Shown piece after piece: positions 1-55,761 of a DNA stretch of 55,761 bases. The position numbers and the translations under genes were made by a program. Source of the stretch: an uncultured Elusimicrobia bacterium (GTDB lineage: Bacteria; Elusimicrobiota; Elusimicrobia; CAZMIB01); contig CAZMIB010000002.1 in assembly GCA_964566245.1 (NCBI GenBank), positions 1 through 55,761 of the forward strand, read 5' to 3'. The notes beneath the pieces are model-generated. The model worked only from the letters and a program-made list of their open reading frames with translations. It searched no databases and was not told where the DNA came from. How positions within the stretch are numbered: position 1 is the first letter of the stretch; each line of letters begins with the position of its first letter.

Positions 1-4
1 CGGC

Positions 5-229
5 TTACTCGCTCACGTGTCCGATCAGGACCAGCCCGAAGCGGATCGACGCCGCCGTCGCCGCGCGGCTCGCCGTGCCGCCGAGGGTCAGGTCGGCCGC
101 CCACTCCTCGTGCCCCTCGCGCTTGAAGAGGCGCGCCGCGCCCGCCTTCGGCGCGGCGCCTTCCGGAGCGGCGAGGTAGAGGGGCAGGGAGGGGGCCGCC
201 GGGCGCAGAACAGGGGCTTTGGTAGCATT
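5..229 (-). CDS. possible coding segment in an alternative frame at or after the 3' end of Pro-rich paralog A (no canonical start codon)
   Basis: Minus-strand frame open between TAA (232..230) and TAA (7..5). Almost every third codon position is G/C, better than the frame of ORF 88..1551 over the same bases. Translates ...LYLAAPEGAAPKAGAARLFKREGHEEWAADLTLGGTASRAATAASIRFGLVLIGHVSE*. No in-frame ATG/GTG/TTG. Confidence 0.25.
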   Translation of the reverse strand, partial: NATKAPVLRPAAPSLPLYLAAPEGAAPKAGAARLFKREGHEEWAADLTLGGTASRAATAASIRFGLVLIGHVSE

Positions 230-1086
230 TTATTGCGGCCCGGTTGGGCCGGGGCCGCAAGAAGCCAATTCGTATGCGTCAGATAGGTAAGAGTGTCGGG
301 ATGTGCTTCGAACACCTTCATCAGCGTCGATCGATCCGCGGCCAAGGCGTGCATCGAGGGACACGCCGCGAAGCGATGCGCCAGCTCCGACTGCACGGCC
401 GCCTCGGCCGTCGCGCCGTTGGACAGGATGCTCTTGAAAAAGGACGTATCCTCGGTCAGCGGACGGATCCCGGGCTGCGGCTGTCCGCTGAGAAAAGCCG
501 CCAAGACTCCTTCGTTGGAGCACATCCTGCGCATCGGCTCACGGCTCATGACGCCGTCGGCGACGAAGCCGTTGTTCAACAGAAGCCTCAACAGGCGCGG
601 CGAGCCGGCGATGCGCCGGCCGATGGATTTCACGACGTCCGGCATCGCCCCGGCCGAGAACGCCTCCTTATGTCCGGATGGAAGGCCCGCGTTCTCCAGC
701 GCCTTTTGCTCGGCCGGCGTCATCGGGTCGCGTTCCGTCCTCGAACCCGAGCCCCCCGCCTCCGACGTCCAGGCGGCTCCCCCCGCGGAGGCCGCTCGCG
801 GCGGAGGTGCCGGAGCCGGCGCGGAGGGCGCGGGAGGACGCGTGATCTCTCGGACCGCCGGGGCGATAGCCTCATGCGAGCCCTTGAGTCCGTAGCCCGG
901 CGCGACCGAGGCCACCGGACCCAAGGCGCGCTCCTCGTCCTCCGGCTCCGGCTCCGCGACGTCCGCCCGCGGAGCAGGCCGCACCACGCGCGCCGGCGAA
1001 GGCGACGTCCAATGGAAAATGCGCGCCAAGGCCATCCCGGCGACGAAGCAGACCGCCAGCCAGTAGAGCTTCCAACCGGGCTTCAT
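88..1086 (-). CDS. membrane-anchored Pro/Ala-rich protein with conserved C-terminal helical domain, paralog A (3' end uncertain)
   Basis: Internal ATG at 1086 (MKPGWKLYWLAVCFVAGMALA, N-terminal TM helix) overlaps the stop of paralog B as ATGA. Colinear similarity to ORF 1083..1994 (AGSPRLL..LL.NNGF.ADGVMSR.PMRR.C.NE.VLA..LSGQ.QPG.RP...CPSMHALA...PDTLT). The upstream part of ORF 88..1551 is run-through. Confidence 0.6.
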   Translation of the reverse strand: MKPGWKLYWLAVCFVAGMALARIFHWTSPSPARVVRPAPRADVAEPEPEDEERALGPVASVAPGYGLKGSHEAIAPAVREITRPPAPSAPAPAPPPRAASAGGAAWTSEAGGSGSRTERDPMTPAEQKALENAGLPSGHKEAFSAGAMPDVVKSIGRRIAGSPRLLRLLLNNGFVADGVMSREPMRRMCSNEGVLAAFLSGQPQPGIRPLTEDTSFFKSILSNGATAEAAVQSELAHRFAACPSMHALAADRSTLMKVFEAHPDTLTYLTHTNWLLAAPAQPGRNKMLPKPLFCARRPPPCPSTSPLRKAPRRRRARRASSSARGTRSGRPT

Positions 1087-1994
1087 GGCGTGGACGCCCC
1101 CGAGGCGCGGCCGACGGCGGCCGACGAGGCGCTTTGGAGCATCCCCATCGCGTCCGGATCGCTCGCCAGCGTCGACAAGAAAGTCGGGTTCGACAGAAAA
1201 GTCAGCGTATCCGGATTCGCGGCGAACACCTTCTTCAACGCCGGGGGATCGCCGGCCAAGGCGTGCATCGACGGGCACGCCTCCAGCCGTCGCGCCAGCT
1301 CGGACTGCAGGCCGGCATGGGCCGTCTCGCCGTCGCGAAGCATATCCTTCAAGAAGGCGGACGTCTCGTTCATCGGCCGAAGACCCGGCTGATCCTGGCC
1401 CGAAAGGTAACCTGCAAGAACGTCCTCGTTCGCGCACAGCCTGCGCATCGGGGCCCGACTCATGACTCCATCCGCGATGAAACCGTTGTTGAACAAAAGT
1501 CCCAGCAGGCGCGGCGAACCGGCGACACGCAGGCTCATGGACTCCATCCAATCCGAGCTCGAGCCGGCGGCGAAGGCGGCTTTCTCCTCGGTCGGGATCC
1601 CGGCCTTCTCGAGCGCGAGGCGGTCGGCCGGGGTTATCGAGTCGCGCCCCGCGCGCGATCCCGAGCCGCTCCCCTCAGGAACCCATGCGGCGGTTGCCTT
1701 GGACGCCTCGCGCGGAGGAGCCGGAGCCGCCGCGGGAACCATCGGCGCGCTGATCGACCCGCGCGCGGCGACCGCCTTGGACGACCGCGCGCCTGTCAGT
1801 CCTAGGCCCGGAGCGACCGTAGGGACGCGGCCGGACATGGCCGGCTCCTCGCCGTCGTTCGGAGTTTCCGCTGCCCGCGGCTTCGGTCGAAAATGCGGCA
1901 CGGGCTCGTCGGGGGGCGGCTTCAGGTAGCGCGCCAGGACGATCCCGGCGAAAAAGCACACCGCCAGGAAATAAAGCTTGCCCGCGAGCTTCAT
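1083..1994 (-). CDS. membrane-anchored Pro/Ala-rich protein, paralog B
   Basis: 303 aa ORF. N-terminal TM helix (KLYFLAVCFFAGIVLA), Pro-rich linker, C-terminal domain shared with paralog A. ATGA overlap with the upstream 116-aa gene. Confidence 0.7.
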   Translation of the reverse strand: MKLAGKLYFLAVCFFAGIVLARYLKPPPDEPVPHFRPKPRAAETPNDGEEPAMSGRVPTVAPGLGLTGARSSKAVAARGSISAPMVPAAAPAPPREASKATAAWVPEGSGSGSRAGRDSITPADRLALEKAGIPTEEKAAFAAGSSSDWMESMSLRVAGSPRLLGLLFNNGFIADGVMSRAPMRRLCANEDVLAGYLSGQDQPGLRPMNETSAFLKDMLRDGETAHAGLQSELARRLEACPSMHALAGDPPALKKVFAANPDTLTFLSNPTFLSTLASDPDAMGMLQSASSAAVGRASGASTP

Positions 1995-2341
1995 GGGCCG
2001 GGCGCCCGCCGCGCGCGGTTCGCGGCCGGCGTCGCGGAGGAGACCTTGACGGTTCCCCCCCGCGCGGAGATCGGCGCCCCATCGGATCTTTCGTAGATGA
2101 CGGGAGAGGCCTTGTCGTCGTAGTAAGCCGGCAGGCCCGCGGGGATGACGATGGGACGGCCGGGTGGCGGCGCCGCGGGAGGCGGCGCGGCCTGCGGTTT
2201 GACGGCGGCCTTAGGCGCGGGTCTTGGCGTCCGGACCGCGGGACGATCCTGGACGTTGTCCCACGACCTCAGGCCGAGCTTAAAGCCCCACCCGAAGGCG
2301 AGGCAGCCCACCGCGAACCAGAACCAGGAGAACCGGCCCAT
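1991..2341 (-). CDS. small membrane-anchored Pro-rich protein
   Basis: 116 aa. TM helix FSWFWFAVGCLAFGWGF followed by PAPKAAVKPQAAPPPAAPPPG. Directly downstream of valS in the same orientation. Confidence 0.6.
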   Translation of the reverse strand: MGRFSWFWFAVGCLAFGWGFKLGLRSWDNVQDRPAVRTPRPAPKAAVKPQAAPPPAAPPPGRPIVIPAGLPAYYDDKASPVIYERSDGAPISARGGTVKVSSATPAANRARRAPGP

Positions 2342-2393
2342 GGAGGAGTCGAAGAATGACTCCCCAGAAGTCTAACAGGGGTCCGGCCGGGCG

Positions 2394-5117
2394 TCAATCC
2401 AGGCTTCGGAGGGCGTCCGAGAGCTGGCGCTTCTTCAGCTCGGCGTCCGAGAGGGTCGCGCGCACGCGGTCGACCTCCTCTTTCGGAGCGCGGCTGACGA
2501 AGGCCTCGTTCGCGAGCTTGTTGGACAAGGAAGCGATGTCCTTGCCCATCTTCTCCAGCTCCTTCGCGAGGCGGGCTTTCTCTTTCTCGAAGTCGATGAG
2601 ACCCTCGAGCGGGACGTAGATCGACAGGCCTTGGACCACCGCGGTCGCCGCGTGGCGCGGCTTGCCGCCGTTGGCCTCGACGCTGAGCGCCTCAAGACGC
2701 GCGAGGTGCGCGACGTAGGCCGAGGAGCCGGCCAGGGCTTCCCGCGCGTCCTTATCGGAGCCGGAGGCGACGGCCTTCACCTTCAAGCCCGGCGGCACGT
2801 TGAACTGGCTGCGTATCGTCCGAACGGCGGTCGTGACCGCCATCAGCAGGCCCATGCGGGCCTCGGACGCGGCGTCGATAAGCGCCGGGCGCGGCGACGG
2901 CAGGCGCGCGCGCAGCAGGCGCGTCTCGGTCTCCGCGGTGTAGGGCCTCAGCGCCTGGGACAGCTCCTCGGTGATGAACGGCATGAACGGGTGCAGCAGC
3001 TTCAGCGTCCCATAGAGGATCTCGACCAGCACCGCCTGGGCCGTGCGCTTGCTCTTCTCGTCCGTCCCTTGCAGGCGCAGCTTGGCCAACTCGATGTACC
3101 AGTCGCAGAACTCGTCCCACAAAAAGCCGTACAGCCCCTGGGCCGCGGCCGCGAGGTCGTAGGCGCGCGCCGACGCGGCGCAGGCCTCGAGAGTCCGCTC
3201 GTAGCGGCTCAAAATCCAGCTGTCCGCGAGCTCGAGGTCTTCCGGCTTGTAGACCAGCCGCTCCGGCGTCGGCGGCAGGTTCATCAGCACGAAGCGGCTC
3301 GAGTTCCACAGCTTGTTCGCGAAGTTGCGCGGCCCGACCATCGACTCCTCGCCGAACTGGATGTCGCGGCCCGGAACCGCCTGGCTGATCAAGGCGAAGC
3401 GCATCGCGTCGGTGCCGAACTTCTCGATCAGCACCAGCGGGTCGACGACGTTGCCGAGCGACTTCGACATCTTCTTGCCGAAGCGGTCGCGCACGATCCC
3501 GTGAATGTAGACGTCCTTGAACGGGACCTCGCCCATGAACTCCAGGCCCATCATCACCATGCGCGCGACCCAGAGGTAGATGATCTCGTAGCCGGTCACG
3601 AGCACGCTGGTCGGATAGAAGAACTCCAGGTCTTTCGTCTTCTCGGGCCAGCCGAACACGGAGAACGGCCAGAGCCCCGAGGAGAACCAGGTGTCGAGCA
3701 CGTCCGGATCCTGCATCATCGGACCGGAGTGGCCGGCGGCGCACTTTTGCGGCGTCTCAAGCGAGAAAAAGCCCTTCGCGCCGGGCGGCACGCGGTTCGG
3801 GACCGGGTCGCTCGGCGTCAGCCCCATGTCGGCCAACGGGCCGGCGTTGCAGGTCAGGCAGTACCAGACCGGGATGCGATGGCCCCACCAGATCTGGCGC
3901 GAGATGCACCAGTCCTTTATGCCTTTCAGCCACTCGACGAACGGTCCCTTCCACGACTCCGGGTGGAAGCGAACCTTGCCGGACTCGGCGGCATGAACCG
4001 CCGGCGCGGCCAGGTCTCCCATTTTGACGAACCACTGCTCGGAGACGAGCGGCTCGATGACCTGCTGGCAGCGGTAGCACACCGGCACCGAGTGCGGGTA
4101 ATCGTCGATCTTCTCGATCAGGCCGTCGGCCTGCAGATCCTCGAGCACCTTCTCGCGCGCTTTCTCGCGCGACAATCCCTGGTAGCGCGCCCCGGCGTCG
4201 ACGGTCATCTTTCCGTCGAAGCCGATGACGACCACCGAGGGCAGGTTGTGCTTCCTTCCGAGCTCGAAGTCGACCGGATCGTGCGCCGGGGTGACCTTGA
4301 GCGCGCCCTCGCCGAAGCCCGCGTCGATCGACGCGTCGGCGACGACCGGAATGTCGCGCCCGGTCAAAGGCAGGCGGACCTTCTTGCCGATCATCCCCTT
4401 CCACTTCTCGGAGTCGGGGTGCACCGCGACCGCCGTGTCGCCGAGCATCGTCTCGGGGCGGGTCGTCGCGACGACCACGCCGCGCGAGCCGTCTAGAGCC
4501 GGGTAATGGATGTGCCAAAGCTTGCCCTTGCGGTCCTCGTGCTCGACCTCGATGTCCGAGAGAGCGGTGCCGCAGCGCACGCACCAGTTGATCATCCGCG
4601 GGCCGCGGTAGATCACGCCCTTCTTCCACAGGCGCTCGAAGGCCGCGTAGACGGCGCGCGCGCAGGGATCCTCCATCGTGAAGCGCTTGCGGCTCCAGTC
4701 GAGCGCGCAGCCCATGCGCGTGAGCTGGCCCAGGATCGTGTCGCCGCACTCGCGGCGCCAGTTCCACATCCGCTCGAGGAACTTCTCGCGGCCCAAATCG
4801 TTACGGGTCTTCCCCTCGGCCTTCAGCAGCTTCTCGACGACGTTCTGCGTCGCGATGCCGCCGTGGTCGGTGCCCGGCACCCACAAGGAAACGTCCCCGG
4901 ACATGCGCCGCATGCGGACGACGACGTCCTGCAGGCTGTCGTTCAGCGCATGGCCCATGTGCAGGGCCCCGGTGATGTTCGGAGGCGGGATGACGACGAC
5001 GAACGGCGTCTCGCGCGAGCGGTCGCCCGGCTCGACGCGGTACAGACCCTCGTCGATCCAAGCCTTGGCCCATCGTTCCTCGACGGGCTTGGGGGTGTAG
5101 GTTTTTTCGAGTTCCAT
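2394..5117 (-). CDS. valS: valine--tRNA ligase
   Basis: 907 aa. Class I HIGH region (PPPNITGALHMGHAL), KMSKS motif (KMSKSLGN), C-terminal coiled-coil tail typical of ValRS. Confidence 0.97.
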   Translation of the reverse strand: MELEKTYTPKPVEERWAKAWIDEGLYRVEPGDRSRETPFVVVIPPPNITGALHMGHALNDSLQDVVVRMRRMSGDVSLWVPGTDHGGIATQNVVEKLLKAEGKTRNDLGREKFLERMWNWRRECGDTILGQLTRMGCALDWSRKRFTMEDPCARAVYAAFERLWKKGVIYRGPRMINWCVRCGTALSDIEVEHEDRKGKLWHIHYPALDGSRGVVVATTRPETMLGDTAVAVHPDSEKWKGMIGKKVRLPLTGRDIPVVADASIDAGFGEGALKVTPAHDPVDFELGRKHNLPSVVVIGFDGKMTVDAGARYQGLSREKAREKVLEDLQADGLIEKIDDYPHSVPVCYRCQQVIEPLVSEQWFVKMGDLAAPAVHAAESGKVRFHPESWKGPFVEWLKGIKDWCISRQIWWGHRIPVWYCLTCNAGPLADMGLTPSDPVPNRVPPGAKGFFSLETPQKCAAGHSGPMMQDPDVLDTWFSSGLWPFSVFGWPEKTKDLEFFYPTSVLVTGYEIIYLWVARMVMMGLEFMGEVPFKDVYIHGIVRDRFGKKMSKSLGNVVDPLVLIEKFGTDAMRFALISQAVPGRDIQFGEESMVGPRNFANKLWNSSRFVLMNLPPTPERLVYKPEDLELADSWILSRYERTLEACAASARAYDLAAAAQGLYGFLWDEFCDWYIELAKLRLQGTDEKSKRTAQAVLVEILYGTLKLLHPFMPFITEELSQALRPYTAETETRLLRARLPSPRPALIDAASEARMGLLMAVTTAVRTIRSQFNVPPGLKVKAVASGSDKDAREALAGSSAYVAHLARLEALSVEANGGKPRHAATAVVQGLSIYVPLEGLIDFEKEKARLAKELEKMGKDIASLSNKLANEAFVSRAPKEEVDRVRATLSDAELKKRQLSDALRSLD

Positions 5118-5172
5118 GAGAGTGGGGAACCCGAATTATAGCACTTCGCGCTCTCTCGTCAGAACCGCGAGG

Positions 5173-5370
5173 TCACTTCGGGGGCCAGGGCGGGCGCTGA
5201 ACCTCCCGCCGGTAGAGGACTTTCGCTTCCATGGTCCCGATATCCAACATCTTGATCACGAAGCGCAGCGGGGAAGACGAGTCCGACGGAGCCCCCTCCC
5301 GGGCCGCGTAAATCAGCGACTTCCCGTCCTCCGTCCAGACGAGTTGGACGGCCCCGTCCGCGGAGACCCG
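5173..5370 (-). pseudogene. 3' fragment of a beta-propeller (PD40/TolB-like repeat) gene lacking its 5' part
   Basis: Minus-strand frame ...RVSADGAVQLVWTEDGKSLIYAAREGAPSDSSSPLRFVIKMLDIGTMEAKVLYRREVQRPPWPPK* ending at TGA 5175..5173. High GC3. No plausible start; protein-like sequence stops at about 5370. Confidence 0.3.
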
Positions 5371-5372
5371 GC

Positions 5373-5756
5373 GGCAAGGTCGGCATAGGCACGCCCGCGC
5401 CCAGGGCGACGCTGGACGTCAACGGACTGGTCAGACTCTGGAACTACTCAAACGTCGGAGAGCCCCCGGGCCAAGAAGGTTCGGTCTACTACAACGCCGC
5501 GACCAAGCATTTCCGGGGCTTCAAGAACGGACGCTGGGGCGACCTGGGAATGGATTTCTCGAAATGCCAGATCTGCTTCGCCTACGCCGCGGACTGGGAC
5601 GGCGGGCAGTGCAACTCCGAGTCATGGGACGGCACCTCGTTCGGCTCCGGAGTCATCTGCGCCCCGTTCGGGCAGTGGATGCCGCGCTACCGCGACGACA
5701 CGGACGACCGGCCCGGCGGCTGCCGCATGTCCTGGAAGATCGACTGCGCTCCCTGA
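5373..5756 (+). pseudogene. 5'-truncated paralog of the tail-fibre-like Gly-rich protein (32846..33820) with a different, Cys-rich C-terminal domain
   Basis: Frame of ORF 5550..5756 stays open upstream to 5256 with no ATG/GTG/TTG. GKVGIGTPAPRATLDVNGLVRLWNY..GSVYYNAATKHFRGFKNGRWGDLG aligns with GKVGIGTPSPSSTLDVGGQLRAASG..GMIYYNTATNQFRAFQNGAWGSFG of the 324-aa protein. The signal/anchor and first ~60 aa of that protein have no counterpart here. Only the last 68 aa (7 Cys) follow an ATG. Confidence 0.5.
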
Positions 5757-5758
5757 TT

Positions 5759-6925
5759 TCAGGGAGGGGTCAGCGAAAGCAGCAAGGCTAGCGACGCGAA
5801 CGCCGCCCCCGCGCCGAAAGTCGCGGCGGGGCCCATCTTGTCCCACAACAGGCCCGCGAAGACGCTCGAGCCCAGCGCGGCCAGACCGCTCGCGAGGTTG
5901 AACAAGCCAAAGGCCGTCCCGCGTATGTCGCGCGGCGCGGACGAGGCGACCATCGCGGAGAGCAAGCCCTGGGTCAGACCCATGTGCAAGCCCCATAGGC
6001 CTACGCCCACCGCGACCAGAGGCAAGCCTCGCGCGCCCGCCAGGGTGACGTCCGCGGCAAACAAAACGAGCATGCCCGCGCCGAGAAGCACTCGACGGTC
6101 CATACGATCGGAAAGCTCCCCCGCCGGATAGGCCGCAAGCGCGTAGACGACGTTCATCGTCACGAGCACGGCCGGAGCGAGCGCGTCCGGAAGGCCCGCG
6201 CCGCGCGCGCGGAGGATCAGGAACGCCTCGCTGAATCTCGCTAAAGAGAAGACCGCTCCGAGAGCCAGGACGCGCCAGTAGCCGGTGCCGAGGCCCCCCA
6301 GGGCAGCGCGATGGATCGTCCAGCGCGGCTCCGTTTTTCCGGCCGGCTCGGGCTCGCGGATGCCGAAGGCCAGCAGCAGCACCGACAGCGCGGCCGGGAT
6401 CACCGCGACCCAGAACGCGAAACGGAAGCCCCCGGGGCGGCGCGCCAACAGCAGCATCGCGAGCAGCGGCCCGATGAAGGCGCCGACCGTGTCGAGCGCC
6501 TGCCGCAGGCCGTAAGCCGCGCCGCGGACCGGCTCGGGCGTCAGGTCGGCGATCAAAGCGTCGCGCGGAGCCCCGCGCAGGCCCTTGCCGATCCGGTCCA
6601 TGAAGCGCGCGCCCAGCACCCAGCGCACCGAGACGGCCGTCGCGAACAGCGGCTTCGAAAGGGCCGCGAGCCCGTAGCCGAGCACCGCGAGCTCCTTGCG
6701 CCGGTTGAGCCAGTCGCTGAGCGTCCCGGAGAACACCTTCGCGATCTGCGCGGTCGCCTCGGCGACGCCCTCGACGAAACCGACGGCCGAGGCGCTCGCG
6801 CCCAGGACCGAGACCATGAACACCGGCAGCAGGCCGTGGATCAGCTCGGAGGAGGCGTCCATCAGCAGGCTGACGAAGCCCAAGGTCCAGACGGCTCGCG
6901 GGACGCGCCGGTCGACGGAAGGCAT
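5759..6925 (-). CDS. MFS transporter
   Basis: 388 aa, about 12 hydrophobic segments. MFS-type loop motif GTLSDWLNRRK between TM2 and TM3, repeated as GELSDRMDRR in the second half. Confidence 0.9.
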   Translation of the reverse strand: MPSVDRRVPRAVWTLGFVSLLMDASSELIHGLLPVFMVSVLGASASAVGFVEGVAEATAQIAKVFSGTLSDWLNRRKELAVLGYGLAALSKPLFATAVSVRWVLGARFMDRIGKGLRGAPRDALIADLTPEPVRGAAYGLRQALDTVGAFIGPLLAMLLLARRPGGFRFAFWVAVIPAALSVLLLAFGIREPEPAGKTEPRWTIHRAALGGLGTGYWRVLALGAVFSLARFSEAFLILRARGAGLPDALAPAVLVTMNVVYALAAYPAGELSDRMDRRVLLGAGMLVLFAADVTLAGARGLPLVAVGVGLWGLHMGLTQGLLSAMVASSAPRDIRGTAFGLFNLASGLAALGSSVFAGLLWDKMGPAATFGAGAAFASLALLLSLTPP

Positions 6926-6942
6926 GGGTGGAGCGCTCGAGC

Positions 6943-7737
6943 TCAGCGGCGGTCGCTCAGCCTGCGGGTGGCCTCGGGGTTCATCGCGAACCAGGCCGAG
7001 ACGCCGGGCTCGTCCATCAGCGCGCCGACCGCGGCGGGGTCGGAAAGGAAGGCCTGCACGGCGGGAGCGGCGAGCAGGCGCTGGGCGAACGGGCTCGCGG
7101 CCATCGCCTTCACGGTCGGCGGGTCGGCCAAGGCGGGCGTGGCCAGGACCGCCCCGACGATCTTGGAGTTGCCGAGCACCAGGCGCAGCGACTTGGGGCT
7201 GGTCAAGGTCGCGTTGACGACCGGGATCTTAAGATACCGGTCCATCGCCGCGGGGTCCTTAAGCCAGGCCTGGAATATTTCCGGAGAGCGCAAGGCGGTC
7301 TTGCTCAGCAGGAACGAGGACGGCTCGCGCCACAGCCACTCCCAGGAGCTTTTCGGCGGAGGCCCGGACAGGGCGGCCCCGGCGCCCAGAGGCGGAGGCG
7401 CGGCCGGCCGCGCCAAGGGAGCTTGCATCGCGACCGAGCCGGCGGCCTCCCTGACCGCGGGCGGGGCGCTGGTGACGTCGGGCGCGCGGCCCGGGGGCGC
7501 GGAGCGGAGACCGCCGGTCGAGGCCGGAGTCCTCTCGCGTACGGGCACGGTCGAGCGGGGCTCGAAGGGTATCGCGACCCCGTCGCTCGGACCGCGCGAG
7601 GCCTCGTCGGAATGCCTGAGGCGATAAACGCTGAAGGCCCCGAACAACAGCAGGCCGGCCACGACGCCGACCAGCGACAGCGGGCCGCGGTAGACCGGCT
7701 TAGGCGCCCCCGAAGGCTCGTTATCAGCCATCGCCAC
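6943..7737 (-). CDS. membrane-anchored Pro-rich hypothetical protein
   Basis: 264 aa. Single TM (LSLVGVVAGLLLFGAFSVY), Pro/Ala-rich linker, C-terminal helical repeats (..DPAAM...SPKSL...DPPTV...DPAAV..) in the same style as the 88..1994 paralogs. Confidence 0.6.
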   Translation of the reverse strand: MAMADNEPSGAPKPVYRGPLSLVGVVAGLLLFGAFSVYRLRHSDEASRGPSDGVAIPFEPRSTVPVRERTPASTGGLRSAPPGRAPDVTSAPPAVREAAGSVAMQAPLARPAAPPPLGAGAALSGPPPKSSWEWLWREPSSFLLSKTALRSPEIFQAWLKDPAAMDRYLKIPVVNATLTSPKSLRLVLGNSKIVGAVLATPALADPPTVKAMAASPFAQRLLAAPAVQAFLSDPAAVGALMDEPGVSAWFAMNPEATRRLSDRR

Positions 7738-7837
7738 GCTCCCCCCGGAGTATAACAGCGGGGTCCGGGAGATTCAAGGACGGCCGGCCGGCGATCCCCA
7801 GGCGGATGACTAATTCACCCACACAGGTTAATTAGTA

Positions 7838-7866
7838 TTGACAAATTTACCCACATAGGTCATACT
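7838..7866 (+). promoter_or_regulatory. sigma70-type promoter for the DUF4143 ATPase, flanked by two 15-nt direct repeats
   Basis: TTGACA (7838..7843), 17 nt spacer, CATACT (7861..7866), 6 nt before ATG 7873. Repeats TTCACCCACACAGGT (7814..7828) and TTTACCCACATAGGT (7846..7860) lie 32 bp apart. Confidence 0.5.
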
Positions 7867-7872
7867 GTCATC

Positions 7873-9081
7873 ATGCTGCGGCGCTACCTCGAGCACGTCG
7901 GCTTCCAGGAGAAGTTCGGACGACAAATGCGGTTCATCGCCGGCCCGCGCCAAGTCGGCAAGACGACCTTGCTCAAACGGCGCTTGGAGGCAAGCGGCAG
8001 CTCGGCCTTGTATTTCAATTGGGATCTCCGGAGCGTCCGCGACCACTACGGGAGAGACCCCTATTTCTTCAAGTCGGAGGCCTTGGCCCGAGGAATGAGG
8101 CGCGGCCGCATGCCGGTGGGCTTCGACGAGATGCATAAGTTCCCGAAATGGAAGAACATCCTCAAGGACTATTTCGACTCCTTCGAGGATCAATTCCAAT
8201 TCATCGTGACCGGCAGCGCGCGTTTGGACCTGTTTCGGAAGTCGGGAGATCCCTTGTCGGGCCGCTATTTTCTTTTCCGCCTGCTGCCGGTCTCACTTTT
8301 CGAGCTGGCCGGCTCCGTCTTGGCGCGTCCGGAGGCCGGGGCCTCGGCCTTCATCGAGTCGAGCCTTCATCCGTCCTGTCAGAGCGAGTTGGAGGCATTG
8401 CTTCGCTTCGGCGGCTATCCCGAGCCCCTGCTAAAGGCCGACGACGTCTTCAGCTCCAACTGGCACGCGCAGTACATCGACAGCCTGGTCCGGGAGGAGC
8501 TCCGGGACCTCACGCGCATTCACGAGTTGGAAAATGTCGCGACGTTGATGCGGCTGATTCCTCGGCGCGTCGGATCGCCGTTCTCGCTCCTCTCCGCCAG
8601 CGAGGACATGTCTGTCAGCTATAACGCGGCGAAGAACTATCTCCGCGCCCTGCTCCTGACGTACGTCGTCTTCGCCGTTCCCCCCTACCACCGGCGTCTG
8701 GCCCGAGCCATCAAGAAGGAAACCAAGGTCTACTTCCACGACTGGACGCAGGTGCCCGAGACGGCCGCCCGGTTCGAGAACTACGTGGCCTGCGAGCTCA
8801 AGCATCGAACCGAGTTGTGGACCATGACCTCGCCGCACACGTTCGAGTTGTATTACCTTCGCATGCGCGACGGCAGGGAAACGGACTTCTTGGTGACGAA
8901 GGACGGGGCCCCGTATTTCCTGGCGGAAGCCAAACTGTCGTCGCGGACCATGGAGCCGCATCATCTTTTGCACGCCGCGAAGGTAGGAGGCGTCCCGGTT
9001 GTTCAACTGCTGCTGGAGCCCGACGTGGTGCGCGCGGACAAGAACGGCGCTTACGTGGTCTCGGCCGCCAGGTTTTTTTAG
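7873..9081 (+). CDS. AAA_14/DUF4143-family ATPase (paralog 1)
   Basis: 402 aa. Walker A GPRQVGKTT, Walker B FDEMHK, TGSARLDLFRKSGDPLSGRY and a C-terminal DUF4143-like region. Colinear with 34549..35721. Confidence 0.85.
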   Translation: MLRRYLEHVGFQEKFGRQMRFIAGPRQVGKTTLLKRRLEASGSSALYFNWDLRSVRDHYGRDPYFFKSEALARGMRRGRMPVGFDEMHKFPKWKNILKDYFDSFEDQFQFIVTGSARLDLFRKSGDPLSGRYFLFRLLPVSLFELAGSVLARPEAGASAFIESSLHPSCQSELEALLRFGGYPEPLLKADDVFSSNWHAQYIDSLVREELRDLTRIHELENVATLMRLIPRRVGSPFSLLSASEDMSVSYNAAKNYLRALLLTYVVFAVPPYHRRLARAIKKETKVYFHDWTQVPETAARFENYVACELKHRTELWTMTSPHTFELYYLRMRDGRETDFLVTKDGAPYFLAEAKLSSRTMEPHHLLHAAKVGGVPVVQLLLEPDVVRADKNGAYVVSAARFF

Positions 9082-9096
9082 CCGCTCCGAACGGGC

Positions 9097-10185
9097 TCAG
9101 CGGAACGGCGGGACGAACTCGGAGAAGACGCGGTTGGCGACGTAGACGGCGCGGACGGAGAGGCGGGCCCGGCCGCCTCTGTCCAGCAGAAGGCCCTCGC
9201 GCTTGAGCTTGGCGAGCTGGGGCGCGAAGGCCTCGCGCTCCTCGATCGAAAGCCGGCGGCCTTCGAGAAGCCGAAGGCCGGTCATCAAGCCTTCGCCCAG
9301 CTTCTCCTTGCCCTCCAGGCGCTCCTCGAAACCGACCGGCGTGCGCCCCTCCCGGACGGCGGCGAGATAGTCCTCCAGGCGGTCGAGGTTGGTCCGCCGG
9401 GCGCCGCCTATATAAGAGGAAGCGCCGCAGCCCAGGCCCAGGTACTCGGCGCCGGTCCAGTACAGCGTGTTGTGGACGGCCTCCCGGCCGGGCAGCGCGA
9501 AGTTCGATATCTCATAGTGGCGGTAGCCGGCCTTCTTCAAGGTCGAAATGGTCAGCGCGAGCATGCGGCGCACGAGCTCCTCATCGGAGCGGACGCCGCG
9601 CTTGAAGAACAACGTCCGAGGCTCGACTTGCAGGCTGTACACGGAGACATGCTCGGGCTTGAGCCTGACGACCTCGGCCAGGCTCTCGCGGTGCTCCTCC
9701 AAGGTCTGGGTCGGCAGGCCGTACATGAGGTCGACGTTCACGTTGCCGATCGCGCGCGCGAGGGCGTAGGCCTTCAGGAACTCCGGGTAGTCGTGTTGAC
9801 GACCCAAAGCCTTGAGCAGGCGCGGTTGGACGACCTGCAAGCCGAGGCTCAGCCGACCGACGCCGGCCGCCTTCAGCACGGCGAGGTGGGCCTCGCTCAG
9901 GCTCTCGGGGTTGGCCTCGATCGTCGCCTCGGCGAGCCGGCCGAGCGGGCCGAGGCGCGCGGCGAGGCCGTTCAGCAGGGCCCCTAGCTGGGACGGCTCA
10001 AGCTCGGTGGGCGTCCCGCCGCCGATGTAGAGGGTGTCGAACCGGGTCTCGCCCGAGGCGTCAAGCTCCGTCAGCAGCGACTGGACGTAGGCGTCGCGCC
10101 GGCGGCCTTGGCCGGAGACGGCCGCGAAGTCGCAGTAGAAGCACTTGATCGAGCAGAAGGGAACGTGGACGTAGAGGCCTTTCAT
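9097..10185 (-). CDS. hemW: radical SAM family heme chaperone HemW (HemN-like)
   Basis: 362 aa. LYVHVPFCSIKCFYCDF (CxxxCxxC), YIGGGTP, HemN_C-like tail. Confidence 0.9.
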   Translation of the reverse strand: MKGLYVHVPFCSIKCFYCDFAAVSGQGRRRDAYVQSLLTELDASGETRFDTLYIGGGTPTELEPSQLGALLNGLAARLGPLGRLAEATIEANPESLSEAHLAVLKAAGVGRLSLGLQVVQPRLLKALGRQHDYPEFLKAYALARAIGNVNVDLMYGLPTQTLEEHRESLAEVVRLKPEHVSVYSLQVEPRTLFFKRGVRSDEELVRRMLALTISTLKKAGYRHYEISNFALPGREAVHNTLYWTGAEYLGLGCGASSYIGGARRTNLDRLEDYLAAVREGRTPVGFEERLEGKEKLGEGLMTGLRLLEGRRLSIEEREAFAPQLAKLKREGLLLDRGGRARLSVRAVYVANRVFSEFVPPFR

Positions 10186-10193
10186 GCGATGAG

Positions 10194-10288
10194 CCCCTCA
10201 CCCGCCCTCCGGGCACCCTCTCCCGCATGGAGAGGGCCCTTTCAGTATCTCCCTCTCCCCCTTGGGGGAGAGGGTCGGGGTGAGGGGG
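10194..10288. repeat. two inverted copies of a REP-like hairpin element (CCCCTCACCC-N-CCCTCTCCC-loop-GGGAGAGGG)
   Basis: Copy 1 at 10194..10236 (+), copy 2 at 10251..10288 (reverse). Each has its own CCCTCTCC/GGAGAGGG stem. The outer CCCCTCACCC / GGGTGAGGGG arms also pair. Sits between the SPFH stop and the hemW start. Confidence 0.7.
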
Positions 10289-10295
10289 CGTTGAA

Positions 10296-11048
10296 TTAGG
10301 ACTGCCCGTTGCGCTTCAGGAACATCTCGATCAGGTCGACCGGAACCGGGAAGATGGTCGTCGAGTTTTTCTCGGTCGCGACCTCGGTCAAGGTCTGAAG
10401 GTAGCGGAGCTGGATCGCGGCCGGGTTCTTCGCGATGATCGAGCCGGCCTCGGACAGCTTCTGCGCGGCCTGGAACTCGCCCTCGGCGTGGATGATCTTC
10501 GCGCGGCGCTCGCGCTCGGCCTCGGCCTGGCGCGCGATCGCGCGCTGCATCTCGACCGGCAGGTCGACGTTTTTCACCTCTACGTTCGCGACCTTGATGC
10601 CCCAGGCCTCGGTGTGGATGTCGAGGATGCGCTGAATATCCTGGTTGATCTTCTCGCGGTTCGCGAGCAGGTCGTCGAGCTCGACCTGGCCGAGCACCGA
10701 GCGGAGCGTCGTCTGCGCGAGCTGGCTGGTCGCGTAGTGGTAGTTCTCGACGCTGAGCACCGCGGACTTCGGGTCGACGACGCGGAAGAACACGACCGCG
10801 TTGACCTTGACCGAGATGTTGTCGCGCGTGATCACGTCCTGCGGCGGAACGTCGAGCACCACCACGCGCAGGCTGACGCGGAACATCTGCATGACGCCGG
10901 GGAAGATGATCCGGAGGCCCGGGTCCTTGACCTCGTAAAAGCGGCCGAGCAGCAGGATCACCGCGCGCTCGTACTCGTTGATGACCTTGATGCAGCTGCT
11001 CACGAAGATGAACGCCGCGACGAGTATCGGAAACAGACCCGCGATCAT
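10296..11048 (-). CDS. SPFH/band-7 (stomatin-like) membrane protein
   Basis: 250 aa. N-terminal TM then [16 protein letters not shown]..., ...[23 protein letters not shown]..., typical slipin/HflK-C fold sequence. Confidence 0.92.
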
Positions 11049-11082
11049 GGCTCCTCCGCCGGAATGGGGATGCCCGGTTATA

Positions 11083-11844
11083 TCAAAAGGGGACCCGGAC
11101 GCGCATGAGGTCGCGTGCCACGCGGACTTTGGGCGTCTTAATGAGGCGCTTCAGCTCGCGGGCCGAGGCTTCCGAGACGTGCGTGATCAGGGCCTTGCGG
11201 CAGCCGGAGGCCTCGACGGCCGCCAAGGCGCGGCGGGGCGTCATGTGGCCCGGCAAGGGGTCGTTCTCCGGCTGGGCGCATTCCAGAAGGAACAGGTCGC
11301 AGCCGGCCGCGAAGCGCGGCAGGTCCTCTCCGGGGCCCGTGTCTCCCGAGTAAACGAGGCTGCGCCCCTTCGCCTCGAGGCGGTAAGCCAAGTTGTACGC
11401 GGAGTGCGGCGTCCGTTGGGCGCGCAGCGTCCAGCCCTCTCCCGCGACACGCGCCCCGCTCTCAAGCTCCCGCGCGACGGCCCGATAGCCCCGCGGCGAG
11501 ACCCACGGCGCGTGCAGCCGCTGCAGGCCGTTCCAAAACTTCAGGAAGCCCGGCGGGCCGTAGACGTTGAGGGTTCCGCTTTTCGGCTTGGCGTCATAAC
11601 GGAACATGAACAACAGCGCCGCGAGGTCGCCCAGATGGTCCAGATGCAGATGGGTCAGAAAGACGTGCGACACGTCCCTCGGATCGAGCCCCGCCCGGAC
11701 CATTTGCCTGAGGTTGCCGAAGCCGAAATCGAGCAGGATGATCCGCCCGCCGAGCCGTACCGCATGGCCCGCCGGGTTGCGGACCTCCCCTTTCCCCGGC
11801 GGCGGCGGCGCGAAGGCGCCCGAGCCCAGCACCACGAGTTCCAC
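11083..11844 (-). CDS. MBL-fold metallo-hydrolase (RNase Z-like)
   Basis: 253 aa. HLHLDHLGD (HxHxDH) motif; later H and D ligands (PHSAYNL, SGDTG, THVS). Confidence 0.85.
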
Positions 11845-11888
11845 GGCCCGATTCTAGGACCTTGGTGTCGGGCGCATCAAGTTATCTC

Positions 11889-11917
11889 TTGATATCGCGG
11901 AGAATGAGCTTCATACT
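11889..11917 (+). promoter_or_regulatory. sigma70-type promoter for the Cys-rich secreted protein gene
   Basis: TTGATA (11889..11894), 17 nt, CATACT (11912..11917). GGAGG at 11930..11934 precedes ATG 11939. Confidence 0.45.
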
Positions 11918-11938
11918 AATGCCGAGGACGGAGGCGAC

Positions 11939-12670
11939 ATGATGCTCTGGAGAAAAAAACGGCACGGAGCAATCCTCGCGTGTTGCCTTGTTTTTATCAG
12001 CTTTGTCGCGGTGAATGACTGCACGGCCGGCCAACCCTCCACGGGTCCTACATGGCGTTTCCTCGGGCCGGGCGATTGCAGAGAGCACGATGTGGACCGG
12101 ACTTTGGGCAGCGCCGAGCCGGATCCTTCGCGGTGCTCGGCAAGGTCGAAGGCAAAAATCGCGGTGTGCTGGAGCAACCGCTGGCCGTTTTCCCCCGGCT
12201 GCACCTACAAGGACCTCCCCGCCGACAAATGCGTGGGCGGCCCCAGTCCGGGCAACTTTTACGTGTGCGCCGATTCGCACACGGTGATCACCCGGACCTT
12301 CACGATCACCCCCATGACGGATGTTCCGCCCAGCGCGGTCATCACCCAACCCTCGGGCAAGATGCCCGTATCAGATTGGTTTGCGAGGAATCTTCATGGC
12401 ACGGTGAACATCGTATGCGCGCCCGAGAACCCGGGCGACCCTGCTTACAAGAAGACCAAGTGCGACGGCTCGCCGACGGAACATAACGGCAAGCAAGCGT
12501 GGAAGAAGTTCATGACCGGACCTTCCGTCTCTTTTACCGTCGAGTTCAGCGGCAACCCGACGCTGACCTTTTGCTTTCGTGCGACGACCTCCACGTGCGT
12601 CTCAACGCCGGCTCTAGGCAACAATAAGCTCGAGATGAACGTCCCCTTCCTTCTCCTCAATCATCACTAG
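11939..12670 (+). CDS. secreted or anchored Cys-rich hypothetical protein
   Basis: 243 aa. N-terminal signal/anchor (AILACCLVFISFVAV), 14 Cys, no family motif recognised. Own promoter and RBS. Region is visibly less GC-rich than its neighbours. Confidence 0.6.
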   Translation: MMLWRKKRHGAILACCLVFISFVAVNDCTAGQPSTGPTWRFLGPGDCREHDVDRTLGSAEPDPSRCSARSKAKIAVCWSNRWPFSPGCTYKDLPADKCVGGPSPGNFYVCADSHTVITRTFTITPMTDVPPSAVITQPSGKMPVSDWFARNLHGTVNIVCAPENPGDPAYKKTKCDGSPTEHNGKQAWKKFMTGPSVSFTVEFSGNPTLTFCFRATTSTCVSTPALGNNKLEMNVPFLLLNHH

Positions 12671-12749
12671 GAAAGTCTGCCAGGGAAGAACCGCCGGCAG
12701 ACCTTCGATTCGGCTTGTCCATGGAGGCGGAAGGAGCTATACTGGCTTC

Positions 12750-13268
12750 ATGTTCGCGCCGACGGCCAAGGTATCCACGCAGCGGGGGCCGGTCGCCCTC
12801 CAAGTCCTTTTCAAGGAGAGCGGCTCGCCCAAGCCTAATCCCGAGGGCGGGCAGATCGTCTACCCGGGCAAGCTGCTGGTGATGACCCACACCGGGCACA
12901 TGCGCCGCGCCGAGGCGGTCATCCGACAGCCGCTTAAGGGCAAGCTGCTCCGTATTTCCATCGGAGCCGAGGCCCCGATCGAGTGCACGCCGGACCAGCG
13001 CTTCTTCGTCGTGAAGCAAGGGCCCGCCGGCGAGACGGTCGAGGAGGCCGCCGCGCGCGAGCTCGAGATCGGGACCCCGCTCGTCTCGCCGTCCGCCTCC
13101 GGCTCCTGGGCCGGGAAGGGCGCCGCGAAGGTCCATCTCGGCGAGGGAAACGCGAACGCTCTGCCGATCGCGACGATGGCCGTCGAGCCCTACGACGGCT
13201 GGGTCTACAACCTCGTCGTCAAGGACGACAGCTCCTACCTCGTCCAGCACGCCGCCGTCAAAACCTGA
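12750..13268 (+). CDS. stand-alone, catalytically degenerate Hint (intein/hedgehog-like) domain protein
   Basis: 172 aa, very high GC3 in this frame (antisense ORF 12657..13286 rejected). Block-B-like LLRISIGAEAPIECTPDQRFFVV (TxxH with H replaced by Q). Block-F/G-like GWVYNLVVKDDSSYLVQHAAV. No N-terminal Cys/Ser nucleophile and no terminal HN. Confidence 0.55.
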   Translation: MFAPTAKVSTQRGPVALQVLFKESGSPKPNPEGGQIVYPGKLLVMTHTGHMRRAEAVIRQPLKGKLLRISIGAEAPIECTPDQRFFVVKQGPAGETVEEAAARELEIGTPLVSPSASGSWAGKGAAKVHLGEGNANALPIATMAVEPYDGWVYNLVVKDDSSYLVQHAAVKT

Positions 13269-13337
13269 ATTTTTCCGGAACGGCATTTTCCGGAGTCCCC
13301 CTTGCGGACGGGGGGTTCTTTTGTTAGCCTAACCCCC

Positions 13338-14348
13338 ATGAGACCCGACCCGAAGTTGAGCCGACTTTTTGCTTTGCTGTGCGCCGTCGCCGTCCTGGCC
13401 CCCGCCTTCGCGGCGGAGCCCGACGTCCTCGTGACCGTGAACGGCAAGCCGATCAAGCGGACCGCGGTGCAGGATCGAGTCTGGAGCCTGCACGCCAGCG
13501 ACGTCCTGAACCAGATGGTCGACGAGGACCTGGTCCAGCAGGCGCTGACGGACTTCGAGACCAAGGGAAAGCAGAAGGACAAGGACGCCTGGAAGAAGGA
13601 GATCGACGCCCGCTTCGGCCGCGTGCGCGACCAGTTCAAGGACGAGGCTTCCTTCAACGAGCAGCTCAAGAAGTCCGGCACGAACGCCGACACCCTGCGC
13701 AAGCAGATCGAGTCGCAGGTGATGCGCGAGCAGCTCGTGATCTCGGCCAAGAAGCTCACGGTGAAGCCCGAGGAGGTCTCGGCCTTCTTCGAGGCGAACA
13801 AGGAAAAGCTCAGCAGCAAGGAGGCCGTGCACCTGCGGCACATCCTGATCTCCGACGAGAAGCAGGCCAAGGACGTCCTGGTCGCGCTGCGCGTCGGCGC
13901 CGACTTCTCGAAGCTCGCGCAGGAGATCTCGCTGGACACCGGCTCGCGCGACCGCGGCGGCGACCTCGGCTTCGTCGCTCGCGGGATGGTGATCCCCGAC
14001 ATCGACAAGGTCGCGTTCAGCATGAAGTCCGGCCAAGTCTCGGACCTCATCAAGACCCAGCTCGGCTACTCGATCATCAAGGTCGAGGAGAAGCGCGAGG
14101 CCAAGCCGGCCGTCTTCAAGGACATCGAGAAGGACCTCACGCAGGCGGTGCTGGCCCAGAAGATCACGCAGACCTGGCCGGTGTACGTGAAGGAACTGCG
14201 CGACTCCGCCAAGATCGACCTGTCCCCGGCCGTGACCAGCGGACCCAAGGCCGCCTCCGCGGCGCCGGCTCCGGCCGCGAAAGCCGCCCCCAAGGCCGCG
14301 AAGGCCCCCAAAGCCGCCTCGAAGGCCTCGGAGCCGAAAGCCGACTAA
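13338..14348 (+). CDS. SurA/PrsA-like parvulin peptidyl-prolyl isomerase (secreted)
   Basis: ATG 13338 (MRPDPKLSRLFALLCAVAVLAPAFA signal peptide). SurA_N-like region. Parvulin core HLRHILI...A.EIS.D..SRDRGGDLGFV.RGMV.P..D..AF....G.VS..I.T..GY.II. Lys/Ala/Pro-rich tail. Confidence 0.85.
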   Translation: MRPDPKLSRLFALLCAVAVLAPAFAAEPDVLVTVNGKPIKRTAVQDRVWSLHASDVLNQMVDEDLVQQALTDFETKGKQKDKDAWKKEIDARFGRVRDQFKDEASFNEQLKKSGTNADTLRKQIESQVMREQLVISAKKLTVKPEEVSAFFEANKEKLSSKEAVHLRHILISDEKQAKDVLVALRVGADFSKLAQEISLDTGSRDRGGDLGFVARGMVIPDIDKVAFSMKSGQVSDLIKTQLGYSIIKVEEKREAKPAVFKDIEKDLTQAVLAQKITQTWPVYVKELRDSAKIDLSPAVTSGPKAASAAPAPAAKAAPKAAKAPKAASKASEPKAD

Positions 14349-14385
14349 GCCGTCTCGTTTCTACCGGACCCCACCGGGGGTTACA

Positions 14386-14418
14386 GCTCGCCCCACGCGA
14401 TCCTCGCGTGGGGCGAGC
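14386..14418 (+). terminator. perfect 14-bp GC-rich hairpin after the PPIase gene, followed by a second hairpin with a T8 loop
   Basis: GCTCGCCCCACGCG-atcct-CGCGTGGGGCGAGC (14386..14418), then GGGGGTC-TTTTTTTT-GACCCCC (14428..14449). The T-run is not immediately 3' of the first stem, so it is not a textbook intrinsic terminator. Confidence 0.45.
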
Positions 14419-14491
14419 GCCGCTAGAGGGGGTCTTTTTTTTGACCCCCCGACGGGAAAAATGCTATTTTAAACATGCGTTTTCTTTGAAA

Positions 14492-15595
14492 ATGACCCCG
14501 GACGAGCGGTGGATGCGCGCGGCCCTGGCCCTGGCGGCCAAGGGCGAGGGCAAGGTGAGCCCGAACCCCCTCGTCGGCTGCGTGCTGGTCAAGGGCGGAC
14601 GAGTGATCGCCCGGGCCTGGCACGCGCGCTTCGGCGGCCCCCACGCCGAGGCCGAGGCCCTTCGCTTGGCCGGCCCCGCCGCGCGCGGCGCGACGGCCTA
14701 CGTCAATCTCGAGCCGTGCTGCCATTTCGGCAAGACTCCCCCCTGCACCCGCGCGCTGATCGCGGCCGGCGTGAAGACCGTCGTCGCGGCGATGGAGGAC
14801 CCCAATCCCAAGGTTTCCGGAAAGGGCTTCGCCGAGCTCAAGCGCGCGGGCGTCGCCGTCCGCGTCCCGGTCCTGCGCGACGAGGCCCTGCGCCTTAACC
14901 GAGCCTTCGCCGTCTCGATGTCCGCCGGACGGCCCTACGTCATCCTGAAGGCCGCGGCCAGCCTGGACGGCAAGATCATGAGCGCCGACGGCGAGTCCAA
15001 GTGGATCACCTCGGCCGAGGCGCGCCGCGCGACGCACGCGCTGCGAAGCCGCACGGACGCGATCCTCGTCGGCATCAACACCGTCCTGCGAGACGACCCG
15101 GAGCTGACCAGCCACGGCGCGGGGCGCGACCCCGTGCGCGTCGTGTTCGGCACCGAGCTGCGCATCCCCCCGGGCGCGAGGGTGCGGAAGGGACCGTCGA
15201 CGCCCGTCATCGCGACCGCGCGCCGCAGCTTCCCGAAGGTCAGCCGCCTGCGCGCGGAACGGCTGTGCCTGCTGCGCGTCAAGCAGGGGCCGCGCGGCGT
15301 CGACCTCCACGACCTGCTGGCCCAGCTCAAGAGCATGGGCGTCGGCATCCTGCTCGTCGAGGGCGGCGCGCGGACGCACACCAGCTTCCTCAGCGAGGGC
15401 CTGGTCGACGAGGTCCGGCTTTTCCTCGCGCCGCGGCTGATCGGCGGCGAGGGGGCCCGAACCTTCTTCGAGGGTCGCGGCCTTCCGCTGGCCCGCAGCC
15501 TCAGGTTGAGCGAATGCTCGGTCCAACGCGTCGGTCCCGATTTCATGATCAGCGGCCTCGTCGATCCCCTCTCCAAGCCGTCCCGGGAGATCTGA
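14492..15595 (+). CDS. ribD: bifunctional riboflavin biosynthesis deaminase/reductase RibD
   Basis: Internal ATG 14492 of run-through ORF 13379..15595. CMP/dCMP deaminase zinc motif HAE...[11 protein letters not shown]. RibD_C reductase domain. Confidence 0.93.
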
Positions 15596-15598
15596 ACG

Positions 15599-16174
15599 AT
15601 GTTCACCGGCATCGTCGAGGGCATGGGAGAGGTCCTGGAGAACGGCGGCGGCGCCTTGTCGCTGCGCGCCGGCATCCGCGGCCTGCGCCTCGGCGGCAGC
15701 CTCAGCGTGAACGGCGCCTGCCTGACGCTCGCGCGCCAAAGCAAGCGCGCGCTGGTCTTCGAGATGAGCCGCGAGACGCTCGAGCGCACGAACCTCGGCC
15801 GCCTCGGAACGGGCGACAAGGTCAACCTCGAGCGGCCCTTGGCCGCGGGCGAGCCCCTCGGCGGGCACATCGTCACCGGCCACGTCGACGCGACGGTTCC
15901 GCTTTTGGAGCGGGAGGAGCAGCCCGGGGGCTTCGCGCGGCTGCGCTTCGGCCTGCCGCGCGAGCTCGCCGGCTTCGTCGCGGTCAAGGGCTCCGTCACG
16001 GTCGACGGCGTCAGCCTGACCGTGACGCGCGCGGCGCCGCGCTTCTTCGAGTCGGTCCTGATACCCCACACCCTCGAGCGCACGACGCTCGGGAACCGGC
16101 GCCCGGGAGAGCCGGTGAACCTCGAGGTCGACGTGCTGGCGCGCTACGTCCGGCGCGCGATGGAATGTCGATGA
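15599..16174 (+). CDS. ribE: riboflavin synthase alpha subunit
   Basis: 191 aa. MFTGIVEG start; two lumazine-binding repeats (GDKVNLE / GEPVNLE). Confidence 0.93.
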
Positions 16175-17436
16175 AAAGCCCCTTCAGCCCCATACCGGCC
16201 GCGATCGCGGACATCCGCCGCGGACGCCTCGTGATCGTCGTCGACGACCCCTCGCGCGAGAACGAGGGCGACCTCGTCTGCGCCGCCTCGAAGGCGACGA
16301 TCGACAAAATCAACTTCATGGCGCGCTGGGGCCGGGGCCTCATCTGCGCGCCGATGACCGCGCGCCGGCTCGACGAGCTTCAGCTTTCCCCGATGGTCGA
16401 CCCGCACGCGCACGTCGGCCCCGGCAAGGATACCGCGTTCTCGATCTCGGTCGACGCCAGGCTCGGCACCACGACCGGCATCAGCGCCCCGGACCGCTGG
16501 CGCACGATACGCGCGCTGATCGACCCGCGCACGCGCCCCGACGACCTAGTCCGCCCGGGCCACGTCTTCCCCTTGCGCGCGAAAGACGGCGGCGTGCTCG
16601 TGCGCGCGGGCCATACCGAGGCCGCGGTCGACCTCGCGCGCCTGGCCGGCCTGCCGGCGGCCGGGGTGATCTGCGAGATCCTCAATCCCGACGGCTCGAT
16701 GGCGCGCCTGCCGGGCCTGACCGCGTTCGCGCGGCGGCACGGCCTGAAAATGATCACGATCGCGGACCTCATCGAGCACCGCCGCCAACACGAGCGCCTC
16801 GTGAAGGCCGTGGTCCAGGCCGAGCTGCCGACCCGCTACGGAACCTTCCGCCTGCACCTCTACGAGGAGGTCCTGACCGGCAAGCAGCACCTGGCGTTGG
16901 TGCGCGGCGACGTCTCCGGCGGCAAGGGCGTGCTGGTCCGCGTCCACTCCTCGTGCATCACCGGCGACACCTTGTTCTCGATGCGCTGCGACTGCGGCGA
17001 CCAGCTCGCGCGGGCTCTCGCCCGGATCGCGCGCGAGGGGCGCGGCGTGCTGCTTTACCTGAGCCAGGAGGGCCGGGGCATCGGCCTGCTGAACAAGATC
17101 CGCTCGTACGCGCTGCAGGACAAGGGGCTCGACACGGTCCAGGCCAACGAGGCCCTGGGTTTCAAGGCCGACCTGCGCGAGTACGGCATCGGCGCGCAGA
17201 TCCTGGCCGACCTCGGGCTGTCGACGATCCGGATCCTCACGAACAACCCCCGCAAGATCGTCGGCATCGAGGGTTACGGACTCAAGGTGGTCGAGCGCGT
17301 GCCGCTGCAGGTCCGCCCGAACCGCCACAGCGAGCGCTACATCAAGGCCAAGCGCGAGAAGCTCGGCCACCTGCTCGACCATTTCTCGTTGGACAGCCTC
17401 AGCTTTCCCAAAGTAACGAAGGGGGCCTCGAATTGA
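16165..17436 (+). CDS. ribBA: bifunctional 3,4-dihydroxy-2-butanone-4-phosphate synthase / GTP cyclohydrolase II
   Basis: ATG 16165 (or 16171) inside run-through ORF 15001..17436. [28 protein letters not shown] (DHBPS). HSSCITGD...[14 protein letters not shown] (GCH II). Confidence 0.95.
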
Positions 17437-17864
17437 TCGGGATCGCGGTCAGCGAGTTCAACGAGGAGATCACCGGGCGGCTGCTCGCGAGCTGCCTGCG
17501 CGCCCTCAAGGAGGGCGGGGCCGAGGCCGAGGTCGTGCGCGTGCCCGGCGCCTACGAGCTGCCGTGGACGGCCCAGGAGCTCGCGCTGTCCAAGCGCTTC
17601 GACGCGGTGGTCTGCCTCGGCGCGGTGATCCAGGGCCAGACCAAGCACGATTTCTACATCGCGGACGCGGTCTCGAAGGCGCTGCAGGAGATCTCGGTGC
17701 GCACCCGGGTGCCCTGCCTGTTCGGCGTGCTGACGCCGAAAAACGAGAAGCAGGCCCTGGCCCGGACGCGCGGAAGCCTGGATCGCGGCCGCGAGGTGGG
17801 GCTGGCCGCGTTGAGGATGGCGGAGCTTAGGCGCCGCTCAGCCGCAGGGAAGCTCGGAGACTGA
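17433..17864 (+). CDS. ribH: 6,7-dimethyl-8-ribityllumazine synthase
   Basis: TTG 17433 overlapping the ribBA stop (TTGA). [40 protein letters not shown]. Confidence 0.9.
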
Positions 17865-20308
<2,444 letters not shown>

Positions 20309-20309
<1 letters not shown>

Positions 20310-21859
20310 TGGACTATCGTCCGCTGGCCTTCCTCAGCGTCTGGGACAAGACCGGCATCGTTGAGTTCGCGCACGGCCTGCAAGACCTGGGCTACGCGAT
20401 ACTCTCGACCGGGGCCACGGCGCGCACGCTGAAGCAGGCCGAGCTGGAGATCTACGAGCTTCCCCCTCCCGAGGGCCTGCCTCATCTTTTAAGCGAGAAG
20501 GTCCGCATGCTCTCGCCGGACCTGCTGGCCTCGATCGTCGTCGACCGCGACAACCGGCCGCAGATCGACGCGCTGGAGAAGCGCGGCTTCGGCCCGGTCG
20601 ACCTGGTCGCGGTCAACCTCTATCCGCTGGCCGAGGTCGTGCAGGGCTCGGGCCTCTCTCAGGCCGAGGCCCTCGAGTACATCGACCTGGGCTCGAGCGC
20701 GGTGCTGAGGGCGGCCGCGCGCTGCTTCAGCCGCGTGATCGTCGTGCCCGAGCCCGCGGAGTACAACGCGGTCCTCGCGAGCCTGGCCGAGCTCAAGGAC
20801 GTGAGCCCGGAGTACCGCCAGCGCCTCGCCGCGCGCGCGTTCTTCAACTGCGCGTACTACGACTCCACGGTCGCGCAGTACCTGGCCGGGCCGAGCGAGC
20901 GGCTCCCGGAGGAGATGGTCATCGGCCTCAAGAAGGTCGGCGACTTTCCGTACGGGGAGAACCCGCAGCAGAGCGCCTCGCTGTACAGCCTCTCCGGGGC
21001 CCGCGCCTGGGGCCTCGCGGCCGCGACCTTGCTGCACGGCAAGCCGCCGGCCTACAACCACTATATCGACCTGGAGTCCGCCGGCGAGCTGGCCGGGGAG
21101 TTTCAGGAGCCGGCCTGCGCGATCTTCAAGCACGGCCAGCTGTGCGGAGCGGCCGCCGCGGAGCGCCTCGAGGACGCCGCGCGGCGCGCGTTCCAGGCCG
21201 ACCCCCAAAGCTCCCAAGGGGCGGTCGCGGCCTTCAGCCGCGAGGTGGACGAGGAGACCGCCCGCTTTCTCGACGAGGAGTATCTCGAGGGCCTGCTGGC
21301 CCCGGGCTTCAGCCAGGGCGCCTTGGACGTTCTGCGGCTCAAGCGCGACGTGCGGCTGATGACCGTCCCCTCACGGCTGGTCTCGGCCTACGAGTTCGAG
21401 CTGCATTCGATATCGGGTGGGCTGCTCGTCGAGAGCAAGGACCACCAGACTTTGCCGGCCGAGCTTAAATCCGTCGGCCCGCGCCCGCCGAGCGAGACCG
21501 AGCTGGTCGCGCTGCGCTTCGCGTGGAAGGTCGCCAAGCACGCGCGTACCCACGCGATGGTCCTGGCCAGGGGCACTCAGACCGTCGGAGTCGGCTCGGG
21601 CCAGCCGTCGCGCATGGACGCGCTGAAACTCGCGGTCGCGAAGGCCAACGAGCGCCATCCGATCCTCGGGCCCGGCGAGGCGCTGGTGCTGGCCTCCGAC
21701 GGCAACCTGCCGCTGAAGTGCATCCAGGAGGCGGCGCGCGTCGGGGTGAGCGCGATCATCCAGCCGGGCGGCTCCTCCGAGGACAAGTCCGCGGCGCAGG
21801 CCTGCGCCCAGCGCGGCCTGGCGATGGTGTTCACCGGCCTCAGGCATTACCGGCATTGA
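20309..21859 (+). CDS. purH: PurH-like bifunctional AICAR transformylase/IMP cyclohydrolase (divergent)
   Basis: 516 aa. DKTGIVEFAHGL, YGENPQQSA, FKHGQLCG, GSGQPSRMDA, IQPGGSSED, FTGLRHYRH all colinear with PurH. Several N-terminal IMPCH motifs are substituted. Confidence 0.8.
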
Positions 21860-21950
21860 CGCGCCGCCCCCCGCATAAGCTAGCATAGGCGCCGTTCCGT
21901 CCCCGCCCGGTCCCCGTCCCCGACTCCACCGTCCCGAGGTCTAACGGCTT

Positions 21951-22700
21951 ATGACGACGCGCCTGCTTTCGTCCTGGTCGCTCGCCGCCGCGCTCGCCCT
22001 CGCGGGCTGCGCGACGCGCCTGCCCGCGCCCGCGGCGGTCCAACGAAGCTCGCCGCGCGACCCCTGGGCGCGCGTCCTTTCGGGCTACGTCGACGGGAGC
22101 GGCAAGGTGGATTTCCGCGGCCTCGCGCGGCGACGGGAGGATTTGGACGACGCGGTCGCCGCGCTGGCGCAGGCGAGCCCCGAGTCGTCACCGGCGCGGT
22201 TTCGGACACGGGAGAGCCGCCTCGCGTACTACATCAACGCCTATAACTGCCTGGCGCTGTACGCGGTCGTCTCCGGCCGCAGGCCGGGCCGGCGGCTGCG
22301 GTTCTTCCGGCTGACGACGTTCACGGTGGGCGGCGACGAGCTCTCGCTCGCCGGCATCGAAAAGCGGCTTTCCGCGCTCGGCGAGCCGCGGGCCCGCTTC
22401 GCGCTGAGCTGCCTGGCGCGCGGCTGCCCCCGCCTGAGGCGGGAGCCTTACGATCCCTCGGGCCTGGAAAAACAGCTCGACCGCCAGACGCGCGCGTTCC
22501 TTAACGACCCGCGCAACGTCCGCGTCGACACCGACGCCGGGGTCGTGCGCCTATCCCCGCTGCTGCGGCGCTGGCGCGCGGAGCTGACGCGGTCGTCCCC
22601 CGACCTCCGGGCGTTCGTCGACCGCTACCGCGAGGAGCCCCTGCCCGCGGGCCTAGGGCTCGTTTTCGAGCCGTTCGACGGCGCGATCAACGCGCAGTAG
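21951..22700 (+). CDS. DUF547-domain lipoprotein
   Basis: 249 aa. Lipobox LALAGC. AYYINAYN and FALSCLARGCP motifs typical of DUF547. Confidence 0.8.
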   Translation: MTTRLLSSWSLAAALALAGCATRLPAPAAVQRSSPRDPWARVLSGYVDGSGKVDFRGLARRREDLDDAVAALAQASPESSPARFRTRESRLAYYINAYNCLALYAVVSGRRPGRRLRFFRLTTFTVGGDELSLAGIEKRLSALGEPRARFALSCLARGCPRLRREPYDPSGLEKQLDRQTRAFLNDPRNVRVDTDAGVVRLSPLLRRWRAELTRSSPDLRAFVDRYREEPLPAGLGLVFEPFDGAINAQ

Positions 22701-23685
22701 GCCCGCGCCGCTCGTCCGGATCGAAGGCCTCGATGCGCTCCTCGTCCTTGCCGCTCGCGCGCATCCGGGGCGGCGCGGGCCGGGACGCCTCGGCCGGGGG
22801 CGCGATCAGCGGGAGCTTCGCGGTGGCGGACGATATCCGCGTGACGTCCTCGCCGCGGCAACCGTCGTTCGGGCAGACCTTGGAGACCATGCAGCCGTCC
22901 TTGCTCCTTTCGTAGTCCGTCTCGCCGCGCACGAGGATGCCCTCTACCAGGCCGGTCCGCGCGTTGAACACCGCGCTGCCCGAGTTGCCTCCGTAAGTGT
23001 CGAGGTTGGCGACGAAGTAGCCGGACGGCGAGGCGTCGCGGACGTTGGCCCCGCCGGCGACCTTGGTCGGAAGGCCGGACGGATGCCCGATCACGAGCAG
23101 CGGCGCGCCCTTCTCGATGGCGCCCGCGCGGTTGAGGTCCAGCGGCTTATGTCCCGCGACCGGCCGGTCGAGCTTCACCAGCGCCCAGTCGGCTCCCTTC
23201 GCCTCCTGCTCACGGCCCAACAAAGCGGAGCAGCCGTAAACCTCGCCGGCCGGCACGCTGTCCGTCGGGTCGCCTTCCTTTTTAACGTCGAAACCGAAGA
23301 CGAACTTGGTCCGCTTGCAGGAGTCCTCCGAGCCGATGCAGTGCCCCGCGGTCATCAACAGGTCGGGGCCGACCAGGAAACCCGAACAGAACGCCCCGTA
23401 GCGCTGGCTCCAGAAGCGCTCGGTCTTGCACAGGCCGCGCGACTCGCCGAACGCCGCGACATCCAGCGCGGCCCGCCCGGTCGCGGTCGACTCGTGGACC
23501 TTGGACGCGGTGAACAGGGCGACAGTCGAGTCGGCCAGCGCCAGGACCCGCGGATCCTTGACCTGGCACACGTCGAGACGGTCGTCGTCGCCGTAAATAG
23601 TCGTCGGATGGATCTCGGCGAAGGCGAGCGAAGAGACCAACGGCAGCACGAACGCCAGCAGCGCCACTCGTGTCTTCATGGACAC
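22687..23685 (-). CDS. secreted trypsin-like (S1 family, Glu-endopeptidase-like) serine protease
   Basis: 332 aa. Signal peptide. Catalytic His MTAGHC, Asp in DWALVKL, Ser in GGNSGSAV. Confidence 0.88.
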   Translation of the reverse strand: MSMKTRVALLAFVLPLVSSLAFAEIHPTTIYGDDDRLDVCQVKDPRVLALADSTVALFTASKVHESTATGRAALDVAAFGESRGLCKTERFWSQRYGAFCSGFLVGPDLLMTAGHCIGSEDSCKRTKFVFGFDVKKEGDPTDSVPAGEVYGCSALLGREQEAKGADWALVKLDRPVAGHKPLDLNRAGAIEKGAPLLVIGHPSGLPTKVAGGANVRDASPSGYFVANLDTYGGNSGSAVFNARTGLVEGILVRGETDYERSKDGCMVSKVCPNDGCRGEDVTRISSATAKLPLIAPPAEASRPAPPRMRASGKDEERIEAFDPDERRGPTAR

Positions 23686-23737
23686 CCCCCGGTGTGCGAT
23701 GGCGGGATTAGACTTAATTGGAGGCCGCGGCGCAACG

Positions 23738-23750
23738 ATATTGCTAGAAT
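23738..23750 (+). promoter_or_regulatory. extended -10 like box ATATTGCTAGAAT upstream of the NCS2 permease
   Basis: TGcTAGAAT 18 nt before ATG 23769. The same 13-mer with one mismatch occurs at 42671..42683. Confidence 0.35.
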
Positions 23751-23768
23751 GCGCGCCTTCTGAATCGC

Positions 23769-25055
23769 ATGCGCGGGACCGACTGGCGGACCGAGATCGC
23801 GGCGGGCGTCACGACCTTCTTCACGATGGCCTACATCGTGGTCGTCAATCCGTCGATCCTCTCGACGCCGGGCACCGGCATCTCGTTCTCGGGAGCGCTG
23901 ACGGCCACCGTCCTGGTCTGCGTCGCGCTGACCCTCGCGATGGGACTCTACGCGGACCTGCCGTTCGCGGTCGCTCCCGGGATGGGGATCAACGCCTACT
24001 TCACGTTCAACCTGATCCTGGGCCGCAAGATCCCGTGGCCGGCCGCGCTGGGCATGATTTTTTGGTCGGGACTTTTGTTCGTGCTGGTCTCCGCGACGCC
24101 GCTACGGGAGCGGGTCGCCCAAGCCGTTCCCCCGGGTCTCAGGACCGCCGCGGCCGCGGGCATCGGCATCTTCCTGACCTTCATCGGTCTCAAAAACGCG
24201 GGCTTCGTCGCGGGAGACCCCGTGACCTTGGTGACGGCGGGCCGGCTCGGCATGGAGTCGTCGCTGGCGCTGGCGGGATTGGGGCTGACGGTCGCGTTGC
24301 TCCGCCGCAAAAGCCCCTTCGCCTTCCTAGGCGGGATATTCGCGGTCACCGCCGCGGCCTGGGGATGGGGACTCGTGAAGGCCCCGCCGAGCCTTTTCAG
24401 CCGCCCCGACTTCTCAAGCGTCTTCCTCAAGCTCGACGTCCTCGGGGCGCTCAAGCTTTCCTTCCTGCCCGCGATCGCCGGGATATTCTTCACCGACCTC
24501 TTCGACTCGATCTCCACCTTCATCGGCGTCGCGGAGGCGACCGGGATGCTGGATGAGAGGGGCGAGCCGCGCAACCTCAGGCAAGGGCTGATCGTGGACG
24601 CCTTCGCGACCTTGGGGGCCGGCCTGGCGGGGACCTCCTCGGGCACGGCCTATATCGAGAGCGCGGCCGGCATCGAGGTCGGCGGCCGCACCGGGCGGAC
24701 CGCGGTCGTGACCGCGCTGTGCTTCTTGCCGTGCTTTTTCCTGGCGCCCTTGGCCGGCATGGTGCCGCCCTGCGCGACCGCCCCGGTGCTGATCATCGTC
24801 GGGGCGCTGATGTTCCGAAGCGTGACGCGGCTCGAGCTTGAGCATCTGGAGGATGCCCTTCCGGCCTTCCTGACGGTCGTGCTGATTCCGCTGACCTTCT
24901 CGATCACGCAGGGCATTCTATGGGGCTTCGTCGCGCACGCGGCGCTCTATGCCCTGGCCGGCCGCCGCCGCGAGCTCTCCCCCGCGATGCTCGCTTTGGC
25001 CGCCGTCTCGGTCGCCTTGCTCGCGCTGGAACACTCCAGCCTCGGCGCCGCCTGA
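23769..25055 (+). CDS. NCS2-family purine (adenine/guanine/hypoxanthine, AzgA-like) permease
   Basis: 428 aa. EI.AG.TTFFTMAYI..VNP.IL; multiple TM segments; typical AzgA/PbuG N-terminus. Confidence 0.92.
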   Translation: MRGTDWRTEIAAGVTTFFTMAYIVVVNPSILSTPGTGISFSGALTATVLVCVALTLAMGLYADLPFAVAPGMGINAYFTFNLILGRKIPWPAALGMIFWSGLLFVLVSATPLRERVAQAVPPGLRTAAAAGIGIFLTFIGLKNAGFVAGDPVTLVTAGRLGMESSLALAGLGLTVALLRRKSPFAFLGGIFAVTAAAWGWGLVKAPPSLFSRPDFSSVFLKLDVLGALKLSFLPAIAGIFFTDLFDSISTFIGVAEATGMLDERGEPRNLRQGLIVDAFATLGAGLAGTSSGTAYIESAAGIEVGGRTGRTAVVTALCFLPCFFLAPLAGMVPPCATAPVLIIVGALMFRSVTRLELEHLEDALPAFLTVVLIPLTFSITQGILWGFVAHAALYALAGRRRELSPAMLALAAVSVALLALEHSSLGAA

Positions 25056-25068
25056 CCGTCTCCTTACG

Positions 25069-25305
25069 CTACAACGACGGATGCCGCGCCGCGTAGGCGT
25101 CGATCAGCCTCCTGATCATCGCCTGGTACGGAGCATGGTACTTTTGCGCGGCCTTCTTGAAGAACTCGACGCTGGACTTGCTCAGCGTCATGGTCACCTT
25201 GACTCCCTCCTCCTTAGCCGCAAGCTCCTCGGGAGGCGGAAGAAAATCGTTGACGACGCGCAGCCTGCCCAACGATTCATCCGTGTATCTTATTTTCTTT
25301 TTCAT
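25069..25305 (-). CDS. BrnA/CopG-type ribbon-helix-helix antitoxin (apparently orphan)
   Basis: 78 aa. DFLPPPEEL...VKVTMTLSKSSVEFFKKAAQKYHAPYQAMIRRLIDAY matches the BrnA-like RHH pattern (..I.l....l..lk..A...g.pYQ.li...l). Confidence 0.75.
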   Translation of the reverse strand: MKKKIRYTDESLGRLRVVNDFLPPPEELAAKEEGVKVTMTLSKSSVEFFKKAAQKYHAPYQAMIRRLIDAYAARHPSL

Positions 25306-25475
25306 AAAGCGATAACGCGCTTCGAATCATAAAACGCCCTCCGAGCAAACGCGTCGGACACTCTCCCGGGCATCCCCATCCCGCCTCGGGCCCAATCCGG
25401 GTAGGTCGAATAGCGGCGCGACGGATAGGTCCATCGTCCTACGGAGTTCCGCCGGTGATTTCCTAAGATTCCGAC

Positions 25476-26384
25476 ATGCCCCAACGAACGATTTTCGTCA
25501 TTGCGGCGCTGCTTGCCGCCGCCGACGGCGCCGGCGCGGTCGTCTCAGAGAGTCTCCTCAGGGAGCCCTCCATCCAAACTCCGTTGACCGCGGTCTTTGG
25601 CGTTCCATCGCTGCTTGGCGCCTCGGCGCCCCCCCAGACCTACGGTCTATTGACCCCGGCGATCCCGACTCTTGGGACAACCGGGAACATCCTCTCGAAC
25701 CAAGCCGTGCTCCAGCCCGCCTCAGCCATTAGCCGGCTTCGCGATCAAGAGAGCCGGCTGCAGGGGGCCATCGCGGCGAACGATCTTGATCAGGCCGGGA
25801 GCCGGTTGAAATTCATCTTCGGCGAGGAAGACCGTCCAGCCTCGATGACGTCCGGTCCGGGCGAGGGAAAGGGATCGGCCGGCGGAGGGAACGGCGACGG
25901 AAGCCCAAGCAATGCCGCGATGCCTACGCAGCCCGGCTTCGTCGAACCGACGATGCACCTCGGCGCCGCGCAGGCGTCGGCGCCCGCCGACGCCCAGTTG
26001 ATAACCGCCATGGCTTCACGCGAGTTGTCGAGCCAGTCCATCGCTTGGCGGTATGATTTCTACTCCAGCGCCTCGAACGAGTTCATCAGCGTGTCGGCGA
26101 CGGCGGACGGCCAAGTTAAAGTCGGCGGCAGACATTCCGCCCGTGATATGATCGTCGCCTCGCCGATCGACTTGGACAAGCTGCTCCCTTTGTCGGCGGC
26201 GCTCGATCGGGCTCGCGCCATGGGGTTCGATGTCGCCTGGGTGGCTATCGACCGCCATAGAGCGCGCGGCCGCGTCCTTTATCGATTGACCAGCCCCGAA
26301 CGGCATGAGCTTCAGATCGACGCCGAGACGGGAGAGATCGTCAAGCACAGGGCCTACACCCCGACGCCTCCCCAGTACTTCTGA
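25476..26384 (+). CDS. secreted PepSY-like domain protein, tandem paralog 1
   Basis: 302 aa. Signal peptide. Gly-rich linker. C-terminal LSAALDRARAMGFDVAWVAIDRH..GRVLYRLT....HELQIDAETGEIV (PepSY-like). Confidence 0.65.
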   Translation: MPQRTIFVIAALLAAADGAGAVVSESLLREPSIQTPLTAVFGVPSLLGASAPPQTYGLLTPAIPTLGTTGNILSNQAVLQPASAISRLRDQESRLQGAIAANDLDQAGSRLKFIFGEEDRPASMTSGPGEGKGSAGGGNGDGSPSNAAMPTQPGFVEPTMHLGAAQASAPADAQLITAMASRELSSQSIAWRYDFYSSASNEFISVSATADGQVKVGGRHSARDMIVASPIDLDKLLPLSAALDRARAMGFDVAWVAIDRHRARGRVLYRLTSPERHELQIDAETGEIVKHRAYTPTPPQYF

Positions 26385-27202
26385 TGCCGATGTTTGCCGC
26401 CGCGCGGCTGCTCTTGCTCGCGGTCGGATTCGTTCGCGCGGCCTCCTTGAACTCCGCAACGCAGGTTCATCCTCCCGAAACCGCGCCGGATATCCGCGTC
26501 GGGATTTCGTGGATTTTCCGCCCCGGGATGGCGGCCCCGGCGCCGGCCATCGGAGCGGCGGCCACCCCGTTCATCGCGGCGCTGGCGGACGGCGAGTCGC
26601 GCCTGCATACCGCGGTCTCGGCGGGAGCTTGGAGCGAGGCCGAGACGGGTCTGAAGCGCTTCTTCGGCGAGGGTGAACGCGGCCACCCCATCGATGCGAG
26701 CAACGGAAACAGCGGCGCCTCGACCGGAGGAGACGGCGGCGCGAACCATGGCGGCGGCGAAACCCTCCATGTCACGCATGGATTCTCCGAGCCGTCCGGG
26801 TATCTCGACGCGGCGCGGGCCGTCGCGGGGCCGGGGGCGGGCTTGCTGTCGGCCTTGGCCTCGCGCGAGCTCATGGGCGAGGGCGTCGCCTGGAGCTTCG
26901 AGTTCGAGGCGGCCGGGGCCGCGGAGCACGTCGGGGTGAGAGTGGGCCTGGATGGGCATGCAAGGGAGCCTCGGCGAAGGCCCGCCCGGAAACGTTCCCG
27001 GTTTCCATCGATCGACCCGGGCCGGCTACTGCCGCTCTCCGAGGCGCTCGACCGGGCGCGCGAGCGGGGTCTCGTGCCCGACGCGGTGATCATCGATCGC
27101 GAGCCGCTCGACGGGCGCGTCGTGTACCGGCTTGCGGTTGCCGGCGGGCGGCGGCTGGAGCTCGACGCCGAGACGGGCGAGGTCCTGGAGGATTTTCCGT
27201 GA
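26384..27202 (+). CDS. secreted PepSY-like domain protein, tandem paralog 2
   Basis: 272 aa. Start overlaps the stop of paralog 1 (TGATG). Colinear with paralog 1 (GESRLH..., ASRELMGEGVAWSFEF, LSEALDRARERGL..., LELDAETGEVL). Confidence 0.65.
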   Translation: MPMFAAARLLLLAVGFVRAASLNSATQVHPPETAPDIRVGISWIFRPGMAAPAPAIGAAATPFIAALADGESRLHTAVSAGAWSEAETGLKRFFGEGERGHPIDASNGNSGASTGGDGGANHGGGETLHVTHGFSEPSGYLDAARAVAGPGAGLLSALASRELMGEGVAWSFEFEAAGAAEHVGVRVGLDGHAREPRRRPARKRSRFPSIDPGRLLPLSEALDRARERGLVPDAVIIDREPLDGRVVYRLAVAGGRRLELDAETGEVLEDFP

Positions 27203-27723
27203 ACAGATTCCTATTCGCCGCGGCGCTGGGGCTGGCGGGCGCCGCGGCGGCCCGGGCGGCGGACGTCGCTCCGGTTCTCGTGCCGGGGACGTTCATCGAG
27301 CCGACGGTGCATCTGGAGACCGCGCGGCTCCAGACTCCTCCTGGCGCCCGACTCATCGCCGCCACGGCCGACCTTCGCGATCCGAGGCAGGCTTGGGTTT
27401 ACTCCTTCCATTGCCGCCAAACCAACGAGGTGATCGACGTGCGCGCCGACGCCGCGGGGCGAACCGCCGTCCTGGGACGCATGCGCACCTGGGACACCTT
27501 CGTGCCGATACCGATCAATCTGAAGCACGACGTCATCTCGCTGGCGAAAGCGCGCGAGGTCCTTCAACGCCTGGGAGCGGAGTACACGGGGGTTTTCATC
27601 ACGCGCAGCTTCTCGCAACGGCGCGCGATATTCCGCTTCGACGGCGCCGCGGATTACTCGGTGATCGTGGACGGGGAGACGGGCGAGCTCGCGGCAGCCA
27701 AGGCCCCGCGAGCGAAAGAGTAG
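27199..27723 (+). CDS. secreted PepSY-like domain protein, tandem paralog 3 (short form)
   Basis: 174 aa. GTGA overlap with paralog 2. Signal peptide. Shares only the C-terminal module (FIEPTVHLETA..., WVYSF..., ISLAKAREVLQRLG..., VIVDGETGEL). Confidence 0.65.
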   Translation: MNRFLFAAALGLAGAAAARAADVAPVLVPGTFIEPTVHLETARLQTPPGARLIAATADLRDPRQAWVYSFHCRQTNEVIDVRADAAGRTAVLGRMRTWDTFVPIPINLKHDVISLAKAREVLQRLGAEYTGVFITRSFSQRRAIFRFDGAADYSVIVDGETGELAAAKAPRAKE

Positions 27724-28911
27724 CTAGATAAGGCCGAGGGCGCGGCCCACCTTCCGGAACTTCTCCAGGGCCAGCTTCAGGTCGGCCTCGGTGTGGCCGG
27801 CGCTGACGATCGTGCGCAGGCGCTCCCGGCCCCGCGCGACGGTCGGGAAGCCGATCGCGAGCGCGAAGACGCCTTCCTCGAACAGCCCGGCGCTCAGCTT
27901 CTTGGCTTTCTCCGTATCGCCGACGATGACCGGGGTGATCGGGGTCTCGCTGGCGCCGATGTCGTAGCCCATCTCCTTCAGCCCGGCCTTGAAGAAGCGC
28001 GCGTTGGACCACAGGCGCTCGATCCGCTCGGGCTCCCCCTCCAGGACGTCGAGCACCGCCAGGCAGGTCGCCGTGACCGAGGGCGGGTGCGAGCTCGAGA
28101 ACAGGAACGGCCGGGCGGTCGAGATCAGGTACTCGCGCAGCGAGCGCGTCGAGGCGACGTAGCCGCCGATCGCGGCGAAGGCCTTCGACAGCGTGCCGAT
28201 CTGGATCGCGACGCGCTTCGAGAGGCCGAAATGATCCGGCGTGCCGCGGCCGTTCTTGCCGAGGACGCCCGAGGCGTGCGCGTCGTCGACCATCACGAAG
28301 GCGTCGTGGCTCTCCGCCAGCTCGACGATCTCGGGCAGAGGGGCGATATCCCCGTCCATCGAGAACACCCCGTCGGTCACGATCATGCGCCGGCGCGCCT
28401 TGCGGGCCTCGGGCGACTCGAGGATCGCGCGAAGGGCCTTCATGTCCTTGTGCGGGTAGATCTTGCGCGGCGACTTCGCGAGGCGCGCGCCGTCGATGAT
28501 CGAGGCGTGGTTCAGCTCGTCCGAGATCAGCAGGTCGCTTTCGCTCGACATCATCGACTGGCACAGCGCGACGTTGGTCGAGAAGCCCGACTGGAACACC
28601 AAAGCGGCCTCGGTGCCCTTGAAGCGCGCCAGGCGCTCCTCGAGGGCTTGGTGAATGTCCATCGTGCCGATGATCGTGCGCACCGCCGCGGTCCCGACCC
28701 CGTGGCGGTCGATCGCCGCCTTCGCGGCCGCGACGATCTTCGGGTGCGTCGTCAAGGCGAGGTAGTTGTTCGAGGTCAGGTTGACGACCTTGCGGCCGTC
28801 GACGATCGAGACCGGCTCCTGGGCGCCCTCGAGGACGCGCAGGCTGACGTAGCGGCCCTCCTTCTTGAGCGCCTCGACCTCCGCGTCCAAAAAGGCGAGC
28901 TGGCGCTGCAT
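27724..28911 (-). CDS. kbl: glycine C-acetyltransferase (2-amino-3-ketobutyrate CoA ligase)
   Basis: ATG 28911 within run-through ORF 27724..29847 (a GTG at 28926 overlapping the tdh stop is also possible). NNYLAL, DELNHASIIDG, DDAHA.G, PLP lysine in TLSKAF. Confidence 0.93.
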   Translation of the reverse strand: MQRQLAFLDAEVEALKKEGRYVSLRVLEGAQEPVSIVDGRKVVNLTSNNYLALTTHPKIVAAAKAAIDRHGVGTAAVRTIIGTMDIHQALEERLARFKGTEAALVFQSGFSTNVALCQSMMSSESDLLISDELNHASIIDGARLAKSPRKIYPHKDMKALRAILESPEARKARRRMIVTDGVFSMDGDIAPLPEIVELAESHDAFVMVDDAHASGVLGKNGRGTPDHFGLSKRVAIQIGTLSKAFAAIGGYVASTRSLREYLISTARPFLFSSSHPPSVTATCLAVLDVLEGEPERIERLWSNARFFKAGLKEMGYDIGASETPITPVIVGDTEKAKKLSAGLFEEGVFALAIGFPTVARGRERLRTIVSAGHTEADLKLALEKFRKVGRALGLI

Positions 28912-28922
28912 CACGTTTTGGG

Positions 28923-29957
28923 TCACGGCATCTCCATGACGACCTTGCCGCAGTTCTTCTCGGGGGCGCTCATGACCGCGAAGGCCTTCTTGTAATCCTT
29001 TAAAGGAAAGGTGTGCGTGAGCACCGGGCGTATGTCCAGCGCCCCGGAGCGCAGCAGCCGCTCCATCGTGTACCAGGTCTGGAACACCTCGCGCCCGCAG
29101 ATGCCGAAGATGCGGATGCCCTTGAAGATGAGGTCCGCCTCCCAGTCGAGCGTGATCTTGCGCGGCGGGATGCCGAAGGCGGTGATGCGTCCGCCGTTGC
29201 GGACCGCCTTCAGCGCCAGCTCGATCGCGGGCGGGGCGCCCGACATCTCCAGCACGACGTCGACGCCGCCGCGGCCCAGCGCGCGCAGGCGGTTCAAAAG
29301 CTCGGGGTCGGAGGGGTCGAGGACGATCTCGGCGCCCATCTTCTTCGCGAGCTTCTGCCGGTAGGGGCTGGACTCGACCGCGATGACCGGCTTGGCGCCC
29401 GAGACGACCGCCACCTGGATCGCGAACAAGCCCTGCGGGCCGCAGCCCATCACGAGCACCGAGCGGCCCACCACCTCCTCGATCAAGGTCGCGTAGACCG
29501 CGTTGCCGAGGGGCTCGAACAGGGAGCCGACGTCCTGAAGCGCCTTGTCCGCGTGCTTCCAGGCGCAGCGGGCCGGCACGCGCGCGTACTGCGCGAAGCC
29601 GCCGGGGGCGTCGACGCCGATGATCTTGAGCTGCTGGCAGACGTGGCGCTGGCCGTTCTGGCACTGATAGCACAGGCCGCAGAAGATGTGCGACTCGACC
29701 GAGATGAAGTCGCCCTTCGCGAAGCCGCGCGTCGCCGGCCCGGCCTCGACGACCTCGCCGCAGAACTCGTGGCCGAAGATCATCGGGGTCTTGATGCGCT
29801 CCGGAGCCCACGAGGTCCAGTTGTAGATCGGCAGGTCGGAGCCGCATATCGAGGCGCGCTTCACGCGCACCAGCAGCTCGTCGCGCTGAAGCTTGGGGGT
29901 GTCCGCCTCGCGCAGCGCGGCGCCCGCCTCGGGGTGCTCCTTGACGAGAGCTTTCAT
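28923..29957 (-). CDS. tdh: L-threonine 3-dehydrogenase
   Basis: ATG 29957 (MKALVKEHPEAG...). Zn-ADH motifs ICGSDL, GHEFCGEV, CGLCYQCQNGQRHVC. Rossmann GCGPQG. Followed by kbl as in the classical operon. Confidence 0.93.
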   Translation of the reverse strand: MKALVKEHPEAGAALREADTPKLQRDELLVRVKRASICGSDLPIYNWTSWAPERIKTPMIFGHEFCGEVVEAGPATRGFAKGDFISVESHIFCGLCYQCQNGQRHVCQQLKIIGVDAPGGFAQYARVPARCAWKHADKALQDVGSLFEPLGNAVYATLIEEVVGRSVLVMGCGPQGLFAIQVAVVSGAKPVIAVESSPYRQKLAKKMGAEIVLDPSDPELLNRLRALGRGGVDVVLEMSGAPPAIELALKAVRNGGRITAFGIPPRKITLDWEADLIFKGIRIFGICGREVFQTWYTMERLLRSGALDIRPVLTHTFPLKDYKKAFAVMSAPEKNCGKVVMEMP

Positions 29958-29964
29958 CGGGAAA

Positions 29965-30810
29965 TCATCTCCATAGCCCCTTGATGACGAACATGATGTT
30001 TTCCTTCCGCTCCCTGAGGCGGCGGTAGAAATAGGGGAACCAATGCGTCCCGTACGGGACGTAAATCCGCAGGTTGTAGCCCGAGTCCACCAACCGCGGC
30101 CACAGCCGCGGCCGCAGGCCGTACAGCATCTGGAACTCGAACTTCGACGGCGAGACCCCTCGCGCCCGGGCGGCCTCCCGCGCGCGGTCGATGCGCTCGT
30201 CATCGTGGGTCGCGATGCCGTGGTAGCCCCCGGCGGACATCAGGCGGTCGGCCAGCGCGTCGAAGTTGCGGTTGACCTCCTCCTTCGTCGCGAAAGCGAC
30301 CGTGGCCGGCTCCTTGTACGCGCCCTTGCAGAGCCTTATCCGCGCCCCGGCCCTGAGCAGGGCCTCGACGTCCGCCGCGCTGCGCCGCAGCGAGGCCTGG
30401 ATCACCGGGCCGACGTTGCGGTGCGTCCGGAACACCTCGAAGAAGAGATCTAGGGTCCGCTGCGTGTAGGCCGAGCTCTCCATGTCGACGCGGATGAAGT
30501 TCCCGAGCCTCTCCGCCTCCTCGAGCACGCGCTCGAGGTTGTCCTTGCACAAGGCGGGGTCGAGGGCCAGGCCGAGTTGGGTCAGCTTCACGCTGACGTT
30601 CGCGTCGACCTCCGCCTCGGCGATGCGCCTCAAAAGCCGCTTGATTTCCTCGACTCCCGCGCGCGCCTGGTCGCGGTCCTTGACCTCCTCGCCGAGGAAG
30701 TCGAGCGAGACCTTCAGGCGCTGCTTATTGAGCCGCCGAGCCGCCTCGACCGCGTCATCCGCGGTTTCACCGGCCACGAAGCGCCTCGCGAGAAGCGTGA
30801 GGACTTTCAT
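29965..30810 (-). CDS. monofunctional proline dehydrogenase
   Basis: 281 aa. SLDFLGE, VSVKLTQLG, IRVDMESS, RLCKGAY, FQMLYG and YVPYG motifs of the PutA PRODH barrel. Confidence 0.88.
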   Translation of the reverse strand: MKVLTLLARRFVAGETADDAVEAARRLNKQRLKVSLDFLGEEVKDRDQARAGVEEIKRLLRRIAEAEVDANVSVKLTQLGLALDPALCKDNLERVLEEAERLGNFIRVDMESSAYTQRTLDLFFEVFRTHRNVGPVIQASLRRSAADVEALLRAGARIRLCKGAYKEPATVAFATKEEVNRNFDALADRLMSAGGYHGIATHDDERIDRAREAARARGVSPSKFEFQMLYGLRPRLWPRLVDSGYNLRIYVPYGTHWFPYFYRRLRERKENIMFVIKGLWR

Positions 30811-30855
30811 AGGAATCGAAAGGCTGGAGGCCCAATCTATCTTTTCCCGGCGGCG

Positions 30856-30884
30856 TTGACAAGGCGGCGGCGGTGGGCCATAAT
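30856..30884 (+). promoter_or_regulatory. sigma70-type promoter for the DUF4912/GH57 operon
   Basis: TTGACA (30856..30861), 17 nt, CATAAT (30879..30884), 16 nt before GTG 30901. Confidence 0.55.
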
Positions 30885-30900
30885 TTAGAGGCGAGGATTC

Positions 30901-31269
30901 GTGACACCCGACACCTGTCCCCTTTTCCCGACCTACGGCGAGGAGCGCCTGGTCTTGCTCCCCCGCGATCCCTGGTGGCTCTTCGCCTACTGGGAGCTAG
31001 GCCGCTCCGGCCCCGGCGAGCTTCGCCTGCTTTTCGAAGAAACCGGCGAGCTGGCGCTGTCGGTGCCTTGTGACCTCGGGTCTCGCCGCTTCTACCTCAA
31101 GGCCCCCCACCCGGGCCGGCGCTATATCGGCGTCCTGGGGCTGAAGCCCCAGCTCGACGCCTTCCAGCCGCTGCTGCGCTCGAGCGCGGTCGAGCTGCCC
31201 CACGGCCAAGCCGCGGACCGCGGCCAGCCCGCGCCGTCCAGCTTCGAGCTTCTGGCCAAGCGCCGGTGA
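30901..31269 (+). CDS. DUF4912-domain protein
   Basis: 122 aa. LVLLPRDPWWLFAYWEL signature. Overlaps and precedes a GH57 gene, the usual genomic partner. Confidence 0.75.
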   Translation: MTPDTCPLFPTYGEERLVLLPRDPWWLFAYWELGRSGPGELRLLFEETGELALSVPCDLGSRRFYLKAPHPGRRYIGVLGLKPQLDAFQPLLRSSAVELPHGQAADRGQPAPSSFELLAKRR

Positions 31270-32849
31270 AAGGTTTCCTGACGTTCGTCCTGCAGGCGCA
31301 TCTGCCCTTCATCCGCCATCCGGAGAGCGACTCCCACCTCGAGGAAAACTGGTTCTTCGAGGCGGTGATCGAGAGCTACGCCCCTCTCCTGGACGTCTTC
31401 GAGCGCCTGACCGCCGAGGGCGTCCCGGTCAAGATCGGCCTTTCGATCTCGTCGACCGTGGGGGCGATGCTCGAGGACGAGCTGCTGGGCCGGCGGCTGG
31501 CGCGCTACGCCGCGGCGCGCCTGGAGCTGGCCGAGCGGCGGCTGCGGGATCCCGATCCCAGGATCGCCGCGACCTCGGCGCTGTACGCGGATCGTTTGAA
31601 ACTGGCGCTCAAGGCGCTGGAGCGGGGACTTCTTTCCGGGTTTCGCGCGCTGGAGGAAGCCGGGGCCGTCGAGCTTCTGACCTCGACGGCGACGCACGGC
31701 CTGCTGCCGCTGCTGCTCTCCCGGGAGTCGCTGCGCGCCCAGGCCGAGGTGGCGCGGCGCGAGCACGCGCGGCGCTTCGGGAGAGCCCCGCGCGGCCTCT
31801 GGCTCGCCGAGTGCGCGATCGACGGGCGCGTCCCTTCAATCCTTAAGGAAGCCGGCTTCGCGTACACCTTCGTCGACCAGCACGCCTTGCTCAACGGCCG
31901 CCCGCGTCCGAGGCTCGGGACCCACGTCCCGGCCCGGACCTCCGAGGGCTGCTCTCTTTTCGCGCGAGACCTCGACACCGCGCGGCAGATCTGGAGCCCG
32001 ACCGCCGGCTTTCCGTGCGACCCGGTCTACCGCGAGTTCTACCGCGATCTGGGCTTCGACGGCGACCTCGAGCTGGTGCGCCCGTGCCTGGAGCCCGACG
32101 GCGTCCGCCGGAGCATCGGCCTCAAGTACCACCGCGTCACCGGCAAGCCCGACCTGGGGGAGAAGGAGCTATACGAGCCCGAGGCCGCGCGGCGCAAGAC
32201 CGAGGCCCACGCGGCCGCCTTCCTGCGCGACCGCTCGGTGCAGATCGAGCACCTCTCCAAGGGGCTCTCGGCCGTCCCGGTCGTCGCCGCGCTTTACGAC
32301 GCCGAGCTGTTCGGCCACTGGTGGCTCGAGGGGCCGTGGTTTTTGGAGTCGTTCCTGCGACAGGTCCACGCGCAGCGTCCGGACTTCGCGCTCGCGACGC
32401 CCACGGAGGCGCTCGCGGCGTCCGCGCACCCTCAACCCGTGGAGCCGGACCCGAGCTCCTGGGGCGACAAGGGCTATTTCGAGACCTGGCTCAACGGGAA
32501 CAACGACTGGATCTACCCGCACGTGCACGCGGTCGAGCGCAGGATGGCTTTGCTGGCGGGACGCTACCGCGGGCGGGCGATCGAGCCGCTGATGGAGCGC
32601 GCCTTGGCCCAATGCGCGCGCGAGGCGCTGCTGCTACAGGCCTCCGACTGGCCGTTCCTGATGTCGACCGGCCCCCACGCCGCCTACGCCAAGGCCCGCG
32701 TCGAGGCCCATGCCGCGGACTTCACGGCCTTGGCGGATCAGGCGGAGGCGGGAACGATCGACGAAGGAAAGCTCGCGGCGCTTGAGGCGAGAAACAACCT
32801 TTTCCCCGGCCTGGACTTCCGCGTCTTCGCGCCCTCGTCCGCGGGTTAG
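31266..32849 (+). CDS. GH57-family 1,4-alpha-glucan branching enzyme
   Basis: 527 aa. GFLTFVLQAHLPFIRHPE, WLAECA, ELFGHWW, C-terminal DUF1957-like helical domain. Confidence 0.9.
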   Translation: MKGFLTFVLQAHLPFIRHPESDSHLEENWFFEAVIESYAPLLDVFERLTAEGVPVKIGLSISSTVGAMLEDELLGRRLARYAAARLELAERRLRDPDPRIAATSALYADRLKLALKALERGLLSGFRALEEAGAVELLTSTATHGLLPLLLSRESLRAQAEVARREHARRFGRAPRGLWLAECAIDGRVPSILKEAGFAYTFVDQHALLNGRPRPRLGTHVPARTSEGCSLFARDLDTARQIWSPTAGFPCDPVYREFYRDLGFDGDLELVRPCLEPDGVRRSIGLKYHRVTGKPDLGEKELYEPEAARRKTEAHAAAFLRDRSVQIEHLSKGLSAVPVVAALYDAELFGHWWLEGPWFLESFLRQVHAQRPDFALATPTEALAASAHPQPVEPDPSSWGDKGYFETWLNGNNDWIYPHVHAVERRMALLAGRYRGRAIEPLMERALAQCAREALLLQASDWPFLMSTGPHAAYAKARVEAHAADFTALADQAEAGTIDEGKLAALEARNNLFPGLDFRVFAPSSAG

Positions 32850-33820
32850 CGGTACTCCTCGACGATCACGACGCCGGCGGAACCGTCACCGCCGGCGCCG
32901 CCGTTGGTTCCGTCGCCGCCTCCGCCGGCCGCGCCGTAGCCGCCGCCGGGGTAGCCGTCGAAGTGGCTTGCGGTTCCCGCCAAGCCGCCGTCTCCGAGGC
33001 GGCTGGAACCTCCGTTACCTGGAAGGCACGGGGACATGCCGCATCCCATTGGCGGAGCCGTCCCCGCGCTGCCCTTGATATTTATGTCGCAATTCGAGGC
33101 GCCGCCCCCGCCGCCTGGAACGTACGTTGAGGAAGCTCCGCCGCCTCCGCTGGCTCTAAACGAAAGAAAGGCCGAGTTCCCGCCGCCCGTGCCGGGCTCT
33201 CCCATGCTGCCGGTGTGCCCGGCGCCGCCCGTTCCGGCCGCGCCGACGGTCACCGGCACGGAGTTGATCGAGCTAGCATCCATGAAGGATTCGCAATAAC
33301 CCGCGCCGCCGCCCCCTCCGCCCAGCCGAGACCCAAAACCGCCCCCTCCGCCGCCGACCATGCGCACGCGTATCGTCTTGACGCCGGAGGGCTTGCTCCA
33401 GGCGCCGTTCGAGGTGAAAATCTGCTGGGTCATGCCGGTGCCGCCGAAGCTTCCCCAGGCGCCGTTCTGGAAGGCGCGGAACTGGTTCGTCGCCGTGTTG
33501 TAGTAGATCATGCCGTTCACGGAGGCCGTCGGATCGGGCTCGGTCCCGGAGGCCGCGCGGAGTTGGCCGCCGACGTCCAACGTGCTCGAGGGGGACGGCG
33601 TCCCGATTCCAACCTTGCCGCCGTCTCGGGCGAGCAAGGTCTGGTCGGTGGTCGTCAGGTTCGCGTAAATCCCGAGCGGCGAGGGATAGTAGGCGTTCAG
33701 GACCAGGCTTTCAGAGCCTAGCTCGCGAGGCAGGACGCCGATGACGGCCAGCGCCAACCAGCTAAGAGGAAAACGGACGCTGAGGGGGCGACGAGCACGT
33801 CGCGGCACGCGTCGGGACAT
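32846..33820 (-). CDS. tail-fibre-like N-module + glycine-rich domain protein (secreted or anchored)
   Basis: 324 aa. N-terminal hydrophobic segment. GKVGIGTPSPSSTLDVGG and GMIYYNTATNQFRAFQNGAW motifs common in phage-tail-fibre-like proteins. Then repeated GGGGG blocks (MVGGGGGGFGSRLGGGGGGAGY...GGGGDGTNGGAGGDGSAGVVIVEEY). Confidence 0.7.
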   Translation of the reverse strand: MSRRVPRRARRPLSVRFPLSWLALAVIGVLPRELGSESLVLNAYYPSPLGIYANLTTTDQTLLARDGGKVGIGTPSPSSTLDVGGQLRAASGTEPDPTASVNGMIYYNTATNQFRAFQNGAWGSFGGTGMTQQIFTSNGAWSKPSGVKTIRVRMVGGGGGGFGSRLGGGGGGAGYCESFMDASSINSVPVTVGAAGTGGAGHTGSMGEPGTGGGNSAFLSFRASGGGGASSTYVPGGGGGASNCDINIKGSAGTAPPMGCGMSPCLPGNGGSSRLGDGGLAGTASHFDGYPGGGYGAAGGGGDGTNGGAGGDGSAGVVIVEEYR

Positions 33821-33903
33821 GGGGCCTCGCGCGATAGTGTAGCCCCGGTCGCGGAGGAATTCAAGACCACTTACCCCTTACCTTTTCCGCGAACGACGCT
33901 GAA

Positions 33904-33939
33904 CCCCTCACCCTAGCCCTCTCCCTCAAGGGGAGAGGG
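33904..33939 (+). repeat. REP-like hairpin element copy
   Basis: CCCCTCACCCTAGCCCTCTCCCTCAAGGGGAGAGGG, 25 nt downstream (in minus-strand sense) of the rho-fragment stop. An extra GGGGGAGAGG lies at 33951..33960. Confidence 0.6.
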
Positions 33940-33963
33940 CATCCAGAGAAGGGGGAGAGGATC

Positions 33964-34288
33964 TCAGCTCAAGGAGGCCAGCAAGGCGGCGTTGTTCTTG
34001 TGGCTCTTCAGAAGCTCGTGGAGGGTCTTGGTCGCCTCAAGATCGCCCATCGAGGCCAAGGCCCGCCTCAGCTTCCAGACGCCCTCCAAGGTCGGCGGGG
34101 GGAGCAGCAGCTCCTCCTTGCGCGTTCCGGTCTGGCGCACGTTCAACGCCGGGAAGACGCGCTGCTCGGCGGCCTGCCTCGAGAGCACGAGCTCCATGTT
34201 GCCGGTGCCCTTGAACTCCTGGAAGATGATGTCGTCCATCTTGCTGCCGGTCTCGACGAGGATGGTCGCCAAGATCGTCAGCGAGCCG
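33964..34288 (-). pseudogene. detached duplicate of the rho 3' end (last ~108 codons), no start or promoter of its own
   Basis: Encodes GSLTILATILVETGSKMDD...HKNNAALLASLS*, identical in amino acids to the C-terminus of rho (35829..37202). Upstream the frame runs into unrelated sequence and a TGA. Confidence 0.85.
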
Positions 34289-34480
34289 GCAGCCGGCGGA
34301 GCTAGAAAGCGAGGAGAAACTCCAACAGCGGCACCATAAGAATGCGGGCTTCCTCATCCCATGCGTAGGCGTCGCGGGCAACCACCAGCCCATGGGATGA
34401 TTTAAACCGACTCATGAAATGTTAAGCAAGCTCCGCCGCCGTCTCGGGCGAGTGCCCGCCGGAACCAGCCGCTGTACTTA

Positions 34481-34528
34481 TTTGCCCGCAAGCAAAATTT
34501 ACCACGGTATTTTTTGCTTTCACGCAAA
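34481..34528 (+). promoter_or_regulatory. two TTTGC-N6-GCAAA palindromes upstream of the second DUF4143 ATPase (operator-like)
   Basis: TTTGCccgcaaGCAAA (34481..34496) and TTTTGCtttcacGCAAAA (34512..34529). Centres are 32 bp apart, in an AT-rich stretch just 5' of ATG 34549. Confidence 0.35.
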
Positions 34529-34548
34529 ATATTTTATACCCTAAAGGC

Positions 34549-35721
34549 ATGCTCAGGAACCGCTATGTCGGCGCAGCGGCGCTTGAAGACCTCGCGAGGA
34601 AGATGGTCTTCATCGCGGGCCCGCGCCAGATCGGCAAGACGACTTTGGCCAAGGACCTCATCGGCGGCCAGTTCAAGGAAACCGCCTATTTCAACTGGGA
34701 CAACCAGCAGGAGCGGCGGCAGCTCATGTCCGGCCGGTGGCCGGCCGCGGCCCAGTTGGTCGTCCTCGACGAGATTCACAAGTTCAAGGGTTGGAAACGC
34801 TTCCTTAAGGGCCAATACGATACCCTCAAGGACAAGCACCGCATCCTGGTCACGGGAAGCGCGCGTTTGGATATCTACCGCAAGGGCGGCGATTCGCTCC
34901 AAGGCCGCTACCATCTCTACCGTCTGCACCCGTTCTCGCTGGCGGAGCTGCCGGGCGGCGAGAGGCCTATCGAGCCGTTCAAGGCGCTGCCGCTGGATTC
35001 AGCCGCGCCGCGAAGCAGCCTGGACGCCTTGGAGAAATTCGGAGGATTTCCCGAGCCCTTCTTGTCCCAGGAGGAACGAACGCTGCGGCGCTGGCATAAC
35101 GAGCGGAACGACCGCCTCTTTCGCCAGGACATCCGGGACGTGGAAGCGATTCGCGACCTGGGGCGCATGAAGCTCCTGGGCGACATGCTCCCGGACAAGG
35201 TCGGGGCCCTGCTCTCGATCAATGCGATCCGCGAGGACCTGGAAGTGAGCCACCGCGCCGTCGCGCACTGGCTGGATATACTGGAGTCCTTCTACTACCA
35301 CTTCCGCGTCTATCCCTACGCGCGTTCCGCTTTCCGCGCGCTCAAGAAGGTTCCCAAGCTGTACCTATGGGATTGGTCGGAAGTCACCGACGAGGCGGCG
35401 CGCTTCGAGAACCTCGTCGCCTCTCACCTCCTAAAGCTCGTCCATTGGCTGCAGGACCGGGAGGGCTACAAGGTCGGGCTGCATTTCCTCCGCGACGACG
35501 CCAAGCGGGAGGTGGATTTCCTCGTCACGGCCGATGAGAAACCTTGGGTCCCGGTCGAGGTCAATTAGCAGGACCAAAGAGTTTCGTCGCACCATCGATA
35601 CTTACGAGAGACACCGAAAATCCCCTTAACAAACCAGGTGCTCAAGAAGCAGGGGGTGGATGTCCTCAGCAACGGGACCCGGGTCGTCTCGGCCGGCAAG
35701 TTCCTGGCCGCGCTGATCTGA
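34549..35721 (+). pseudogene. AAA_14/DUF4143-family ATPase (paralog 2) interrupted by an in-frame TAG at 35566..35568
   Basis: ORF 34549..35568 (GPRQIGKTT, LDEIHK, TGSARLDIYRKGGDSLQGRY) stops at ...PVEVN*. The same frame continues QDQRVSSHHRYLRETPKIPLTNQVLKKQGVDVLSNGTRVVSAGKFLAALI* to TGA 35719..35721. That tail aligns with the C-terminus of paralog 1 (AEAKLSSRTMEPHHLLHAAKVGGVPVVQLLLEPDVVRADKNGAYVVSAARFF). Confidence 0.8.
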
Positions 35722-35766
35722 AAACGGCCGGACGCTGATGCGGCCTCGGAAGTCAAGACCACTCTC

Positions 35767-35803
35767 CCCCTCACCCCCACCCTCTCCCTTTCGGGAGAGA
35801 GGG
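35767..35803 (+). repeat. REP-like hairpin element copy
   Basis: CCCCTCACCCCCACCCTCTCCCTTTCGGGAGAGAGGG, just downstream (in minus-strand sense) of the rho stop. Confidence 0.6.
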
Positions 35804-35828
35804 AGACCCGTGAAGGGGCCGGCAGACA

Positions 35829-37202
35829 TCAACTCAGGGACGCTAGGAGCGCGGCGTTGTTTTTGTGGCTCTTCAGGAGCTCGTGAAGCGTCTTGGTGGC
35901 TTCCAGGTCGCCCATAGAGGCCAGGGCCCGGCGCAACTTCCAGACGCCCTCCAAGGTCGGAGGCGGAAGCAGCAACTCTTCCTTGCGCGTTCCGGTCTGG
36001 CGCACGTTCAACGCCGGGAAGACGCGCTGCTCGGCGGCCTGCCTCGAGAGCACGAGCTCCATGTTGCCGGTGCCCTTGAACTCCTGGAAGATGATGTCGT
36101 CCATCTTGCTGCCGGTCTCGACGAGAATGGTCGCGAGAATCGTCAGCGAGCCGCCCTCCTCGAGGCAGCGCGCGGCGCCGAAGAAGCGGCGCGGCGTCTC
36201 CATGGCCCTGGCGTCGAGACCGCCGGTCATCGTGCGCGTGCTCGGCGTGGCGCGATTGTGCGCCCGCGCCAGGCGGGTCAGCGAGTCGAGCAGAACGAGG
36301 ACGTCCTTGCCGGCCGCCGCCTCGCGCATCGCGCGCTCCAGAACCTCCGCGGCCACCGAGATATGCTCGTCATTCGGGCGGTCGGATGAGGACGCGACGA
36401 CCTCCGCCGGCACGCTGCGCTTGAACTCGGTGACTTCCTCGGGCCGCTCGTCGACGAGCAGGCAGTACAGCTTCATGTCCGGCGCGGCCCCGTGGACGGC
36501 TTGGCAGATTTGCCTGAGCAAGGTCGTCTTGCCGGCCTTCGGCGGCGAGACGATCAACCCGCGCTGGCCCTTGCCGATCGGAGACAGCAAGTCGATCGCC
36601 CTGGTCGAGGGATCGGACAGGCCCGACTCCAGGCGTATCCAGTCCTTCGGGGCGATCGCCGTCTTTCCTTTATAGAGCTCATCGGCGGACGGCCGAGACG
36701 GCGGCGGGGCCGGCCTGAAATCGCGCCGTTGCTGAGACGGACCGTGGCGGCGATTGTTGAAACCCCCCTCGCGCCGCGGCCCATGCCCGCCGTGTCCTCC
36801 GTGACCGCCCTGTCCGCCGTGGCCGCCGTGGCCGCCTTGGCCGTGGCCGCCGCCCTGACGATTGCCGCCTTGACCGCCGAAACCTTGGCCCCCGTGCCCG
36901 CCTTGGCCCTGGCCGTGGCGCCCGCCCTGCCCGCCTTGGCCGCCTTGGCCGTGGTGGCCGCCTTGCCCGCCCTGGCCGCCTTGACCGAAATGGCCGCCCT
37001 GACCGCCCTGGCCTCCCCCTCCGTGACGGCGGCCGCCTTGGCCCCCATGCCCGCCTTGACCGCCGTGGCCTCCCTGCCCCCCGTGGCCGCCTTGACCGCC
37101 GTGGCCCCCCTGGCCCGAGTGTCCTCCACCCTGGCCGCCCTGGCCTTGACCGCCAAATCCACCCCTGTCGTTGCGGCCTGGCCGCCGGTCTGGATGTCTC
37201 AT
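35829..37202 (-). CDS. rho: Rho-type transcription termination ATPase with a Gly/Gln/His-repeat N-terminus instead of the canonical RNA-binding NTD
   Basis: 457 aa. C-terminal ~300 aa colinear with Rho (DLLSPIGKGQRGLIVSPPKAGKTTLL Walker A, LLVDERPEEV, VLLDSLTRLARA, TGGLD, TILATILVETGSKMDDIIFQEFKGTGNMELVL). Start overlaps the rluD stop (ATGA). Confidence 0.88.
   Translation of the reverse strand: MRHPDRRPGRNDRGGFGGQGQGGQGGGHSGQGGHGGQGGHGGQGGHGGQGGHGGQGGRRHGGGGQGGQGGHFGQGGQGGQGGHHGQGGQGGQGGRHGQGQGGHGGQGFGGQGGNRQGGGHGQGGHGGHGGQGGHGGHGGHGPRREGGFNNRRHGPSQQRRDFRPAPPPSRPSADELYKGKTAIAPKDWIRLESGLSDPSTRAIDLLSPIGKGQRGLIVSPPKAGKTTLLRQICQAVHGAAPDMKLYCLLVDERPEEVTEFKRSVPAEVVASSSDRPNDEHISVAAEVLERAMREAAAGKDVLVLLDSLTRLARAHNRATPSTRTMTGGLDARAMETPRRFFGAARCLEEGGSLTILATILVETGSKMDDIIFQEFKGTGNMELVLSRQAAEQRVFPALNVRQTGTRKEELLLPPPTLEGVWKLRRALASMGDLEATKTLHELLKSHKNNAALLASLS
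36750..37170 (-). repeat. coding low-complexity tandem repeat (about 18-nt period, GGHGGQ units) in the rho 5' region
   Basis: Translated GQGGHGGQGGHGGQGGHGGQGGHGGQGG...GGHGGHGGQGGHGGHGGHG. DNA consists of imperfect GCCGCC(T/G)TGGCC-type units. Confidence 0.8.
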
Positions 37203-38140
37203 TTTTTCTTTCGGCTCCCGGCCCCGCTAGGGACCTTGGCCCCCTTAAGGGCCTTCCAGTATGCGACGAAATCCTTGGGCAGCTCGGCCGCGCAGCGGAC
37301 CGGCTTGCCGGTCCTGGGATGCGCGAACTCGAGCCGGTACGCGTGCAGCATCATGCGGGCCGGCGCCGGCAGCCCGGGCGTCTTGGCGTCGGGGTCTCCC
37401 GCGACCGGATGCCCGGCGAGAGTCAGGTGCGCCCGGATCTGGTGCGTGCGCCCGGTCAGCGGGCGGGCCTCGACGAGCGTCGCCTTCGCCGCCCGCTCGA
37501 GCACCTCGTACTCGGTCACCGCGTCGCGCCCCAGCTTCGAGACGGCCATCCTGCGACCCTCGCGGCCGATCGGCGCGTCGATCGTTCCGTTCTCCCGCGC
37601 CACCTGGCCCGCGACGATCGCGCGGTAGGCTTTCTTGACCTCGCGGTCCCGGAACGCGACCGAAAAACTCTCATGCGCCGCGGCCGTCTTCGCGATCAAC
37701 AGCACGCCGGAGGTCTCGCGGTCGAGGCGGTGCACGAGCCCGACGCGCGGCAGATTCGCGAGCTCGGGCCTCAGTCGCTGCAGCAGCGAGACGACGGTCG
37801 GCTCCGCCTCGGCCAGCGCGGCGTCGGGCCGGGCCAGCCAGCTCGTCCCGACCGGATGCATCAGCAGCCCGGACGGCTTGTCCAGCACCAGCAGCTCGTC
37901 GTCCTCGAGCAAGATGCATCTCGCGAGGTCCGGCCCCGCCGGCTCCTCCGGCCAGACGACGAGGACCGTTTCCCCCTGCTTCACGCGGTACGAGCTGTCC
38001 CGCTTATGTCCGCCGACGGTCACGTTGCCGCGCTCGATCAGGCCCTTGAGAAAGACCCGGCTGAAGCCGTTCAAACGCTGGGCAAGAAAGGCGTCCAGCC
38101 TCAAGCCCCCTTCCTCGCAAACGATCTCGGTCTGTTTCAT
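37199..38140 (-). CDS. rluD: RluA/RluD-family 23S rRNA pseudouridine synthase
   Basis: ATG 38140 (ATGA overlap with the lgt stop). S4-like N-terminus. HRLDRETSGVLL catalytic motif. TGRTHQIRAH. Confidence 0.9.
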   Translation of the reverse strand: MKQTEIVCEEGGLRLDAFLAQRLNGFSRVFLKGLIERGNVTVGGHKRDSSYRVKQGETVLVVWPEEPAGPDLARCILLEDDELLVLDKPSGLLMHPVGTSWLARPDAALAEAEPTVVSLLQRLRPELANLPRVGLVHRLDRETSGVLLIAKTAAAHESFSVAFRDREVKKAYRAIVAGQVARENGTIDAPIGREGRRMAVSKLGRDAVTEYEVLERAAKATLVEARPLTGRTHQIRAHLTLAGHPVAGDPDAKTPGLPAPARMMLHAYRLEFAHPRTGKPVRCAAELPKDFVAYWKALKGAKVPSGAGSRKKK

Positions 38141-38916
38141 GCCGCGTGACTCCGGGACCTCGACGCCATGACGACGGCGACACCGGCCAGGACGGCCAGG
38201 CTCGCCGTCTGGGAAACCGAAAACGGCCCCAGCGGGGCCCCGCGGTCGTCCCCTCGGAACAGCTCGACCACGAACCGCAGCGCCGCGTAGAGAACGAGAT
38301 ACGCCGTGAAGGCGGCGCCCGGCCGCAAGCGGCCCTCGACCCGGCGCGGCAAGATAATGAAATGCAGCAGCGCGAAGATCGCCAGATTCCCCGCCGCCTC
38401 GTAGAGCTGGGCCGGATGCAGCGGCACGCCGAGCAGACCGTCGGGAACCAGGCAATCCGGACGCGTGAAGCGCACGCCGAGGAACGTCCGGGTCGGACTG
38501 CCGTAGCAGCCGCCGGCCGCGAAACAGCCCAGCCGGCCGAAGGCGTGCCGAAGCGGGGTCGCCGGGAACACGAAGTCGGCCTTGGCCAGGTAGTCCCAGC
38601 CGCGCCGGCGCGCGTAGACGGCCGTCGCCGCCAAGGCGGTCAGCAAGCCTCCGAAGAAAATGAAGCCGTAGCGCAGGTTGGCCAAGAACTCGCCGAACGA
38701 GGCGTAGTTGCCTTGCAGCAGCACGTAGGCCAGCTTGCCGCCCAAGAAGCCGCTGCCGAGCACGAGGTAGGCCAGCTTCCAGAAGTCGTCCTCCGAGAGG
38801 CGCATCTCCTTCAGGCGCGCGTGGGCGTACTGCAAGCCCGCCAGGCAGCCGAGAGCGATCAGCACGCCGTAGGTGTGCAGGGAAATCGGACCGACCCTAA
38901 GGAGTATCGGGAACAT
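38137..38916 (-). CDS. lgt: prolipoprotein diacylglyceryl transferase
   Basis: 259 aa. PISLHTYGVLIALG, HAFGRLGCFAAGGCYG (Lgt signature), HPAQLYEA. Confidence 0.93.
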   Translation of the reverse strand: MFPILLRVGPISLHTYGVLIALGCLAGLQYAHARLKEMRLSEDDFWKLAYLVLGSGFLGGKLAYVLLQGNYASFGEFLANLRYGFIFFGGLLTALAATAVYARRRGWDYLAKADFVFPATPLRHAFGRLGCFAAGGCYGSPTRTFLGVRFTRPDCLVPDGLLGVPLHPAQLYEAAGNLAIFALLHFIILPRRVEGRLRPGAAFTAYLVLYAALRFVVELFRGDDRGAPLGPFSVSQTASLAVLAGVAVVMASRSRSHAA

Positions 38917-38945
38917 CTTATCCGGGAGACGGGAGGCGGACCCGA

Positions 38946-39578
38946 CTACAGCCCGACCGCCCTCAGGAACTCCCGCAGGCCCTGCTGGGACAGGGCCAAA
39001 TACGGATTCTCGGTTTTCTCTTCCCGGAGCGGGGCGCAGGGCTTGTCCGCGTAATTGTGACCGGGGAAGACGACCGTCTCGCCGGGCAGCCCGGCGATCT
39101 TCCTAAGGCTATGGTACATTTTTTCGGGGTCCGAATTCGGCAAATCGACGCGTCCGCAGCCCTTGATGAACAGCGTGTCCCCCGAGACCAGGCGATCCTG
39201 GAACAGGAAGCACTGCGAGCCGTGCGTGTGGCCCGGGGTGTGCAGGAACTGCACGTCGATGCCGCCGATCGAGGCGCGGTCGCCCCCCGAGACCTGCCTC
39301 AGGCTGGACTCGACCTCGCCCAGCGCGTAGGCGTCCTCCTTGTTCACGTAGACCGGAACGTCGCGCGCCTTCAGTATCGCCCCGACCCCGTTGATGTGGT
39401 CCGGGTGGTTGTGCGTCACGAGCACCGACGAAAGCTTCAAATCTTCCGCCTCGATGGCCTTCAATATGGCCGGCACGTCCCACGCCGGGTCGACGACCGC
39501 GCATTGACGCGTCGCCGGATCCCCGACGATGTAGACGAAGTTGGCCAGCGGGCCCAACTCGAGCTGCTTGAGTATCAT
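38946..39578 (-). CDS. MBL-fold hydrolase (glyoxalase II / ETHE1-like)
   Basis: 210 aa. THNHPDH, HTPGHTHGS, GDTLF..GCGR, PGHNY. Confidence 0.85.
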   Translation of the reverse strand: MILKQLELGPLANFVYIVGDPATRQCAVVDPAWDVPAILKAIEAEDLKLSSVLVTHNHPDHINGVGAILKARDVPVYVNKEDAYALGEVESSLRQVSGGDRASIGGIDVQFLHTPGHTHGSQCFLFQDRLVSGDTLFIKGCGRVDLPNSDPEKMYHSLRKIAGLPGETVVFPGHNYADKPCAPLREEKTENPYLALSQQGLREFLRAVGL

Positions 39579-39856
39579 CAGCGTGAATCGGACGGGGAAC
39601 GGTACTCGACCTCGCCCGGACGGACCAGCCCCAGCTCGCGGCGCGCGGCGCGCTCCAGCGCGCGGTCGTCGTCCTTCATCGCGCGCAATTCCGTCTGGAG
39701 CGAGGTCTCCTCGTCCTTCATGCGGGCCAGCTCCCGCTCGAGCGCGCGGTGCTCCAGCTTGACCCGAACCCAGGAGCGGAAGCCCTGGTTGGCGACGATC
39801 AAAAGACCGGCGGCCGCGGCCGCTATCCAGCGCCAGCGTCGACGCAGAAAGGCCAT
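39578..39856 (-). CDS. ftsB: septum formation initiator FtsB/DivIC-family protein
   Basis: 92 aa. TM then coiled coil. ARRELGLVRPGEVEY C-terminal motif. Conserved position directly after eno. Confidence 0.75.
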   Translation of the reverse strand: MAFLRRRWRWIAAAAAGLLIVANQGFRSWVRVKLEHRALERELARMKDEETSLQTELRAMKDDDRALERAARRELGLVRPGEVEYRSPSDSR

Positions 39857-39866
39857 CCTTGGGTTT

Positions 39867-41153
39867 CTAGCGCCGGGCTTCCAGCTTGAACGCCCGATCT
39901 CCGGCGTAGACCGGGGACTTCAGCTCCCCCTCGATGCGCAGGAGCTGGTTGTACTTCGCGAGCCGCTCGGAGCGGCAGGGGGCGCCGGTCTTGATCGCGC
40001 CGGCGTTGAGCGCGACCGCGAGATCAGCGATGAACGGATCCTCGGTCTCCCCGGAGCGATGGCTGATCACCGCCGCGTAGCCCTCGGACTGGGCCAGGCG
40101 GACGGCGCTCACGGTCTCCGAGACGGTGCCGATCTGATTGAGCTTGATCAGGATCGCGTTGCCGGCGTTCGAGGCGAAGCCGCGCTTCAAGCGCTCGACG
40201 TTCGTCACGAACAGGTCGTCGCCGATCACGCGCAGCCTGTCGCCGAGCCGCGCGGTCAGCGCGGTCCAGCCCGCCCAGTCGTCCTCGGCGAGCGGGTCCT
40301 CGAGCGAGCGCAGCGGGTAGCGGTCGGCCCAGGCGGCGTAAAGCTCCGCCATCTGCTCGGCCGAGCGCGGCTTGCCCTCGAGGCGGTAAGCGCCGTCCTT
40401 GTAGAACTCGGACGCCGCGGCGTCGAGAGCTAGGAAGCAGGCCTGGGCGTGGCCGGCGCGCTCGACGGCCTCCCATACGAGCTTCAAGGCCTCCTCGTGC
40501 GAGCCGACGCGCGGGGCGAAGCCGCCCTCGTCGCCGATCCCGGTCGAAAGCCCGCGCTCCTTGAGGAGCGCCTTCAGCGACTGGTAGACCTCGGCGCCGA
40601 TCCTGAGGGCCTCGGCGAAGCTGGGGGCCTTGCCGGGCACGACCATGAACTCCTGGATCTCGAGGCCGTTGTCCGCGTGGACCCCGCCGTTCAGGATGTT
40701 CAGCAGCGGCGCCGGAAGCAAGTAGTCCTTGAGATCGAGCTCGTACGCGCGGCGCAGGTGCTCGTAAAGCGGAAGCTTGGCCGAGGCCGCGCCCGCGCGC
40801 GCGACGGCCATCGAGGCACCCAGCAGGGCGTTCGCGCCCAGGCGCGACTTATTCGGCGTTCCGTCCAGCTCGAGGAGCCGCTTGTCGGCCGCGGCGACGT
40901 CCGCCGGCATGCCGGAGAGGGCCTTAGCGATCTCGCCGTCGACGTGGGCGACGGCCTTGAGGACGCCCTTGCCGCCGAAGCGCTTGGGATCCTTGTCGCG
41001 CATCTCCAAGGCCTCATGGGCCCCGGTCGAGGCCCCGCTCGGCACCGCGGCCCGGCCGACGGTCCCGTCGGAAAGAACGACCTCGACCTCGACGGTCGGG
41101 AGGCCGCGCGAGTCCAAAATCTGCCGTCCGGCGACGCGTTTGATCGCGCTCAT
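39867..41153 (-). CDS. eno: enolase
   Basis: ATG 41153 within run-through ORF 39867..41786. [49 protein letters not shown]. Confidence 0.97.
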
Positions 41154-41155
41154 GC

Positions 41156-42625
41156 TCAGGCGCCCTTGACGAGGCCCTTGCCGGCCTCGATCAGCTTCTC
41201 GACGCGCTTCTCGTCCGCGGCCTCGACGTAGACGCGGACCACCGGCTCGGTCCCGGACACGCGGAACCCGACCCACGAGCCGTCGCGCAGGATGAACTTG
41301 AAGCCGTCGGTCTGATCGATGCGCCGCACCGAACCGCCCGCCAGCTCCAGCGGCGGCCGCAGCAAAAGCTGCTCCTGCACGCGCCGCACCTGGTCCAAGC
41401 CGTCGAGTTTCAGGTTCAGGCGGACGTTCAAGAAGTTGCCGACGCGCTTCTTCAAATCCTCGCGAATCTTGCGCAGCGGCTTGCCCTCGGCCGCGACCAG
41501 CTCGGCCAGAAGCAGGCAGGCCAGGATGCCGTCCTTCTCGGGGACGTGGCCCATCATCGAGAGGCCGCCGGACTCCTCGCCGCCGAGCAGGTATTGCCCG
41601 GTCCGCAGCAGGTTGCCGATGTACTTGAAGCCGACCGGCGTCTCGCGTATCTCGAGCCCGTGCGACTTGGCGACGGCGTCGACGAAATGGGAGGTCATCA
41701 CGCTGCGCGCGACCTTGCCGCGGAAGCCGCGGTTGCGCACCAGGTGGTCCAGCACCAGCCCGAGCACCTCGTTCGGCGCGATCCATTCGCCGCCGTTGTC
41801 GATCACCCCGAAGCGGTCCGCGTCCCCGTCGCAGGCCAGGCCGAGGTCGAGCTTCTTCTTGAGGACCAGCTCCCTCAGCTCCGCGAGGTTCTCATCGGAG
41901 GGGTCGGGGGCCCGGCCGCCGAACAGCACGTCGCGCTCCTCGTGGATCGCGACCGGCGACATGCCCATCGACTCCAGGTACGGGCGCAGGTACAGGCGCG
42001 CCGCCCCGTAAAGCAGGTCCAGCCCGAGCTTCAGCTTCGCCTTGCGCAGCAGCTTGACGTCGAGCAGCGAGGACAGGGCCTTGAGGTACTCGGCCCGGAA
42101 CTCGACATGCTCGACCGAGCCCTCGCGCAGGGCCTTCTCGAGCGGCACCGACTTCACCGAGTGCTCGAACGAGGAACGGCGCTCGATGTCGGTCGTGATC
42201 GCGGGCAACGCCGGCCCGCCCCAGAACGGCGACCACTTGAAGCCGTTGTACTGCGGCGGGTTATGGCTGGCCGTGATCGTGACGCCGCCGACGGCCCGCC
42301 GGTCGCGGATGGCCCAGGCGACGACCGGGGTCGGGACCTCTTCCTTCGAAAGGAGGGCTTTCACGCCGTTCGCGGCGAAAACCTCGGCCACCTCGCGCGC
42401 GCAGTCCTCGGAGAGGAAGCGCGTGTCGTAGCCGATGACGACGACCGGCATCGGGGGCGGGGCCTCGCCGGCGAACTGCTCCAGATACTCGGGGGAGCGG
42501 ACGCTGAAATCGGGGCTTTCGCGCACGTGCGCGGCGACCGCGTAGGCCACCTTGCGCAGGTTCGGAAAGGTGAACTGCTCTGAAACGACCGCACGCCAAC
42601 CGGAGGTGCCGAACTTGATTCCCAT
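41156..42625 (-). CDS. alpha-D-phosphohexomutase (phosphoglucomutase/phosphomannomutase family)
   Basis: 489 aa. FGTSGWR, active-site TASHNP, metal loop DGDADR, GEESGG. Confidence 0.9.
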
Positions 42626-42670
42626 GGGGAGAAACGGAATATTATGAAAAACCGAGGCTACAGCGCAAAT

Positions 42671-42683
42671 ATATTGCTACAAT
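42671..42683 (+). promoter_or_regulatory. extended -10 like box ATATTGCTACAAT
   Basis: TGcTACAAT ends 9 nt before ATG 42693, which would give a near-leaderless transcript. One mismatch relative to 23738..23750. Confidence 0.3.
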
Positions 42684-42692
42684 CGCGCCCCG

Positions 42693-43394
42693 ATGATCGA
42701 TACATGGGCCGTCCACGGCAAGGACTTTCTCGACCTCATTCTGGGCCCCTTGGAGGCGATGGCCGTACGCCTCGGGAACTTCGCCCCCCGCGCGATCGCG
42801 GCCTTGCTGCTGATCGTCATCGGCCTCGTGCTGGCCCGCGGGATACGAACTTTGCTGGAGCACCTGGGCTCGATCCTCAAGCTCGATGAGCGGCTGGGCC
42901 TGATCGGCCTCAACGAGGTCCTTTCACGGCTCGGCATGGGCAAGTCGCCCTGCCTCGTCGTCGCCGCGGCGGCCTACTGGGCGATCTTGATCTCCTTCCT
43001 GATCGCCGCGGCCAACGCGGTCGAGCTGACCGTACTGACCGAGCTGGCCGACCGCCTCCTTAAGTTCCTGCCCTCGCTAGCCGTCGCGATCGTCACCGGC
43101 TTCGCCGGGCTGGCCGTCGCCCAGTTCCTATCCTCGGTGGTCGAGGATTCCGCCCGGGCCAACAACCTGCGCGGCGGAGACGCCCTCGCCCGCGCGACGC
43201 GCGTCGCCGTCTGGGTGTTCACCGGCCTGATGGCCCTGGAGCAGCTCGGACTTCAAACGACCGCGGTGCTCTCGGCCCTCCAGATCATCCTGGCCTCCGT
43301 GGGCCTGGGACTCGCCTTGGCCTTCGGGCTCGGCGGCAAGGATATCGCGGCGGAAAAGCTGCGCGAGTTCCTGGGCTCGGGCTCTTCTAAATAA
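42693..43394 (+). CDS. conserved-TM-helix-repeat membrane protein (MscS-N-terminal-like repeats)
   Basis: 233 aa. Repeated units of one TM plus amphipathic segment (IAALLLIVIGLVLARGIRTLLEHL / AVAIVTGFAGLAVAQFLSSVVE / ...). Confidence 0.7.
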   Translation: MIDTWAVHGKDFLDLILGPLEAMAVRLGNFAPRAIAALLLIVIGLVLARGIRTLLEHLGSILKLDERLGLIGLNEVLSRLGMGKSPCLVVAAAAYWAILISFLIAAANAVELTVLTELADRLLKFLPSLAVAIVTGFAGLAVAQFLSSVVEDSARANNLRGGDALARATRVAVWVFTGLMALEQLGLQTTAVLSALQIILASVGLGLALAFGLGGKDIAAEKLREFLGSGSSK

Positions 43395-43401
43395 TCTCCC
43401 C

Positions 43402-43674
43402 TCAACGCCGGGCCGGCGGGGGGACGACGATCTTCTTGTGATTCCTGGCGGTTTGGTCGGGGACGGAGTCCACGACCAAGGCGTCCGTCCTTGAGGCGCC
43501 CCGCGTCTGGGCGCTCGCGGGGGCTTCCTTGCCGGGTCCCTCCGGCTCCGCGGCATCGAAGGCCGGGCCGGCCGGGACCGCGCGCGGATAGCGCGGCCCC
43601 GGCCGAGGCCTGAAGAAGGCGACCGCGAAAGCCGCGATCACCGCGACGACCAGGAACCAACGGGAGCGGCTCAC
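43402..43674 (-). CDS. small membrane-anchored Pro-rich protein
   Basis: GTG 43674 overlapping the rpoD stop (GTGA). [18 protein letters not shown]. High GC3. 90 aa. Confidence 0.5.
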
Positions 43675-45404
43675 CCTACCGCGGCCCCGCTCTCGATGTA
43701 GTCGCGCAAGGTCTTCGAGCGCGACGGATGGCGCAACTTGCGGATCGCCTTGGCCTCGATCTGGCGCACGCGCTCGCGGGTGACCTTGAACATCCGGCCG
43801 ACCTCCTCGAGCGTGCGCGGGTAGCCGGAGTCGATGCCGAAGCGCAGCTTGATGATCTTCGCTTCCCTGTCGGTCAAGGTCGACAGCATCTTGTCGACCT
43901 CCTTGCGCCGCAGGAAGTTGATCGCGGAGTGCGACGGGGCGACCCCGGCCTTGTCCTCGATGAAGTCCTCGAGGTAGCTGTCCTCGTCCTCGCCGATCGG
44001 CGTCGCGAGGGAGATCGGCTCCTGCATGATCTTCAGGACGTTCTTCACCTTCTCCATCGAGATGTGAAGGTGCCGCGCGTAGTCCTCGAGCTGCGGGTCC
44101 CGCCCGAACTCCTGGCGGTAGCGCCGCGTGACCTTCATCAGCTTGGAGATCAGCTCCTTCATGTGGACAGGGATGCGGATCGTCCGGGCCTGGTCCGCGA
44201 TCGCGCGGTTGATCGACTGGCGGATCCACCACGTCGCGTAGGTCGAGAACTTGAAGCCGCGCTTGTACTCGAACTTCTCGACGGCCTTCATCAGCCCGAG
44301 GCCGCCCTCCTGGATCAGGTCGGAGAGCTCGAGGTTGCTGTTCACGTGCTTCTTCGCGATCGAGACGACGAGGCGCAGGTTCGCCTTGATCAGCTTCAGC
44401 TTGTCGTGCAGGATCGTGTTCTCGAGGTGGACGATCTTCTCATCGAGCTCGAGGAAGCGCGCGACCGGGATCGGGATCGAGTGCCCGAGCCTCTCGAGGC
44501 GCTCCGAGACGTTGTTCATGTTCTCGAGCGCGGCCTCGATGGCGGTCGGCGTGAAGCCGGACTTCGCGCGGAACGCCTGCGCGGTGATCTTGCCCTTCTT
44601 GAACAAGGCGTAATGGTGGCGCAGCTCCTCGTGCTTCGCGCCGAAGCGCCTCTGGTAGCGATCGAGCTCGTCGTGGCACTCGCGGATCTTCTGCGCGAGG
44701 TTCTTGATCTTGTTCGTGAGGCGCTTGATCTTGTCCTGGTTCAGGTTCAGGCCGACGATCCGGCGAACGACCTCGCGCTGCCGCTCGTCGATCGCCTCCT
44801 GGATGCGCTTGCGCGCCCCGGCTGCCAGGCCCTTCGCGCGCAGCTTCGCGCGCATCCCGTCCATGGCCTTCTCGGACTTAGCGATGTACTGCGCGACGAG
44901 CTTCATCTTGCGGCGCATCGCCGACAGCTCCTGCGTCGACTTGCGGCCGCGGGGCATGAGCTCCTTCGGCGTCATCTCCTGGGCCTCGATCAGAGTCTCC
45001 CAGTTGCGGATCTCGCGCATCGTGATCGGGGACTCGAGGACCAGCAGTCGCAGCTCCTTCTCGCGCTCGCGCACGTTGCGCGCGAGGGTGACCTCCTCCT
45101 CGCGCGAGAGCAGCGGCACCTTGCCCATCTCGGAGAGGTACATCCGGATGGAGTTCGAGACGTCGGGGGTCGACTCCCATTCCTCGGTGTAGGCTTCCTT
45201 CTCGGCCGGCGATACGGACTTGAACTTGCGCCGGTCGCGGACCTCGATGCCGAGGTCCTCCAAAGTCATCATCAGCGAGTCGATCTCGTCCGAGCTCATC
45301 GACGCCGACGTGAGCGAGCGGTTGATCTCCTCCAGCGTGAGATAACCGTGCTCCTTGCCCAGCTCGATGAGGTCCTTCAGCGCCTGCCTGACGGGTATGG
45401 CCAT
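43671..45404 (-). CDS. rpoD: primary RNA polymerase sigma factor
   Basis: 577 aa. Regions 1.1-4.2 recognisable ([42 protein letters not shown]). Confidence 0.97.
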
Positions 45405-45426
45405 GCTCTCTCCTGAGTTATACGCT

Positions 45427-47259
45427 CTATTCGGTCAAAGGCGGCAAAATCTTGCGGCTGCCGCGGCTTTTCGCGGCCAAAGTCACGTACTCCCGGGTCT
45501 CCTCGTCGGTCGCGGCGCCGGCCTTGATCTTGGCGTCCAGCGCCATGCGCCGCGCCTCGTCCTTATGCCCGTTCCATCGGCGCGCCAAATCCGCGAGCGC
45601 GCGCTCGGCGCCCTGCTTCGCCCCGTCGCCTTCCTCGGAGACCAGATCCTTCTCATCCACGAGCAGCCGGCTCACCCATGGGGCGTCCTCCTGCGGGAGC
45701 TTCTCCCACAGGCGCTTGGTCCAGGCCGGCGACTCCCATGAAACCTCGCCGACCAGCTCCGCGAGCGACGAGGCGACGCGGCGGCAGCGAGCGTCGCTCA
45801 GTTGATCCAGGGCGACCGGCAGCGGCTTGGCGAGCAGGAACGGATGGCGGAGGAGGAGATGGACGATCTCCTCCTCGACGCCTGTCCGACCGCCGGCCGC
45901 TGCGGGAGCGGGGGCCGGGCTCCCCTGCTCCCGCCTATTAGACGCTCGAGGGGCCGATAAAGTTCCGGCCTTCGCCCGCTCCAGCTCCAAATTCAGCGCT
46001 CCCTCGTCCAGCTTCAACGTCTGGGCCAAACGCTTGACCCTTTCCTGCCTCAAAATCGGGTTCGACTCCTTCGCGACGACGCGCAGCACCTCGCTAGCCA
46101 GACGCGCCCTGTCCTCGACCGTATTATGCGGCCGGCGCCTCAAGGCCAGTTCGGTCTGGAACTGCGCCAGATCCACCGCGCCGTCCAGCACCTGCTGAAA
46201 CGCCTCCTTCCCGCGCCCGTGCAGCAGTTCGTCCGGGTCGAGGCCGTCCGGGACGGTCGCGATGCGCGTGACCATGCCGCTTTCAAGCAACAGCTCGGCC
46301 GAGCGCAGCGAGGCCGAGGACCCCGCGTTGTCCGGGTCGAAAACGATCACCGCGTCCTCGACGTAGCGCTTGAGGCTTCCGACCTGCTCCGGCGTCAACG
46401 CGGTGCCGAGCGGGGCGACCGCGTTCTCGAAGCCGAACTGGTGCGCCGCCATCACGTCCACGTAGCCCTCGCAAATCAAAACCTTCTTCTCGCGCCGAAG
46501 GACCGGCCCGCCGTGAAAAAGCCCGTACAGCATCTTTCCCTTCGAGAACAGCGGCGTCTCGGGGCTGTTCAGGTACTTCGGCTCCTGGTCGCCCAGCACG
46601 CGCCCACCGAAGCCCGCGACCTCGCCGCGCGCGTTGCGTATCGGGAAAAGCAGCCGCGCCCAAAAATAGTCGCGGTAGCGGCCCGCGCCCTCGCGGAGGG
46701 CGGCCAAGCCGGCCGTCTTCAAAATCTCGGGACCGAAGCCTTTCTTCGCCGCCGCCTCGAGGAACGTCGAGCCACCCGAGAGCGCGAACCCCAGCTCGAA
46801 ACGCTCCTCGATCTCGGGGCTGATCTTCCGGCGCCGCAGGTATTTCCTCGCCGGCTCGGCCTCCGGCGCCGTCTTAAGAACCCGCCGATAAAAGCCGACC
46901 GCGAAGTCGAGCGCCGCCTTGACCTGCTCGCGCTCCTTCTCGCGCGGGCCGAGCGTCTCGACCCGCTTCCAGGCCACGCCCGCGCGCTCCGCGAGGCGCT
47001 CCGCGGCCTCGGGGAAGCTCAGGTTCTCGATCTTCATCACGAACCCGAACACGTCCCCGCCCGACTGACAGCCAAAGCAGTACCAGGCCTGCTTCTCCGG
47101 GCTGACCGTGAACGACGGCGTCTTTTCCTGGTGGAACGGGCAGCAGGCCTTGAAGTGCCGGCCCGCCTGCTTCAAGCCGGGAACATATTCGCGGACGAGG
47201 TCGACCACGTCGAGCTTGTCCCGGACGGACTCCACCACCTCGGGCGGAATCATCGGCAA
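45427..47259 (-). CDS. dnaG: DNA primase
   Basis: 610 aa. Zn-ribbon [13 protein letters not shown]....Q.W.CFGC. TOPRIM EGY.DV. Positioned between rpsU and rpoD. Confidence 0.95.
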
Positions 47260-47267
47260 ACCTCGCC

Positions 47268-47300
47268 CTTCCCTCTCCCCCCGAGGGGGGAGAGGGGAAG
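47268..47300. repeat. REP-like element forming a long GC hairpin between rpsU and dnaG
   Basis: CTTCCCTCTCCCCCC-GA-GGGGGGAGAGGGGAAG, with flanks GCCCTT/AAGGGC extending the stem. Lies in the 91-nt rpsU-dnaG spacer. Confidence 0.65.
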
Positions 47301-47350
47301 GGCAAGTTCCATCGAGTCGGTTATGATCAACTTAACCTGGACGTCGGACC

Positions 47351-47545
47351 TCAGACGCGCTTCCGGCGCTGACGACGCGCCTTTCTGCGAGCCTCTTGTT
47401 GCTTCAGTTTGCGCCTCAAGCTGGGCGCGAGGTAGTACTCCCGACGCTTGATCTCCTTGAGGATGCCGTTCCGCTCGCACTCCCGCTTAAAGCGGCGCAG
47501 CGCCTCCTCGATGGACTCTCCGTCGCGAATCTTGACGAAAACCAT
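47351..47545 (-). CDS. rpsU: 30S ribosomal protein S21
   Basis: 64 aa. ESIEEALRRFKRECERNGILKEIKRREYY..PS. Confidence 0.95.
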   Translation of the reverse strand: MVFVKIRDGESIEEALRRFKRECERNGILKEIKRREYYLAPSLRRKLKQQEARRKARRQRRKRV

Positions 47546-47579
47546 TCAGCCGTTCACCCGCCTCTTTGTCCGGAGTGGC

Positions 47580-47921
47580 CTATCCCGGCGGCCAGTTCAT
47601 CGAGCGCCCGCCGAGCACGTGGAAATGGACGTGGTCGACGCTCTGCCCGGCCTGGCGGCCGTTGTTCATCACGACGCGAAAGCCTTTATCCAGCTTGTAC
47701 TTTTTCGCCAGATCCCGCGCGACGAGCAACAGCTTGCCCAGCAATCCGGCCTGGGCCGGCTCGGCCTCGCTCAAGGCCGGGATGTGCGCGCGCGGAACGA
47801 TCAGCAAATGCACCGGCGCCTGCGGATTGATGTCCGAGATCGCGAAGACCTCGGGCTCGTCGTGGACGATCTTGGCCGGCAACTCGCCCGCCGCGATCCG
47901 GCAGAAAACGCACGTGCTCAT
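47580..47921 (-). CDS. HIT-family (HinT-like) nucleotide hydrolase
   Basis: 113 aa. CVFCRI; histidine triad HVHFHVLGG. Confidence 0.92.
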   Translation of the reverse strand: MSTCVFCRIAAGELPAKIVHDEPEVFAISDINPQAPVHLLIVPRAHIPALSEAEPAQAGLLGKLLLVARDLAKKYKLDKGFRVVMNNGRQAGQSVDHVHFHVLGGRSMNWPPG

Positions 47922-48007
47922 TCAGCGTTAAAAATTAGTGTAGAAAATAGCGCGCCCACGGCCAGCGCGCCCTGGGCTCGTGAGGAAATCCAACCGGGAC
48001 CTAGCTA

Positions 48008-49255
48008 TTATAACCCAACACCCCGCGTCGACGCAAGCGGCGTCGCGCCCCCCTCCCCGACCTTGGCCCAGACCATGGATCCGGGGGGCGGACGGTCCCC
48101 CTCCAGGCGGACCCGCAGGAAGTTGTCGGCGACGGCCTCCCCCATATCCTCGACCACGACGCGGCGCGTCGCGCCGGCCGAGCGCCGCGCGAAGGCCAGG
48201 CGCAGCGAACGATCCAGCTCGTGCATCCGGCGGGAGCGCTCGATCAAAACCTCGTCGGGCAAGGGCGTCAGCTCGGCGGCGGGGGTGCCGGGCCGTGACG
48301 AGAAACGGAACACGTGCAGCCCGGAGAAACGGTTCCGCTCCAAAAAGCTCATCGAGGCCTCGAAGTCCGCCTCGGTCTCGTTCGGGAAGCCGACCATGAT
48401 ATCGGTGAACAGACCGGCCTCGGGTGAGGCCTTCCAAAGCGCCTCGACGCGCCGCGCGTAGAAGCCGGAGCTGTACCAGCGCTCCATCCCCTTGAGCACG
48501 GTATCGGAGGCCGACTGCAGCGGCAAGTGGAACGACGGGCAAAGCCGGCCCTCCGAGGCGACGAGGATCGCGAGCAGCCTGTCGGTGAGGTCGGTGATCT
48601 CGAGAGAGGAGAGGCGGATCCTGAAATCGCCCGGCAGCGCGCACAGCCGCCGCACGGCCTCCGCGAAGTCGACGCGCCGCCCGTCCTCGTCGACCGAAAG
48701 GTAACGCCCCAGGCGGATGCCGCACAGCACGACCTCGCGATAGCCCGACGCCGCCAGGCCGAGGATTTCCTGACGAAGCTCGGGAAACGGCTTCGACGAC
48801 AACGTCGGGCGTATCGCCGGTATGATGCAGTAGGTGCAGTGCATGTTGCACCCGTCCTGTATCTTCACGAACGCCCGCGCGCGCCCGTTGAAATCCGCGA
48901 CCTTGAACTCGCCCGAGACCGGAGGGCAGCCGAGCAAGGTCGGCAGGTCCGTCTTGTCCGCGTTGCCGACGATGCGCGCGTCGGGAAACTCGCGCCGGAG
49001 CTCCTCGGGAGCCCGCGTCGCGTAGCAGCCCGTCACGACGAGCTGGGCGAGCGGGTTCTCGCGCCGCACGCGCCGCAACAGCTTGAGCGCGTCCCGGTCC
49101 GCCATACGCGTGACCGTGCAGGTGTTGACCAGGCACAGGTCCGCCGAGGCGATCTCCTCGACCGCCTCATGCCCCCCCGCGATCAACTGCTCGCGCAGGG
49201 ACTCGGTCTCGCTCTGGTTGACCCGGCAGCCGAAGGTGAACGTGAAAATCTTCAC
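48008..49255 (-). CDS. mtaB: tRNA t6A37 methylthiotransferase MtaB
   Basis: 415 aa, GTG start. UPF0004 N-domain (FGCRVNQSE, NTCTVT). Radical SAM CNMHCTYCIIP. TRAM-like C-terminus. Confidence 0.9.
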   Translation of the reverse strand: MKIFTFTFGCRVNQSETESLREQLIAGGHEAVEEIASADLCLVNTCTVTRMADRDALKLLRRVRRENPLAQLVVTGCYATRAPEELRREFPDARIVGNADKTDLPTLLGCPPVSGEFKVADFNGRARAFVKIQDGCNMHCTYCIIPAIRPTLSSKPFPELRQEILGLAASGYREVVLCGIRLGRYLSVDEDGRRVDFAEAVRRLCALPGDFRIRLSSLEITDLTDRLLAILVASEGRLCPSFHLPLQSASDTVLKGMERWYSSGFYARRVEALWKASPEAGLFTDIMVGFPNETEADFEASMSFLERNRFSGLHVFRFSSRPGTPAAELTPLPDEVLIERSRRMHELDRSLRLAFARRSAGATRRVVVEDMGEAVADNFLRVRLEGDRPPPGSMVWAKVGEGGATPLASTRGVGL

Positions 49256-49701
49256 GATTCGGGCAAGATTTTCGCCTTATCGGCCGCGGTGATCAAGATG
49301 CTGTTGCGCACGATTTGATCGATCCGGCCCAGGATGTAGTCCGGGAGATCTCCGATGATCTCCGCTTCCCGACACGCAACAAGGTCCTCGATGACCTCTC
49401 TCGAAAATTCATACAGCTCGCGACAATTGATCGCCGTTCGTTTCGGGAAAAATTCCAAGGACTTCGCCTCAAGAATGATGGCGTTCTCCCTAAACATCTT
49501 ATTGCGCTCATAAATATCCAGCTGCGAGGTGGTTATGAAAAAAACGAGTGGGTCGGCCGATACCGGCTCTCTACTGACGACGACGATATACTTCGGCTTG
49601 GTGACGCCGGTCTTGTCGAAACGGATCGTCGCGCGCAAGACAGTCCCGCGACGGACACGTTTAGCAAATAGCTTTCGAAGCTGATCGGGAGACAGGGACA
49701 C
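49252..49701 (-). CDS. candidate toxin partnered with the Panacea antitoxin; MazF/PemK-like sequence pattern
   Basis: 149 aa, GTG start. RGTVLRATIRFD..G.TKPKYIVVVS....DPLVFFITTSQ......ENAIILE.......KRTAINCRELYEFSREVI....IIGDLPDYILGRI follows the MazF/Kid layout (G.i..v.f...K.RP.vvvs...v.v.piTs....S.v.c.q...i....l..iG.l). Stop overlaps the mtaB GTG (GTGA). AT-richer than the flanks. Confidence 0.5.
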   Translation of the reverse strand: MSLSPDQLRKLFAKRVRRGTVLRATIRFDKTGVTKPKYIVVVSREPVSADPLVFFITTSQLDIYERNKMFRENAIILEAKSLEFFPKRTAINCRELYEFSREVIEDLVACREAEIIGDLPDYILGRIDQIVRNSILITAADKAKILPES

Positions 49702-50290
49702 GGGAAAATGCCGCCATCACTTCGGCTTTATCCCGCTGCTCAGCCTCCGCGAGGTCGACGATGCCTTCGACGGCCTCGCGATCGTCTACCGGGAACAACC
49801 TGTAGTCGATCTCCGCGAGCGCCTCCGTTTTCTTCCATGCGGCGTGCTTGTGCGTGATATCCACCAGCGCCGAGGGCGCCAAGCGACCGTAATTTTCGAC
49901 CGTCCAGCGCAGCGCATCAACGTCGCTTTGGCTCAAAACATCGGTGCAGGGCTTTTTCCCCAGCGATATGAGCGGATATTTCTTGGACTTGTCCACCTTG
50001 AAGTACTTAGCCAGCGTCTTGCCCTCGACCGCGGGCTTGATGCGCAGCATCAAGTCTTCCTCAAGCTGGTCGATCAGTTCCTTGGAAAGCGAAGGAACGG
50101 GGCCCAACCCCAGTCGAACGTAGCGGTCACCGATGACCGGGCGACCGAAGAGATTGAAGTGTCGCCGGTCGGCCAAGTAGAGAAGCTTCACGAGCTTCAA
50201 CTTGGTCATCGGGCCGCAGGCCTCGATGAAATAGGCCAGCGACGCGATGAATTTATCGAGGCTGAATCGAAACCTCAAGTGTGATCCCAC
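49661..50290 (-). CDS. DUF4065 / Panacea-domain (SocA/PanA-like) antitoxin
   Basis: 209 aa, GTG start. Hallmark MTKLKLVKLLYLADRRHFNLFGRPVIGDRYVRLGLGPVPS. Overlaps the downstream ORF by 41 nt. Confidence 0.8.
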   Translation of the reverse strand: MGSHLRFRFSLDKFIASLAYFIEACGPMTKLKLVKLLYLADRRHFNLFGRPVIGDRYVRLGLGPVPSLSKELIDQLEEDLMLRIKPAVEGKTLAKYFKVDKSKKYPLISLGKKPCTDVLSQSDVDALRWTVENYGRLAPSALVDITHKHAAWKKTEALAEIDYRLFPVDDREAVEGIVDLAEAEQRDKAEVMAAFSRVPVSRSASKAIC

Positions 50291-50346
50291 AAAGGAAGTA
50301 TAGGTCCAGACCAGGAGGAAAGCAATATCGCGGATAACGCTAAGAT

Positions 50347-50355
50347 ATTATACCA
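50347..50355 (-). promoter_or_regulatory. extended -10 (TGGTATAAT) upstream of the Panacea gene
   Basis: The minus strand reads TGGTATAAT (plus-strand ATTATACCA at 50347..50355), about 57 nt upstream of GTG 50290. No clear -35. Confidence 0.35.
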
Positions 50356-50444
50356 AATCAACGTTTACCTGGGACCTCGATTTTCAAACCCGAGGAAATT
50401 GGCCGCCATCTACGAAAGTAGACTGAGCCGTAGACGCAGTGACT

Positions 50445-50843
50445 CTACGCCGGTCTGACCGCGATCTGCGCCACCTTTGCGAAATGGGCGTCCGCGGTGA
50501 GAAGCTCAAGGCCGTGCTGCATCGCGCTGGCGGCGATCCAAATGTCGTTGGTCGGTATCGGAGTCCCCGCCGCTCTCAGGGAGTTCAAGATCAGCGCGTA
50601 TCGACTTGCCGTCTCCTCATTGATTTCCAGTACGCTGACGGAGGGCATCGCCAGGAACTCTCGCAGTTCCCTTTCGTTCTTCTGCCGGTGGCCGCCTCCC
50701 GCGAAGCCGGCCAGCAGCTCCCCGATGACTACGGGGTTGAGGAACAACGCTTCCGCCGATTGAATCGCCTCCTTGGCCGCCTGACCGCCGCGAAAGGCCG
50801 CGGAGTAAGCCGAGGTATCCAGGAGCAGCCGGCTCATGTCCAC
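50445..50843 (-). CDS. vapC: PIN-domain ribonuclease toxin VapC
   Basis: 132 aa. LLDTSAY (Asp1), VIGEL, TNDIWIAA, LLTAD acidic PIN quartet. Confidence 0.9.
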   Translation of the reverse strand: MDMSRLLLDTSAYSAAFRGGQAAKEAIQSAEALFLNPVVIGELLAGFAGGGHRQKNERELREFLAMPSVSVLEINEETASRYALILNSLRAAGTPIPTNDIWIAASAMQHGLELLTADAHFAKVAQIAVRPA

Positions 50844-51088
50844 AACTCGCGGTCGATCTGACGCTGACGCGAGAGCGCTCTATCGAACGAGCGCGCCTCC
50901 TCCGCCGACCAGGAACCGAAAAACCGATCCAGATCGTGATTGAGGGGTTTACGCTTTCTGGAAAGCCCGGTCGCCTGCTCCAAAAGGGCGAGCACGGCGC
51001 CGCTGAGGCTGGTTCCGGCTTCGCGCGCCTTGCGCTCGATCGCTCGGGCCAATTCAGGGGAGAGATGACGCAACGTCAGGGCCTTCAT
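50834..51088 (-). CDS. vapB: VapB-type (RHH / FitA-like) antitoxin
   Basis: 84 aa. LTLRHLSPELARAIERKAREAGTSLSGAVLALLEQA. 10-nt overlap with vapC. Confidence 0.75.
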   Translation of the reverse strand: MKALTLRHLSPELARAIERKAREAGTSLSGAVLALLEQATGLSRKRKPLNHDLDRFFGSWSAEEARSFDRALSRQRQIDRELWT

Positions 51089-51127
51089 TGCATCCTCCTA
51101 TGCATCACTATGCATCATTTTAGCATC
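51089..51127 (-). promoter_or_regulatory. phased (T/A)GCATC repeats in the vapB 5' region (operator-like)
   Basis: TGCATC at 51089, 51101 and 51111, and AGCATC at 51122 (10-12 nt phasing). Two copies are embedded in palindromic ATGCAT. Overlaps the GGAGGA RBS (plus-strand TCCTCC 51094..51099). Confidence 0.4.
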
Positions 51128-51176
51128 AGAAAGCGTTCTCGTCAAGGTTCCGCAGCGGATAAGGGAGGCGCCCAGC

Positions 51177-51650
51177 TCATCTCTTCCTCCCCCGTTTCAA
51201 CTTTGCCGGCTTCTCGAAGAGCTCGACGTCGGCCTTGTCCTTGGAGCGATCCGTGGCGCGCTTGTTCTTCAAGAAGGTGTCCCTGTCGAGGTAAAAGACG
51301 ACATGCTTCCCGAAAGGACCTTCCTGGCGGTTGTTCCAAACCTCCTCGGAGGTCACACCGCTTAGACTGGTCAAGAGGTCGATGCGGACCGGAGGATAGC
51401 CTATCTGGATGATCTTGCCGGACAGAATATCCTCTTTCGTCATGCCCAATGACTCGAACCCGAAGTCTTTCAACGCTCGGATGACCGCCTCGGCGTTGCC
51501 CTCGGTCGGCCTGATCCAGAAATCAATATCGCCGGTCGACCGAGGAAATCCAAGGTATGCGAGAGCGAAAGCTCCGACGATCACGAACTCGACGTCGTTG
51601 CGCTTGAGCGCGACAACGAAATCAGAAAAGGTCTCATTCACCTCGCTCAT
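51177..51650 (-). CDS. minimal nucleotidyltransferase-fold protein (MNT/DUF6036-like)
   Basis: 157 aa. FVIVGAFALAYLGFPRSTGDIDFWI (G[GA]-x9-13-D.D NTase motif). C-terminal KRATDRSKDKADVELF. ATGA overlap with the upstream HTH gene. Confidence 0.7.
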   Translation of the reverse strand: MSEVNETFSDFVVALKRNDVEFVIVGAFALAYLGFPRSTGDIDFWIRPTEGNAEAVIRALKDFGFESLGMTKEDILSGKIIQIGYPPVRIDLLTSLSGVTSEEVWNNRQEGPFGKHVVFYLDRDTFLKNKRATDRSKDKADVELFEKPAKLKRGRKR

Positions 51651-52357
51651 TCGCGATCCCTCAACTGGATCACGTACTGGAACGGCGGCAGAGTCTCCTT
51701 ACCGGTGGTCAAGTAAGTCTGCCTTCTCAGGAATTCCATGGCGCCGATCCTGGCCTCGATAGGTTGCGCAAGCCAAAACCGGAGGGTATCGCGATCATCC
51801 TCCTTATCGATGATCCGCACCGACATTTGGGCGCGGCGCGGCTTCACGTCCGTCCGATCGTTCACAGCCGAGGCCTCTCCTCGCAAACCAACGTCCTCCC
51901 AAACCTCGGCGGTCGGCCGAGCCATAAGGCGCAGTTCTTCGGAACGCCGGAGTGCTCGGATCATCCGTTCATCCGGCTTCCGTTGCTCCAAGGCCATGGC
52001 CCCGACGACGCGCGCGACCTTGCGGCGCGCCACCTCTTTGATGCGCTGACGCAGCACTTCCCGCGGCGCCTTTTGAAACTTAGGAAGGAAAACCGCCTCG
52101 CAGTTCAAGGCGCGCAGGATTCGCCTGAGGGTGCTAAGCTGAACATCCACTTTCCCGGTCTCGATCTTCGCCAAATGGGACTGCGGCATCTCCGAGCGCC
52201 CGGCGAGTTGCGCCTGGGTCATGTGGAGGGAGTTTCGAATGGTCCGGATGACGATATGAGGGGCAAGCTCCCCCGTGGCCTCGGGGATTTTTTTCCCGTA
52301 GGAAACCAGGCGCTCGACCCTGTATTGCGTGGTGACTGGAAGCTTGTCTCGTCCCAT
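51647..52357 (-). CDS. XRE-family HTH protein with ~130-aa C-terminal extension
   Basis: ATG 52357 preferred (TTG 52417 lies in the AT-rich promoter region). IRNSLHMTQAQLAGRSEMPQSHLAKIETGKVDVQLSTLRRILRAL is a classic XRE HTH. C-terminus ...DRDTLRFWLAQPIEARIGAMEFLRRQ. Confidence 0.75.
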   Translation of the reverse strand: MGRDKLPVTTQYRVERLVSYGKKIPEATGELAPHIVIRTIRNSLHMTQAQLAGRSEMPQSHLAKIETGKVDVQLSTLRRILRALNCEAVFLPKFQKAPREVLRQRIKEVARRKVARVVGAMALEQRKPDERMIRALRRSEELRLMARPTAEVWEDVGLRGEASAVNDRTDVKPRRAQMSVRIIDKEDDRDTLRFWLAQPIEARIGAMEFLRRQTYLTTGKETLPPFQYVIQLRDRE

Positions 52358-52450
52358 GGGATCAGTTACCCCATCCCTTGACCCTCTAATTTTAACCTGT
52401 TTAAGTATATTTATCAAGACATAATTTATATGTTTTTACATATCATACAC

Positions 52451-52486
52451 ACCAAACACGCACACGATTATCAGAGCGTGTTTGGT
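52451..52486. promoter_or_regulatory. perfect 11-bp inverted repeat in the AT-rich spacer upstream of the HTH gene and downstream of the SnoaL-like gene
   Basis: ACCAAACACGC-14 nt-GCGTGTTTGGT. Could be an operator or a terminator for the 52501..52923 gene (no U-run follows). Confidence 0.4.
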
Positions 52487-52500
52487 AGCCGGCGCCGCCT

Positions 52501-52923
52501 CTAGACGACGGCGCCGGCGGGGAAGTTGGCCGCGATGTGCTTCGCGGTGTCGAGGTAGTGGTGGAAACCGACGACGCGGCCTTTGTCGTCGAACGTCCAG
52601 AGATGCAGCTCCGGGTCGCGCAGGCGGCGGCCGGTCGCCTTGACGGTGAGCTCGATGTCGACCATCGCGCAGACGCGCCGATCGCCCTCCAGGAAGCCCC
52701 GCACCTGGAAGTCGTGAAACTCAAGCCCGGCGAGCGAGGCGAAGAAGTCGGCCACGCCCTGCCGGCCCTCGCGCGCCTTCAGGTAGGGAACGCCGCGCGC
52801 CTGAGCGGTGTGGGCGGGCCACTGCTCCCATTTAACGTCGTCGGCGATTTGCTCAAGGATGAACGGCACGTCGCCGCGGCTGAAGGCGGCGTAGATCGCC
52901 TGGGTCGTTTCGAGATTGTTCAT
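52501..52923 (-). CDS. SnoaL-like / NTF2-fold protein
   Basis: ATG 52923 (MNNLETTQAIYAAFSRGDVPFILEQIADDVKWE...). Typical ketosteroid-isomerase-like N-terminus. Confidence 0.75.
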   Translation of the reverse strand: MNNLETTQAIYAAFSRGDVPFILEQIADDVKWEQWPAHTAQARGVPYLKAREGRQGVADFFASLAGLEFHDFQVRGFLEGDRRVCAMVDIELTVKATGRRLRDPELHLWTFDDKGRVVGFHHYLDTAKHIAANFPAGAVV

Positions 52924-52981
52924 GGGGGCCAACGTATCATATCACGGAGACGTTCATCGCGCGTTTCGCGAGGCCGGGCTG

Positions 52982-53284
52982 CTAGAAGCGTCGCGGCGGG
53001 AGCTTGGGGTCGAGGACCTTGCGGGCGGCTTCGGCGCCGCAGACCGGCAGGCCGTCCGGCTTCAGAAGGCCGACCTGGGCGAGGACGCCGGCTTGGTCCC
53101 AGTAGATGTGCTCGTGCGAGATTTTCCCGCCCTTGAAGCCGGCGATCACCGGGACGTGGTTGAGATGCGGGTCGTCGGTCATCGTGGCCATCGTGGTCTC
53201 GAGGTCGCCCGCCAGTTCCGCGTCGACGTGACGTTGAAACAGCTCCACCATCGCCTTCCGCGCCGCCGTCAGGTTTTCCGCCAT
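52982..53284 (-). CDS. NTF2-like protein, apparently missing the central part of the fold
   Basis: ATG 53284 preceded by GAGGGGGAG. N-terminal RHVDAELAGDLETTMATMTDDPHLNHVP and C-terminal GGKISHEHIYWDQAGVLAQVGLL motifs of SnoaL-like proteins are only ~10 aa apart. Total 100 aa. Confidence 0.5.
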   Translation of the reverse strand: MAENLTAARKAMVELFQRHVDAELAGDLETTMATMTDDPHLNHVPVIAGFKGGKISHEHIYWDQAGVLAQVGLLKPDGLPVCGAEAARKVLDPKLPPRRF

Positions 53285-53428
53285 GCTTCGCTCCCCCTCG
53301 CTCGCGGCCGTCACGGCGCCGGTCATGCGGGCTTATGAAAACATATTTTTCAAAAAGTTATGAGAGACGTCGACGACGCGATTCTTGGCGATCCGCGGAA
53401 AAACTGATAACGTGGAAGCCTCCCTCCC

Positions 53429-55507
53429 ATGCCGCCCGAGCCCCGCTCCGCGCTCCTCCGCCGCGAAGCCGCCGCGATCGTCCTGATCTCGGTTTTGTTC
53501 TGGCTGGATTTCATCGTCGGGCGGCGGGCGTTGTTTTATGACACCTTGCTTCGCATTTTCCTGCCTAACGCGGAATTCCTAAGAGCGTCGCTCGCGCGCG
53601 GAGAGCTGCCGTTTTGGAATCCGCATCTTTTCTCGGGCGTCCCTTTCGCGGGCAATCCGCAGGCGGGAGTCTTCTATCCGCCCAATTATCTCTATGCGAT
53701 CTTCCGCTTTCCCCGCGCGCTGGCGCTCGACATGGCGCTGCACGTGGCGCTGGCGGCGCTCGCCATGCGGCTTCTCGCGGACGAGCTTGGGCTCTCCCCC
53801 GCCGCGGGACGCCTCGCGGCGGCGGCGTTCGCGCTCAACGGCTTCTTCATCGGGCATTACGCGTACCCCAGCAACATCCACTCGACGGCCTGGGCGCCGC
53901 TCGTGCTGCTGCATCTCGACCGCGCCGCGCGCGGCCGGGGAATTCGCGAGGCCTTGCTCGCGGCGGCGTTCTTCGCGCTCCAGATTTTCGGCGGGCATCC
54001 GCAGTTCGCGTTCTACACGCTCGCCGCGGCCGCGCTCGTTTGGATCGCGCGGCGCGGGAGCGTCCGATCGGGGCTCGCCTTTCTCGGCGCCACCGGCGCG
54101 CTGACGGCCGCGCAGTGGATACCGACGGTCGCGTTCGCGGCGCAGTCCTGGCGCGGCTCGGGGCTCGGGTATGGGTGGGCGACGTCGTACTCGGAGCCGA
54201 CCGGCGATCTACTCCGGATGCTGGTTTGCCCGTTATGGAACCGGTACTTCACGCCGACCGGCGGCGATCCGCATATCGTCGGGCTCTACTTCGGGCTCCC
54301 GATACTCATCCTCGCGCTCGCGGCGCTCGGATCTCGCGCCCGCCCGCACGAGGGCCTCGGAGCTTGGCGCACGATCGCGGCCGGGCTTGCGGCGGCGGGA
54401 CTGCTGCTGTCCGTCGGACGGTTCCTGCCGGGTTACGCGCTGCTCTATCGCCTCGTTCCGCCGCTGCGCTGGTTCAGGTTTCCGGCCCAGGCGCTGTTCC
54501 TCGCCTGCCTCGGCATGCCTTTGCTCGCGGCGGCGGGACTCGAAGGGCTGGCGGCTTGGCGCGGCCCCAAAGCGGCGGCATGCGTCGCGTTGCTGGCGGT
54601 CCTCGACCTCGCGGCCTTCGCGCGGGGGAGCTTGGTCGCCTTCGAACCCTCGATCTACGAGACGACGACGCCGACGATCGCGTTTCTTCAGGCCAACGCC
54701 GGCTCGCAGCGCGTCTATATGACGCCTCGCACCCGGCGAGAGTTGCGCGGCGCGGGGCGCAACGAGCTCGAGGCTTGGCTCGGCATGAAGGACTCGCTCG
54801 TGCCGAATGTCGCGATGGCGTACGGCTTGCGCGACGCGGATGGGTTCGATCCACTGACGTTCGGGCGTTACGAAAAGGCGCTGGGGGCGCTGGCGGCGAA
54901 TCCGCTGTCGCCGTGGATGGACGTGCTGGCGGTGAGGTACGTGCTGTCCAGCGGCCGGCTGCCGGAGACCAAGTTCAGGCTGGCGCTCGACGGGCGGTTG
55001 AAGGTCTATGAAAATCCAGGGGCGCTGCCTCGGGCTTACTTCGTGGATAACGCGGTGACGGTTCCTAAAGGAACGGCGACGGATTATGTGACGGGGCATC
55101 CGGGAGAGGATTATCGGAGGATGGTCGTGCTGGAAAGCGGCGATGACAATGCCCCCCTCACCCCCACCCTCTCCCCCAACGGGGGCGAGGGTGTTCCCGG
55201 CAAGAAAAAGGAGAGCGTCAGGCTGGTTCATGACGGGGCGAACCGGGTCGTCATTGACTGCCAAAACGATCGCCCCGGGTGGGTCGTCCTGGCCGACACC
55301 AACGACGCGGGGTGGAAGGTTTACGTCAACGACAAGCGGGCGCCGGCGCTGAAGGCCGACGGCGTCCAGCGGGCGGTCGCGGTGGGGCCGGGGATGAATC
55401 GGATCGAATGGAAGTATCGCCCCGCCTCTTTGGTCGCCGCTGTATTCCTTTCCCTCATCGCCTGGATCGCGCTGGGCCTCCTCCTGGGACGGCGGCCGCT
55501 ACTCTAA
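53429..55507 (+). CDS. YfhO-family polytopic membrane protein (GT-C-like)
   Basis: 692 aa. About 12-14 TM segments. LPFWNPHLFSGVPFAGNPQAGVFYPPN N-terminal motif. Large C-terminal extracytoplasmic domain and a final TM. Confidence 0.85.
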   Translation: MPPEPRSALLRREAAAIVLISVLFWLDFIVGRRALFYDTLLRIFLPNAEFLRASLARGELPFWNPHLFSGVPFAGNPQAGVFYPPNYLYAIFRFPRALALDMALHVALAALAMRLLADELGLSPAAGRLAAAAFALNGFFIGHYAYPSNIHSTAWAPLVLLHLDRAARGRGIREALLAAAFFALQIFGGHPQFAFYTLAAAALVWIARRGSVRSGLAFLGATGALTAAQWIPTVAFAAQSWRGSGLGYGWATSYSEPTGDLLRMLVCPLWNRYFTPTGGDPHIVGLYFGLPILILALAALGSRARPHEGLGAWRTIAAGLAAAGLLLSVGRFLPGYALLYRLVPPLRWFRFPAQALFLACLGMPLLAAAGLEGLAAWRGPKAAACVALLAVLDLAAFARGSLVAFEPSIYETTTPTIAFLQANAGSQRVYMTPRTRRELRGAGRNELEAWLGMKDSLVPNVAMAYGLRDADGFDPLTFGRYEKALGALAANPLSPWMDVLAVRYVLSSGRLPETKFRLALDGRLKVYENPGALPRAYFVDNAVTVPKGTATDYVTGHPGEDYRRMVVLESGDDNAPLTPTLSPNGGEGVPGKKKESVRLVHDGANRVVIDCQNDRPGWVVLADTNDAGWKVYVNDKRAPALKADGVQRAVAVGPGMNRIEWKYRPASLVAAVFLSLIAWIALGLLLGRRPLL
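55154..55193 (+). repeat. REP-like element copy lying in frame inside the yfhO-like CDS
   Basis: CCCCTCACCCCCACCCTCTCCCCCAACGGGGGCGAGGGTG, translated as PLTPTLSPNGGEGV between ...VVLESGDDNA and PGKKKESVRLVHDG. Confidence 0.6.
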
Positions 55508-55761
55508 GGCGTCCCGTATTTCGTCCTCGTTCGGAAGCCGCGAGACGTGGAACCGCACCGTCTCAATCCCGGCGGCCTCCAGGATCGCGTCGCGGCGGGC
55601 GTCCTTCTCGGGGGCGTGCGTCGGGTCGTCGAGCTCGATCACGGGGAGCACCTCGAAAGCCTCCGTGCCGACGGCCGAGGCAGGGCCCTTTTGAAAGGAC
55701 GCGGTCCGGCCGGCGGCGGTTGTCTCTCGGGGTCCGTTGGGGGTGTGCACCAAACCGCAGG
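55499..55761 (-). CDS. DUF2726-like (NERD/endonuclease-like) protein, 3' part; 5' end probably beyond the window
   Basis: ...LPVIELDDPTHAPEKDARRDAILEAAGIETVRFHVSRLPNEDEIRDALE* resembles the DUF2726 C-terminus (iElDg..H......rD...d..l..aGi...Rf). The frame is open to the window edge. Confidence 0.55.
   Translation of the reverse strand, partial: CGLVHTPNGPRETTAAGRTASFQKGPASAVGTEAFEVLPVIELDDPTHAPEKDARRDAILEAAGIETVRFHVSRLPNEDEIRDALE

What the first reader, a model, noticed from the sequence alone, without database searches (positions are those of the whole stretch)
36750..37202. Rho without its RNA-binding N-terminal domain, replaced by a ~140-aa GGH/GGQ/RGG-like repeat
Similarity to canonical Rho begins only at ...ELYKGKTAIAPKDWIRLESG..TRAIDLLSPIGKGQRG, the connector just before the ATPase domain. 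Upstream of this there is no helix bundle and no OB-fold or CSD-like primary RNA-binding site (no GFGFLR-type motif). Instead there are 18-nt-period repeats encoding GGHGGQ units, flanked by Arg-rich stretches (RRPGRNDRGGFGG, GFNNRRHGPSQQRRDFR). The start codon overlaps the rluD stop, so no missing exon-like piece can hide upstream. Known Rho insertion domains are added to the NTD and do not replace it. An IDR or RGG-type RNA-binding surrogate would be a distinct way of loading Rho. The same gene is the target of the 3'-end duplication above.
Basis: partly seen in the sequence, partly recalled or inferred. Interest (0 to 1): 0.65.

Follow-up and report, generated by a model that had tools for sequence, protein, structure and literature searches.

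The report
Second Rho lacking its RNA-binding head
This gene encodes an extra, conserved copy of the bacterial transcription terminator Rho in which the whole RNA-recognition head is replaced by a floppy, positively charged glycine-rich tail; related genomes also keep a normal Rho, so it is an unusual accessory motor and not the cell's only terminator.

Summary
Window 35829-37202 (-) encodes a 457-aa protein. Residues ~171-457 are an intact Rho connector plus ATPase motor. Residues 1-170 are a G/Q/H/R-rich, repeat-encoded tail with no helix bundle and no OB fold; Pfam, a custom OB HMM, hhalign and AlphaFold all agree. It is not an assembly artefact: all 120 closest database homologues and all 37 Elusimicrobiota species loci share the architecture, always with a net-positive tail.

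The interpretation needs correcting. This is not "Rho that lost its NTD". It is an ancient paralogue. Two large Elusimicrobiota contigs, one a complete chromosome, carry both this OB-less gene and, elsewhere on the same record, a canonical Rho (Rho_N + OB + ATPase) in the classical coaE-rho context. The two proteins are only 46% identical, and the OB-less clade is monophyletic (96/100 NJ bootstraps).

All catalytic and RNA-translocation residues are invariant or conservatively substituted, and the paralogue is almost as conserved between genomes as the canonical Rho. It is therefore most likely a working RNA motor that engages RNA through its cationic tail or through partners.

Second, shorter "Group B" Rho copies are known, but they keep the OB domain. 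An OB-less, tail-headed family is undescribed in the papers I could search.

The parts
35829..37202 (-). CDS of the OB-less Rho paralogue (457 aa plus stop)
   Evidence: ORF list; NCBIfam PRK09376 388 bits over residues 176-455; 120 homologues with the same architecture
36693..37202 (-). Codons 1-170: polycationic G/Q/H/R-rich intrinsically disordered tail (GGHGGQ-type units flanked by Arg-rich stretches)
   Evidence: Composition and net charge +13; no Pfam hit at E<=10; hhalign against OB profile 0.02%; AlphaFold pLDDT<50 for residues 1-154
36787..37115 (.). Imperfect tandem repeat in the DNA (period 9/18/36 nt) that encodes the GGH/GGQ units
   Evidence: TRF; the repeat finder family D1; synonymous codon variation between units
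35829..36692 (-). Codons 171-457: Rho connector plus RecA-type ATPase/translocase domain with intact P-loop, catalytic Glu/Arg valve, Walker B, Q-loop, R-loop and Arg finger
   Evidence: PDB sequence alignment to E. coli Rho 132-409; Foldseek rmsd 1.3 A over 285 columns to Rho structures; residue-by-residue conservation in 47 family members
37199..37202 (-). ATGA overlap of the rluD stop codon and the start codon (translational coupling); a second ATGA overlap joins lgt and rluD at 38137-38140
   Evidence: Sequence read directly
37199..38140 (-). Upstream gene rluD (S4 + PseudoU_synth_2), likely starting at the ATG at 38140
   Evidence: Pfam; junction sequence
33964..34290 (-). Displaced duplicate of the last ~107 codons of this gene, separated from it by an AAA_14/DUF4143 gene (34549-35568, +)
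   Evidence: the repeat finder D3, 91% nt identity; 26 nt differences in the last 300 nt, all synonymous; Pfam of the inserted gene

Best explanation
The gene encodes a member of an ancient, conserved family of second Rho-like motors found in Elusimicrobiota, with a few relatives labelled as other phyla. SHOWN: the protein keeps the complete Rho connector and ATPase/translocase domain, with every catalytic and RNA-contacting residue conserved. It has no N-terminal helix bundle and no OB-fold primary RNA-binding site. In their place is a 23-170-aa glycine/glutamine-rich disordered tail that is always net positive. In two large contigs of relatives, one a complete chromosome, it coexists with a canonical, highly conserved Rho at a separate locus. 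It is under purifying selection. INFERRED: it assembles into a ring and moves along RNA through the conserved Q- and R-loops. Because it lacks the C-rich-RNA-reading OB cleft, it is brought to RNA in a sequence-unspecific way. Candidate routes are electrostatic capture by its six flexible Arg/Gly tails (RGG-like, possibly pH-tunable through 19 histidines in this copy) and/or a CTD-binding partner such as NusG. It therefore serves as an accessory RNA translocase or terminator beside the canonical Rho, which presumably does the general rut-dependent termination. The source genome most likely carries a canonical rho outside this window.
For: The architecture is established. Family-wide, 120/120 best homologues have PF00006 only, and all 107 N-terminal extensions of >=20 aa are net positive at +5 to +26, with median 30% G, 24% Q+N and 13% R+K. 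All 37 Elusimicrobiota species loci have the same form. A custom OB HMM detects the OB in all 21 non-Elusimicrobiota loci where the upstream region is readable, including three held out of the model, but finds none in the Elusimicrobiota loci or in any frame of the whole window. Coexistence with canonical Rho on the same record is shown for CP096137.1 and CBDIQC010000001.1. The canonical gene sits in the classical trxA-polA-coaE-rho(-rpmE-prfA) context. The duplication is ancient: the paralogue is 46% identical to the canonical CTD in the same genome. Clades are separate, with the OB-less clade at 96/100 and the canonical Elusimicrobiota clade at 100/100 NJ bootstraps. Evidence for function: P-loop K/T, E211, R212, D265, R269, the Q-loop TGG, the R-loop and R366 equivalents are invariant or conservatively substituted in 47 sequences. 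Between the same two genomes the paralogue cores are 88% identical, against 92% for the canonical CTD. The duplicated 3' end in the window differs at 26 nt, all synonymous. Literature: disordered basic regions of Rho aid RNA engagement in M. tuberculosis (PMC13650167), and the NusG KOW domain binds the Rho CTD and closes the ring even on C-less RNA (PMC7819879).
Against: No biochemical or expression data exist. RNA binding by the tail, ring formation and termination activity are all inferred. The source genome outside the 55.7-kb window could not be searched, so canonical rho is not shown for this organism; its protein is not in the indexed collections. Coexistence was demonstrated in only two genomes, both from the 'MMNEE' subclade, whereas the window protein branches at the base of that subclade in the unsupported NJ topology. 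In E. coli, removing N-terminal basic residues abolishes RNA binding (cited in PMC11347177), so a PBS-less homo-hexamer may load RNA poorly on its own. NusG-contact residues were not examined.
Confidence: 0.6

Rival explanations
1. It is a hetero-hexamer subunit. The OB-less protein does not work alone but mixes with canonical Rho subunits in one ring. The canonical subunits supply OB sites in trans, and the tails add unspecific RNA affinity, condensate formation or down-regulation.
For: Both genes coexist in the same genomes. The ring-forming ATPase domain, Arg finger and P-loop are conserved. Hetero-hexamers were already proposed for Group A/Group B Rho pairs (PMC11347177, section 'Species with two rho genes').
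Against: The paralogue is only 46-52% identical to the canonical CTD of the same phylum, so interface compatibility is not evident. The two genes lie about 0.5 Mb apart in different operons. No co-variation or interaction data exist.
Confidence: 0.2
2. It is the sole Rho with an IDR surrogate. In this organism the canonical rho has been lost, and this protein is the only Rho, loading onto RNA through the tail instead of a PBS.
For: No OB or Rho_N is encoded anywhere in the 55.7-kb window. The window gene sits in a different context (lgt-rluD-rho) from the conserved murI-DUF5677-rho-RidA context of all other lineages, so this lineage is atypical. The protein passes NCBI's PRK09376 Rho cut-off, 388 bits against 315.
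Against: Relatives with large or complete contigs carry a canonical Rho as well. The duplication predates the clade. The 120 best matches to an Elusimicrobiota canonical Rho, many named Elusimicrobia/Elusimicrobiota, are 86-100% identical to it. A 55-kb window is about 2% of a genome.
Confidence: 0.12
3. It is an artefact or a decaying gene. On this reading the repeat region is an assembly collapse or frameshift that hides a real NTD, or the gene is a degenerating duplicate without function.
For: Repeat-rich, 77% GC DNA is error-prone. One relative (L032, a long-read MAG) does have a frameshift inside its tail. A partial duplicate of the 3' end lies nearby.
Against: The same architecture appears in independent assemblies of 37 species and 120 protein clusters. 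The repeats are imperfect, with varied codons. Catalytic residues are invariant. The paralogue is 88% identical between genomes whose canonical Rho CTD is 92% identical. The duplicated segment shows 26 synonymous and 0 non-synonymous differences.
Confidence: 0.03

Closest known systems
Second, shorter Rho copies: 'Group B' of D'Heygere et al. 2013, Type 4/2d of Moreira et al. 2024 (PMC11347177), and NCBIfam NF041509 'paralog_Rho2, Rho short form'
   Same: It is an extra rho gene beside a very conserved canonical copy. It arose by ancient duplication, lacks the N-terminal helix bundle, and keeps the catalytic and bicyclomycin-pocket residues. Its ATPase domain matches NF041509 at 328 bits. The Desulfobacterales, Opitutales and Planctomycetota short forms were among the nearest non-Elusimicrobiota loci recovered.
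   Different: All described Group B/Type 4 proteins keep the OB RNA-binding domain; Moreira et al. define a 'functional Rho' by it. This family has none. The score is far below the NF041509 cut-off, 328 against 628. In the published scheme it would fall into the 'Rho-like, one domain only' class, which is treated only in a supplement I could not read.
Rho factors with disordered insertion or initial regions (Bacteroides thetaiotaomicron, Mycobacterium tuberculosis NID, Clostridium botulinum, Xanthomonas)
   Same: It has a compositionally biased, basic, disordered N-terminal region on a Rho motor. In M. tuberculosis such a region is needed for productive RNA recruitment (PMC13650167), and in B. 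thetaiotaomicron it drives condensates (cited in PMC12360218).
   Different: In those proteins the IDR is added to an NTD that is retained. Here the IDR is all there is upstream of the connector.
Canonical Rho (E. coli P0AG30; PDB 1PVO, 3ICE, 5JJI)
   Same: The connector plus ATPase domain is 54% identical. The predicted fold superposes at 1.3-1.9 A over ~285 residues. P-loop, E211/R212, D265, Q-loop, R-loop and R366 are conserved.
   Different: Residues 1-130 of the canonical protein (helix bundle and OB primary binding site) have no counterpart. TIGR00767 scores 377 against a cut-off of 509. In relatives the gene is not at the canonical coaE-rho locus.
RGG/Arg-Gly-rich disordered tails of RNA helicases and RNases (for example eukaryotic DEAD-box proteins, or the Arg-rich segments of RNase E); this comparison is from general knowledge and was not tested
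   Same: A flexible Gly/Arg-rich cationic appendage sits on an RNA-dependent NTPase. This is a plausible source of unspecific RNA affinity and phase separation.
   Different: The motor is of a different class (a ring-shaped RecA-type hexamer). This copy is unusually rich in His and Gln, and no binding data exist.

Membership tests
Canonical transcription termination factor Rho | N-terminal helix bundle (Pfam PF07498 Rho_N) | tested here: not met
   No hit for the whole protein or for residues 1-190 at E<=10. AlphaFold shows no helices before residue 173.
Canonical transcription termination factor Rho | OB-fold primary RNA-binding site (PF07497 Rho_RNA_bind, GFGFLR-type motif) | tested here: not met
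   No Pfam hit. The custom OB HMM is negative in all six frames of the window. hhalign probability is 0.02%. Residues 1-154 are disordered in the AlphaFold model.
Canonical transcription termination factor Rho | Rho-type RecA ATPase with P-loop, catalytic Glu/Arg valve, Q-loop, R-loop (secondary RNA site) and Arg finger | tested here: met
   Alignment to E. coli Rho 132-409. All key residues are conserved in 47 family members. Foldseek top 50 hits are all Rho.
Canonical transcription termination factor Rho | Curated equivalog score cut-offs | tested here: inconclusive
   NF006886/PRK09376 scores 388 bits against a cut-off of 315 (passes). TIGR00767 scores 377 bits against a cut-off of 509 (fails).
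Canonical transcription termination factor Rho | Is the genome's orthologous rho (classical coaE-rho / rho-rpmE context, single conserved copy) | tested here: not met
   In CP096137.1 and CBDIQC010000001.1 the canonical gene occupies that locus, and the OB-less gene lies elsewhere. The clades are separate. This could not be tested for the source genome itself.
Canonical transcription termination factor Rho | Hexameric ring with RNA-dependent ATPase/helicase and termination activity | not testable with these tools
   Needs biochemistry.
Second 'Group B' / Type 4 / paralog_Rho2 short-form Rho | Coexists with a conserved full-length Rho in the same genome | tested here: met
   Shown for two relatives on single records. 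Inferred, not shown, for the source genome.
Second 'Group B' / Type 4 / paralog_Rho2 short-form Rho | Lacks Rho_N but retains the OB RNA-binding domain | tested here: not met
   Rho_N is absent, but the OB is absent as well. By contrast the Desulfobacterales, Opitutales and Planctomycetota short forms all score 53-117 bits with the OB HMM.
Second 'Group B' / Type 4 / paralog_Rho2 short-form Rho | NCBIfam NF041509 score cut-off (628 bits) | tested here: not met
   328 bits, covering only profile positions 78-359.
IDR-bearing Rho (Type 2 of Moreira et al. 2024) | Additional compositionally biased region of >25 aa, predicted disordered | tested here: met
   170 aa, 49% Gly, pLDDT<50.
IDR-bearing Rho (Type 2 of Moreira et al. 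2024) | The additional region accompanies a retained RNA-binding domain | tested here: not met
   No RNA-binding domain is present.

The most novel reading that the evidence does not exclude
A conserved family of Rho motors works entirely without a primary RNA-binding site. The ring is delivered to RNA by six flexible polycationic Gly/Gln/His/Arg tails, possibly switched by pH or condensation. It gives Elusimicrobiota and a few other uncultivated lineages a second, sequence-blind termination or RNA-remodelling pathway beside the rut-reading canonical Rho. A variant is that it tunes canonical Rho by forming mixed rings.
Probability: 0.3. Interest if true: 0.75.

Novelty: new variant of a known kind. 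Interest (0 to 1): 0.5.

Why it matters
Current models hold that Rho needs its OB-fold primary site to find C-rich rut RNA before the ring closes, and the most recent survey defines a "functional" Rho by that domain. This family is a natural, strongly conserved Rho motor with that module deleted and a disordered cationic tail in its place, living next to a normal Rho. It offers three ready-made experiments: how much of Rho loading can be done by an unstructured tail or by partners such as NusG, what a second sequence-blind Rho is for, and whether mixed rings exist. It also shows that genome annotation currently gives the canonical Rho and this paralogue the same name, "transcription termination factor Rho", in Elusimicrobiota. 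That naming hides the duplication.

Tried and rejected
1. A cryptic OB fold in residues 1-190 is rejected by Pfam at E<=10, the custom OB HMM, hhalign and AlphaFold.

2. An alternative downstream start that would skip the tail is rejected. No ATG/GTG/TTG occurs before codon 205, which lies inside the conserved core.

3. An assembly collapse is rejected by family-wide conservation and by codon diversity within the repeats.

4. Homologues that seemed to lack a tail (280-300 aa) are mostly gene-call or frameshift artefacts. L032 has its MMNEE start in another frame.

5. A split Rho with the NTD encoded nearby is not found in the window or within 6 kb of 37 related loci.

6. Three genome-collection scans were largely wasted. 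The closest OB-bearing representative, P0124, turned out to be Clostridia-type. The P0134 scan and the consensus-connector scan were swamped by generic motifs (VDERPEEV, GLIVAPPK). The last one did, by luck, return L262, an Elusimicrobia MAG with a canonical Rho, which unlocked the paralogy test.

8. The window protein is not in the indexed assemblies, so its own genome could not be traced.

9. The supplement of Moreira et al. that describes one-domain 'Rho-like' proteins is not held. No paper linking Elusimicrobiota and Rho-dependent termination was found.

10. Rfam and promoter/terminator scans of 33-39.5 kb gave nothing relevant.

11. My first impression that the paralogue evolves much faster than canonical Rho was wrong: 88% against 92% identity for the same genome pair.

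Full report
**Observation**

The ORF at 35829..37202 on the minus strand encodes 457 aa. Its ATG (37202-37200) overlaps the TGA of the upstream rluD as ATGA. A second ATGA joins lgt to the probable rluD start at 38140, so lgt-rluD-rho are tightly coupled.

Pfam sees only the generic ATP-synt_ab domain, at residues 200-402. NCBIfam Rho models align residues 176-455 to profile positions 132-412 of 413. The PDB sequence search aligns residues 176-449 to E. coli Rho 132-409, and residues 163-456 to Thermus-type Rho 134-425. Homology therefore begins exactly at the connector that follows the canonical N-terminal domain.

Residues 1-170 are 49% Gly, 15% Gln, 11% His and 10% Arg, with net charge +13 and only 4 acidic residues. 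The DNA shows an imperfect tandem repeat of period 9/18/36 over 36787-37115.

**Is an NTD hidden?**

Four independent tests say no.
- Residues 1-190 hit no Pfam family even at E<=10.
- I built an OB-domain HMM from E. coli Rho and OB-bearing Rho loci fetched here. It finds the OB in all 21 non-Elusimicrobiota loci where the upstream region is readable, including three left out of the model. It finds nothing (E>1) in any frame of the 55.7-kb window or in any Elusimicrobiota locus.
- A profile of family N-termini compared with an OB profile by hhalign gives probability 0.02%.
- AlphaFold2, run with a 47-sequence alignment, gives pLDDT<50 and no secondary structure for residues 1-154 and pLDDT>90 for the motor. 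The model superposes on solved Rho structures over ~285 residues at 1.3-1.9 A, the C-terminal domain only.

No ATG/GTG/TTG lies in frame between codon 1 and codon 205, so the tail must be translated to obtain a complete motor. The GGH/GGQ units are written with mixed GGC/GGT/GGA/GGG, CAA/CAG and CAC/CAT codons. That argues against a collapsed or recently slipped repeat.

**Relatives**

All 120 best hits among 5.8 billion proteins carry PF00006 only, and many are named Rho of Elusimicrobia/Elusimicrobiota. Their pre-connector extensions range up to 167 aa. Of these, 107 are >=20 aa, and every one of those is net positive (+5 to +26). Their medians are 30% G, 24% Q+N and 13% R+K, and 67 carry a run of at least four Arg.

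A scan of GTDB species genomes returned 37 Elusimicrobiota loci with this form. The Planctomycetota, Opitutales and Desulfobacterales hits all keep a GFGFLR-type OB. Apparently tail-less members are largely artefacts. In L032, for example, the MMNEE start is in another frame, upstream of a frameshift.

In the other lineages the gene sits in a very conserved context. RidA lies downstream in all 37 species loci (and in L065). Wherever the fetched upstream sequence allows, murI is found upstream, usually with the amidase and in most loci with DUF5677 between murI and rho. None of these genes is in the window, so this lineage has a different context.

**The decisive point: it is a paralogue**

A scan that was otherwise swamped by generic motifs returned L262, from 'Elusimicrobia bacterium GWA2_66_18'. 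It encodes a 452-aa canonical Rho (Rho_N + OB + ATPase) directly after coaE. Searching with it gave 120 hits that all carry PF07498+PF07497+PF00006. They are 86-100% identical to the query (all but the query's own cluster 86-94%), and many are named Elusimicrobia/Elusimicrobiota.

Two of these hits lie on the same records as OB-less genes:
- P0371 lies on the complete chromosome CP096137.1, within 2,959,230-2,970,582, in the order trxA-polA-rhomboid-coaE-rho. The same chromosome carries the OB-less P0041 within 3,482,325-3,503,524.
- P0412 lies on CBDIQC010000001.1, within 679,356-690,678, in the order coaE-rho...rpmE-prfA-prmC. The same contig carries the OB-less L032 within 1,270,899-1,283,819.

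Within one genome the two proteins share only 46% identity over the motor. In a neighbour-joining tree of motor domains, the Elusimicrobiota OB-less proteins, including the window's, are monophyletic in 96/100 bootstraps. The canonical Elusimicrobiota Rho form a separate tight clade (100/100) among ordinary Rho. The duplication is therefore old.

The window's own genome could not be examined beyond 55.7 kb, and its protein is not in the indexed assemblies. By phylogenetic bracketing I estimate about 80-85% that it also has a canonical rho.

**Is the paralogue functional?**

The equivalents of E. coli P180, K181, G183, K184, T185, E211, R212, E215, D265, S266, R269, R272, G287, G288, T323, S325, G337, R366, E368 and E369 are invariant in 47 members. 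K283, T286 and K326 vary only conservatively (R/K, S/T, R/K).

For the same genome pair, the paralogue cores are 88% identical and the canonical CTDs 92% identical. The window supplies an internal test as well. A displaced duplicate of the last ~107 codons (33964-34290) differs from the in-gene copy at 26 of the last 300 nt, and all 26 differences are synonymous.

**Mechanism**

Shown: the protein is a complete Rho motor with the secondary (translocation) RNA site. It has no primary site, carries a conserved-in-kind polycationic disordered head, and coexists with canonical Rho.

Inferred: it forms a ring, translocates RNA, and is recruited without reading C-rich rut sequence. Recruitment could go through the Arg/Gly tails, through CTD-binding partners, or both.

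The literature makes both routes plausible. The disordered NID of M. tuberculosis Rho is required for productive RNA recruitment (PMC13650167). The NusG KOW domain binds the Rho CTD and closes the ring even on C-less RNA (PMC7819879). The 19 histidines in this copy would raise the tail's charge on acidification, which suggests pH-tunable binding or condensation; this is speculation.

A mixed ring with canonical Rho, already proposed for Group A/B pairs (PMC11347177), is the main rival.

**Comparison with what is known**

Second, shorter rho genes ('Group B'; Type 4/2d; NCBIfam paralog_Rho2) are documented in 116 of 2730 genomes, but they retain the OB domain. The four-type scheme defines functional Rho by that domain. 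The window protein scores 328 bits on paralog_Rho2 against a cut-off of 628, and only over the motor. Rho proteins with disordered regions keep their NTD.

I found no paper that discusses Rho of Elusimicrobiota, apart from a passing mention of an OB-bearing 'Elusimicrobia' Rho (PMC11441560), which fits the canonical copy. One-domain 'Rho-like' sequences are mentioned only in a supplement I could not read.

OB-less, basic-headed Rho-like proteins also turned up under other labels:
- Candidatus Sericytochromatia (P0162), which groups with the Elusimicrobiota clade in 98/100 bootstraps.
- Candidatus Hydrogenedentes (the P0197/P0285 cluster).
- An unlabelled cluster (P0134) on 4.4-4.9-Mb contigs.

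**Verdict**

This is a new variant of a known kind: a second-copy Rho, here without any RNA-binding domain and with a disordered cationic head. It is worth a specialist's attention, but less radical than 'the cell's Rho has replaced its NTD'.

Noticed in passing
window 33964-34290 versus 35829-36155, with the inserted gene at 34549-35568 (+): The last ~107 codons of the Rho paralogue are duplicated about 1.87 kb downstream. Over the last 300 nt the copies differ at 26 positions, all synonymous (100% identical peptide, 91% identical DNA). Between the copies lies a single AAA_14/DUF4143 ATPase gene. A similar CCCTCTC...GGGAGAGGG hairpin follows both stop codons. This looks like integration of foreign DNA carrying its own version of the gene's 3' end, but no recombinase is present in the insert.
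   Followed up: partly
L001-L036, L061, L065, L067 (Elusimicrobiota loci): The OB-less rho is followed by a RidA/YjgF (Ribonuc_L-PSP) gene in every locus, with a 4-nt overlap in L067. Where the fetched upstream sequence allows, it is preceded by murI, usually the amidase, and in most loci DUF5677. An unrelated OB-less cluster (P0134; L068-L070) also has a RidA-type gene next to it. The window has none of these genes. A functional rho-ridA link is possible but unexplored.
   Followed up: partly
P0162, P0197/P0285, P0134 cluster, P0122, P0205, P0245: Rho-like proteins with a basic low-complexity head and no detectable OB occur under other labels: Candidatus Sericytochromatia, Candidatus Hydrogenedentes, and unlabelled 4.4-4.9-Mb contigs. 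Whether those genomes also have a canonical Rho was not tested. Cyanobacteriota are reported to lack Rho, which makes the Sericytochromatia case worth checking.
   Followed up: partly
L032 (CBDIQC010000001.1), about 5700-6040 in locus coordinates: A long-read MAG has a frameshift inside the Gly-rich tail, so gene callers report a 297-aa 'tail-less' protein. Several 280-300-aa database entries are probably similar truncations.
   Followed up: yes
window 37199-38455 (-): The mechanical rluD ORF (TTG at 38455, 418 aa) is probably too long. The S4 domain starts at residue 118, and an ATG at 38140 overlaps the lgt stop as ATGA. That gives an rluD of about 313 aa and a coupled lgt-rluD-rho series.
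   Followed up: partly
L022 and L036 (both from MAG JAYTIP01, GFS_2774): One MAG carries two different OB-less rho genes (392 and 389 aa) on separate contigs. This is either a mixed bin or a further duplication.
   Followed up: no
L019 (CALRXP010000026.1): A contig labelled 'Candidatus Endomicrobium trichonymphae' carries an OB-less rho with the Gly/Arg-rich 'MMNEE'-type head typical of the other Elusimicrobiota loci. The taxonomic label looks doubtful.
   Followed up: no
NCBI names seen: The canonical Rho and the OB-less paralogue of Elusimicrobiota are both annotated simply as 'transcription termination factor Rho', because the paralogue passes the PRK09376 cut-off. The duplication is therefore invisible in annotations.
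   Followed up: yes

Follow-up and report, generated by a model that had tools for sequence, protein, structure and literature searches.

The founding Panacea system, SocAB of Caulobacter, is of type VI: its SocB toxin blocks the DnaN clamp, and its antitoxin SocA is an adaptor for ClpXP. The SocA_Panacea domain is common to SocA and to the antitoxin described here, PanA, whereas the NCBIfam SocA equivalog model reaches 23 bits on PanA against a cut-off of 190. The SocB toxin is unrelated to the toxin encoded at our locus, PanT, and nothing here points to the SocAB mechanism.

MazF-like PanT toxins have already been published as clusters T5 (C. bovis, WP_076782181.1), T6 (P. moraviensis, WP_083201923.1), T8 (WP_073354223.1), and T25 (B. 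ruminantium, WP_026646888.1); T6 and T25 were validated, and T5 is toxic (Kurata 2022 PNAS, PMC8832971). The P. moraviensis and B. ruminantium PanTs inhibit protein synthesis, and PanA neutralizes them by complex formation (PMC8832971). These MazF-like PanTs had no CDD match and were recognized by HHpred only, and the clusters, of which T6 includes Elusimicrobia (Endomicrobium), were built from RefSeq genomes (PMC8832971). Our locus resembles them in several respects: the toxin gene directly follows that of the Panacea/DUF4065 antitoxin, its product is a “hypothetical protein” and appears EndoA/PemK/MazF-like by profile or structure methods only, and the module is mobile and patchily distributed across taxa. 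The two sets differ in their sources and in their gene overlaps. While the published clusters come from RefSeq, all 30 of the 30 members sampled from our family (three clusters looked up) come from metagenomes or metagenome-assembled genomes (MAGs) and carry no RefSeq accession; the family was compared with T5, T6, T8, and T25 by description only. The genes overlap by an unusual 41–50 nt in our close subclade, compared with spacings of −1 to −16 or positive gaps in the sampled rows of Kurata Dataset S1.

PanT also shares much with the toxins of the MazEF, PemIK, and Kis-Kid systems (PF02452), namely an SH3-like barrel (predicted here), the MazF strand order, a C-terminal helix, a conserved Thr where those toxins have their catalytic Thr, a basic character, and an operon in which the antitoxin precedes the toxin. 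Unlike canonical MazF, it has no match to Pfam PemK_toxin (PF02452) even at E ≤ 1, carries Lys at the position of the RP-motif Arg (Lys, His, or Arg across its family), and exceeds canonical MazF in length by about 33 aa, with additional helices at both ends and internal inserts. Its partner is a Panacea protein, whereas that of canonical MazF is of the MazE/AbrB/RHH type. The type III toxins CptN and ToxN, whose fold is related to Kid/MazF, are near PanT in size (about 150–170 aa), but they match its structural model much more weakly (TMt 0.46 for CptN and 0.29 for ToxN; CptN, 4rmo, ranks 15th in Foldseek at E = 1.6e-3). These systems also differ in their antitoxin, which at our locus is a protein and not a repeat RNA; an Rfam scan of the whole window gave no match, hence no RNA antitoxin or riboswitch.

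The locus lies in a stretch of 55,761 nucleotides from an uncultured Elusimicrobia bacterium (contig CAZMIB010000002.1), hereafter the window. We consider it highly probable that it is a horizontally acquired type II PanA-PanT toxin–antitoxin (TA) module, with PanT a divergent MazF-fold toxin and PanA its neutralizer. The features are listed in Table 1.

Table 1. Coordinates of the PanA-PanT module and its immediate surroundings, in window positions.
Feature	Position	Strand	Description	Basis
mtaB	48008..49255	−	415 aa, housekeeping tRNA ms2t6A methylthiotransferase; outside the TA module, physically fused to its 3' end	
GTGA junction	49252..49255	−	panT TGA (49254-49252) overlaps mtaB GTG (49255-49253)	read from sequence
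panT	49252..49701	−	149-aa toxin, GTG start, predicted MazF/PemK-like fold	
panA 3' / panT 5' overlap	49661..49701	−	41 nt, out of frame	
panA	49661..50290	−	209-aa antitoxin, GTG start	ORF and Pfam match
panA upstream intergenic region	50291..50444	−	154 nt, 46% GC	read from sequence
Candidate extended −10-like element	50355-50347	−	TGgTATAAT	sequence reading; not flagged by two-hexamer scan

An earlier note, made from the letters of this DNA, had read the 209-aa protein as a Panacea antitoxin, and profile searches agree. PanA matches SocA_Panacea (PF13274) at E = 7.4e-18 and 66 bits, far over the cut-off of 25.7, with residues 33–153 aligned to the full-length model (1–113), and its residues 10–158 match phrog_1281 (PHROG) at 4e-19; the protein also contains TKLKLVKLLYLADRRHFNLFGRPVIGDRYVRLGLGPVPS. 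Its layout is a stand-alone Panacea/DUF4065 domain (about residues 10–158) with an acidic extension of some 55 aa at the C-terminus. Residues 154–209 hold 12 Asp/Glu versus 8 Lys/Arg (pI 4.6), and two residues of the extension, Y163 and F166, are invariant among six PanAs that are 29–68% identical. The GTG start agrees with the aligned homologue at locus L005, which begins MGPP; the public gene call gives a PanA of 205 aa. Upstream of panA, a two-hexamer sigma-70 scan found no promoter, and a search for operators and inverted repeats 5' of the gene returned just a weak 13-nt palindrome with 77% complementarity. No convincing Shine-Dalgarno sequence was found before panA, panT, or mtaB.

The pairing of the two genes extends well beyond the window. 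Eight other lineages have sufficient sequence in front of the PanT homologue to judge, and in every one the adjacent upstream gene is a Panacea gene, at a spacing of −50 to +8 nt; these toxins are 19–72% identical to ours. The genes around the pair vary from lineage to lineage and include BipA, an IS1595 transposase, a phage integrase with a Type ISP restriction-modification gene, and Gp49/HTH. The identity of PanA tracks the divergence of the toxin (68% in close loci and 29–33% in distant ones). An antitoxin of the MazE/PemI/Kis type (AbrB or RHH) is not the partner, the upstream gene being Panacea in every locus examined. Since the Panacea gene is directly upstream in eight of eight lineages with unrelated contexts, comparative gene order argues that PanA-PanT is a real, conserved TA module, in keeping with the earlier note's reading of the two genes as a TA pair.

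The two genes overlap as that note described, by 41 nt (49661-49701). This segment encodes both the conserved N-terminus of PanT and the variable tail of PanA; the overlap is 50 nt in three close homologues, and the corresponding spacings in distant members are −4, −1, +1, and +8. The extent of panT itself had to be weighed against the public gene call, which starts the gene at a TTG and yields 128 aa next to the 205-aa PanA. Taken with a GTG that has no clear Shine-Dalgarno sequence, this call would imply that panT is mis-delimited or not a gene, its true product being a 128-aa protein that does not overlap panA. We find this very improbable and rejected the 128-aa model: residues 1–21 are conserved as protein in homologues of 64–72% identity, the N-terminal residues also align in many distant family members, and residues 5–15 form a confident helix in the predicted structure. 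In three homologues of that identity range, neither the N-terminus MSL(S/P)PDQLRKLF nor the GTG codon varies, and across four loci the GTG and the adjoining GCGGCATTTTCCCGTGTC are conserved. Because of this invariance, we take the GTG of the 149-aa product to be the real start of panT and the public call to be mis-started. At the other end, PanT of the window is 3–4 aa (PES) longer than its homologues.

The window PanT has no match of its own in Pfam, NCBIfam, PADLOC, or PHROG, and a phmmer search of PDB with it gave nothing meaningful; weak matches to proteasome-beta and DNA pol III psi were discarded as chance. The family to which it belongs is nevertheless large, with proteins of about 145 aa conserved over their full length in 204 clusters at 50% identity. 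Sixteen of 135 members match Pfam PemK_toxin (best E = 3.5e-6). A family profile run against PDB sequences placed two MazF chains on top (E = 0.007), and nine of the 14 chains listed were MazF/EndoA/PemK. Aligned with hhalign to a thin template of three MazF sequences, the family gave E = 5e-5 at a probability of only 66%. A four-sequence PanT alignment used as genome-locus query returned a single locus, identical to L001. A word-indexed profile search recovered only 12 proteins, which limited the depth of the alignment for structure prediction.

The AF2 model built from this 12-sequence alignment has a pLDDT of 91.4 and a pTM of 0.85. When it was searched against PDB with Foldseek, all nine matches at E ≤ 0.001 were MazF; the leading ones had a probability of 1.00 and a TMt of 0.66–0.76, a range that covers the MazF-type structures 5hk0, 4mzp, 4me7, 1ne8, and 1m1f. 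The top 41 were nearly all MazF/Kid/EndoA/MoxT, the exceptions being the type III toxins CptN and ToxN, and the top BFVD matches were PemK-like. The predicted structure thus marks PanT as a very divergent MazF/PemK/Kid-fold protein, and the fold previously proposed for the 149-aa partner from its strand order is upheld by matches almost exclusively to MazF/Kid/EndoA. An extra C-terminal tail of ~25 aa had been proposed as well; an extension does exist, but it measures only about 13–16 aa and consists of one helix (139–145). The model contains a further additional helix at the N-terminus (5–15), which the earlier note had missed, and internal helical inserts at 61–72 and 101–109.

The active site is where PanT departs most visibly in sequence. 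We take the catalytic residues of MazF to be an Arg (R25 of BsMazF, R29 of EcMazF) and a Thr (T48 of BsMazF, T52 of EcMazF). Hhalign pairs K37 of PanT with R25 of BsMazF and T58 with T48, and HMMER independently pairs K37 with the Arg of the GGVRP motif of S. aureus MazF. According to both aligners, the catalytic Arg of the RP dipeptide is absent and Lys37-Tyr38 stands in its place, so the missing dipeptide remarked on before is real; across the family, RP is replaced by K-Y/F. Thr58-Ser59 occupies the catalytic Thr site. T58 is probably equivalent to the catalytic Thr, and we stop short of certainty because the gap-free HMMER alignment is offset by three residues there. Among 135 family members, 113 have K at position 37, 16 have H, and 5 have R; at position 58, 124 have T and 7 have S. 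This is the pattern one would expect of a preserved active site. G19 (127 of 135), S59 (116), T89 (112), S134 (113), and K142 (108) are also conserved, and PanT is basic (pI 9.2). That Lys or His at position 37 would serve in catalysis is our assumption, given that the canonical Arg-Pro is absent. The Lys-for-Arg active site poses a small testable question in MazF enzymology.

The same substitution could be read differently. With RP replaced by K-Y/F, a fold that CcdB shares, and no PemK sequence match for the window protein, PanT might have the CcdB/MazF barrel without being an RNase, either as a CcdB-like gyrase poison or as a catalytically dead binder. This is improbable in our judgment. 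The 50 Foldseek PDB matches listed for the model hold MazF/Kid/EndoA and the RNase toxin CptN, with CcdB absent among them; position 37 is strongly conserved as a residue of basic or acid-base character (K 84%, H 12%, R 4%), and 92% of members have Thr at the catalytic Thr position. Moreover, both of the MazF-like PanTs that have been validated are inhibitors of translation (PMC8832971). A CcdB-like function was rejected on the Foldseek matches listed and the conserved active-site positions.

The divergence of PanT had led the earlier note to suggest a new PanT toxin class. This part of its reading did not hold, because PanTs that are MazF-like and recognizable by HHpred only had already been described in T5, T6, T8, and T25, two of them validated (PMC8832971). 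At best, our PanT adds one more sequence family to that published class, the clusters having been compared by description. What is gained is an unannotated family of 204 clusters, from uncultured Elusimicrobiota, Omnitrophota, and Acidobacteriota, that enlarges both the MazF superfamily and the list of Panacea partners, together with an annotation rule for PanT proteins that are now labeled “hypothetical” and, in the source genome, mis-started. The understanding of TA systems at large is unchanged.

We infer RNase activity, toxicity, and neutralization by binding, and propose the following mechanism. PanT would most likely be a ribosome-independent, sequence-specific endoribonuclease whose activity leads to translation arrest, with Lys37 (Lys, His, or Arg in the family) replacing the canonical catalytic Arg and Thr58 retained. 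PanA would be translated first from the shared mRNA and would neutralize PanT through direct binding. The part responsible might be its conserved acidic tail, much as in MazE, or else the Panacea globule. A more elaborate version is speculative and in our view doubtful: the family would depart from other MazF-fold toxins in both catalysis and structure, with Lys/His acid-base chemistry where MazF uses Arg, a family-specific C-terminal helix bearing the near-invariant Ser134 and Lys142 for RNA recognition or PanA docking, and a new cleavage specificity; it would be set apart from T5, T6, T8, and T25, exclusive to Panacea, and possibly act as phage-triggered defense.

The base composition of the module sets it off from its neighbors. 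GC content is 52–59% over 49200–50400 compared with 64–70% in the flanks, and GC3 is 0.67 for the toxin and 0.74 for PanA versus 0.88–0.90 for mtaB, HIT, dnaG, and SnoaL. The segment is therefore AT-richer than its surroundings, as had been noticed, and its GC and GC3 are foreign relative to the host genes, in line with the suggested transfer; the panAT segment looks horizontally acquired. It belongs to a low-GC island of three TA modules, the other two being VapBC and an HTH/nucleotidyltransferase pair. One edge of this island coincides exactly with the mtaB start, and the island interrupts the conserved gene order dnaJ-rsmE-mtaB.

Such company bears on the biological role of panAT, which may be primarily an anti-phage abortive-infection system in which the MazF-like RNase is set free once the Panacea domain detects a phage cue. 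Such a role would be compatible with the TA mechanism. Ernits et al. is cited in its favor, one family member sits beside the phage integrase and Type ISP restriction-modification gene mentioned above, others are near IS1595 transposases and further TA genes, and the window copy shares its island with VapBC and the HTH/nucleotidyltransferase pair. However, PADLOC models match neither PanA nor PanT, tblastn of phage and plasmid collections found no homologues, and TA islands arise without a defense function too. We regard an anti-phage role as possible but tentative, and retain the TA module itself as the preferred description.

The last question concerns mtaB, to which the pair had been described as hard-wired. 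The GTGA stop/start overlap is real; the arrangement is genome-specific, since of six homologous loci with sequence beyond the toxin gene not one carries mtaB there, and those pairs occur independently of it. In related Elusimicrobia, the gene in front of mtaB is rsmE, in the conserved cluster hrcA-grpE-dnaK-dnaJ-rsmE-mtaB-HIT-rpsU-dnaG, or another gene. These comparisons indicate that the junction is specific to the source genome and accidental.

One could still suppose that panA, panT, and mtaB work together as a single functional unit, linked mechanistically to the ms2t6A37 modification of tRNA: the toxin might target MtaB-modified tRNAs, for instance, or the module might regulate mtaB. Besides the overlap itself, this would fit the lack of a terminator between panT and mtaB, the terminator-like hairpin just past the mtaB stop (47971-47949), and an mtaB that has no room for a 5' region of its own and would therefore probably rely on the TA operon to be expressed. 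Yet the absence of mtaB from the six loci and its conserved place elsewhere in Elusimicrobia speak against such a unit, the PES extension of the window toxin fits an accidental junction, and there is an abrupt shift in composition between panT and mtaB (GC3 0.67 vs 0.90). We consider a three-gene unit barely credible, and a functional panAT-mtaB operon was rejected on the six loci, the conserved gene order, and the GC3 step.

We think it unlikely that the TA pair and mtaB are functionally linked; in the source genome, panAT and mtaB may plausibly be co-transcribed and translationally coupled. Transcription of mtaB from the TA operon would then be a probable side effect of the insertion, with translational coupling a further possibility. 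The junction suggests that insertion of a TA module can take over the expression of a housekeeping gene; it offers no evidence for a new functional coupling. The mtaB product itself scores 350.2 bits (2e-104) against TIGR01579 MtaB, just below the curated cut-off of 357.05, and above the cut-off for the TIGR00089 MiaB/RimO subfamily model. Its start codon is correct, since the UPF0004 domain begins at residue 2, and its best homologues, at up to 62% identity, are all MtaB from Elusimicrobia MAGs.

Within the window, the minus strand carries three successive open reading frames, each physically overlapping the next: panA, encoding a Panacea (DUF4065) antitoxin, panT, encoding its partner, and mtaB, the gene for a tRNA-modifying enzyme. 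The Panacea motif by which the earlier note had recognized PanA is present, and the protein matches the full Pfam SocA_Panacea model (PF13274, E = 7.4e-18); the overlaps at both junctions were likewise confirmed from the window's reading frames. The public gene call of this contig (L008) gives a 128-aa toxin starting at a TTG codon (Leu22), a 205-aa PanA and no overlap. We rejected the shorter toxin, since the three closest PanT homologues (64–72% identity) are 146–149 aa long and share the invariant N-terminus MSL(P/S)PDQLRKLF, the panT GTG and its surrounding DNA are invariant across four loci, and the structure model shows a confident helix at residues 5–15, all of which establishes the longer GTG starts as correct. 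In the three close homologues panA and panT overlap by 50 nt; the window PanA stop lies 9 nt earlier. PanA itself consists of a Panacea domain standing alone, followed by ~55 aa of C-terminal extension, which is acidic (12 D/E versus 8 K/R, pI 4.6) and contains Tyr163 and Phe166, invariant in six divergent PanAs.

Features of the panAT locus and its surroundings (window coordinates)
Feature	Position	Strand	Description
mtaB	48008-49255	-	415 aa; GTG start overlaps panT TGA stop, GTGA at 49255-49252
panT	49252-49701	-	149 aa, GTG start; 41-nt overlap with panA
panA	49661-50290	-	209 aa, GTG start
panA leader	50291-50444	-	154 nt, 46% GC
VapBC-type TA pair	50445-51088	-	directly upstream of panA; genes overlap by 10 nt
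PIN-domain toxin	50445-50843	-	132 aa; PF01850 at 1e-19; VapBC-type pair
RHH/FitA-like antitoxin	50834-51088	-	84 aa; VapBC-type pair
Promoter-like site	51145-51117		VapBC-type pair
HTH_3/nucleotidyltransferase-like pair	51177-52417	-	two genes overlapping by 4 nt
HTH_3 protein	51647-52417	-	256 aa; first gene of its pair

Searched alone, PanT had no match in Pfam, NCBIfam, PADLOC, PHROGs or PDB sequences. An exhaustive HMMER search with a four-sequence profile over 1.84 billion cluster representatives (E ≤ 0.001) recovered 204 clusters, nearly all of 140–155 aa and aligned end to end, and therefore a discrete family. Several independent lines agree on its affiliation. Among 135 members, 16 individually matched Pfam PemK_toxin (best E = 3.5e-6), and no other Pfam family recurred. 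The 135-member profile, run against all PDB sequences, ranked two MazF chains first (S. aureus MazF, E = 0.007) and EndoA, PemK and MazF6 next, a few weak matches to unrelated proteins being interspersed, and an hhalign comparison with a three-sequence template (E. coli MazF, B. subtilis EndoA and Kid) yielded E = 5e-5 and a probability of 66% over 98 columns. From an alignment of 12 sequences, AlphaFold2 produced a confident model (mean pLDDT 91.4, pTM 0.85), which was compared with the PDB using Foldseek: all nine matches with E ≤ 0.001 were MazF, the top matches having a probability of 1.00 and a target-normalized TM of 0.66–0.76. Subsequent matches were almost all MazF, Kid, EndoA or MoxT, the exceptions being CptN (rank 15) and ToxN, both type III toxins; CcdB was absent from the best 50. 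PemK-like proteins also ranked first in the viral library BFVD. The MazF-like assignment proposed from sequence is thus supported by both profiles and predicted structure, which place PanT in the MazF/PemK superfamily. Compared with canonical MazF (~111–116 aa), PanT adds an N-terminal helix (5–15), a C-terminal helix (139–145) and helical inserts at 61–72 and 101–109. The extra C-terminal tail described earlier does exist, but hhalign and the model set it at ~13–16 aa rather than ~25.

PanT also lacks the usual Arg-Pro dipeptide, as the earlier note had observed: in the HMMER and the hhalign alignments alike, Lys37-Tyr38 falls on it (GGVRP in S. aureus, R25-P26 in B. subtilis). hhalign further aligns Thr58 with Thr48 of B. 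subtilis MazF, whose R25 and T48 we take to be the catalytic pair. Across the 135 members, position 37 is Lys in 113, His in 16 and Arg in 5, and position 58 is Thr in 124 and Ser in 7; Gly19 (127/135), Ser59 (116/135) and Thr89 (112/135) are similarly conserved, as are Ser134 (113/135) and Lys142 (108/135), two family-specific positions in the C-terminal extension. Such conservation is consistent with an RNase active site that has been kept but altered, Arg giving way to Lys or His, and does not look like decay.

The pairing with Panacea recurs well beyond this genome. A PF13274 gene lies immediately upstream of the toxin homologue in all eight lineages with readable upstream DNA, at spacings of -50 (P0004, from an Elusimicrobia MAG, and P0003), -4 (P0149, P0157 and P0154), -1 (P0158), +1 (P0090) and +8 (P0092). 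A further homologue, P0002, was kept outside this count: its contig is too short and holds just a cut upstream frame with a 50-nt overlap. The paired toxins are 19–72% identical to the window PanT, their PanAs diverge in parallel (68% identity at close loci, 29–33% at distant ones), and the flanking genes are unrelated, including glycosyltransferases, BipA and Gp49/HTH genes. Judged by this comparative evidence, the panA–panT pairing is real, and it agrees with the published in silico criteria for PanAT modules, given the upstream Panacea gene, divergent toxins, unrelated contexts and parallel PanA divergence. Distant family members adjoin IS1595 transposases (locus L014 and the P0149 contig) or, at locus L018 (JGI 3300075532), a phage integrase together with a Type ISP restriction-modification enzyme. 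Such neighbors fit a mobile, possibly defense-associated module.

The PanT class that had been suggested as new is not new in kind, because pairs of Panacea with MazF-like toxins are already published as clusters T5, T6, T8 and T25, T6 including Endomicrobium, a member of Elusimicrobia (Dataset S1, PMC8832971). The sequence family is apparently uncharacterized, although it may coincide with one of these clusters. The 30 members sampled come from Elusimicrobiota, Omnitrophota and Thermoanaerobaculia; every one is a metagenome or MAG protein annotated as "hypothetical", and plasmid and phage collections gave no family matches. The PanAT assignment is well supported and helps annotation; the Lys-for-Arg exchange is a minor enzymological twist.

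We propose that the module would act as a type II TA system. PanA would be made first, with PanT translation starting within the 3' end of panA; PanA would bind and neutralize PanT, while free PanT would cleave RNA in a MazF-like, ribosome-independent manner and stop translation. Precedent supports this scheme: two PanTs recognized as MazF-like by HHpred only, from P. moraviensis and B. ruminantium, are toxic inhibitors of protein synthesis that their own PanAs neutralize, and PanAs form complexes with cognate toxins (Kurata et al. 2022, PMC8832971). Neutralization can proceed via the Panacea globule or via elements added at either terminus (Ernits et al. 2023, PMC10440598). By analogy with the MazE tail, also acidic, we lean towards the acidic C-terminal tail as the neutralizing element here. 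A putative role in phage defense, with Panacea as sensor, is compatible with this mechanism; PADLOC returned no match for PanA either.

The 415-aa protein is MtaB: it matches TIGR01579 at 2e-104 (350.2 bits, just below the cut-off of 357.05) and exceeds the cut-off of the MiaB/RimO subfamily model TIGR00089. Its UPF0004 domain begins at residue 2, so the mtaB GTG start and the GTGA overlap are real. Hard-wiring of the TA pair to mtaB, the most surprising part of the earlier claim, nonetheless proves incidental. Downstream sequence is available for six homologous loci, and mtaB follows panAT in none of them. The best MtaB homologues all come from Elusimicrobia MAGs (at most 62% identity), which fixes the phylum of the host, and in related Elusimicrobia other genes precede mtaB: hrcA-grpE-dnaK-dnaJ-rsmE-mtaB-HIT-rpsU-dnaG-rpoD at L017 and grpE-dnaK-dnaJ-rsmE-x-lipocalin-mtaB at L016. 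The window, at 45427–49255, retains only mtaB-HIT-rpsU-dnaG of this cluster, and the break in synteny coincides exactly with the mtaB start codon, which is also where the TA island starts. Compared with its homologues, PanT moreover ends in 3–4 additional residues (…KILPES), which give rise to the GTGA. On these comparative grounds, the overlap arose in this genome by accident, through insertion or rearrangement. Co-transcription of panA, panT and mtaB is plausible, because a sequence scan found no terminator between them and a terminator-like hairpin follows mtaB (47971–47949), and translational coupling of panT and mtaB is possible; a functional link of the TA pair to tRNA modification through mtaB is nevertheless highly improbable.

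The proposal that the segment is AT-richer than its surroundings agrees with its composition: GC is 52–59% across 49200–50400 versus 64–70% on both flanks, and GC3 is 0.67 in panT and 0.74 in panA versus 0.88–0.90 in mtaB, HIT, dnaG and the SnoaL gene. The low-GC island upstream of mtaB comprises panAT, the VapBC pair and the HTH_3/nucleotidyltransferase-like pair, three two-gene modules with GC3 of 0.67–0.80 versus 0.88–0.90 in host genes. The 157-aa partner of the HTH_3 protein has weak nucleotidyltransferase matches (AbiEii at 1e-3, DUF6036, Aminoglyc_resit), and the two may form an HTH/NTase TA or Abi-like pair. Beyond the island lie SnoaL-like and then YfhO-like membrane protein genes, with a 114-aa frame lacking a Pfam match between them (52982–53326, minus strand). 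No Rfam family reached the gathering threshold on either strand of the 55.8-kb window, and no convincing operator repeat was found in the panA leader. The leader does contain, ~57 nt before the GTG of panA, a candidate extended -10-like element, TGgTATAAT (50355–50347), which a two-hexamer promoter scan did not detect.
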